Program-made: the position numbers and the translations under genes
From: Thermoproteota archaeon
GTDB lineage: Archaea > Korarchaeota > Korarchaeia > B14-G2
Direction: 5' to 3'
Assembly: GCA_037917675.1 (NCBI GenBank)
Contig: JAVCBW010000043.1
Span: 1-39,041, forward strand
DNA: 39,041 bases
Notes under the pieces: generated by a model
Databases searched by the model: none
Told to the model about the DNA's origin: nothing
The model's input: only the letters and a program-made list of their open reading frames with translations
Shown: positions 1-39,041 of the stretch, piece after piece
Layout: each line of letters opens with the position of its first letter
Position numbering within the stretch: position 1 is the stretch's first letter

Positions 1-1
1 G

Positions 2-64
2 CCAATAGAAGAAATAACCTACCTAGAGAAGTATGGGAAGAAGCTACCTAAGCACTACAGGTGA
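2..64 (+). CDS. 3' end of a gene cut by the window edge, possibly a nitroreductase-family C-terminus
   Basis: The frame reads PIEEITYLEKYGKKLPKHYR-TGA, resembling the P-x-EEI-x-x-x-E-x-YG tail of nitroreductases. Only 20 codons are visible. Confidence 0.35.
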   Translation, partial: PIEEITYLEKYGKKLPKHYR

Positions 65-69
65 TCTAA

Positions 70-425
70 TTGAAGAGAGGGCTCAGAGGAGGATATCTCA
101 AGATGCTCTCCAATAGGGAGCTTGAAAGCATCCACATGGCCTCACTAGAGGTTCTAGAGGACACTGAAATGAGATGCGAGCCGGAAACCATACTGAAAGC
201 CTTCAAGGAGACGGGTACAGACATAAATGAGAAGGAGAGGAACGTAAAGATACCACAGCATCTAGTCAAAGAAGCCCTGAGGAAAGCCCCTCCCAGATCA
301 TACTCTGCGGCAGGCGTAGGGAAAACGACATCCTGCTAGAGGACTCCAGAACATACTTCGGGCTAGGTGGAACACCTACACCATACATCAGAGACCTAGA
401 GACAGGAGAGATCAGGAGGCCAACT
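70..425 (+). pseudogene. mttB: Truncated, frameshifted MttB-superfamily methyltransferase N-terminus
   Basis: MKRGLRGG..IHMASLEVLE..VKIPQHLVKEALRKAP parallels the N-terminus of 9022..10464. After an apparent 1-nt deletion near 292-296, another frame continues IILCGRRRENDILLEDSRTYFGLGGTPTPYIRDLETGEIRRPT and similarity ends at 425. Confidence 0.9.
303..425 (+). repeat. 123-bp exact direct repeat, copy 1 (copy 2 at 9253..9375)
   Basis: Compared base by base: ctctgcggcaggcgtagg...atcaggaggccaact is identical in both copies. Confidence 0.95.
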
Positions 426-571
426 CTCACAATATTCACACCAAGCCTCTTGAGCAGGCTTGTGTCACTTGTCTTCCTAGCTAAGGCTACAACTTCATGC
501 CCGTCTTCAACTAGGGACTCAACTAAGCGTCCTCCTATGAAGCCTGTCCCACCTGTGACAAAGCACCTCAG
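426..571 (-). pseudogene. N-terminal fragment of an NAD-dependent epimerase/dehydratase (extended SDR)
   Basis: The minus strand reads LRCFVTGGTGFIGGRLVESLVEDGHEVVALARKTSDTSLLKRLGVNIVR (TGGxGFIG Rossmann motif). It begins at a CTG (571) overlapping the cutA stop, after GAGGTGA, and runs into antisense mttB sequence at 425. It is not in the ORF track. Confidence 0.85.
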
Positions 572-891
572 CTTTGCTCACCTCTAAGCTCCTCTTTAAC
601 CCACTTGATATAGCTGCCTAGCCCTCCCATCACGGGAGTAGCTATGACCTCAGGGACCTCATAGGAGTGAACCTCCTTTACGGCCTTAACGAGTTCACTC
701 AGCTTCTCCCTGCTGCTCTTAGCTAGGCAAAGCCACTCATCAGCTTCCTCTACCCTGCCCTTCCACCAGTAGAAGCTCCTGACAGGACCCATAGCCTGAG
801 CACACGCGGCAAGCCTCCTCTCAACTAGAACTCTAGCAATCTTCTCAGCTTCCTCTCTGCTACCAGCTGAAATGAACACTTGGATAACCAC
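568..891 (-). CDS. cutA: Divalent-cation tolerance protein CutA
   Basis: LVERRLAAC, SFYWWKG, EWLCLAK and HSYEVPEVI motifs; 107 aa. Confidence 0.95.
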   Translation of the reverse strand: MVIQVFISAGSREEAEKIARVLVERRLAACAQAMGPVRSFYWWKGRVEEADEWLCLAKSSREKLSELVKAVKEVHSYEVPEVIATPVMGGLGSYIKWVKEELRGEQS

Positions 892-1159
892 CTACACCAC
901 CATAAGCCATATCACAGGCTAAATTTAAGCCTGCTCAGCACCCTTCCAGCTAGGAGATTAGAGGCTATAGAGCTGCTTTCACCATACTAACATAGGCTTG
1001 AGGTGGTAGTTAGCAATATGCCTGCTTTATGCTTGGCATCTAGCCTTGAGAGGTTGTGGTCGAGTCTGGTGGCAGCTGTGTAGTTGAGGCTGGATAGCTC
1101 CCTAGTGCTAGGAGTGGGTTAAACTTAATTTGCTACGTGCATTGAGGCTTGGTGTCTGG

Positions 1160-2575
1160 TTGGATAGGCTGTTTAAGCCTAGGTCTATAGCTGTCGTTGG
1201 TGCCTCTCCGAACCCTCGTAGCATAGGTAACCTGCTGCTGAAGAGGATAATTGACTATGGCTTTCAGGGGAAGGTTTACCCTGTTAACCCGAAGTATAGC
1301 AGCATCCTAGGGCTGAGGTGCTATCCTAGCGTGAGTAGCATAGGTGAGCACATTGACTTGGCTATCATAGTCACGCCAGCTGAGGCTGCTGTCAAGGTGG
1401 CTGAAGACTGTGCTAGAGCTGGAGTAGGCTACGTTGTGGTTGCTAGCGGAGGCTTCAGGGAGGTTGGTGCTAGGGGAGCTGAGCTGGAGAAGATGCTTGT
1501 TGAGGCTGCTAGAGCTGGTGGCACCAGGGTTATTGGCCCAAACTGCATGGGAGTCTATAGCCCACGTGGGAGGGTAACTCTGTTCGAGGGGTTCCCTAGG
1601 GAGCCAGGGGATGTAGCCTTGGTTTCACATAGCGGAGGGATGGCTGAGATGATTGTGATGATGCTAGCTGAGAGAGGCCTCGGGATAAGCTTGCTTGCTA
1701 GCACAGGGAACGAGGCTGACCTAACTCTAGTGGACTTCATAGGATACATGAGCAGAGACGAGGACACCAGGGTCATAGGAGGCTACATAGAGCAGGTGAA
1801 GGATGGGAGGCGCTTCCTAGAGGAAGCTAGGAAGGCAGCTGCAAGGAAGCCTATAGTCTTGATGAAGGTCGGCAGAGGGGAGGCTGGGAGGAGAGCAGCC
1901 TTATCCCACACAGGAGCCTTAGCTGGAGCAGACAAGGTGCTCTCAGCAGCATTCAAGCAAGCTGGAGTCATCAGAGCAGAGACGCTACTGGAGCTAGTAG
2001 AGTACTGCATGACATTCAGCAGGCTAAACCCGATGCCAGTGAGGGGAGTTGGGGTGATAACAGGCCCAGGAGGCCTAGGTGTGGTGCTAGTGGACGCTAT
2101 AGAGCAGGCAGGCCTGGAGGCTCCAGAGTTCACTGGGGAAACCAAGCTCAGGCTCAGAGAGATCCTACCGCCTGTAGCAGGGACCTCAAATCCAGCTGAC
2201 CTCACCCTAGCAATGGTGAGAGACATAGACTTGGTCAGGCGAGCTGCAATAATCCTAGACAAAGACCCTAGGATAGATGCCATGGTGGTAGGGGTGGCAG
2301 CAGTCCTGACTTACAGCAAGCAGATAGCAGAGGAGTTCGCTAAGGTCATGGCTGAAGCCAAGGAGAGCTGTGTCAAGCCTCTAGTAGCAGTATGCCCCTA
2401 TGTAGGTGAGGCAGGAGAGCAGCTGAAAGCACTCATCAAGTCAGGCATACCAGTATACCTCACACCAGAGTCAGCAGCCTCCTCACTAGCAGCTCTCTCC
2501 ACGTACTACAAGGCCAAGATGAGGATCAGCAGGAACTCTACTAGTGAGCTACACAGCTACCATGAAGCCACCTAG
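1160..2575 (+). CDS. acdA: ADP-forming acetate/acyl-CoA ligase alpha subunit
   Basis: LFKPRSIAVVGAS CoA-binding start, IGPNCMG, STGNEAD, catalytic SHTGA and NPADL. Start placed at TTG 1160 (the track ORF begins at 1130). No beta subunit is adjacent. Confidence 0.9.
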   Translation: MDRLFKPRSIAVVGASPNPRSIGNLLLKRIIDYGFQGKVYPVNPKYSSILGLRCYPSVSSIGEHIDLAIIVTPAEAAVKVAEDCARAGVGYVVVASGGFREVGARGAELEKMLVEAARAGGTRVIGPNCMGVYSPRGRVTLFEGFPREPGDVALVSHSGGMAEMIVMMLAERGLGISLLASTGNEADLTLVDFIGYMSRDEDTRVIGGYIEQVKDGRRFLEEARKAAARKPIVLMKVGRGEAGRRAALSHTGALAGADKVLSAAFKQAGVIRAETLLELVEYCMTFSRLNPMPVRGVGVITGPGGLGVVLVDAIEQAGLEAPEFTGETKLRLREILPPVAGTSNPADLTLAMVRDIDLVRRAAIILDKDPRIDAMVVGVAAVLTYSKQIAEEFAKVMAEAKESCVKPLVAVCPYVGEAGEQLKALIKSGIPVYLTPESAASSLAALSTYYKAKMRISRNSTSELHSYHEAT

Positions 2576-2832
2576 CGTCTCTGACAAGGCTATAGTGGGT
2601 TGAGGTGAGCTTGGAATGTAAGCTTGAAGCGTGATGCTTTGAGCGCTCTCTGGGCGAGATGTCAGGCTATAAGAGGCTTCAGCTCTAGCCTTGGTCAGCT
2701 TCCCAACATAGCTTTTCAGCTAGCAGCTGCTCGACAGGTATACTCCTCTTTCCTGCTTCTCTCATGGCTAGCTCAGCTAGCTTCACCTCCACCATCTGCA
2801 TGCTACCTACAGTCAGCTCTCAGCTGATAAGC

Positions 2833-3159
2833 TTATCCTCTGTCTATCACCTTGAACTCTATCTCATAGAGTGAATCCCCTTCCTTGAGCTTCCCATAGT
2901 ATCTCCTTAAGGCTGCTTTCAGGGTGTCTGCATCTGGGTAGCCTGCCTTCTCAGCGTCCTCGTCTCTGAGCTGGCCTACCTTGATCTTCCTCACCTTAGT
3001 CACCTTGGCTTTAGCGAACTCTCTCCCATCTGAGACCAAGCTGACTACATCCCCCTTCTCTAGCCTACACTCGCTCCACTTCCTGATGGTTGCTGTCTTC
3101 AGCCCATCTAAGATCAGTGGCACCAGGTGCTTCTTGAAGGCTATCCTAGCTCTCCTCAT
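2833..3159 (-). CDS. ASCH-domain protein, YqfB-like
   Basis: ILDGLKTATIR (GxKxxTIR), GDVV, DAEKAGY and YEIEFK; 108 aa. ATGA overlap with tmcA. Confidence 0.88.
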   Translation of the reverse strand: MRRARIAFKKHLVPLILDGLKTATIRKWSECRLEKGDVVSLVSDGREFAKAKVTKVRKIKVGQLRDEDAEKAGYPDADTLKAALRRYYGKLKEGDSLYEIEFKVIDRG

Positions 3160-5426
3160 GGCTCAGCCACCCTGTAGTAGGCTGCTAGCCTCCTAGCTAT
3201 GCTCCTCATCGCCTCAAAGAGCTCACTCTGCTTTCTGAGGCCTATCGCAGGCTTAGCTAGGTCCCAGCTCTTCCCCTGAAGCACCTTGGCTATCAGAAGC
3301 CTCTCCTCACCTTCTGTCAGAGGCCTCTTGCTATGCCACCCGAGGAAGTATGCTCTAGCAAGCTCCACTAGGGCATCACATGTCATCTCATATGAGTTAT
3401 ATCCTCTGATGTACCCTAGCAGCCTGAGCTTCTGGCTATATGTCAGCTTAGGCTTAGCTGGCACGCCTCCTGTAGCCAATAATAGCCTAGCTACCTCAGG
3501 TGGCATCCCAAAGTATATGTCGTGTAGAGACTGTATCACCCTCTTCTTCATCTCAAGGTTAAGCTGCCTCACCATGGCTTCAGCTCTCTCTGTGAGGGGC
3601 TTAGCTACGAAGACGCTGTACTCTCCTGAAACCTGGTTTCTAGTCGGGCTCAGGTGTATTGGTGTGAAGCCATTCCTCAGCCAGAATCTCAGCAGCTCCT
3701 CGCTTGCCCCGAAACCTGACCCAACCCAGTCCATCCCCACCTCCATGGCCTCCTTACAGACCTCCCTCAGAGCCCTAGACCCTAGGCCTCTACGCTGGAG
3801 TGCTGGGTGGGTTGCTATCCTCACTATCCTCCAGCCCCATAGCTTAGCAAAGCCCCTTAGCCCATAGTACATGAGGATTCTTGATGGGATCATGTGTCCT
3901 GGTACATCTCTCTCCCTAGCCATGATCCCCTCTATGACATCCTCCTCAAGCTTCCCCTCCTCAGCTAGCTGAACTGAGACTAGAGCCTCACCTCCTGAAG
4001 CTAGAGCCCTAGCAGAGTGGTGTGGTGCATCTAGGATTATCGCTAGGTCATTAGGTCTATTCCTGTAGTGTGCTAGCACATATATCCCATACCACTTCTT
4101 CAGGAAATCCTCCCCTACCTTAGTGAAGTCTACCTTGATGTACTCTGGATCGCTGAATCCATCTGGCTCACCTGGCTCAGCATCCAGAAGGAGGAGCTTA
4201 TAGAGCCACTTCTCAATAGGGTCTCCTGGAGGATACCTTATCGGAGTCTTCATTTCAACTATCCTTAGCCTAGTGCTCTTCTCCTCAGCTAGTGTAGAGA
4301 GGAACTTCTGGGAGAACCCTCTTCCAGCTCCCTCGTAGCCGTGTATTGTCGAAGAGAATATGGCTATCCTGCTAGACCTGAGTATCTTGAAGAGGATGTA
4401 TGTTGGGATTGAAGCTGCCTCGTCAACGACCTTGACCTTCATATCTGAGTCAGCTAGTGAGGGTGGGCTCAGGTAGACTGCAACTCTCCCCTTAGCTCTC
4501 ACACCTACCTTCTCTCCATCCTTCACTATAGGAGCTGGACTGAGCCCCTGTGCTCTCAGCCCTCTCTCAAGGAACTCAAAGAGTGTGTGTACCCCCTGAA
4601 GGGAGGGGGCTGTTACACCTATAGCCTTGAACTTCCTCATGATCAGAGATATCCCTAGACCTAAGGCAGCTGACTTCCCTCTCCCCCTGTTCGCTATCAC
4701 GACTACAGCATGCCTCCCAGCTTCCCTGGCTTCCTCCACGGCATCTATGACCTCAACCTGCTCATCTGTCAGCGCAAGAGACCTGACTGGCCCCTCAGCG
4801 TTAGCCTTGGGTGGCTGCTGGCTTCTAGCTCTCCTAGGCTTCCCATACACCATCTTAGACTCTAGGTCTATGAGCCAGGTTCCCTCAGACTCTCTTATGC
4901 TCCTCAGGAACCTTAGCTTGAAGAGGTTCCTGACATCACTCTCGCTGTAAGGTGGGCTAGCAAGCTTCTTCTGGAAGAGGGTGAGTGAGCTAAGCCAGGC
5001 TCCTGGTGGTGGCAGCGTGAACACTATTACTCCTCCTCCCCTGACTGTCTCAACGAGCCTACCTATGTCATCTGGCCTCATCTGGGCTGAGAAGTCAGCT
5101 AGGAGCACATCCCATGTGCCACCTAGCGCAAGCTCACTTTCATCGAAGTCTAGTGGAGTCAGGGAGGCTACGTCAGATAGCCTCTCAGCTAGAGCCCTAG
5201 CACCAGCAACCTCCTCTCCACTTGACACATTTGCGTAGAGGACTGTAACTGGCCTACCTCTCTCTCTGGCATAGACCCTGATGGCCTCAGCTACATCCTC
5301 TATTCTTAAGCCTCCAGCTAAGGCTATAAGCCTCCTCTCACCCGACTCTACAGCCTCAGCTGAAACCCTATGCATATACTCCTCAATTAAGGACACTGAG
5401 ACCACCATGGAGCCTGATGCCAGCAT
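3156..5426 (-). CDS. tmcA: tRNA/RNA cytidine N4-acetyltransferase TmcA/Nat10
   Basis: RGRGKSAALG Walker A, VVDEAA, STIHGYEGAGRGF, HYRNRPNDL, GNAT RIVRIATHP..QRRGLGS and a C-terminal tRNA-binding region. The exact start is uncertain. Confidence 0.96.
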   Translation of the reverse strand: MLASGSMVVSVSLIEEYMHRVSAEAVESGERRLIALAGGLRIEDVAEAIRVYARERGRPVTVLYANVSSGEEVAGARALAERLSDVASLTPLDFDESELALGGTWDVLLADFSAQMRPDDIGRLVETVRGGGVIVFTLPPPGAWLSSLTLFQKKLASPPYSESDVRNLFKLRFLRSIRESEGTWLIDLESKMVYGKPRRARSQQPPKANAEGPVRSLALTDEQVEVIDAVEEAREAGRHAVVVIANRGRGKSAALGLGISLIMRKFKAIGVTAPSLQGVHTLFEFLERGLRAQGLSPAPIVKDGEKVGVRAKGRVAVYLSPPSLADSDMKVKVVDEAASIPTYILFKILRSSRIAIFSSTIHGYEGAGRGFSQKFLSTLAEEKSTRLRIVEMKTPIRYPPGDPIEKWLYKLLLLDAEPGEPDGFSDPEYIKVDFTKVGEDFLKKWYGIYVLAHYRNRPNDLAIILDAPHHSARALASGGEALVSVQLAEEGKLEEDVIEGIMARERDVPGHMIPSRILMYYGLRGFAKLWGWRIVRIATHPALQRRGLGSRALREVCKEAMEVGMDWVGSGFGASEELLRFWLRNGFTPIHLSPTRNQVSGEYSVFVAKPLTERAEAMVRQLNLEMKKRVIQSLHDIYFGMPPEVARLLLATGGVPAKPKLTYSQKLRLLGYIRGYNSYEMTCDALVELARAYFLGWHSKRPLTEGEERLLIAKVLQGKSWDLAKPAIGLRKQSELFEAMRSIARRLAAYYRVAEP

Positions 5427-5501
5427 CCTTGAAGGAATCCTCTAGATGACTGCAGCATGCTCAACTTATTAACCTTTAGCCTATAGCCTCCTGGTGGAAG
5501 A

Positions 5502-6080
5502 TTGAGTGCTCTAGATGAGGCCCTCAGGAAAGCTGAGGAAAAGCTCTCTGAGGAGCTTGTTGCAACCCCAGGGCACGTTAGGAGAGTCCTCTTCTGGTGT
5601 GAGAAGATAGCCAAGGAGGAGGAAGCTGACCTGGAAGCTGTCAGGCTAGCTGCAGCACTCCATGACATAGCTATCCCAGATGATAGAGCCATACACTATG
5701 AGCTTGGAGCAAAGATGGCGCTGGAAATGCTCATGAAGCTAGGTGTCTCCAGGGAAGTTGCTGAGAAAGCCTCTCATGCCATAAGGTCTCACAGCAGGTA
5801 TGGTGGCCCAGAGCCAGATACCCCAGAAGGCAAGGTCCTCTGGGATGCTGACTGCATAGATGCCTGTGGAGCAGTCGGTGTCATAAGAGCAGTGCTCAGA
5901 GAGCTACAGGCAGGTAGGCTGAGAGAGCCTAAAGACGTCCTCCCTGCACTTGAGAAGCTAGCTAGCATCAAAGCCTACACTAAAGCTGGTGGAGAAGAGC
6001 TTGAGAGGAGGAAGAGCTTCATAAGCAAGTTCATAGAGGAGCTTAAAAGGGAGCTAGCTGCGTCAGGAGAGCAGCTCTAG
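5502..6080 (+). CDS. HD-domain metal-dependent phosphohydrolase
   Basis: HVRRV, ALHDIA, H, HS and DAD..DA.GAVG motifs. Confidence 0.9.
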   Translation: MSALDEALRKAEEKLSEELVATPGHVRRVLFWCEKIAKEEEADLEAVRLAAALHDIAIPDDRAIHYELGAKMALEMLMKLGVSREVAEKASHAIRSHSRYGGPEPDTPEGKVLWDADCIDACGAVGVIRAVLRELQAGRLREPKDVLPALEKLASIKAYTKAGGEELERRKSFISKFIEELKRELAASGEQL

Positions 6081-6134
6081 CAGTGCTGGCAGCTGCCTGC
6101 AAAGCTATTAAAGGGATACCACCTGAGATCTAGG

Positions 6135-6782
6135 ATGCCTCTGGTGGCCACACCCCCTGAGAGCAACCTAGGATACTGGGAGATGGTTGATAGAGACCTA
6201 GAGGAGGCTAAGCAGCTCCTTGAGCAGGGGAGCACGAGGGCAGCAGTCATAACAGCGATGATAGCAGTCGAGAAGTCTCTCAGGTTAGCTCTTGGGGTAG
6301 GTGGCCTAAAGCAAGCTGAGCTGCTAGACCTCATGCACTTCGCCAAGAGAGAGAATGTCTGGCTGCCAGCTTGGAAGGAGCTCAAGAAGTGGAGGTATAT
6401 TAGGAACATGTGCCTACACTCCTTCTACATCCCTACGAGAGAGGAAGCTAGAGAGGCCATCGAGTTCGCAAGGTTCTTCGTAGACAAGGCTAAGGACATG
6501 AACGTAGCTGAGAAGGTCAAGAAGAAGGCTAAGAGGGTCTTCAGGAGGCTGGAGGGGAGCTACAGGAAGACGATGATGCTCACAGACAGGATATTCATAG
6601 CTGGGGCAGCAATATTCCTAGCAGGCTGGCTTACACTAATACACCTCACTCTAGCTATCCCTCACCTAGCTCTACTATGGAAGCTGAGGTTCCTCTTCTC
6701 AATGGCAGCTATACCAGCTGGCCTAGGCGCATGCATCCTCTCTCTGCTAGAGAAGTGGGAGAGAAAGGCTCCAGAAGCCTAG
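6135..6782 (+). CDS. HEPN-domain protein with two C-terminal hydrophobic helices
   Basis: Helical HEPN pattern (LEEAK..AAV..A..AVEK.L), R90-N-M-C-L-H95 and PTREEA..AIEFA. Hydrophobic segments at about residues 154-180 and 186-205. TATTAAA lies about 25 nt upstream. Confidence 0.75.
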   Translation: MPLVATPPESNLGYWEMVDRDLEEAKQLLEQGSTRAAVITAMIAVEKSLRLALGVGGLKQAELLDLMHFAKRENVWLPAWKELKKWRYIRNMCLHSFYIPTREEAREAIEFARFFVDKAKDMNVAEKVKKKAKRVFRRLEGSYRKTMMLTDRIFIAGAAIFLAGWLTLIHLTLAIPHLALLWKLRFLFSMAAIPAGLGACILSLLEKWERKAPEA

Positions 6783-7420
6783 TCTACTAGGTATGTCTCA
6801 ACCCTCTCAACACCCCTCCCCGGATTCCTCCTCTTGAGCCTAATCCTCCCGATCTCCCTAGTGTTCCTCACATGCATCCCACCACATGGCATCTCTATCT
6901 CAGCACACCTCCATACCCTGAAGCCAGGCCTATCAGGTGGCGTCTCGATCCTGATCTCATGGCCCTCAGCGATGAACCTGTTACAGAGCTCCTCAACCTC
7001 CCTGAGCTTCACAGGGTCAAGCCTCCCCTCATAAGCGTAGTCAGACCTATCCTTCTTCTCATCAACTCTGCTTCCAACCCTCTCAAGAGGCCCGAACACC
7101 CTGTGGAGGAAGTGCTCCATGATGTGGGCAGCAGAGTGAAGCCTCATAATCCTATACCGCCTATCCCAGTCGATCCTACACCTCACCTTGTCTCCTGGCT
7201 TAAGAGGAGCAGGCTTCTCAAGGTAATGCACGACCTCCTCTCCCTCAAGCTGCGTGTCAACAACCCTATACTCTCCAATCCACCCTGTGTCACCAACCTG
7301 CCCTCCTCCCTCAGGGTAGAAGCAAGTCTGATCCAAGACGACTCTAGCTCCATCAGCCTTGACGACTGTAGCCTCAAACTCCCTCATGTACATGTCCTCA
7401 TAGTAAAGCTTCCTAGTCAA
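6779..7420 (-). CDS. alaXM: Alanyl-tRNA editing protein AlaX-M
   Basis: LDQTCFYPEGGGQVGDTG plus HSAAH and CGGMH zinc motifs; 213 aa. Confidence 0.93.
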   Translation of the reverse strand: MTRKLYYEDMYMREFEATVVKADGARVVLDQTCFYPEGGGQVGDTGWIGEYRVVDTQLEGEEVVHYLEKPAPLKPGDKVRCRIDWDRRYRIMRLHSAAHIMEHFLHRVFGPLERVGSRVDEKKDRSDYAYEGRLDPVKLREVEELCNRFIAEGHEIRIETPPDRPGFRVWRCAEIEMPCGGMHVRNTREIGRIRLKRRNPGRGVERVETYLVD

Positions 7421-7479
7421 CTACACCACCAGAAGCCAACCCTCCACCTAAACTTTAATCTTTAGCCACCTACAGCGCC

Positions 7480-7894
7480 TCAGCACACGTCGCTTGCTTT
7501 CAAGCCTAGCTTCAGCCTAGAGTTGTCGTATGCTGCAAACTTGAGAGCAAGCCTCAGCACTGGCTCTCTATCCAGGATGACCTGCCTCTAAGAGCTCTAA
7601 GCCTGATGTACATTAGAGCATAGTTGAGCACAATGGCATCAACTGGAAGGCCCACCATGCTCTCAAGCCAAGTGGAAAGCCTCTCAGCATACTCTATAGT
7701 ATCCAGCAGCCTCCACCTCCTGCTGAGGTATACTCTAGGTCTACATCTCTGAAGACAGGGGAATCCAGGAAGCTCCCGAAGACCACAGCGAAAACGACAT
7801 CGCTTTCCTCTTCAAGCACTGCCCTAAGACTAAGCATAACCTTCCCCCTCATGCTCCAGCTGAGCCTAAAGATGCCTAGCCTCCTCCTCAACAT
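7480..7894 (-). pseudogene. Frameshifted MNT (minimal nucleotidyltransferase) antitoxin
   Basis: FGSF..RDVDL, then other frames give VYL..LSTWLESMVGLPVDAIVLN and QVILDREP; two frameshifts. Confidence 0.8.
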
Positions 7895-8303
7895 GCCTCT
7901 CCACTTCAGCTATGAAGTTCTCAATAGCCTCTAGCCTACTTGAGCTAGCTTCCTCATATACTCTCAAGTCGTCTACAGCCCAGTACTCATGGACTACCAG
8001 GTTTCTGAGCCCTGCAATCCTCTTCGTCTCCTCAGCCAGCATGGTGAGGCTATCCCTACCCTACCAGCTCGCTCAAAAGCTTCGCTGTAGGCTCTGGAGT
8101 GAAGCTGTACTTCACCTCTAGGATGTGAGAGCAGGCTAAAGCCAGCGTCTCCACAATGCTTACAATAGCATATCTCATAGCATACCTGAAGGTCAGGCTG
8201 CTCATGAACTCGTCAGCTGGAATGCTGAGCAGCTCCCCATGACGCTGAGGGCTTCTCTTGCCTCAGCTAGGAGCCTCATGGCACGCTTCACGTCAACCTA
8301 CAA
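7866..8303 (-). pseudogene. Frameshifted DUF86/HepT-type HEPN toxin
   Basis: Segments RYAMRYAIVSIVE..CSHIL / YSEAFER / IAGLRNLVVHEYWAVDD lie across about three frameshifts, with an early TAG after the putative TTG start. Confidence 0.85.
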
Positions 8304-8338
8304 GCTGACACCAGAAGCTGATTCAGCTGAGGTCTAGG

Positions 8339-8346
8339 TTTATATT
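8339..8346 (+). promoter_or_regulatory. Putative TATA box of the corrinoid-mttB-activator operon
   Basis: TTTATATT ends about 26 nt before ATG 8372. Confidence 0.55.
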
Positions 8347-8371
8347 AGCTTGCTGCAAGGATGCTCTGGGG

Positions 8372-9028
8372 ATGTGCTTGAGCAGCTTAAGTAGAGTAGC
8401 TGAAGCCATACTGGAATTCGATGAGGAGAAGCTTCTCAAGGAGGTTAGGGCAGCACTAGATAGAGGCTTCGATCCAGTGGAGGTCCTTGAGGAGGGGATT
8501 GCAGCTGGCTTAAGGAGGGTAGGTGAGCTCTTTGAGAAGGGAGAGCTATTCCTCATGCACGTTGTTGTCGCTGCTGAGGCAGCTAAGAAGGCGATAGAAG
8601 AGCTCATTGAGCCTAAGATAATGGAGAGAGGTGAGAAGAGGAAGGGCCTCGGTAGGGTTGTGATAGGCACGGTAGCAGGCGACATCCATGACATAGGGAA
8701 GAACATAGTGGCTGCGATGCTGACTGCATCAGGATTCGAGGTCTATGACCTTGGGAAGGATGTTCCAGTCGAGAAGTTCATAGAGAAGGCGAAGGAGGTT
8801 AAAGCTGACATAGTGGCTGCATCAGCCTTGCTCAGCACATCAATGCCTGTCCAGCATGAGATAGTGAAGGCTCTAGAGGAAGCTGGCCTCAGAGACAAGG
8901 TTAAGGTCATGGTTGGTGGAGCACCAGTCACAGAGGAGTGGGCTAGAGAGATTGGGGCAGACGGCTATGGCGCAGATGCAGTGGAGGCAGTGAAGGTAGC
9001 TAAGAAGCTGATTGGGGTGGAATGTTGA
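8372..9028 (+). CDS. Methyltransferase corrinoid protein (MttC/MtgC-like)
   Basis: Cap domain followed by GTVAGDIHDIGKNIV (DxHxxG), SALLSTS, VGGAPV and IGADGYG. Confidence 0.96.
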   Translation: MCLSSLSRVAEAILEFDEEKLLKEVRAALDRGFDPVEVLEEGIAAGLRRVGELFEKGELFLMHVVVAAEAAKKAIEELIEPKIMERGEKRKGLGRVVIGTVAGDIHDIGKNIVAAMLTASGFEVYDLGKDVPVEKFIEKAKEVKADIVAASALLSTSMPVQHEIVKALEEAGLRDKVKVMVGGAPVTEEWAREIGADGYGADAVEAVKVAKKLIGVEC

Positions 9029-10464
9029 AAAGAGGGCTCAAAGGAGGGATCCTGTCCCCTCTGTCTCTAGCTGAGCTAGATAGCATACACCTCGCTACCC
9101 TAGAGGTTCTAGAGAGGGTTGGGGTCAAATGCGAGTCCAAGCTGGCGCTAGAGGAGTACAAGAAGGCTGGAGCAGAGGTTGAGGGAGACAGGGTTAAGAT
9201 CCCACAGCACCTAGTAGAGGAGGCGCTGAGGAAGGCTCCAAGGCAAGTACTGCTCTGCGGCAGGCGTAGGGAAAACGACATCCTGCTAGAGGACTCCAGA
9301 ACATACTTCGGGCTAGGTGGAACACCTACACCATACATCAGAGACCTAGAGACAGGAGAGATCAGGAGGCCAACTACTAGGGACATGGCTGAGGCAACCA
9401 AGCTAGGAGACGCCCTAGAGAACATAGACTTCATAATGAGCATAGCTGGAGCATTCGACGTCCCATATCAGCTTGAGTACGTGGTGGAGTTCAAGACGAT
9501 ATTCGAGAACACCTCTAAGCCTATAGTCTACTCTGCTCCAGGGAAGGCTAACGCTGAGCTAGTCTTAGAGATGGCTTCAGCCATAGTAGGAGGCTTAGAT
9601 GAGCTCAGGAGGAGGCCAATACTCTCACTCTACAGTGAGACAGCAAGCCCACTCACATTCACGAGGGAGAACGAGAACATGCTAGTCTTCGCTAAGGCCA
9701 AAGTACCGATAACACTTGGGCCGATGCCCATGGCTGGCGCAACTGGCCCAGTGACCATAGCTGGCTCAGCTGTAGTAGGGAACGCAGAGTGCCTTGCTTC
9801 ACTGGCCCTGATACAGGCTGTGAGCCCAGGTGCTCCTGTGGTCTACGCTGGGTGGGCTGGGCTCTTCGACCCCAAGACAGGTAGGCTAGCCTATGGGGCC
9901 CCAGAGTTCACCCTCGGGACAAACCTGCTGTGTGCTCAGATGGCAAGCTACTATGGGCTACCCTGCTTTGGCTTCGGAGGATGCTCAGACTCAAAGGCTC
10001 CTGATGCTCAAGCTGGAGCAGAGGTCATGATGAACATGCTGATAGCAGCCTTGAGTGGAGTAAACATGATACATGACTGCGGCTACCTAGCAGGAGGAAG
10101 CATAGGCAGCATGGAGATGGCTGTAATATGCAATGAAGCCATAGGCTATGTGAAGAGGATCCTGAGAGGAATCAGGGTAGATGACGAAGCCCTGGCAGTA
10201 GACGTGATAGCTGAAGTAGGCCCAGAAGGCCACTTCCTAAGCCACAAGCACACCCTAAGGAACCTAAGCGAGGTGTATATACCTGAGCTATTTGATAGGA
10301 GGCCTGAGAGAGTATGGGAGAAGAGTGGAGCAAAGTGGGTTCACGAGGTAGCAGCGGAGAAGGCTAAGAAGCTCCTAAGAGAGCATGAGCCTGAGCCTCT
10401 CCCTAGTGAAGTGAGGGAGAAGCTTGAGGAGGTGGTCAAGAAGGCAAGAGAGAAGATGCTTTAA
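9022..10464 (+). CDS. mttB: Non-pyrrolysine MttB-superfamily methyl:corrinoid methyltransferase
   Basis: IHLATLEVLE, MAGATGPVTIAG, YGAPE, YYGLPC..GGCSDSKAPDAQAG and VGPEGHFL. There is no in-frame TAG. Confidence 0.93.
   Translation: MLKRGLKGGILSPLSLAELDSIHLATLEVLERVGVKCESKLALEEYKKAGAEVEGDRVKIPQHLVEEALRKAPRQVLLCGRRRENDILLEDSRTYFGLGGTPTPYIRDLETGEIRRPTTRDMAEATKLGDALENIDFIMSIAGAFDVPYQLEYVVEFKTIFENTSKPIVYSAPGKANAELVLEMASAIVGGLDELRRRPILSLYSETASPLTFTRENENMLVFAKAKVPITLGPMPMAGATGPVTIAGSAVVGNAECLASLALIQAVSPGAPVVYAGWAGLFDPKTGRLAYGAPEFTLGTNLLCAQMASYYGLPCFGFGGCSDSKAPDAQAGAEVMMNMLIAALSGVNMIHDCGYLAGGSIGSMEMAVICNEAIGYVKRILRGIRVDDEALAVDVIAEVGPEGHFLSHKHTLRNLSEVYIPELFDRRPERVWEKSGAKWVHEVAAEKAKKLLREHEPEPLPSEVREKLEEVVKKAREKML
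9253..9375 (+). repeat. 123-bp exact direct repeat, copy 2 (inside intact mttB)
   Basis: Identical to 303..425. Confidence 0.95.
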
Positions 10465-12166
10465 GCTCAAGCTCTCTCCAGGAGAGCCTCTGCTAGAGGC
10501 CCTAGAGAAGGCTGGAGCCCACATCGAGGCCCTCTGCGGCGGCAGAGGAGTCTGCGGGAAGTGCAGGGTGAAGGTCGCCAGCGGAGCCAGCATGCTAGAG
10601 GGAGGTGAGCTCCCAGGTGGCTGGAGGCTAGCCTGCCAGGCAAAGGCTGTAGTTCAAGCTGAAGTCGATGTGGAGGTTCCAAGAGAGTCTCTCCTCAGAG
10701 AGCAGAGGCTCCTGTCAGAGGGTCTAGAGCCTGAGGTGGAGCTCTCTCCAGCGGTGGCTGTAGCTGAAGTCGAGGTAGACAAGCCTTCTCTAAGAGACCA
10801 GAGAGCTGACTCAACTAGGCTCATCTCAAAGCTGGAAGCCAAGCTGACGCTGCAAGCCTTGAGGAAGCTACCTTACGTAGCTAGGCTAGGCAGAGTCTAT
10901 GTAGTCAAGGCAGGCAGCCTGGTAGTAGACGTGTCAGCTGAGAAGCCTCGTGTACTGGGGCTAGCCTTCGACCTCGGGACAACTAAGCTAGCTGGGAGCA
11001 TAATAGACCTAGAGACAGGAGCCACACTAGCTTCAGGAGCAGCACTAAACCCTCAGGTCAGACTTGGAGAAGACGTGATAACTCGAGCAGCCTACGCGAT
11101 TCAGCATGGAGTAGAGGAGCTCAACAAGCTCCTGGTAAAGGGGCTGAACAAGCTGGCTAGAAGCCTAGCTGAGGCAGCAGCTGTGAGGCTGGAGGACATA
11201 CGTGAGATAGTAGCTGTCGGGAACACTGTGATGCACCATACTCTACTATCTCTCCCACTAGACTACCTCACTAGAGCCCCGTTCACACCTGTCCTAGGGG
11301 AGCCAGCTACCTTCAAGGCAAGCGAGCTCAACCTCAAGCCAAGTGAAGCTCTAGTCTACCTGCCTCCACCTGTAGCCGGCTTCGTAGGCTCAGATGCGCT
11401 AGCAGGCGTGCTAGCCCTCAAACTGGGCAACAGCTCGATGCTCATAGACCTAGGGACGAACACAGAGGTAGTGCTCTCACATCAAGGCAAGCTATATGTG
11501 TGCTCAGCTGCAGCAGGCCCAGCATTCGAGGGAGCAACCCTATCCCATGGGGTCAGAGCCTCACCAGGAGCCATAGAGAGAGTCTGGATAGACCCAGAGA
11601 CGTTCAAAGTGTACTACAGGACGGTAGCTGGAGAGCCTCCAACAGGCTTATGTGGCTCAGGCGCCATAGACCTCCTAGCTGAAGCCATCAAGGTCAAGGC
11701 AGTAGATGAGGCAGGCAGGATACTGAGCTCACCACTCACAGCTGAAGTCCAAGGTCAGAAGATGATAGTAGCCACCTGGGTAGACAGCAAGCCAATAGGC
11801 TTAACCCAAAGAGATATAAGAGAGCTACAGCTAGCTAAGGCTGCAGTACACACCGCTGCACAAACCCTAATAGAGGAGGCAGCCATAAAAGAGCTAAGCC
11901 AGCTCTTCCTAGCAGGCGCATTCGGAACATACCTGAGCACAGAGAGCGCAGCCAGAATAGGGATGCTACCAGCAGCCCCACTAAAAGAGGTGAGGTACGC
12001 TGGGAACACAGCCCTAGCTGGAGCAAAGGCGCTCCTAAAGAACAAAAGCCTGAGAGCCAAGGCAGAGCAGCTAGCTAAGAGCGCAGTGCACATAGAGCTA
12101 GCAGCACACCCAGGCTTCCAAGAGAAGTTCCTCAAAGCCCTCCTACTCAAACCACGACACAATTAG
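10424..12166 (+). CDS. ATP-dependent reductive corrinoid activator, RACo type (DUF4445, ASKHA)
   Basis: N-terminal 2Fe-2S motif CGGRGVCGKC..RLAC; DLGTT, GEDVITR, GFVGSD, DLGTNTE, GPAFEG, GLCGSG and LAGAFG. The start is uncertain (TTG overlapping the mttB end). Confidence 0.93.
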   Translation: MRRWSRRQERRCFKLKLSPGEPLLEALEKAGAHIEALCGGRGVCGKCRVKVASGASMLEGGELPGGWRLACQAKAVVQAEVDVEVPRESLLREQRLLSEGLEPEVELSPAVAVAEVEVDKPSLRDQRADSTRLISKLEAKLTLQALRKLPYVARLGRVYVVKAGSLVVDVSAEKPRVLGLAFDLGTTKLAGSIIDLETGATLASGAALNPQVRLGEDVITRAAYAIQHGVEELNKLLVKGLNKLARSLAEAAAVRLEDIREIVAVGNTVMHHTLLSLPLDYLTRAPFTPVLGEPATFKASELNLKPSEALVYLPPPVAGFVGSDALAGVLALKLGNSSMLIDLGTNTEVVLSHQGKLYVCSAAAGPAFEGATLSHGVRASPGAIERVWIDPETFKVYYRTVAGEPPTGLCGSGAIDLLAEAIKVKAVDEAGRILSSPLTAEVQGQKMIVATWVDSKPIGLTQRDIRELQLAKAAVHTAAQTLIEEAAIKELSQLFLAGAFGTYLSTESAARIGMLPAAPLKEVRYAGNTALAGAKALLKNKSLRAKAEQLAKSAVHIELAAHPGFQEKFLKALLLKPRHN

Positions 12167-12462
12167 CCCCGCATCTAAGTAGAGGATGGAGACAGGAAGA
12201 GCCTAGAGGAGAAAAAGAGAAAGCATGCAGACCAGAACCCCATAGAGAGGTAGAAACCTAGAGCCAAGCGGCTCCCAATACTACATGCCAGCTAGCATGA
12301 AGACAGCACAGAAGCCAGCTAGCCTCTCAGAGACAAGCTCATCTGACAGCACTCGCCTTAGAAGAGGCATGCTACCCTGACAGAGGCTGAAGAGGAGCAT
12401 GGCTTGGAGATCTAAGGTGCTTCTCGCAGGTTAGGCTGCTTTCAAGGATAGGGAGCAGACAG

Positions 12463-13902
12463 CTATTTAGGCTTCTGTGAGCAGCTTAAAGCTGCTTTTG
12501 GCAGCTCCTCCTGCTCCCCTAGGGGGCTTGCTGCCTTACTCCCTTTCTTGAGCCTTTCAGCCAGCTTGAGTGCTAGCTCAGCTAGCTCTATGGGGCTTCT
12601 GCCGAGTAGAACTATCATAGGCTCCTTCCCCCAGTCTCCTGTATGATATACCACGTCAGGCACCCTACTCACCTTCCTTATAGCCTCCTTCATCCCCCAT
12701 GGGACTGTAGCTCCCTCCTTCTCCTTGACTCCCCTGGGCTCGAGCCTCCTGTCATAGCTTGAGACCAAAAGCCCCATCTCCTCTAGCGCCTCTACTGCCT
12801 GAGGGCTATAGGCTATGTTCAGAGCTGCTCTCACCTCAGGGCTATACTCTCTAGCTGTGAGTATGTAGCTTGAGAGATGCCTGCTTGCTCCGAACTCTGG
12901 GCTTGCTCCAATAACCCTGTCTCCTGCCCTCCTAAGCCTCCCTGGTATAGCTGCAACATCCTCCATAGACTCAGCATAAGGGAGAGCATAGGCTATGTTA
13001 GCCCCAACCTCAGGGACTAGCGGCGTAAACTCCCTGGTAGAGAGGAGTGAAGCCGCCCTCCTAAGCTCCTCAAGCACACTATACATCTCAGACTGCTTGT
13101 AGAGGAGGGCAAGTGGATTGACAGGTTGGCTTCCACCACCAACCTTCACACCATGCTTTATAGCTGCTGTCACAACCTCCTTCGCTACCCTAACAGCCTC
13201 AGGAACCTCAGCTCCCCTAGCTAGCATAGCTGCTATAGCAGCTGAGAAGCAGCATCCTGTCCCATGTGTAGTTCTAGCCTCCACCCTAGGGGCTTCAAGC
13301 CTATAGGTGCTTCCCCTCCAGTACAATACATCGACTGCAGCCTCTCCCCTCAAGTGCCCTCCCTTAACGACCACAGCCTCAGGGCCAAGCTCAGATATCT
13401 CCTTAGCAGCCCTCTCAGCCTCCTCAACGCTCCTCACATCCCAGCCTACTATAGCACTCGCCTCAAGCAGATTCGGGGTCACAACCCTAGCTACTGGAAG
13501 CAGCTTCTCAACGAGAGCTTGAGCAGCATCCTCCCTGAGGAGCCTAGCTCCACTCTTAGCTATCATCACAGGGTCAACCACAAGAGGGATCTCAAGCCTA
13601 CTAGCCTCCCTAGCTACAGCCTCTATGATCCCACTACTATACAGCATCCCAGTCTTAGCAGCATCTACACCAATATCCTCAGCTACAGCCCTGATCTGCT
13701 CAACAACAGCCTCAGGGCTCAACGGGTATATCCCAGTGACAGCCCTAGTATTCTGAGCAGTGACAGCTGTCAAAGCCACAGCTCCATGGACACCTAGCGC
13801 AGCAAAAGCCTTAAGATCAGCTTGAATCCCAGCTCCACCACCAGAATCAGAGCCAGCTATAGTCAAGGCTACAGGAGCCCTCTCAACCCTAATGTAAACC
13901 AA
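12463..13902 (-). CDS. thiDN: Bifunctional HMP(P) kinase / thiamine-phosphate synthase ThiD-ThiN
   Basis: TIAGSDSGGGAGIQADLK and THGTGC, followed by ThiN motifs PEVGAN, PEFGASRH and GDWGKEP. Confidence 0.95.
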   Translation of the reverse strand: MVYIRVERAPVALTIAGSDSGGGAGIQADLKAFAALGVHGAVALTAVTAQNTRAVTGIYPLSPEAVVEQIRAVAEDIGVDAAKTGMLYSSGIIEAVAREASRLEIPLVVDPVMIAKSGARLLREDAAQALVEKLLPVARVVTPNLLEASAIVGWDVRSVEEAERAAKEISELGPEAVVVKGGHLRGEAAVDVLYWRGSTYRLEAPRVEARTTHGTGCCFSAAIAAMLARGAEVPEAVRVAKEVVTAAIKHGVKVGGGSQPVNPLALLYKQSEMYSVLEELRRAASLLSTREFTPLVPEVGANIAYALPYAESMEDVAAIPGRLRRAGDRVIGASPEFGASRHLSSYILTAREYSPEVRAALNIAYSPQAVEALEEMGLLVSSYDRRLEPRGVKEKEGATVPWGMKEAIRKVSRVPDVVYHTGDWGKEPMIVLLGRSPIELAELALKLAERLKKGSKAASPLGEQEELPKAALSCSQKPK

Positions 13903-14503
13903 TATACCACCAGCTAGCCAGCATACCCCAAGTTAATAAGAGTTCACATCCCCTCCCATAAACCAATAGTGCTCCATGAGATATAGGAGCATAAGATATG
14001 CCAGGCTTGGAAGCAAGCATAGCCAGCAGCCTACAGGTCTGCTTGCTGAGAGGCGTCACTTAGGAGAACACTGTAGTGAGGCTAGAAGAAGCAGACAACC
14101 AGTCTGCCACATCCCAGCTCCCCTCCAAGATGCTGCTCATGGAAGCCCATATGCAGCCATAGCATCCTACTCTAAACGAGCCTGCTCTCTCCAACATGCA
14201 GTATGCAGCAGGCTCCTAGCCAAGCTAGTAGACTTGTGTTAGAAGCAGCTTCAGAGGCACAAGGGAGCGCTAGCGTCCTCAGTGCTCCTACACCTAAAGC
14301 CCAACCTAGCCCTCTACTCCCCTGAGAGCCTTCTCCAACGCTAGAGGCACTGGAAACTGATCTAGAGATGGCAGGCTCATATCCGAAGCTTAGACCCAAG
14401 AAGCTCTTCTGCAAGCTAATAGAGGCAAGCAAGAGAAATGCAAGCAAGCCCCCAGCAAGATAGCTAGGGAAAATACTCTATAGGAGGCACTAGGGCTGTT
14501 AAG

Positions 14504-15233
14504 GTGCATACACATGCCTTCAACCAAGGCACATACAAGCGCCACCTCCCTACTGGGGATAGCGTCAACTTGGGTGTTAGAGGGCTAGATGAGGAGATAG
14601 GAGGCATTCCAAGAGGCTCCATGATAGCTGTCACAGGGTGGATTGGGACAGGCAAGACGACCCTAGAACCAAGTTTCTGGTTGAAGGAGTAAAGAGCAGG
14701 GGGCATGGCCTATATGTCTGTGCTACTGAGAGGATAGAGTCATATATCAGGAACATGGAGAGGCTAGGCTGGCCTATCAGCCAGCTAGCCAAAAGCAAGA
14801 AGCTGATCGCTGTTAAAGCTGGTGAGATACATGGAGGTAGGCCACAGAGCATGATAGAGAAGCTTCTATACATGATAGACACGGCAAATATCAGGAGGAT
14901 CATCTTAGACTCATATACAGCACTCATGTCATACTTTAAGGGAGCGTGGAGTGCTAGGCTCTTCACACAGCTCCTACTAGACTACTTAAGTGGAAAGAGC
15001 TGTACAGCGATGCTCGTAATGGAGGCAGATAACAACAGTGAGCCTAAGCTAGGCGACATAGGGTTCTTATGTGATGGAGTAATACACCTCAGGAAGACTT
15101 CTCAACTGAGCCTTCTAGAAGGGAGCTTAGGGTAATGAAGTTGAGAGGAGCGAGGATACCTCTCCAAAACTTCGAGTACGAGATAGGAGAAGGTGGGATA
15201 GTGATCTTAAGAGGATGCAGCATGCAGCTATGA
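14504..15233 (+). pseudogene. Frameshifted KaiC/RAD55-like ATPase
   Basis: GVRGLDEEIGGIPRGS..GWIGTGKTT / RIILDS..FLCDGVIHL / RRELRVMKLRG..YEIGEGGI are separated by two frameshifts, near 14665 and 15115. The start is uncertain. Confidence 0.88.
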
Positions 15234-15653
15234 ACTCCTCTAAAGCAGCTGCTGGAGGCAAGCTGTGTGCTACTATGCTGGCACCTCTAGCTTTAAGCTG
15301 GCAGCTAGCCTCTATAGCCATAGAGGCTATGGTGTGAGATCCATCCCGCTATAGGGCCATAGCCCTATAGCCCTCCCAGCTCTGGTGTAGGCTAGCTGCA
15401 GCGCCTCTGCTAGTGACTCTATGCTCCGCTTGAAGCTGGGAGATGTTGGCCATGCTGCTGAAGCTTGGAGCCTATACCCCTACCCTCCTAGCATGATGTC
15501 TTCGGTTCTGATCCCTCCACAGCTTAAAGCTCCAGCTATGATCTCTGCTTCAGCTGGCTCAGATGAGAACTCGAGTACAGCATCTACGTTGCCGCCAGCG
15601 AAGACCACCAGCCAGTAGTGCTCTGAGCCTCTTAGTAAAGCACCTTACCATGT

Positions 15654-15728
15654 CTACTCCTCTTCTACAGCTTCAGATGTAGGCTGTCTCTCGTAGAAGC
15701 TTGTGTGAAGGCTATTTGCTGCATGAAG
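15654..15728 (-). pseudogene. Possible PaREP1-family remnant
   Basis: LHAANSLHTSFYE resembles the PaREP1 A-x-x-LH-x-NFYE motif. The fragment is short. Confidence 0.4.
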
Positions 15729-15976
15729 CTCGATCAAGCTGCTTGAGGGGGAGCTCAGCAGCAAGCTTCTCTACACTCTCTTCTTTAACCCTATTTCAGC
15801 TAAAGCAATAGGTGCCTTCTTAGCGACACCACAGTGATAGATGAGACAAATACCACCATAGCAGGCTAAGCAGGGATTTGAGCATAGCTTCTGGGTAGCT
15901 TAGCTCATGCCCGATGGCCTGTAAGCAGGCTTCTAGCAGCTTCAGCACATGGGGGCCTTTTTCAGCTGGTTGGCTG

Positions 15977-16891
15977 CTAGGGGGCTGGGTCTAGGAGCAC
16001 CGGCTTCACTTTCTCCATCTCCTCATCTGTAAGCTTCCAGTCTAGCTGCCTTACATGTGTTGGGTGGAGCTTAAACTGTCTTCTATGCTCCTCTGGTGGG
16101 TCTCCTCTGACCTCTACTATAGGGTATAGGGTTTCTAGCTTTAGCTTCTCGTAGTAGCTTAGGTAGCCTACTTGCCTTGGGTTCACTCCCATCATCCAAG
16201 CTACTGTACTATCTACTTGAGCTCCTGATGTGCCTGCTACGCAGACGCCCCACTTGACTGGGGTGCCTGAGACAGGGCCCTCGCCTTCCATGGCCTCGTA
16301 GCCGTCTACTACAGCTAGCATGATGTTAGCTAGCCTAGAGAGCCTGAATATAGAGAGGTTTATTGCCTTATAGCCCTGGTGTATCTTCTGCTTCTCTCCT
16401 TTGAGCAGCATACCTACTGCTACATTCTTCAAGCTAAGTGTGACTAGCACTGTATCATGAGTCTTAGCTGGAGCCACTGAGATGATAGGGGTCTCAAGCA
16501 TCAGCTTAGAGGCCTTAGCCCTGAGCTCCCCTAGGCTGCTGTCGAATACTCTAACTTCAACACACTCTCCTGAGGGGTCTACTAGCTTAGCTCCATATCT
16601 CTCACAGACCTCATGGTACCTGTAGTTCCTGTAGCCTTCTTCAGCAGAGCCTATTGCAGGTATCTCACCTACAAGGATCTCGATGTCACCTATGCTCCTG
16701 AGGAACTTGAGGACAGCATCTAGCGTGTCTCTATGTGTAGCAGCAAGCTGTCTTCTTACAGTAACCATGTTAGGCTTAACCAGCACCCTGCCAGCTTCAA
16801 GTAGCTTCTCTTCTACTTCACTTCTGATCAGCTCGAGGCACCTAGCTACATTCCCCTTTCTACCACGTCCAGATGATATGGCTACAGTCAA
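15977..16891 (-). CDS. DUF362-domain protein
   Basis: VLVKPN, AKTH..VTLSLKN and VVDG..AMEGEGP..G.P motifs. Confidence 0.88.
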   Translation of the reverse strand: MTVAISSGRGRKGNVARCLELIRSEVEEKLLEAGRVLVKPNMVTVRRQLAATHRDTLDAVLKFLRSIGDIEILVGEIPAIGSAEEGYRNYRYHEVCERYGAKLVDPSGECVEVRVFDSSLGELRAKASKLMLETPIISVAPAKTHDTVLVTLSLKNVAVGMLLKGEKQKIHQGYKAINLSIFRLSRLANIMLAVVDGYEAMEGEGPVSGTPVKWGVCVAGTSGAQVDSTVAWMMGVNPRQVGYLSYYEKLKLETLYPIVEVRGDPPEEHRRQFKLHPTHVRQLDWKLTDEEMEKVKPVLLDPAP

Positions 16892-16960
16892 GGTATCATC
16901 TAGGCTCTAGCCTCAGAGGAGTGCTTGCTGATGCTAATAGGGGACCTGGCCTTATAGCGC

Positions 16961-18157
16961 TTATGCATGGCTGCCTTGGAGCCTGCTGCCTTCAACCCAT
17001 CTCCTCCTGAGCTCTCTGATCATCTTTGGCTGGTCTATTTTGAGTGGGCAGGCTTCCATGCATCTTCCACAGAGGAGGCAGGTATAGGAGTGTAGCATAG
17101 CTTCCTCTATGCTTCCTGTTATGGCAGTCCATACTACACCTATCCCACCGACATATGTTCTTCCACCCCAGTATCCTCCAACCACCTTGAATACTGGGCA
17201 CATGTACTGGCATGCTCCACACCTCAGGCAGTATAGGGCTTCCCTGAGCACTGGGTCTTCTGCAGCCTTATAGCGGCCGTTGTCAACTAGGATCACGTGT
17301 AGCTCTCTTGGGCCATGTGCCCCATAGACTACTGTCTTCTCTATGTCTCCTGTTTTGCTTGGTGATGCCACTATGTTCACATAGGATGTAGCCTTGTAGC
17401 CAGCATATCTCATGGTCACCTCTATGGCCATCCAGGCTTCAAGTGATGTCCTATATAGCTTCTCGACTCCAGCTACAGCTATATGCTTCTCAGGTAGGGT
17501 TGAAGCCAGCCTGGCGTTAGCTTCATTCTCTATGATGAAGAGCATACCTGAGTCAGCTGCTATAGCGTTAGCTCCAGTCACACCTACATCAGCCTTCAGG
17601 AACTTCTCTCTCAGGAATGCTCTAGCTGCCTTGGTTAGCTCAGGTATGCTGTCTCCGACCTCGATGCTAAGCTTCCTCCTGAAGAGCTCAGCTACCTCCT
17701 CTCTGGTGACGTGTATAGCTGGAGCAGTGAAGTGCATTGGCTTAGAGCCTAGGAGCTGGACTATGAGCTCTCCTAGGTCAGTCTCCCACACCTCGTTTCC
17801 AAGCTCCTCCAGGTGCTCCCTCAGCCCTATCTCCTCTGTAGTCATGCTTTTAGCCTTGACCACAAGCCTGCTGCTTCCAACGAGCTCACCAGCTATCCTC
17901 CTAGCTTCCTCAGCTGTCCTAGCGATGTAGGCTGCTCCACCATTATCTTCTATCGAGTCAGCTGCCTGCTTGGTGAGCTCTCTCAGCTTTAGTATAGACT
18001 CCTCTCTAGCTTCTCTCACCCTAGCTGCTAGCTCAGATGCCTGCTCAGCGATCCTCCTCTTCTCCATGTAGCTCCTTACTGACCTAGCTAGCCCAGTTCT
18101 AAGCACCCTGTCCTTGGAGGCCTTAGCTAGCAGAGAGCTCACTTCACTGAACTTCAA
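16961..18157 (-). CDS. lutB: LUD-domain / 2x4Fe-4S protein, LutB/LldF-like
   Basis: KAKSMTTEEI, ETDLGE, PMH..APAIH, ENEAN, PSKTGDIE..GAHGP, CLRCGAC..CP and CLLCGRC..CP. Confidence 0.92.
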   Translation of the reverse strand: MKFSEVSSLLAKASKDRVLRTGLARSVRSYMEKRRIAEQASELAARVREAREESILKLRELTKQAADSIEDNGGAAYIARTAEEARRIAGELVGSSRLVVKAKSMTTEEIGLREHLEELGNEVWETDLGELIVQLLGSKPMHFTAPAIHVTREEVAELFRRKLSIEVGDSIPELTKAARAFLREKFLKADVGVTGANAIAADSGMLFIIENEANARLASTLPEKHIAVAGVEKLYRTSLEAWMAIEVTMRYAGYKATSYVNIVASPSKTGDIEKTVVYGAHGPRELHVILVDNGRYKAAEDPVLREALYCLRCGACQYMCPVFKVVGGYWGGRTYVGGIGVVWTAITGSIEEAMLHSYTCLLCGRCMEACPLKIDQPKMIRELRRRWVEGSRLQGSHA

Positions 18158-19056
18158 GCTCCCACCTCAAGGAGCTCACCTAGCTCAGCTACCCTGAGCT
18201 TCTGCTCTGATAGTATGCTCCAGCATATCGGGCACTCGACAGCTACAGCTCCATCTGAGGCCAGCTCCATGGCTCTCTCAGCAGCAACTTCTCTGGAGAT
18301 CCTGGGGAGCATAGCCTCGATGGGGCCGCCGCAGCAGCCTGTCAGCTCCCTACTGCACTCAGGCTCCAAGACCTCATAGCCAAGAGACTCCAGAAGCCAC
18401 CTAGGCTCCTCTATGAGCTTAAGAAACCTCGCCATATAGCATGCGTCATGGAGCACCAAGCTTCCACTCGCCTTAGCGATGGGAGTATACTCCAGCTCAT
18501 AGAGGAGCTCAACGTAATGCTTCACATCCATGCTCCACTCTATGAACTTAGGGTAAAGCTCTCTGAGAGCATAAGCTGTATGTGGATCTAAGGCCACGAC
18601 GACACTAGCACCTGAGCTAGCCAGCATCCTGGCTGTAGCCTTAGCCTGCTCCTCAAACAGCCTATCTAAGCCGAGGTCATAGTAGAGTACTCCAGAGTAG
18701 CTGTCACCAGCATAAGCTAAGTCTAGCCCACATCTCAGCAGTGCTCTGACAGCTCTCTGGGCAGCAGCCTCCAGCCCCCTACCTCTAGCAGCTGCCTTAA
18801 TCAGGCTTGAGCCAAGCCTCCCAGCTTTAACAGCAGCTCCACCTAGCCTAAGAGACTCAGCTACACCAAGGAGCCTAGAGGAGAGCTTGATGTACTTAGC
18901 GAGGTCATGTAAGCCACCAGAGTACACGACGTACCTACCCCTCCTAGGGAGATCGAGCTCCTTAGCCCAGCCTCCTATCACATTCCTTAGCCCAAGTGGA
19001 TTACCACTCCTCCTAGCATTCTCCACTATGCTCCCAAGTAAGGCATCTAACTCCAT
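18154..19056 (-). CDS. CCG-domain Fe-S protein, LutA/HdrD-like
   Basis: GNPLG, DPH, HDACY, CCGG and ECPIC. The first CCG repeat is degenerate. It overlaps lutB by 4 nt. Confidence 0.85.
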   Translation of the reverse strand: MELDALLGSIVENARRSGNPLGLRNVIGGWAKELDLPRRGRYVVYSGGLHDLAKYIKLSSRLLGVAESLRLGGAAVKAGRLGSSLIKAAARGRGLEAAAQRAVRALLRCGLDLAYAGDSYSGVLYYDLGLDRLFEEQAKATARMLASSGASVVVALDPHTAYALRELYPKFIEWSMDVKHYVELLYELEYTPIAKASGSLVLHDACYMARFLKLIEEPRWLLESLGYEVLEPECSRELTGCCGGPIEAMLPRISREVAAERAMELASDGAVAVECPICWSILSEQKLRVAELGELLEVGA

Positions 19057-19193
19057 GTAGCCCTCCCCCCAGAGGAGGCAGGCTATTTAAGCTTCTAGCT
19101 GACCTCAAAGGCTCAGGCAGACACGGTAGCTCAGCTGCTATATGACAAGCTAGCCTCATAAGCTATGTGAAATTAAGGTACGCTACGCTTCTA

Positions 19194-19596
19194 TCAGCTG
19201 TCTGCCACGCTTCCTGCTAATACTCTGCTTAAGCCTCTAATCTGGTCGAAAGCCTTATCTGTGGAGACCACTATACCATCATGCTCTAGAGCTTCAGCTG
19301 CAACCCCTGTATCAAAGTAGTCTAGGCCATACGCTAGCTCCAGCTCAGCTAGCAGATAGAGTGTTGTAGGTGCTATCCTGCCACCTGGATGTAAGGGTAG
19401 TCTGCCTGGGGAAGCTAGCTTCTCCATCCTCTCCCGAGGGCTATACCTCCTCAAGGTCATATCGAACTCAAGCAGAGCAACAGGACAGCATATAGCCCTC
19501 CTCAGATAGCTTTCTCACGTACTTTAAGGCTCTACTGTGCCTTGAGTCTCTGCTGTCAGCTGCAGCAAACAGCACCATGATATCAAGGACAGGCAT
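19194..19596 (-). pseudogene. vapC: Frameshifted PIN-domain (VapC) toxin
   Basis: ATG 19596 follows GGTGAGGGAG. MPVLDIMVLFAAADSRDSRH / LLEFD..LDYFD..AA..VVSTDKAFD, with a frameshift near 19480. Confidence 0.82.
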
Positions 19597-20035
19597 CTCC
19601 CTCACCAAACAGGAGCTTAGAAGCCTCATGACCCCTCCTCTAGCCATGTATGCCCGCCATAATATTTCCTTAAAAATACCTCTTGAGGAGACACTTTCAG
19701 TGAGAAAGCTATAACATAACCCTAAGCTGAAGTAGGCTCCCTAACTGGAGGGCATAGAGGAGCCCAGCTTGCTTTATCCTGCTATTCCTATCTGGGAGCC
19801 TGTGATCACGAGCACTAGCCCCCTAGATGCCTTTTTGGCTCCATGAGACCCCAAGCTTGGCCTTAGAGCAGCTCGTCTGCATTCTAGCGTAGGCAGCCCT
19901 ATTTTCAGGCAGCTACCTATGCCTATAGCTTTACTCTGCTAGCTGAAGGGTGTAAGAGCCTCAGCTTACGCCTCACCTGTCCTATGATGAGTGGAAGCTC
20001 TCTGGTGTGCTAGCTCAGCTGCTGGCGTCAGGAGG

Positions 20036-20473
20036 CTATGCCTGCTCTCTGATCGGCTTCAGTACTATCCTAGGCCTCTCTGGCCAATCTGGAGTCTCCT
20101 CTGGCTTTTCAGATGAAACCTCTACCCTAGTGTCTACGTCTATTTGCCCTGGCTCAGCTATACCCTTAACCATACCTATGATAGGTGTGCCATCATCTAG
20201 CTTGACTACTGCTACAGCATATGGTGCTAGCTTCTGTAGCATGGGTGGAGCTACATGTATTATCGTGTAGGTCACTATTCTGCCTTGCTTTGGTAGCTCA
20301 ACCCACTCTAGGTCTGCTGAATAGCATTCTGGGCAGACTGGCCTAGGTGGGAAGGTCTTCTTCCCGCATCTCCTGCACTTCGAGGCCATGAGCTTGCCTT
20401 CCTCAAGGAGCCTATAGAACTCCTCTAGGGTTGTGTCAGGTAGCTTGATTGGCTCCTCACCCACTTCAGTCAC
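20036..20473 (-). CDS. DUF35 (Zn-ribbon + OB-fold) thiolase partner
   Basis: CRRCG..FPPR..CPEC, GRIVTYT and PYAVAVV.LDDG. Confidence 0.93.
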   Translation of the reverse strand: MTEVGEEPIKLPDTTLEEFYRLLEEGKLMASKCRRCGKKTFPPRPVCPECYSADLEWVELPKQGRIVTYTIIHVAPPMLQKLAPYAVAVVKLDDGTPIIGMVKGIAEPGQIDVDTRVEVSSEKPEETPDWPERPRIVLKPIREQA

Positions 20474-21656
20474 CTCTCTTGCATATGGTTACTACAGCTG
20501 ATGCACCTGGGCCACCTAGGTTGTGTGCTAGCCCTACTTCAGCCCCCTCTACCTGCCTCCTCTCAGCTTCTCCTCTGAGCTGGAGGAATATCTCGTAGAG
20601 CTGAGCTGCTCCTGTGGCGCCAACGGGATGCCCCTTACACTTTAAGCCTCCACTCGGGTTAACTGGGATCTTACCTCCTATCTCAACTTGCCCTTCTCTT
20701 ATCAGCTTCATCCCCTCTCCCTTCCTAGCGAACCCTAGGTCCTCGTAGGCTACTAGCTCTGATATCGTGAAGCAGTCATGTACTTCAGCGACATCTATGT
20801 CCTTCGGCTCCAAGCCAGCCATCTTGTATGCTTCCTTAGCTGCCTCCACATTGGCTCTGAAGGTAGCTGTCTCATAGTCTTTTTCAAAGGCTAGTATGCT
20901 ATCGCAGGCAAACCCCTGCCCTACTATGTGTACTGGTGTGTCAGTGAGCTTCCTGGCGAGCTCAGGCTTCGTCACAACCATGAGAGCTGCTCCATCTGTT
21001 ATGGGACAGCAGTCATAGAGCTTGAGAGGCCATGCTATCACCCTTGAGCTGAGGGCCTTCTCCAGTGTTATCTCCTTCTGGAAGTGGGCCTTAGGGTTCT
21101 TGGCTCCATTCCTGTGGTTCTTGACAGCTATCATCGCCAGGTCCTCTTCTGTGCTCCCATATTTCCTCATGTGTGCTACAGCCATCAGGGCGAAGAACCC
21201 TGGGAATGTGAGGCCACTCCACTGGTCGAAGTGGAAGTCGTCTGCTGTGGCTATGAGCTCTGTCGCCACTGGAGTAGAGACATTCGTCATCTTCTCAGCT
21301 CCACCAGCTATCACGACGTCATATAGCCCTGATGCCACAGCTGCTACAGCGAACCTCAAGGCTGCTCCTGCTGACGCACAGGCTGCCTCAGTTCTTATGG
21401 CAGCCTTAGGGAGGAGCCCAGCCCAAGTTGCTGCAGTTGACCCAGCGTGCCCCTGGTGCTCAAAGCCCTCACACATCATGCCAATGAACAATGCTTGCAC
21501 ATCCCTCTTCAAATCTAAGCTAGGACACCTGTCAACAGCCTCCTTGAGGGCTTCAAGGAAGAGCTCACGCCAGTAGAGCCCCTCCCTCCTACCGAACTTG
21601 CTCATCCCAGCTGACACTATCGAGGCGATAGGCCTACCAGACAAAGCTGCCACCAA
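20466..21656 (-). CDS. Archaeal/SCP2-type thiolase
   Basis: EAACASA, GAEKM, DCCPITDGAA, EVHDCF, NPSGGL..GHPVGATG and HNLGG. Confidence 0.95.
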   Translation of the reverse strand: MVAALSGRPIASIVSAGMSKFGRREGLYWRELFLEALKEAVDRCPSLDLKRDVQALFIGMMCEGFEHQGHAGSTAATWAGLLPKAAIRTEAACASAGAALRFAVAAVASGLYDVVIAGGAEKMTNVSTPVATELIATADDFHFDQWSGLTFPGFFALMAVAHMRKYGSTEEDLAMIAVKNHRNGAKNPKAHFQKEITLEKALSSRVIAWPLKLYDCCPITDGAALMVVTKPELARKLTDTPVHIVGQGFACDSILAFEKDYETATFRANVEAAKEAYKMAGLEPKDIDVAEVHDCFTISELVAYEDLGFARKGEGMKLIREGQVEIGGKIPVNPSGGLKCKGHPVGATGAAQLYEIFLQLRGEAERRQVEGAEVGLAHNLGGPGASAVVTICKRGD

Positions 21657-21765
21657 CCCCCTAGCTGCGAGAGGTTTATTTTTTTACCTGAGGCTCCATG
21701 ACAGCTAAGCCAGCTGAAAGTGGGCGCACACTTTTTAAGAGCCTCCCACATGGAACCTAGGGACC

Positions 21766-22107
21766 TTGAGAGCATACTGCGAGACATTCACCAGAGAAGT
21801 ACTTCCAGCAATAAGAGCCATGATAGCTCAGAAGCTCATCAGGGAGCTAGGGATGAAGCAGAGTGAGACAGCAGAGCTCCTGGGAGTAACCCAGGCGACC
21901 ATAAGCCACTACATCAACCTTAGGAGAGGGAAAGTTGCGGTGCTCCTCCAAACAGAGGAAGTGGCCTCGTCTCTAAGCGAGATCGTAGAGAAGATAGCAA
22001 GGGAGAGAGAGCCAATAACGCCAAGTGACATCTGCCAGATATGCAGGAAGACCAGGCTACACCTAGTAGCACAGAGCCTCAATCCTTCAAAGAAACAGAG
22101 CAAGTGA
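21766..22107 (+). CDS. HTH transcriptional regulator (COG2522-like) with C-terminal CxxC
   Basis: CE..LPAIRA..A..L..GMKQ..AELLGVTQATISHY and CQIC; divergent from the thiolase. Confidence 0.85.
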   Translation: MRAYCETFTREVLPAIRAMIAQKLIRELGMKQSETAELLGVTQATISHYINLRRGKVAVLLQTEEVASSLSEIVEKIAREREPITPSDICQICRKTRLHLVAQSLNPSKKQSK

Positions 22108-22309
22108 CCTCAGCAACCTCCTCAACCATAGCTTTAACAGAGCAAAGCCTCTCTATAGAAGCCCTGATAGCTTCTTTAACCACATCACGTGGAGCACCAG
22201 AAGACACAGTGTACTCAAGCCTGATCCTAGTGAAGATCCTAGGACAGCTAAGCCTTCTGGCAAAGCTGAGGGCTATATCAGAGCTTAGGCGCCTGGGGGC
22301 TAGGATCAC
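22079..22309 (-). pseudogene. C-terminal remnant of an OsmC-family protein
   Basis: PRIFTRIRLEY..V..AI..S...CSV resembles the OsmC C-terminal half. The N-terminal half is missing. Confidence 0.55.
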
Positions 22310-22773
22310 TGCAGGTTAGCTTAGGTTGGTTTAGATGGTAGGTAGCTAGAAGCTTATCTACCTTCTATCAGCTGGTGCAGGAGTCTTGTCAGCAGCGCTA
22401 TCAGGTGAGAAGTGTAAGCTGACAAAGGAACTACTGAGAGGTGAGGTGATCCTCTTTCCAGCAGCTCTCCCAGCTACAGCCATGGCATGGAGGATGGTAA
22501 GGCAGCTGACAGCATCTCCTCCACCAGCTCACGTGAGCAGAGAAGCTTAAGGGAGCTTAGGCCCCCCTGGCGAGGAAAGCAGCTCAGCAAGCTGCTTTAG
22601 CTAAAGCTTGCAGCTGAAGCTCACGCACTTAAGTGTACTCGCTTGCTAGCTCCTGAAGCCTTCCAGCAGCTTCAGCTAGTGCAGCCTCTACCTAGCTTGC
22701 CACACTCTGCTATCCTTTGCTAGAGGCTTTTAGGCTGAATAAAAATGTGGGTGCTGAGGCCTGTGTCCTCTGT

Positions 22774-23505
22774 TCAGGCTTTGGATAGTGCTGTCCCGTT
22801 TGATAGGTTGATGATTGCTCCACTATAGCCCCAGATGACTGCTCTTATCCCAAATGCTTCAGCAGCCTCCTTTCTCAATACGAGGATGTTATGGCAGAAT
22901 ACTCTGACCGTGTCTCCTGGGTTAAAGCTGGCTGATGCCTCCTCCCATGTGGTTTCTCCCTCTCCCGCTTTCAGCCAGGCTCCTCCTGTGACCACTAGCG
23001 CCATGTGGTCTCCTCTCTTTATGAGGAGGTAGTTTTCTCCCTTCTCAGCTATCTCTCCTCTGACACTGAGATATGCTCTCATGTGTACGTGTCTTGCTGC
23101 AGAGCGCTTTAGGAGAGCTGGCCTGATGAATATGTTGCCGCCTTGCCTTAGCCCTAGAAGCACGTTTACTATGCTATCTCCTCTGTTTAGCGTCACCATA
23201 GCTACCAGGGCTTCTCTGCTCTCGATGTAGCCTGCAGCCTCACTCCACTCTACTTTAGCCACCTTGCCTGCGACCATGAGCCACATGCCTTCTGCAGCCA
23301 GCTCCATCTCCTCACCTTCTCTCTCCACTGTTATCGTGGAGTCTCCGACTGCTAGAATCCTAGCGTTGAACACCTCTATGCTACTGCCATCTCCTCTATC
23401 TGATGAGGCTGAGGCACCTACTTGAGGTGTAAGCACTGCTATAGCAGCTATAGCCAAGACGGCCATTACGCCGCCTACTACAGCTGTCTTCCTAGCTAGA
23501 TTCAA
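22774..23505 (-). CDS. Secreted or membrane-anchored hypothetical protein with two similar beta-rich repeats
   Basis: TTG 23505 follows GGTGA. A basic and hydrophobic signal-like N-terminus precedes two similar modules (I..G...TV..EGMW..W.EA / I..G...LI..GGAW..WEEA). Confidence 0.7.
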   Translation of the reverse strand: MNLARKTAVVGGVMAVLAIAAIAVLTPQVGASASSDRGDGSSIEVFNARILAVGDSTITVEREGEEMELAAEGMWLMVAGKVAKVEWSEAAGYIESREALVAMVTLNRGDSIVNVLLGLRQGGNIFIRPALLKRSAARHVHMRAYLSVRGEIAEKGENYLLIKRGDHMALVVTGGAWLKAGEGETTWEEASASFNPGDTVRVFCHNILVLRKEAAEAFGIRAVIWGYSGAIINLSNGTALSKA

Positions 23506-23731
23506 CAGGCTCACCACAGCTAATACATTCACGTTAAAAGAGTTGTGCATGAATCATCTACGCTAAGCTGCCTTCCATGACATGGAGTAGACAGCTCACA
23601 GTAGGCGGCTCACAGCTCTGCTTACTGGCTTCCAGGCTCCCCTCAGAGCTAGAGGCTGGTGTATGCTGTCAAGCTGCTTTCAGGCTCCTCTATTAGAGAG
23701 GGCTCCATGTGGCTTTACAGCAATGGGGGTG

Positions 23732-24178
23732 CTAGCGTTGGTGAGCATTGCTTCTTTTCTCTCTAAGCTTACTCCTGAGCTCATTGTGGCCTCCAAGCAG
23801 CTTGAAATCGACCTTAGTTGAGTCGAGGTATCTGGCTGAGTCTCCTCTTCTGTATACCTCCACCCCCTTTTCTAGCGCTTGTGCTATGAACTGGTTTCCT
23901 GTCTTAGCTGCCTGCTCCACTTCTTCTACTGAGTATACTGCTATCTCGACGTTTACGTCTTTGATGGCCTTCAGCTGGAACCTCTCGTGCTTGCCTGGCT
24001 TCTCTACTGTTATCGCCAGTATGTCTATGTCGCTTAGCCCTCTCACAAACTTCCCTTCAGCTAGTGAGCCTGCTATCAGGACTGATAGAGGCTTGTACTC
24101 TTCTATAAGCTCTCCTAGCAGCTTCTCGAGGCCTTCCAGCAGGTCTCTTGTATGCTGTCCTCTAAGGGTCTCTCTCAA
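23732..24178 (-). CDS. MNT nucleotidyltransferase antitoxin
   Basis: GSLAEG..SDIDIL and AL.KG motifs. The TTG start overlaps the HEPN gene end; the longer track ORF lies inside HEPN. Confidence 0.85.
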   Translation of the reverse strand: MRETLRGQHTRDLLEGLEKLLGELIEEYKPLSVLIAGSLAEGKFVRGLSDIDILAITVEKPGKHERFQLKAIKDVNVEIAVYSVEEVEQAAKTGNQFIAQALEKGVEVYRRGDSARYLDSTKVDFKLLGGHNELRSKLREKRSNAHQR

Positions 24179-24566
24179 TCTCTCTCTTAACAAGCTCCAG
24201 CACCTCGCTAGCGTAGGTAAGGGCCTTCTCAGAGTCCTCTGCAGTATAGTGCTTGTATGGGGCTCCAGCAGGCCAGGCATTTGGATATCTTGTTGGGACA
24301 TAGAACCTGTCTAGGAGGCTTGCCTTGGAGACTAGCTCCTGTGGTATGCTGACTGCCTCAGAGGCCTTTTTGAGCAGCTCAGCTACGCTGTGTATGGCCT
24401 CGTATCTCCCCATTTTCCTTATCAGTAGGGCTTTGGCAGCCTTCTCACATGCCTGATGTGCGAAGTAGCAGGCTTTGCTATACCTCTTAAGCTTGTGGAG
24501 GTCTAGTGCAGCAGCATAGTCGTCTAAGGCTTCATCAAGCCAATCGATGTACCTGCTGTAGCTCAC
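24162..24566 (-). CDS. HEPN-domain protein (COG2250-type)
   Basis: ACYFAHQACEKAAKA, HSVAELL and LDRFYVPTRYPNAW. A GTG start at 24566 is likely. Confidence 0.92.
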   Translation of the reverse strand: MSYSRYIDWLDEALDDYAAALDLHKLKRYSKACYFAHQACEKAAKALLIRKMGRYEAIHSVAELLKKASEAVSIPQELVSKASLLDRFYVPTRYPNAWPAGAPYKHYTAEDSEKALTYASEVLELVKREIERDP

Positions 24567-24644
24567 CTCTGCCCCCAGTAGCTCAGGTAGCACAGAGTAT
24601 ATAAGATGCTATGCTGTGATCTCTATGGAGCCTAGAGCTGTCAG

Positions 24645-25067
24645 CTACTTTACTCTCGTGAGAACTATCTTAGGCACTATCTTGCTTACCCCATCTATCT
24701 TCCCATACTTCATGTAGATTAGCTTTGTCAGCTGGGTTGTGTCTCTAGCCCAGACTTCCATCACGAGTGTGTGGCTTCCTGCTGCAAGATACACCCTCCT
24801 GACTTCATCGAACTCAGCTAGCTTCCTGGCTATATCTATGCACTTGCTTGGCTCTGCATCCACCTCGACCATCGCTATAGCCTTGTATCCTAGCTTCTCT
24901 GGATCTAGGTCGACGGTGTACCTCCTGATCACACCTAGATTCTCCAGCTTTCTAACTCTCTTCCTAACTGAGGACTCGCTTATCCCAAGCTTCCTAGCCA
25001 TCTCGACATATGGTGTTCTAGCATCTGATTCTAAAATCCTTAATATGACATGGTCTCTCCCATCCAC
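24645..25067 (-). CDS. Lrp/AsnC transcriptional regulator
   Basis: DART.Y..MA..LG.SESSV..RV..L...GVI HTH plus a RAM domain. Confidence 0.93.
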   Translation of the reverse strand: MDGRDHVILRILESDARTPYVEMARKLGISESSVRKRVRKLENLGVIRRYTVDLDPEKLGYKAIAMVEVDAEPSKCIDIARKLAEFDEVRRVYLAAGSHTLVMEVWARDTTQLTKLIYMKYGKIDGVSKIVPKIVLTRVK

Positions 25068-25117
25068 CTAGCTCACCAAGCTTCTTGGCGTCATGAAGAT
25101 TATAAGCATTTGGTATA

Positions 25118-25130
25118 ATAACGGTGTTAT
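25118..25130. promoter_or_regulatory. Palindrome ATAAC-ggt-GTTAT upstream of the Lrp TATA box (about 25099-25106)
   Basis: 5-bp-arm inverted repeat in an AT-rich intergenic region; a possible operator. Confidence 0.35.
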
Positions 25131-25463
25131 ATCATCATAATAGTAATACATAATTTCCTAGTATGTGACGAAAAAAGAGCCAAAGATACACGTGATGGGA
25201 TCTCCCAGCCATATATCCAGATGCCAGCTATCAGCTAGCCTCTACTAGAATTCAGGAGCCTAGATCTCAGTCCACTGGAGTTTATGAAGTCCGTAAACCG
25301 AACCCAGGCATATGCTAGCTTCCCTCAGCTCTCCATGCAACAGCCTAGGAACCAGGAGGCAGGGCTCCCCCTGCTATAGCTAGGGTATCTCCTGCTATGA
25401 GAATTTAGCTCCTCTTCTTCCACATGTGGAGCTGGCTTCCTCTGCCTTAGACAGGCAGCTTCC

Positions 25464-26906
25464 CTAGCAGTCCCAGTATTTGATGTACTCCCATGGCGTT
25501 ATGTAGAGGGAGTACTCAAGCCACTCCCTCCTCTTGTACTCTAGAAAAGCCTCGGATATATGCTTTCCTAGAGCTCTCTGCAGGACCTCATCTGACTCAA
25601 GCTCCTCTAGGGCCTCCTTCAGGCTGCCTGGCAGCTCTCTTATGCCTAGGCTCCTCCTCTCCTCTGGTGTCATCTTATAGAGGTCTCTGTCGACTGGGTC
25701 TCCTGGCTCAATCTTCTCCTGGACACCATCTAGGCCTGCTGCAACAAGGCATGTGAAGGCCAGATATGGGTTAGCTGAGGGGTCTACTCCCCTATATTCT
25801 ACTCTCTTCTCGCTAGTATGCTTACGCCCCTGGTGGTAGACTGGGACCCTAACTAAGGCAGAGCGGTTTGCTCTGCTCCAAGCTATGTAGACTGGAGCTT
25901 CAAAGCCTGGTACAAGCCTCTTATATGAGTTCACTGTCGGAGCACAGACTGCAGTGAGAGCTCTAGCATGGTCTAGTAGGCCTCCTATGAAGTATCTTGC
26001 TGTCTGGCTTAGCTCAGCGTAGCTGTCTTCCTCACTGTACATGAGGTTCTCGCTGCCATGCCAGAGTGAGAGGTGGACATGCATCCCTGAGGCGTTATCC
26101 GTGTAGAGGGGCTTAGGCATGAATGTTGCAACCATCCCGTGGGCTCTAGCTATGTTCTTAACTGCAAACTTATAGTAGACTGTGCTGTCACATGCCTTGA
26201 GGAGTGTTGTACCCTTTATCCCTATCTCAACCTGTCTAGTAGCTACCTCGTGATGGTGCCTTGTGACCTTACACTTAAACCACTCTTCTAGTGCTCTGGA
26301 GATCTCGTTTCTCAGCTCTAAGGTCGTATCCTCTGGTGGTGCCCTGAGGTAGCCGTCCTTGGGGGCTGCTGTGATCCCTAGGCTGCTACCTAGCTCAGGT
26401 GAGGCTGGGAGCGCTCCTGGAGAACCCTTCGAGTCCTCTGCTCCATGCCAGGTAGCCCAGAGGCTCCAGCTCAGCTTTGTGAAGTCTACTCTACTGAATA
26501 GGAAGAACTCGACTTCAGGGCCGACTATGGCTTTAAGCTCCTGCTCCTCCAGCTTCTTCTCAAGTGCCATTGCGCAGCTCCTCGGACACCCAGTGAAAGG
26601 CTCTGTGCTGCCAGGCCTGTAGACTGATCCTAGGGCTATGGCAGCTGGCATGCTATTGAGAGTCCAGGGTAGAACTCTTAGTGTTGAGAGGTCTAGCCTC
26701 AGTACCATATCAGACTCATCTATCGCGGCCAGCCCAGGGACTGAGGAGCCATCAAAGCCTACTCCCTCAGTGGCATATAGCTCTAGGTTTTCAGCTGGAA
26801 CTGAGAGAGAGTAGAGTCTCCCTCTGATGTCTACTAGAGAAGCTAGGATCCACTTCACTCTATGCTCTTCTACTAGCTTCTCAGCCTCCAGCAGGTACCT
26901 GTCCAA
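25464..26906 (-). CDS. glnA: Glutamine synthetase type I
   Basis: FDGSS, DESDM, GPEVEFFLF, HHEVA, ATFMPKP..SGMHVH, NSYKRLVPGFEAP, NRSA..R.P and EYR..DP.ANPY. Confidence 0.96.
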   Translation of the reverse strand: MDRYLLEAEKLVEEHRVKWILASLVDIRGRLYSLSVPAENLELYATEGVGFDGSSVPGLAAIDESDMVLRLDLSTLRVLPWTLNSMPAAIALGSVYRPGSTEPFTGCPRSCAMALEKKLEEQELKAIVGPEVEFFLFSRVDFTKLSWSLWATWHGAEDSKGSPGALPASPELGSSLGITAAPKDGYLRAPPEDTTLELRNEISRALEEWFKCKVTRHHHEVATRQVEIGIKGTTLLKACDSTVYYKFAVKNIARAHGMVATFMPKPLYTDNASGMHVHLSLWHGSENLMYSEEDSYAELSQTARYFIGGLLDHARALTAVCAPTVNSYKRLVPGFEAPVYIAWSRANRSALVRVPVYHQGRKHTSEKRVEYRGVDPSANPYLAFTCLVAAGLDGVQEKIEPGDPVDRDLYKMTPEERRSLGIRELPGSLKEALEELESDEVLQRALGKHISEAFLEYKRREWLEYSLYITPWEYIKYWDC

Positions 26907-26953
26907 CAGAGCCTCTTATCCCCTCGATATCGTATGATTTAAGCTTTACTGTT

Positions 26954-26968
26954 ATGGACATTGTCCAT
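26954..26968. promoter_or_regulatory. Perfect 7-1-7 palindrome ATGGACA-T-TGTCCAT between glnA and lrp
   Basis: It lies about 11 nt upstream of the glnA TATA box (26937-26943, minus strand) and about 32 nt upstream of the lrp TATA box (27001-27008). Confidence 0.65.
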
Positions 26969-27036
26969 TCAAGCATATAATCCATGTAGCTGGTGAGATG
27001 TTTTTAAGCTAGCTTGACATCATTGCTAGGGTCTGC

Positions 27037-27477
27037 TTGGATGAGCTTGATCGAAAGATACTCAAGCATCTGATCGCAGATGGGAGAGCAAGCTACAGAG
27101 AGATATCGAAGCATATAGGTGCTCCACCAGCTACAGTCCATGCTAGAGTGAAGAGGCTCATGAGCCTTGGTGTGATAAGGGGCTTCACACCAGTCATAGA
27201 CCCAGCGAAGCTCGGCTTAGAGCTAACTGCCCTCATACTCGTCAGGGCTAGCGGCCCCCACCTAGTTGAGGTGGAGAAGGACATAGCTGAGTACGAGAAT
27301 GTCTGTGCAGTCTATGACATAACTGGGGAATATGACATAGCAGTGATAGCTAGGTTCAAGGGGAGGAGGGAGCTCAACGACTTCATCAAAAAGCTGCTCT
27401 CCCATAGGCATGTCGAGAGGACTGTCACCTCAATTGTGCTTAACGTTGTGAAAGAGGACTTCATACCAAAGCCTTGA
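27037..27477 (+). CDS. Lrp/AsnC transcriptional regulator
   Basis: DELDRKIL..L..DGRASY..TVHARV..L...GVI and VYDITGEYD. Confidence 0.95.
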   Translation: MDELDRKILKHLIADGRASYREISKHIGAPPATVHARVKRLMSLGVIRGFTPVIDPAKLGLELTALILVRASGPHLVEVEKDIAEYENVCAVYDITGEYDIAVIARFKGRRELNDFIKKLLSHRHVERTVTSIVLNVVKEDFIPKP

Positions 27478-27540
27478 GCACTCCAGAGCACCCCATAGAG
27501 CTCAGGTGAAGTCGCAGATGCAAGCTATGCTCATGTACAG

Positions 27541-28206
27541 CTAGAGCTCTCTCCTAGGCCACATGAGCAAGATCCCTATGGCTAAGAGGGATAGAGCAGC
27601 CAGCTTGAATAGGGGGTGTGAGAAGTTGACCTTAACACCTCGAACCGCAGATATAGCGAGGATGACGCTAGCTTCCTTGCTAGACTTGTTCGCTATCTCA
27701 AGCTTGATTGGAGTCTGCCCGCTAGCTCTGAGTACATATGTGCCCCTACATGTGCTCTCCTCCTCTATGAGCGTGGCGTTTTCCTCTCCGATGGTGATTT
27801 CGAGTGGGAGGGTAGAGCTGACTTCAAGCTTCAACTCTACTCCAGGCTTAGCTGATATGTTCTTAGCCCACCTCGACCCACTAGCAAGTATTAGGGGCGT
27901 CCTTTCAAGCTGAAGCTCCCAGCTCAGCATGGCTGGCGTGACATGGCTAAAGCTCAGGTATGTCAAGAGAAGCGCTACAGCCACTAGAGGAGCATACCTC
28001 ACATTAACTCTCCTAGGCCTCCTGGCTGCAAGGAGCTTCCTCTCAACAGAATCCACCTTGGCTAGGAGCTCACGGGCAAGCTCCTTAAACTCCCTATCAC
28101 TTAGCAGCCCCTGAGAGCGCATGCTCTTGAGCTGCCTATAGGCCTGTTGGGCTTCAGCTAGCTCCCTCTCGAGGTCCTCAATCAGAGCACGGTGGTATTC
28201 ACTCAA
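27541..28206 (-). CDS. Hypothetical membrane protein (coiled coil/SHOCT-like, TM, beta domain, TM)
   Basis: N-terminal coiled coil with QGLLSDREFKE and two hydrophobic segments; host-like codon usage. Confidence 0.7.
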   Translation of the reverse strand: MSEYHRALIEDLERELAEAQQAYRQLKSMRSQGLLSDREFKELARELLAKVDSVERKLLAARRPRRVNVRYAPLVAVALLLTYLSFSHVTPAMLSWELQLERTPLILASGSRWAKNISAKPGVELKLEVSSTLPLEITIGEENATLIEEESTCRGTYVLRASGQTPIKLEIANKSSKEASVILAISAVRGVKVNFSHPLFKLAALSLLAIGILLMWPRREL

Positions 28207-28255
28207 GCTAACCTACCCATGTGGAGCTCTGAGATAAGCTTTACGCTATTAGGGT

Positions 28256-28927
28256 TCATGTGCCCTGCTGGAGCAGCTGGCTGAGGTAGGCTGGGAGCTC
28301 CCATATGCCAGCTAGAACAGCCTTAGCTCCATGCTCTAGCAGCCTCTGCTCAGGCTCAAACCCTGTCCTCACAGCTACTGGGTGAACTCCAGCTCTCCTA
28401 GCTGACTCCATGTCAACCCAGTAGTCGCCGACAAGCAAGGCTGCATCTGGGTCTACATTAAACTGTCTTAGTGCAAGCCTTATCATCTCAGTCTTAGACC
28501 ACGTGTGCTCTTCTCCTCTACTACAGTCAGCCATCGTTATGACGCTATCTACGAGGTATGCTAGCCTATGCTGCTCTAGCTCTCTCCATATTGCTGCTGG
28601 GCTGCACTCTCTGCCAGTGGTGACAGCTACCTTGAGCCCTCTCTCCCTCAGCCACCTCAAAGCCTTCTCTGAGCCATAGTAGGCTCTGTCCAGTGGGTGA
28701 GTTATGCTACAGACTCTCCTCCTAAACTCGATCCAGAAGCTCCTGCTGTCACCTGGTATAAGCTGGTCTAGTGTGTCATCAGAGTACATCCTGATGAACT
28801 TAGGCCAGTCTACTCTTGAGGCACCGAGCTCCTCTAGCATAGTGTTGAAGACCAGGTGAAACCTGTGTATTGTGTCTATGAGAGTCTGGTCTAAGTCTAG
28901 GATCACGAGGCTAATCAAGCAGACCAC
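28256..28927 (-). CDS. HAD-superfamily hydrolase
   Basis: DLDQTL motif I, VTT motif II, K, and GDYWVD motif IV. Confidence 0.92.
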   Translation of the reverse strand: MVCLISLVILDLDQTLIDTIHRFHLVFNTMLEELGASRVDWPKFIRMYSDDTLDQLIPGDSRSFWIEFRRRVCSITHPLDRAYYGSEKALRWLRERGLKVAVTTGRECSPAAIWRELEQHRLAYLVDSVITMADCSRGEEHTWSKTEMIRLALRQFNVDPDAALLVGDYWVDMESARRAGVHPVAVRTGFEPEQRLLEHGAKAVLAGIWELPAYLSQLLQQGT

Positions 28928-29501
28928 TCAGCTTCAGCCTTTCACCTGGCTTAAGCAGCCTCGCCTCGAGCCCAGCCTTCCTAAGCTCATCCACGAGCCC
29001 AAGAGCCCTATCCACATGCTTCTCTAGGCTATAGTGCACTGGGATAACGAGCTTAGGCTTCACCCTAAGCATGCTCTCAACATACCTCTCATAGTACTCT
29101 GGGTAGCATGCTGTGAAGGCCACTATAGCTCTAGTACTCGGGAAGTCAGCTGCATCACCAGCATGAAGCACACCATCAGCTAGGTAAGCTATGCACTCAG
29201 CTGCCTTCCAGCACTCTACCCTAAAGGCCTTTATCCCCTCGAACTCGTCTCCGCCCTCAACTGGAGTCCCCTGAATCCCATAGGCCTCCAGGGTGCTTCT
29301 AGGTGCATAGACCCTGGTATCAGGCTTCCTAGCTCTAGCAAGGTGAACTAAGTCGATGTGGTCACTATGCTCATGTGTGATCAGGACTATGTCAGCTGGA
29401 GCCTCAGGCTCCACAGTATAGCAGGGGTCTATCAGAATCCTCCTAGAGCTCACAACCTCTACACAAGAGTTCCCAAGCCACCTGACCTCTAGCATAGGCA
29501 C
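28911..29501 (-). CDS. MBL-fold metallo-hydrolase (UPF0173-like)
   Basis: WLG.S, IDP, THEHSDH, HAGD and IPVHY. Confidence 0.92.
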   Translation of the reverse strand: MPMLEVRWLGNSCVEVVSSRRILIDPCYTVEPEAPADIVLITHEHSDHIDLVHLARARKPDTRVYAPRSTLEAYGIQGTPVEGGDEFEGIKAFRVECWKAAECIAYLADGVLHAGDAADFPSTRAIVAFTACYPEYYERYVESMLRVKPKLVIPVHYSLEKHVDRALGLVDELRKAGLEARLLKPGERLKLSGLLD

Positions 29502-29529
29502 CTAAGCCCTAGGTGCGAGGTGACTTAAA

Positions 29530-30330
29530 TTAGCTGAGGTAAGCTAGCTTCCTTGAGAGGGCTATGGCAGCTAGAGCATAGGCTAATGCAGCTGCCCCCT
29601 CTATGGCTGCCACCCTTAAGCCGCCTGCCTTGACCACTACATCTAGCATCCTGATGTCTAGAGCATTATCTCCAGCTAGGAAGTGGAGTATGATAGGAGC
29701 TGTGAGAGACCTCGTATGCTCATATATGAAGCCTGCTATAAGCCCGAAGTAGGCTGTGTAAGCCACATAGTGTGCTGCATACCAGCTCAGCAGCCCATGG
29801 CCATAGTAGGCTGCCCAGACGAGATGCCATAGGCCAAAGAGCATAGCCTGAGCTGCATTAGCTTTCAGCCATCCAATGCACTCTGCTAAGCTCGTCTGGA
29901 GAGCTCCCCTGAAGAGCCCTTCTTCACATGGCATGTTGAGCACTAGCATGGCTATAATCAGCCACTCGCTTCTGCTCGCTGGGTTGAAGCCTATCCTAAA
30001 GCTGAGCTCCCAGCTCCCACCTGTAGCCCAAGCTTCAGCAGCTGGAGCAAACCCCTCGAATACAAGCATATAGAGTGCTGTGAGCAGAAGTCCTAGCATT
30101 GTATACCTCCAGACCCCTCGTGTAGTGAAGCCTATGGTACCCCAGCCTATACCTGAGGCTGCGACATAGCATACTAGAGCTAGCGTCCCAGCTAGCTTAG
30201 AAAGTATTATCCCTCCAGGCTCACCAGGGGAGTTCAAGATGAATATGTCAGCCCATCTAGCTGCTGCAGCAGCAGCTAGGGCCCCGAAGGCCCCTAAGGC
30301 AAGCTTCTGCTCTCTCCTCAGCTCCCCCAC
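29530..30330 (-). CDS. CPBP (CAAX/Abi) intramembrane glutamic protease
   Basis: EEGLFRG, FGLWH and SL..PIILH motifs; multiple TM segments. Confidence 0.9.
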   Translation of the reverse strand: MGELRREQKLALGAFGALAAAAAARWADIFILNSPGEPGGIILSKLAGTLALVCYVAASGIGWGTIGFTTRGVWRYTMLGLLLTALYMLVFEGFAPAAEAWATGGSWELSFRIGFNPASRSEWLIIAMLVLNMPCEEGLFRGALQTSLAECIGWLKANAAQAMLFGLWHLVWAAYYGHGLLSWYAAHYVAYTAYFGLIAGFIYEHTRSLTAPIILHFLAGDNALDIRMLDVVVKAGGLRVAAIEGAAALAYALAAIALSRKLAYLS

Positions 30331-30449
30331 CTCCAGGCAATGGCTCCAGCTGCTAGCGTAGCCAGGTAGACTAGCTCAGTGAAGCCAGCTGGCAAAAGCA
30401 CACGTGAGAAGACGGCAGCTGCCATGGCTGCCAAGAGTGCCCTGCTCAA
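30318..30449 (-). CDS. Possible 43-aa hydrophobic small protein upstream of CPBP
   Basis: TTG start about 25-30 nt downstream of a TTTAAT TATA-like element; two hydrophobic stretches; overlaps the CPBP start. Confidence 0.35.
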   Translation of the reverse strand: MSRALLAAMAAAVFSRVLLPAGFTELVYLATLAAGAIAWRWGS

Positions 30450-30508
30450 ATAGACCCCTAGCAGGAGCAAGCTGAAATTAAAGTTAACCACTAGAAGGTT
30501 GGTCACAT

Positions 30509-31714
30509 ATGAGGCATAGACTCCTTGACCCGAAGGCTGTCTTCACAGCTGGAAACATCCTCTATTTCACTCTGGCAGCTACCGGAGTGGCTAGCAGCAT
30601 CTATAAGCCCCCCTTCAGCCCAAGCCCCCATGCTCTGAGGCTAGCTGCCCTAGCTGCCATAGCTGGGAGCTTATCATTCACCCTTGCAGCTGAGGCTGGA
30701 GCTCGCCTTGCAGGCAGGGACCTCAGGCTCCTGTCGCCGCCAGCAGCCTTAGCCTTCACAGCTCTCCTAGCTAAAGCAGCGGCTCAGGCAGGCATCCTAG
30801 CTGAGGTGCTGCCTGCAGCTGCTGTCTGCCTCCTCATGCCCCTCTGGAGGCTTGAGGAAGCTGACAGCTTAGCCTCTATCCTAGCTGGAGTAGCTCTGAT
30901 GCTCCTCGGCTTCAAGGAGGCTGGTGGCATACCCATGCTAGACGCTAGAGCAGCTAGCCTATACAATGCTAGCTTCACGAGAGCTTTCTCATACACGCTC
31001 CTAGCATTCGGATGTGCTCTATGGGCTACACTAGAGGGCAGCTCTCTGAGGAGGGTCACACCAGCCTTCATGTCAGCTGCCCTGCTAGCCTTAACAGGCT
31101 CCAGAGCAGACCAAGCTGGGGTCTTGGCTTCAGCAGCTGCCTCAGCTTGGCTGTCCAGGGGCATAGGGCCTCTAGGCCTCATGCTGATGGCCTTAGCCTG
31201 CATAGTACCGCTAGCTGTACTTGAGGTCCCAAGCTGGCTCGGAAGCTATGCTGGCTTAAAGTACCTCCTCTATAGGCCATCAACTACAGTCTACTCATTT
31301 CTCAAGCTAGCTAGCTACGCTGGTGAGGGAGATGGTAGAGCTCTACTCACCCTGAGAGGGAGAGCTGCTGTAGCAGAGTATGTTGGAGCTGAGCCAGGTA
31401 AAAGCGTAGCCTCAACCTGGTTTGGGCCTCCACTACTAGACTATGGCCTCCCTGGAGTCATATTAGTGCTAGCCTTCATAGGCTTCACCCTAGGCCTAGG
31501 GTATGGGAGGCTTCTCAGAGAGGAAAGCAAGCTCAGAAGGAGGCTCCTAGCCTCAACCTACTCACTTGGCTTAGCTCAGCTAGCAATATGCCTAGACTTC
31601 GGCCCAGACCTAGCTGTGCTAGCAGGCTACATGCTGCTAGCCTACATATACACTGCAGCACGCTACGAGCCTGGACTCACCTCTAGGCTACAAAAGCTGC
31701 TAAGGCGAGCCTGA
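30509..31714 (+). CDS. Polytopic membrane protein, archaeal oligosaccharide repeat-unit polymerase (Wzy/DUF70)-like
   Basis: GGIP.L, L.G.R and STWFGP..LDYG..G motifs; many TM segments. Confidence 0.65.
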   Translation: MRHRLLDPKAVFTAGNILYFTLAATGVASSIYKPPFSPSPHALRLAALAAIAGSLSFTLAAEAGARLAGRDLRLLSPPAALAFTALLAKAAAQAGILAEVLPAAAVCLLMPLWRLEEADSLASILAGVALMLLGFKEAGGIPMLDARAASLYNASFTRAFSYTLLAFGCALWATLEGSSLRRVTPAFMSAALLALTGSRADQAGVLASAAASAWLSRGIGPLGLMLMALACIVPLAVLEVPSWLGSYAGLKYLLYRPSTTVYSFLKLASYAGEGDGRALLTLRGRAAVAEYVGAEPGKSVASTWFGPPLLDYGLPGVILVLAFIGFTLGLGYGRLLREESKLRRRLLASTYSLGLAQLAICLDFGPDLAVLAGYMLLAYIYTAARYEPGLTSRLQKLLRRA

Positions 31715-32312
31715 AGGTGGAGCTGGAGGCTATGTGAGATAGAACATACCTAGCATAGCATACCTCTCTCAGCACGTCGACTGAAGCCACAGCAACTGAG
31801 TACTGTAGCTCCAGCTTAAGCCACTACCTCAACAACCATGATGCAGCCTAGATACCGGTTACTGCCTTCTCTATATGGGAGCTGCACGCTCTGGCTCAGC
31901 CCCTGTAACCTAAGATGGCCTCAGCTTCTCCACTAGCTTCACACCAGCCTCATAGGTCTTGAGCTCAGCTTGCTCCATAGATGCTGAAAGCACCTCAACT
32001 CTACCGCCACACCAGGGTGTAAACAGGGTAAGCTCTGCCAAAGCCGCCTCTACCAGCTTTGCCCAGCCACATGTTGATACTATGGCTAGTGGATGCATCT
32101 GGTTCAGGTCTATAGGCTGTACTAGCTTGAGCTTGCTGCCAGCTACCTCATAGAATAGGAAGGCCCTAGATTACTGGTGTAGTGAGGAGTGCTATTGCCT
32201 GCTGGATGCCTACTTCACTACAGCCTCTAACCTCAGCTTGCACACTATCCTGAGAGCTTCTGCTATCATCAATGTAGCTGTCTGTCAGCTTCACTGCCAG
32301 ATGGATCAGGGT

Positions 32313-32849
32313 TTAGAGCGCTGATAACAAGTAATGATACAGGTCTAACATGAATCTCAAGGCCTCAGACCTCTGAGGTGTTTCATCAACTATCACTTTC
32401 CCTGGAAAAACCTCATCAAATAACCTCTTATCGACGTAGAATCCTATTTCAACTAAACGCTTACATATCGCGTTGGGTGTTTCCGCTAAGATACCGTTCT
32501 CATATAGCTTCTTGAGTATTGAAAGAGCTCCTATAACTTCTAAGCCTAGCTCTCTAGCTAGTCTTCGAGCTCTTCATCTAGGACAACGATCTTACCTTTT
32601 GTTAGGGCTAGGAGTATGGCTGATGACTCGCCGACACCTAGTCTTGGAAGTCTTCTCTTAACATTTTCGACGTGCATCCTGTCTTCATCGATAGCTCTTG
32701 TAAGCTCCTGGTATACCTCGTCCCTCCTCTCCTCCAACTCCTCTAATACTCCACTGGGAACCTCTACCTCGCTAAACAGGTTAAGGGCCTCATTTAGAAT
32801 CCCCAGCTTAACCAAATACTATTATCGGGGACGTGTTAAGTACTACTCT
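32313..32849 (-). pseudogene. Frameshifted DUF3368-type PIN toxin
   Basis: VVLNTSPII / L.KLG.L..VP..V..E..LG.GE..AI.LA..VLDE / RARRLA..LGL.VIG.L.IL..GFY; two frameshifts. Confidence 0.85.
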
Positions 32850-33021
32850 TAAAGATCTCCTTGTATGCATCTAGTTCTTCCTCAACCTCCTCAAGTACAC
32901 TGTACTTAACTCCAAGTCTATGCACGAGGATCCAGAGATTGTCAGCTCTTAAACCTAATAACTCGGCTGCTTTACCCGATGAGATCCTGCCTTTACCCAA
33001 TGAAAGATCTTCTTGTATGCT
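32836..33021 (-). pseudogene. N-truncated UPF0175-family antitoxin
   Basis: GRISSGKAAELLGL..RLGV..EEEL directly upstream of the DUF3368 toxin, with an in-frame stop upstream. Confidence 0.75.
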
Positions 33022-33171
33022 TCAGTGGGGTAGGTAGCTCAGATATCCTCGCTGAGGAGCTAAGCAGCTAGCTGGAATGCTGCTGCCAGCAGCATAGCTT
33101 GAATCTTCATGCTACATGCCAGGTCAGCTTCACTTTAATACCCTGCCTCTAGCGCTCTTGAGGGTGCTATC

Positions 33172-33960
33172 ATGGATCTCGGGCTTAGAGGGAAGTCTGC
33201 TCTAGTGACTGCGTCAAGTAAGGGGATTGGGCTAGCCATAGCAGCTGAGCTAGCTAGGGAAGGGGCTGAGGTGATGATATCCTCTAGGAGAGAGGAGAAT
33301 TTGAGGGAGGCTGCAGCTGAAATAGAGAGGGAGACAGGCTTTAGGCCACAGTGGAAGAGAGCTGACCTCACAGTCAGAGAGGACGTGGAGGCCTTAGCCA
33401 AGTGGGCTCTAGATCAAAATGGAGTCGATATACTCGTCTTTAACACTGGAGGGCCTAGGCCAGGAGGCTTCTTTACCCTAAGTGAGGGAGACTGGCTTCA
33501 TGCATTCGAGCTTCTCCTCATGAGTGCAGTGAGGCTCTGCAGGATGCTAGCTCCAAGGATGGCTGAGAGGAGGTGGGGGAGGATAGTCTTCGTGACCTCA
33601 GTAGCCATAAAGCAGCCTGAGCCCCAGATAGCTTTGTCAAACATAGTCAGGCTGAGCCTAGCAGGCCTAGTGAAGCAGCTTTCAATAGAGCTGGCAAGAC
33701 ACAACGTCTTGGTCAACGCTGTCATGCCTGGCTTAACCCTAACTCAGAGGCTAAGAGAGTATGCTGAGCACCTAGCTTCCCAGAGTGGGAGGCAGCTACC
33801 TGAAGTCCTGGAGGAGATGGCTGAAGCCTCAGACATCAAGAGGATAGCTAAGCCAGAGGAGATAGCCTGGGCTGTCACATTCCTAGCAAGCGAGAAAGCT
33901 AGCTTCATAACAGGAGCAGTCATACCAGTAGATGGAGGCAGGATAAGATGTGTGCTTTAA
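33172..33960 (+). CDS. SDR oxidoreductase (BKR-like, atypical SxxxR active site)
   Basis: TASSKGIG, NTGGP, LSNIVR, PG...T.R and TG..IPVDGG. Confidence 0.93.
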   Translation: MDLGLRGKSALVTASSKGIGLAIAAELAREGAEVMISSRREENLREAAAEIERETGFRPQWKRADLTVREDVEALAKWALDQNGVDILVFNTGGPRPGGFFTLSEGDWLHAFELLLMSAVRLCRMLAPRMAERRWGRIVFVTSVAIKQPEPQIALSNIVRLSLAGLVKQLSIELARHNVLVNAVMPGLTLTQRLREYAEHLASQSGRQLPEVLEEMAEASDIKRIAKPEEIAWAVTFLASEKASFITGAVIPVDGGRIRCVL

Positions 33961-33986
33961 GCTAGCTCACAGGAGTCAAGCCTAGG

Positions 33987-35063
33987 CTACTCCCCCAGCT
34001 GCCTAGCGGTTTTAGCTGCCTCAGAGGATCTCCTCAAGCACTCTAGCGCCAGGCTGTAGCTGGGGAAGCTGCCTAGCCCACACTCAGGGCTAGAGTAAGC
34101 TGCCCTCTCCCCATAGAGCTCTATGGCTCGCCTAGCTCTCCTAGCCATAAGCTCAGTGCTCTCAAGGTACTCTGCTCCACCAGCTAGCTCAGACCTTATT
34201 CTAGCCCAGACCTCACCTAGCCTGCTTTCACCAGCCTTCTCAGCTATGAGGGCATCAAGATCCGTCCTACATATGCTAGCTGCAACAAGCTTATCATACT
34301 CCTCAAACCTAGTGTCTCTGCTCTCATATATGGGATCCCCAACATGAGAATGGATCACCTTGAGGTGCTCAACCTCCCAGAAGACTGGGTTAGCAGTGGT
34401 ATGTAGGTGGAAGCCTACCTCAGCTCCAAGAGAGGAAGCCTTATGACAGATCTGCTCCCAAGCCTTAAGCAGAGCCTCACGCCCAGCAGACTCAGGGTCC
34501 AGCAGAGGGTCGTCTAGAAGCCCTAGGACAGGCTCATCTACGAAAAACAGAGCAACCCTAATGCCTCTAAGGCTAAAGACAGAGGCTTCAGTGAACCCAG
34601 TGACAGCCTCACCTAGCTGAGCTATGAGCTCAGGAGTCCTCACCTTAAACAGAGTCGAGAGAGTATAGGGGCCTGTAACACAAGCCCTTATCTCTGAGAC
34701 ACCAAGCTCCCTAAGCACACTCAGGTTACGCTTCAAGACCTCAAGCTCAGGCACCTTAGGAGATGGAGCTCTAAGCCTCCCCTCAACCTCATAGCCTCCT
34801 CTAGCTCTCGTGACACCCACCACCTGCCTCATGAACATCTCATTCATATCCCTAAGCTGAGGATAGCTCGGCACCTCAACACCAGCCCTAACCTTATCCC
34901 CTAAGCTCCTCAAGACAACTCTCTCAAAGACCTCAGCTAGCCTCCTCTCAGTTAAATAGCCTACTACGCTCACGTAAGCTGAGGCAGCTCTATCCATATC
35001 TACCCTAGGCTCAGCTAGAGGAAGGCTCCCGACGTCAGTCGCCCTCAGCAAGCCTGCTCCCAA
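33987..35063 (-). CDS. Core (single-barrel) MetE/methionine synthase II-like methyltransferase
   Basis: DVGSLP, YPQLRDM, CVTGPYTL, VDEP, HLH and PECGLG; there is no N-terminal folate barrel. Confidence 0.75.
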   Translation of the reverse strand: MGAGLLRATDVGSLPLAEPRVDMDRAASAYVSVVGYLTERRLAEVFERVVLRSLGDKVRAGVEVPSYPQLRDMNEMFMRQVVGVTRARGGYEVEGRLRAPSPKVPELEVLKRNLSVLRELGVSEIRACVTGPYTLSTLFKVRTPELIAQLGEAVTGFTEASVFSLRGIRVALFFVDEPVLGLLDDPLLDPESAGREALLKAWEQICHKASSLGAEVGFHLHTTANPVFWEVEHLKVIHSHVGDPIYESRDTRFEEYDKLVAASICRTDLDALIAEKAGESRLGEVWARIRSELAGGAEYLESTELMARRARRAIELYGERAAYSSPECGLGSFPSYSLALECLRRSSEAAKTARQLGE

Positions 35064-35102
35064 AGCATTCCCTCACAAGCCATGATGGGAGCACAGAGGA
35101 GG

Positions 35103-35876
35103 CTACTCCCTGCCGCCCGACCTCTCAAACACTTCCACAGCAGGATATACTACGACGCCTTTACTGGTTATCTTGAATGGATGTAGCCTATTGCTATGTG
35201 CTGACCCCCTCATCTTCACTACTTCTATCGCTCTAATCCTCTCTGCCTTACTTCTCATGTTATATAGGACTATGACGCCATCAGCTACATAGGGCTCTAC
35301 TCCAAACAGTGTGGCCTCTGCTGTAGGAGATGTGAGCTCAGCTACCACTAGTGATGTGATGCCCTCAAGCTGTGAGAGCATCCTGATGAGCTGTAGTATG
35401 TGCATCCTAGCCTCAAAGAGCTCCCTATACTGGAGTATGAGCGGGGTCAGAGAGTCTATGACAACTCTCTCCGCCCTACACCTGCTACATGCATCCTTCA
35501 CAAGCGTTATGAGAGTAGTCATGTCAAAGTCTCTTTCACCAAGCACTCCAGGAGCTCTGACTGCAAACATCGATGTAGTTAATGGGGAGTAGAACGGTGA
35601 TGCATCCACTATCTCTATCAGCCCCTTCTCCTTCAGCTTACCTAGATCCCATCCAAACTGCCTTGCAGTATGGAATATAGAGTCTACACTCTCCTCTAGT
35701 GTCACATAGACTCCTCGCTCACCATGCTCTACTGCACCAGCATAGAGGAACTGAAGCGCGAATATAGTCTTACCAGCACCAGGGCCACCGAGCAGCAGAT
35801 ATGTTCTACCCTTAAGCAGACCTCCACCAGCAATCTCATCAAAACCTGGAATCCCACTCCTTACTCTCTCAGACAT
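35103..35876 (-). CDS. Single-domain KaiC-like ATPase
   Basis: SGIPGFD, GGPGAGKT, LEE, RVVIDS, VADGVIVL and KMRGSAH. Confidence 0.93.
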   Translation of the reverse strand: MSERVRSGIPGFDEIAGGGLLKGRTYLLLGGPGAGKTIFALQFLYAGAVEHGERGVYVTLEESVDSIFHTARQFGWDLGKLKEKGLIEIVDASPFYSPLTTSMFAVRAPGVLGERDFDMTTLITLVKDACSRCRAERVVIDSLTPLILQYRELFEARMHILQLIRMLSQLEGITSLVVAELTSPTAEATLFGVEPYVADGVIVLYNMRSKAERIRAIEVVKMRGSAHSNRLHPFKITSKGVVVYPAVEVFERSGGRE

Positions 35877-36086
35877 GCTATCCCAATACCCAGTTTCCTC
35901 ACCTTAAATATTTTTCACCAAGCTAGGCCAGAAGCCTGAGGCGTCTACTCTACTGGAATACTATGATGTCATTGCCAGCACAGCAGCACTTCTGCTGAGA
36001 GCTTAGCTAAAAACCCCTGCCCGGCGAGCTTTTTAAAAATTTATTAAGCTAAGCATTGCTGTGACACCTGGGTCTGGGCGATACCG

Positions 36087-36791
36087 TTGCGAGATTCTAT
36101 GAGGCTGCTCTTCGAGCCTTCTTCTATCATTCCAGGCCTCGAGAAGCTCATATATGAGCCGATTCCTAGTGGGACTATACTGCTAGCTGGCCCACCAGGC
36201 TCAGGTAAGTCTACGTTTGCAGGCCAGTTTCTAGCTGAAGGGCTGAAGCGAGGAGAGCCCTGCTTAGCTGTTGTGACAGACATGCCGCCAGCTCGCCTCG
36301 TAAGAAGCCTAGAAGAGAGGTGGATGGTTAGAGGCAGTCTGGTGAGGGCTCTCAGGGTAATTGACTGTTATAGCTGGAGGCTTGTGAGACCATCCCAGAA
36401 GCAGGAGTATCCTGTAGTGAGGGATCTTACTACTCTGATGGTTGAGATAGAGAAGCTGAGGAAGGGAATGAAGAGGCTAGCCTTAGATAGCCTGAGCACC
36501 TTAGCCTTAGACCATGGGCTTCAGGCTACAAGAGACTTCTTTAATACCCTCAGAGCCAGGGTTCTTGAAGGAAATATGCTGAGCCTTGTGACTCTAGAGC
36601 AGGAGGTCCATACGATTTCATTTGAGAGAACTCTCTCTTACCTAGCTGAGAACGTGGTTAAGCTCAAGCTCACAGAGGAGAAGGGGAAGATAAGGAGGTA
36701 CATTAAAGTGCTATCATCTAGGGTATCTCACTCAACAAGCTGGCTTCCCTACGAGGTGACTGATAGAGGCTTCCTAATAGGGGCCCCCTAG
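36087..36791 (+). CDS. RAD55/KaiC-like ATPase
   Basis: GPPGSGKS, IDCYS, LALDSLS and SYLAENVV.L; an alternative ATG lies at 36099. Confidence 0.88.
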   Translation: MRDSMRLLFEPSSIIPGLEKLIYEPIPSGTILLAGPPGSGKSTFAGQFLAEGLKRGEPCLAVVTDMPPARLVRSLEERWMVRGSLVRALRVIDCYSWRLVRPSQKQEYPVVRDLTTLMVEIEKLRKGMKRLALDSLSTLALDHGLQATRDFFNTLRARVLEGNMLSLVTLEQEVHTISFERTLSYLAENVVKLKLTEEKGKIRRYIKVLSSRVSHSTSWLPYEVTDRGFLIGAP

Positions 36792-36959
36792 TCTCAGCTG
36801 GCATGCCCTAGAGGGCTCTGGGGTCATGGGTGCTGGATAAGGCCTTGGGCCCAGCATCTATGCTTCCTGATAGGAAGCATAGGAGGGTGAAGGTTTATTA
36901 GCTCAGATGTGCTTAAACATTAGGTTCTTAGGTGTGCTTAAGTATGTTTAGGTTCATAT

Positions 36960-37604
36960 TTGTCTAGCCCTCTAGATATGCTTGCTGAGCCAGCTGGAGG
37001 GCTTCTGCTTATACTGGAGCCGCCTGGTAGCGGGAAGTCTACTTTAGTTAAGAGGTACTTGGCTGAAGGCCTGGCTAGAGGGGAGCATTGTATGGCTGCT
37101 GTCATAGATGAGTTTCCTCATAGGTTTGAGCTGGGGCTACAGGAGCAAGTTGATGTCGATATATCTGAGAGGCTTGAAGAGGGCTTGCTGCACATGCTAG
37201 ACTTCTTCACCTGGAGGGGTGAGGTGCTTGTTGGAGACATGAAGTATAGGATGGCTACATCCCTGGATGCTATTATAGCTGAAGCTGAGGTTACTGGCTC
37301 ACGGAGGATTGCTGTAGACTCCATTACGACGCTAGCCTTCTACTTCCCAGCTGATGGCGTGTGGAGGTTCCTTGACACGCTTAGAGTCAGGGCAGCTCTT
37401 AGAGGGAGCTCTATTGTAGCGACACTAGAGCAGGGAGTTCTCTCAGAGAGATTTCAGGAGAGCATCAGGCACATAGCAGATTACATGCTAGAGTTGAGGT
37501 TAAGGGAGCGTAGGGTGCTCTGGGGTGAGCAGGCTAGGAGGTATGTTAGGCTAGCTGTGCCAAGAAGAGCTCAGGTAGGCAATTGGGTCAAGCTTGAGAG
37601 CTAG
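36960..37604 (+). CDS. Divergent RAD55/KaiC-like ATPase
   Basis: EPPGSGKST, IAVDSIT and HIADYMLEL. Confidence 0.82.
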   Translation: MSSPLDMLAEPAGGLLLILEPPGSGKSTLVKRYLAEGLARGEHCMAAVIDEFPHRFELGLQEQVDVDISERLEEGLLHMLDFFTWRGEVLVGDMKYRMATSLDAIIAEAEVTGSRRIAVDSITTLAFYFPADGVWRFLDTLRVRAALRGSSIVATLEQGVLSERFQESIRHIADYMLELRLRERRVLWGEQARRYVRLAVPRRAQVGNWVKLES

Positions 37605-37615
37605 TAGCTCTCTCT

Positions 37616-38809
37616 GTGTCAACAGTTATCTATAGCCTTCTATGTGAGGTGCTGGGTGAGGTCTTGAGCTATGTGTCATATGGTGGCGCTAGGGCTCAGT
37701 CAGCTGAAGGCTCTTTGCCCTTGAAGGCTAGGCGTGTCCTGGAGGACTCTGGGGCTCTTGACGGCCTTTCTAGAGGAGACGTTGCGCTGGTGAAGGTTCA
37801 TATGGGAGAGAAGTGGAGCTTCAGGAGCTTAAGGCCTAAGCTTGTCAGGAGCATAGTTGATGCTATCAGGGAGGCTGGAGGGAAGCCTGTGGTAGGTGAC
37901 ACGACAGGTGTTTCTCTGCTATCGAGTAGGGGGACAGCCTTAGGCTACCTTGAGGTGGCTTGGAGCAACGGGTTCACCTCGCAGGTGCTGGGGGCTCCAG
38001 TTGTCATCTTAGATGGCTTGAAGGGCCTGCACTATGTGAGGCTTAAGGCTGGTAGGGTTCTTGGTGAGGTTGAGGCTGCAGCAGGGGTATTGGAGGCAGA
38101 CTTCATCTTAAGTGTAGCCCACTTTAAGGGGCATGCGCGGACTGGTATAGGTGGCGCTATCAAGAACATCGGGGTAGGCTGCCTCTCTAAGACAGGGAAG
38201 GCTAGAGTACACTTGGCTAGGAAGCCTTGGGTGAAGCCTGAGCTCTGTGATGGATGTGGGAGGTGTGTTGAGTTCTGTCCAGCTGGTGCAATAGAGCTCG
38301 TAGATGCGAAGGCTAGAGTCATAGATGAGGTTTGCCTATGGGGCTGTGGCTGCTGGGAGCTGTGTAGAGCTTTCAGCACATGGGGTGAGATGCATAGGAG
38401 CAATAGAGAGATGACTATGGCTGTAGCTGAGGCAGCTAAGGCTATCCTGGAGAGGTTCAGAGGGAAGATAGGCTTCGTCAACTACCTGGTTGACATAACC
38501 TTACACTGTGACTGCTCACCTTTCTCAGATATACCTGTAGCACACGATATAGGAGTGGTTGCGTCAAGAGACCCTGTTGCAGCAGACAGGGCTTCAGTTG
38601 ACCTAGTGAATTCAGCTAGAGCCTACTCTCTGCTAGCAGAGGAGCTGGGGCTCTCAGAGCCTGGGGTAGACAAGTTCTCAGCACTCCACCTATATGAGCC
38701 TACAGCAGATTTCTCGAGGCATGGAAAGCCGAGCTGGAAGGCTTTGCTAGACTATGCTGAGCAGCTAGGTCTAGGATCACAAGCCTACTCGATAGCTGAG
38801 GTAATGTAG
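37616..38809 (+). CDS. DUF362 + 4Fe-4S ferredoxin protein (COG2768-like)
   Basis: KVHMGE, HFKGH..GGAIKNIG.GC, CDGCGRC..CP, C.GCGC..C, CDC and DIG..AS.DPVA.D. The true start may be a little downstream. Confidence 0.92.
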   Translation: MSTVIYSLLCEVLGEVLSYVSYGGARAQSAEGSLPLKARRVLEDSGALDGLSRGDVALVKVHMGEKWSFRSLRPKLVRSIVDAIREAGGKPVVGDTTGVSLLSSRGTALGYLEVAWSNGFTSQVLGAPVVILDGLKGLHYVRLKAGRVLGEVEAAAGVLEADFILSVAHFKGHARTGIGGAIKNIGVGCLSKTGKARVHLARKPWVKPELCDGCGRCVEFCPAGAIELVDAKARVIDEVCLWGCGCWELCRAFSTWGEMHRSNREMTMAVAEAAKAILERFRGKIGFVNYLVDITLHCDCSPFSDIPVAHDIGVVASRDPVAADRASVDLVNSARAYSLLAEELGLSEPGVDKFSALHLYEPTADFSRHGKPSWKALLDYAEQLGLGSQAYSIAEVM

Positions 38810-39041
38810 CAGAGCTAGCACATATGAGCTGCCTGCTAGCTGTGTGCTATGCTAGCTACGCCTTCGGCTGCAGCTTCTGTTTTCATAGAGATACAGGAGG
38901 TAGGTGTGTTGATTAGTGGAGGCTTTAGTTTCCCTGTGATGCTTGCTGATGGGAGCCTTGTCAGGCCACCTAGTAGCTATCAGATCTAAGCCTCTAGACG
39001 TTGGGCTCTAGGCTACCTCGAAAGCCCTACTAGAGGCATAA

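Follow-up and report, generated by a model that had tools for sequence, protein, structure and literature searches.

In the window, a 39,041-nucleotide stretch of DNA from an uncultured Thermoproteota archaeon, the gene for a TmcA-type RNA cytidine acetyltransferase overlaps a gene for a small YqfB-type ASCH protein, and many archaeal lineages have the two genes arranged in this way. We consider it rather probable (roughly 0.6) that the two genes form a coupled operon for a writer and a remover of N4-acetylcytidine (ac4C), with the ASCH protein hydrolyzing the mark. In the mechanism that we propose, both genes would be carried on one bicistronic mRNA, translation of the second being coupled to that of the first. 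TmcA would write ac4C into RNA from acetyl-CoA and ATP, and the ASCH protein, as a YqfB-type amidohydrolase for the same mark, would convert ac4C to cytidine and acetate. Co-expression would tie the capacity for removing or recycling ac4C to the capacity for making it. Removal might take place on RNA, resetting or trimming its acetylation, or on free ac4C from RNA turnover, as salvage. We infer the substrate and the reaction of the ASCH protein of the window (P0001) from homologues that were assayed by others.

Layout of the tmcA-ASCH Locus

The features of the locus are collected in Table 1. The first-pass annotation had reported an ATGA overlap between the two genes, and it can be read directly from the sequence: on the minus strand, the ASCH start codon ATG occupies 3159-3157 and the tmcA stop codon TGA 3158-3156, with four bases common to both open reading frames. 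From its sequence and spacing, the GGGTGG motif at 3172-3167 would be the ribosome-binding site of the ASCH gene. A possible TATA box for tmcA lies in the divergent spacer between tmcA and an HD-domain gene. An open reading frame upstream of tmcA (5387-5692, minus strand) was rejected as spurious; it is without a family match and overlaps the HD gene on the opposite strand. The neighboring gene for an ADP-forming acetate-CoA ligase was likewise rejected as a part of the module, being convergent and kept only in the sister species. The genome contains one ASCH gene.

Table 1. Features of the tmcA-ASCH locus (positions in the window)
Feature	Position	Strand	Basis
tmcA, RNA cytidine N4-acetyltransferase (TmcA/Nat10 type), 756 aa (P0002) from first ATG	3156..5426	-	Pfam domains
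YqfB-type ASCH gene, 108 aa (P0001), pI 9.77	2833..3159	-	Pfam, NCBIfam, HMMER, structure model
ATGA overlap of ASCH start codon and tmcA stop codon	3156..3159	-	Read from sequence
SD-like GGGTGG, putative ribosome-binding site inside tmcA 3' end	3167..3172	-	7 nt before ASCH ATG
TTAATAAG, possible archaeal TATA box	5465..5472	-	42 nt upstream of tmcA ATG 5426

The TmcA protein (P0002) carries the Pfam domains TmcA_N (E = 6.4e-30), NAT10_TcmA_helicase (E = 6.3e-51), and GNAT_acetyltr_2 (E = 4.7e-37), in that order, and the TmcA alignment shows a conserved Walker A motif, A[ND]RGRGKSA. The NCBIfam model NF041296, which is haloarchaeal and lineage-specific, matches P0002 over its full length (18-751) with 453 bits, below the cut-off of 700. 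P0002 is 91% identical to its orthologue in the sister genome (query residues 7-756); since this orthologue aligns only from residue 7, translation of tmcA may in fact begin with the ATG at 5408.

Family and Fold of the ASCH Protein

By sequence and by predicted structure, P0001 is a YqfB-type ASCH protein. It matches the Pfam ASCH family PF04266 (E = 2.2e-16; 60.9 bits against a cut-off of 21.2), and its sole NCBIfam match is the YqfB equivalog NF003443, with 43.9 bits, below the cut-off of 93; 24 of the 40 orthologues match this model at E <= 1e-3. The first-pass annotation had aligned P0001 with YqfB, and HMMER searches against PDB chains reproduced that alignment (9kyf_A, E = 0.0026; 1te7_A, E = 0.0048). 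The GLKTATIR stretch of P0001 aligns with the YqfB octapeptide, and Lys21, Thr24, and Arg26 are numbered identically in the two proteins. An AF2 model of P0001 (pLDDT 93.1) bears out this likeness. Its top three Foldseek matches in the PDB are the YqfB chains 9kyf_A, 9kyh_B, and 9kyf_B (E 4e-9 to 8e-9, TM 0.84-0.92, rmsd 1.0-2.1 Å); for the best, E. coli YqfB, TM is 0.87/0.92 and rmsd 1.5 Å at 27% identity. The protein is, as had also been noted, rich in Lys and Arg (15 and 11, respectively, of 108 residues), and the pI exceeds 9 in 32 of the 40 orthologues.

The G-x-K-x-x-T-x-R motif with Lys21, Thr24, and Arg26 is invariant in all 40 orthologues, as are Gly73 and Tyr88. The corresponding K21A, T24A, and R26A variants of YqfB are inactive (PMC6972931). 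Because these catalytic residues are conserved, we favor an enzymatic function for the family. HMMER aligns YqfB Tyr89 to Tyr87 of P0001; the family-invariant tyrosine is Tyr88. At the column of YqfB His70, P0001 has Asp68, and the 40 orthologues have Asp (29), Glu (5), or His (5). P0001 ends at residue 108, without a C-terminal HTH extension. An extension of ~90 aa is present in the linked ASCH proteins of two surveyed genomes (G040 and G041) and of a tmcA-linked, Baldrarchaeota-labelled locus, and also at an Undinarchaeota-labelled locus, where the ASCH gene lies ~2 kb downstream of tmcA.

Conservation of the Pair

An ASCH gene directly follows tmcA on the same strand in 16 of the 43 genomes of the window's phylum, representing 7 of 10 genera and all five families, and the genes flanking the pair differ between genera. 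A wider survey started from a TmcA-alignment search, in which 515 loci were confirmed in species genomes; the best 80 of these were taken. Among the 75 informative tmcA loci of these best 80, the pair was present at 33, spread over many archaeal lineages (for 7 of the 33, the contig also figures in the phylum survey), and absent at 42. In a second phylum, sampled evenly with 51 genomes, TmcA was found in eight genomes and the pair in six; in all six, the tmcA-linked gene is the sole ASCH gene. At the related loci, too, the predicted start of the ASCH gene overlaps or abuts the 3' end of tmcA, with an overlap in the majority. Hence the adjacency, which the first-pass annotation had proposed to follow across archaea, extends far beyond this genome. 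Since many lineages share the arrangement although the genes around it are unrelated, chance adjacency is excluded. The survey thus supports the view that tmcA and the YqfB-like ASCH gene constitute a dedicated, translationally coupled module, in line with the partnership suggested earlier.

Within the window's phylum (43 genomes), the phyletic pattern favors the proposed reading: both genes occur in 32 genomes, TmcA only in six, ASCH only in two (70% and 80% complete), and neither in three. It counts against that reading that the pairing is not general and many tmcA-bearing archaea are without it; in one whole genus of the phylum TmcA is present in 4/4 genomes and ASCH in 0/4. In 16 genomes of another genus, the ASCH orthologue has been relocated from tmcA yet retained. 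When 40 tmcA loci without ASCH were clustered in search of an alternative conserved downstream partner, just clusters of three to four close relatives were obtained. No TmcA-ASCH fusion was found among the 19 longer relatives scanned.

A Missing Acid in One Genus

The first-pass annotation had placed an alanine at the position of YqfB Glu74, and HMMER confirms this: YqfB HAEQE aligns to DAEKA, with Ala72 of P0001 at the Glu74 column. This column holds Asp (31) or Glu (7) in 38 of the 40 orthologues, and Ala is confined to the pair of species that make up this korarchaeote-like genus; among 92 short relatives, three have Ala. The pocket aromatic, Tyr or Phe in all 38 other orthologues, is Leu12 in the same two species. 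Among the 40 aligned sequences, Glu70 occurs in this genus alone; YqfB likewise has Glu at that column. Since the general-acid position is Ala and the pocket aromatic is Leu, the enzyme of this genus is expected to be slower than its relatives and perhaps tighter-binding.

The ASCH gene is under purifying selection: comparison of both species of the genus gives a dN/dS of 0.099 (0.088 for TmcA). In the ASCH tree a long stem branch of 1.53 substitutions per site leads to the genus, and the ratio of ASCH to TmcA identity is 0.60-0.82 between this genus and other genera, against 0.80-1.06 among the other genera. A protein homologue search with P0001 returned nothing beyond the protein of the sister species, and a metagenome scan, which yielded the contig of the sister species and two ASCH genes unrelated to P0001, added no member to the Ala72 lineage. 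Ala72, Leu12, the long stem branch, the low identity ratio, and the low NF003443 score count against the proposed reading of P0001 as a remover of ac4C.

Discussion

ASCH proteins of several origins are reported to act on ac4C. In a February 2026 preprint (Statkeviciute et al., bioRxiv 10.64898/2026.02.27.708502), in vitro removal of ac4C from E. coli tRNA is reported for 19 out of 19 ASCH proteins, including nine from archaea; the statement of the first-pass annotation that no archaeal ac4C eraser had been characterized is thereby superseded. The threonine-type deacetylases described there include Afu2, Afu3, Pku2, and Pku4 and are reported to act on both tRNA and the free nucleoside in vitro, and an archaeal C-terminal HTH (AAAD_HTH, e.g., in Afu3 and Pku4) gives strong tRNA binding. 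According to its introduction, ac4C is abundant and temperature-responsive in thermophilic archaea. The human ASCH protein EOLA1 has been described as a free-ac4C deacetylase in nucleotide salvage (August 2026 preprint, Relier et al., bioRxiv 10.64898/2026.08.01.741249). Since RNA ac4C is unchanged in E. coli ΔyqfB (Statkeviciute et al.), even the role of the model enzyme YqfB in vivo is a tentative one. As for an operon of writer and eraser, joint production of two such activities would lead to a futile cycle if neither substrate nor kinetics kept them apart, which speaks against reading the pair in this way.

Because the acid is missing, we keep a further, tentative reading for the copy of this genus: rather than being an efficient eraser, the coupled ASCH protein may bind ac4C and serve TmcA as a reader or product-handling partner, or may deacetylate very slowly and with high affinity. 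It might then be a natural substrate trap that evolved from an eraser by losing the general acid and the pocket aromatic while keeping Lys, Thr, and Arg. In YqfB, the E74A substitution lowers kcat on ac4C ~2000-fold (0.07 versus 157 per s) and Km from 62 to 2 µM (PMC6972931, Table 3), which speaks for this reading. The confinement of Ala72 and Leu12 to the two species of the genus, the rarity of Ala at the acid column, and the strongly basic character of P0001 point the same way, as does the long stem branch, which, taken with a dN/dS of 0.10 within the genus, fits a change of function after which constraint set in. However, Lys21, Thr24, and Arg26, all required for catalysis by YqfB, are retained, Glu70 might replace the missing acid, and the activity of ASCH proteins is reported not to be strictly tied to single motif residues (Statkeviciute et al.). 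On balance, we rate binding or very slow turnover as a real but unlikely alternative.

It is improbable that the ASCH protein is instead a non-catalytic RNA-targeting adaptor that delivers substrates in complex with TmcA, by analogy with Tan1/THUMPD1 for eukaryotic Nat10. In favor of this, the ASCH fold is PUA-like, the family is mostly basic, and the gene overlap points to synthesis of the protein alongside TmcA; some linked orthologues also have a C-terminal extension, and an HTH of this kind confers strong tRNA binding (Statkeviciute et al.). An adaptor, however, would have no need of the strictly conserved catalytic Lys, Thr, and Arg or of the acid found in 38/40 orthologues; the lack of fusions among the longer relatives scanned and the genus that keeps its orthologue away from tmcA also argue against it. 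Very improbable, in our judgment, is an adjacency without any ac4C meaning, with the ASCH protein acting elsewhere, for example as a ribonuclease like ZmASCH or as a sensor of DNA modification, a role proposed where ASCH occurs in other contexts. In its favor, ASCH proteins vary in function: ZmASCH acts as a nuclease on ssRNA (Statkeviciute et al.), and ASCH domains are found in restriction-modification and GNAT-EVE contexts (PMC7641849). Yet the best structural and sequence matches of P0001 are to YqfB (TM 0.87 for the model, against 0.67-0.71 for ZmASCH), the linkage to tmcA recurs while the flanks change, and the linked copy is the only ASCH gene in every linked genome of the second phylum.

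Removal and recycling of ac4C are only now being worked out, and the finding that in many archaeal lineages a remover-like gene overlaps the gene of the writer gives strong genomic support to a partnership of both activities. This point has probably been made before, in a 2026 preprint; judged from term counts, Relier et al. (10.64898/2026.08.01.741249) probably already uses the tmcA gene neighborhood. New here is a naturally acid-less ASCH variant under purifying selection, which, with its Asp-bearing sister proteins, makes a ready-made pair for testing the need for hydrolysis. Should the variant be a substrate trap, the comparison with these sisters would reveal which of the two, binding or hydrolysis, is selected beside tmcA.

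Among characterized proteins, YqfB (PDB 9KYF, 9KYH, 1TE7; PMC6972931) provides the closest solved fold and shares with P0001 a single ASCH domain of ~105 residues and Lys21/Thr24/Arg26. P0001 differs in having Ala72 for Glu74 and Asp68 for His70, in being strongly basic, and in that its gene overlaps tmcA; the searched passages of the YqfB papers contain no mention of a tmcA linkage. By their published description, Afu2, Afu3, Pku2, and Pku4 resemble P0001 in being archaeal and mostly basic and in having the GK..T..R motif, but P0001 is without the C-terminal HTH found in Afu3, Pku2, and Pku4; the main text of 10.64898/2026.02.27.708502 makes no mention of tmcA linkage. EOLA1 likewise has an ASCH domain and is credited with removing ac4C, but it is of the glutamate type (GK..E..R; 10.64898/2026.02.27.708502), eukaryotic, and not part of an operon, and its structure (5y7d) matches the P0001 model weakly (TM 0.55/0.39). 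The tmcA-ASCH pairs of other archaea agree with that of the window in gene order, strand, and overlapping or abutting genes, whereas this genus is alone in having Ala72 and Leu12 and a long branch. The window would thus be another case of a known writer-remover pair, possibly in a slow or binding-only variant.

The tmcA-ASCH gene pair

In the window, the ASCH start codon overlaps the tmcA stop codon, the bases ATGA at 3159-3156 being common to both ORFs, and an SD-like GGGTGG lies 7 nt upstream of the ASCH ATG. The overlap and the domain identities, as noted in the first-pass annotation, were borne out in every detail by the ORFs and Pfam matches. The long protein matched the NCBIfam TmcA model, which is lineage-specific, over its full length with a score below the cut-off. 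The sole NCBIfam match of the short protein (P0001) was the YqfB equivalog (43.9 bits versus a cut-off of 93), and HMMER against PDB sequences returned only YqfB (9kyf_A and 1te7_A, E ~0.003-0.005). The same annotation had aligned P0001 to YqfB; HMMER reproduced that alignment, with Lys21, Thr24, and Arg26 kept under YqfB numbering and Ala72 in the position of YqfB Glu74. The true start of tmcA may be the ATG at 5408, since the TmcA orthologue of the sister species aligns from residue 7. A 101-aa ORF without a family match overlaps both the start of tmcA and, on the opposite strand, the HD gene; it is probably not a gene.

An AlphaFold2 model of P0001, built on 40 orthologues, had a mean pLDDT of 93.1. 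Its three top Foldseek matches in the PDB were E. coli YqfB crystal structures, in the free form or with N4-acetylcytidine (ac4C) (TM 0.84-0.92, rmsd 1.0-2.1 Å, 27-28% identity), and YqfB outranked every other ASCH structure (EF3133, TTHA0113, PH0355, ZmASCH, and EOLA1). In the model, Ala72 and Gly73 directly follow a short helix (residues 66-71).

Features of the window and extended ASCH genes of other loci
Feature	Position	Strand	Remarks
Acetate-CoA ligase (ADP-forming), alpha subunit	1130-2575	+	convergent to ASCH gene
ASCH ORF, 108 aa	2833-3159	-	PF04266, E 2.2e-16
tmcA ORF, 756 aa	3156-5426	-	TmcA_N, NAT10/TmcA helicase, GNAT_acetyltr_2 in order
ORF, 101 aa	5387-5692	-	probably not a gene
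HD-domain gene	5502-6080	+	divergent from tmcA
HEPN-domain gene	6135-6782	+	divergent side of tmcA
AlaX-like tRNA-editing-domain gene	6779-7420	-	divergent side of tmcA
Corrinoid-protein gene	8372-9028	+	
MttB-family methyltransferase ORF, 480 aa	9022-10464	+	uninterrupted; full-length Pfam match
PYLIS_3 match (Rfam)	9982-10081		within MttB ORF
RACo-type corrinoid activase	10424-12166	+	
KaiC-like ATPase gene	35103-35876	-	first of three in a row
KaiC-like ATPase gene	36087-36791	+	second of three
KaiC-like ATPase gene	36960-37604	+	third of three
Extended ASCH	L011:2085-2702		tmcA-linked; extension ~90 aa
Extended ASCH	L015:2067-2831		tmcA-linked; extension ~90 aa
Extended ASCH	L059:5837-6454		tmcA-linked; extension ~90 aa
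Extended ASCH	L071:7772-8368		~2 kb downstream of tmcA; extension ~90 aa

The acetate-CoA ligase would connect acetate, the product of one of the two enzymes, with acetyl-CoA, the donor for the other; this neighbor is kept only in the sister species (locus L002) and is absent beside the pair in other genera. The HD, HEPN, and AlaX-like genes also adjoin the pair in the sister species. The PYLIS_3 element (42.4 bits versus a gathering score of 38) lies within an uninterrupted ORF and probably owes its match to homology with mttB, not to a functional pyrrolysine signal.

Linkage of the two genes in archaea

A candidate module of ac4C writer plus eraser or reader had been proposed for the pair, and the adjacency does reach beyond this genome, both in its phylum and across archaea. 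Only one ASCH gene is present in the genome of the window (1.78 Mb, 92.7% complete). We surveyed 43 species genomes of the phylum by comparing the positions of PF04266 and PF05127 matches and by blastp on fetched loci. ASCH lies directly 3′ of tmcA, on the same strand, in 16 of the 43 (one with tmcA broken by a contig end), representing 7 of 10 genera and all five families. Of the 43 genomes, 32 carried both genes and 3 carried neither; 6 had only TmcA, and 2 (70% and 80% complete) had only ASCH. In 16 genomes of one genus the two genes are present and unlinked (~812 kb apart in a one-contig genome), the ASCH orthologue sharing 48-52% identity with linked copies. In a further genus, TmcA occurs in 4/4 genomes and ASCH in 0/4. 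The genes around the pair vary by genus, and the pair alone is conserved in the phylum loci. In the genus with unlinked genes (g2; L016-L020), ASCH is flanked on the same strand by a DUF711 gene on one side and a thioredoxin-reductase-like gene on the other, by Pfam in three loci and by matching ORF sizes in two more. These flanks (DUF711, ~459 aa; flavoprotein, ~330-340 aa) form a second genus-wide conserved ASCH context.

A TmcA-alignment scan of one genome per prokaryote species confirmed 515 loci, and all open frames of the best 80 were searched with two custom profile HMMs, each of which found an ASCH frame in 35 of these 80. After exclusion of five ASCH-less loci with <400 nt of downstream sequence, 75 of the best 80 of 515 loci are informative, and in 33 of these a same-strand ASCH frame either overlaps the tmcA stop or abuts it; the other two frames lie ~2 kb downstream and upstream on the opposite strand, respectively. 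Seven of the 33 are contigs already in the phylum survey. The rest are labeled Bathyarchaeia, Nezhaarchaeales/ota, Methanomethylicota, Baldrarchaeota, Thermoplasmata/Thermoplasmatales, DHVE2/Aciduliprofundum, Micrarchaeota, Geothermarchaeota, Scotarchaeum, and Nitrososphaerales. At most loci the predicted ASCH start, our own choice in each case, gives an overlap of 1-92 nt with the end of tmcA. Pair-less tmcA loci are labeled Desulfurococcaceae, Ignisphaera, Thermofilum, Thermoproteaceae, Sulfolobales, Methanobacteriota, Nanoarchaeota-type, Woesearchaeota, and others; clustering of 40 ASCH-less loci gave no other conserved gene downstream of tmcA beyond groups of 3-4 in close relatives.

We also sampled evenly the phylum to which one Thermoplasmata-labeled genome belongs, taking 51 genomes with a completeness of at least 90%. 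TmcA was found in 8 of the 51, with ASCH directly 3′ in 6 of the 8; the linked copy is the only ASCH gene in those 6, and the other 2 have no ASCH at all. In a Methanobacteriota-labeled genome (G045), none of four ASCH matches adjoins tmcA (locus L072), and one lies within a 505-aa open frame (G045:C5:5585-5890), possibly an ASCH fusion.

The ASCH orthologue family

PF04266 matched all 40 aligned proteins, and the YqfB model matched 24 of them at E ≤ 1e-3. Lys21, Thr24, Arg26, Gly73, Leu80, Leu84, and Tyr88 are invariant; replacing Lys21, Thr24, or Arg26 by alanine inactivates YqfB (PMC6972931). Where YqfB has Glu74, 31 of the 40 have Asp and 7 have Glu, and pI exceeds 9 in 32. With its conserved catalytic residues, acid column, and high pI, the set therefore has the look of an enzyme family whose surface is RNA-friendly. 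A complete C-terminal extension of ~90 residues is present in four proteins, three of them tmcA-linked; a fifth, also tmcA-linked, is broken by a contig end. The four complete extensions align mutually and are possibly the archaeal HTH described by Statkeviciute et al. in February 2026. The five extended proteins and an extension-less Micrarchaeota-labeled protein form one tree cluster (support 91/87).

Function of the coupled ASCH protein

We favor, with a probability of about 0.6, a coupled writer and ac4C-hydrolysing ASCH protein made from one transcript. A single transcript would carry both genes; TmcA would write ac4C and the coupled ASCH protein would hydrolyse it, either on RNA or in free form (nucleoside or nucleotide). 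The removal or recycling of ac4C would then scale with writing. For relatives, two 2026 preprints lend support to both substrates: nine archaeal ASCH proteins are reported to deacetylate tRNA in vitro (Statkeviciute et al., bioRxiv 10.64898/2026.02.27.708502, February 2026), and human EOLA1 is reported to salvage free ac4C, N4-acetylation blocking cytidine deamination (Relier et al., bioRxiv 10.64898/2026.08.01.741249, August 2026). A non-catalytic adaptor of TmcA seems improbable for a protein that keeps Lys21, Thr24, and Arg26, and a function unrelated to ac4C is hardly credible beside the YqfB-like fold.

That the protein of this genus is an ac4C binder or a slow variant is a less likely reading than hydrolysis, with perhaps one chance in a few. 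Among the 40 orthologues, Ala72, Leu12, and Glu70 occur only in P0001 and the sister-species protein; the other 38 have Tyr or Phe at position 12, and YqfB also has Glu at column 70. Counted back from the conserved Lys, position 12 would match Tyr14 in the Thermus ASCH protein, a residue that Statkeviciute et al. implicate in nucleoside positioning. In a full HMMER search, 3 of 92 short relatives have Ala at column 72, namely the genus pair and one partial Thermofilum-labeled protein. A long stem branch (1.53 substitutions per site, support 100/100) leads to the genus of the window, and the neighboring genus has Asp72. Against other genera, the ASCH/TmcA identity ratio of the window's genus is 0.60-0.82, compared with 0.80-1.06 among the others. 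Between its two species, dN/dS is 0.099 for ASCH, which argues that the gene is not decaying, and 0.088 for TmcA. The YqfB variant E74A has a kcat on ac4C of 0.07 per s, down from 157, and a Km of 2 µM, down from 62 (PMC6972931, Table 3). By analogy, P0001 may turn over slowly and bind tightly, unless Glu70 takes the place of the acid.

Comparison with known tmcA-ASCH systems

The first-pass statement that no archaeal ac4C eraser had been characterized is superseded by Statkeviciute et al. That preprint makes no mention of a tmcA neighborhood in its main text: "operon" occurs once, for another enzyme, and the TmcA passages carry no gene order. Relier et al. probably take the tmcA-ASCH neighborhood as a lead, judging from word occurrence in their text (tmcA 2, operon 5, gene neighborhood 2, "conserved gene neighborhood" 1, prokaryot 3, archaea 0). 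Of the features of the locus, only the loss of the acid in this lineage merits a bench test; the locus itself is a further example of the already known tmcA-ASCH type.
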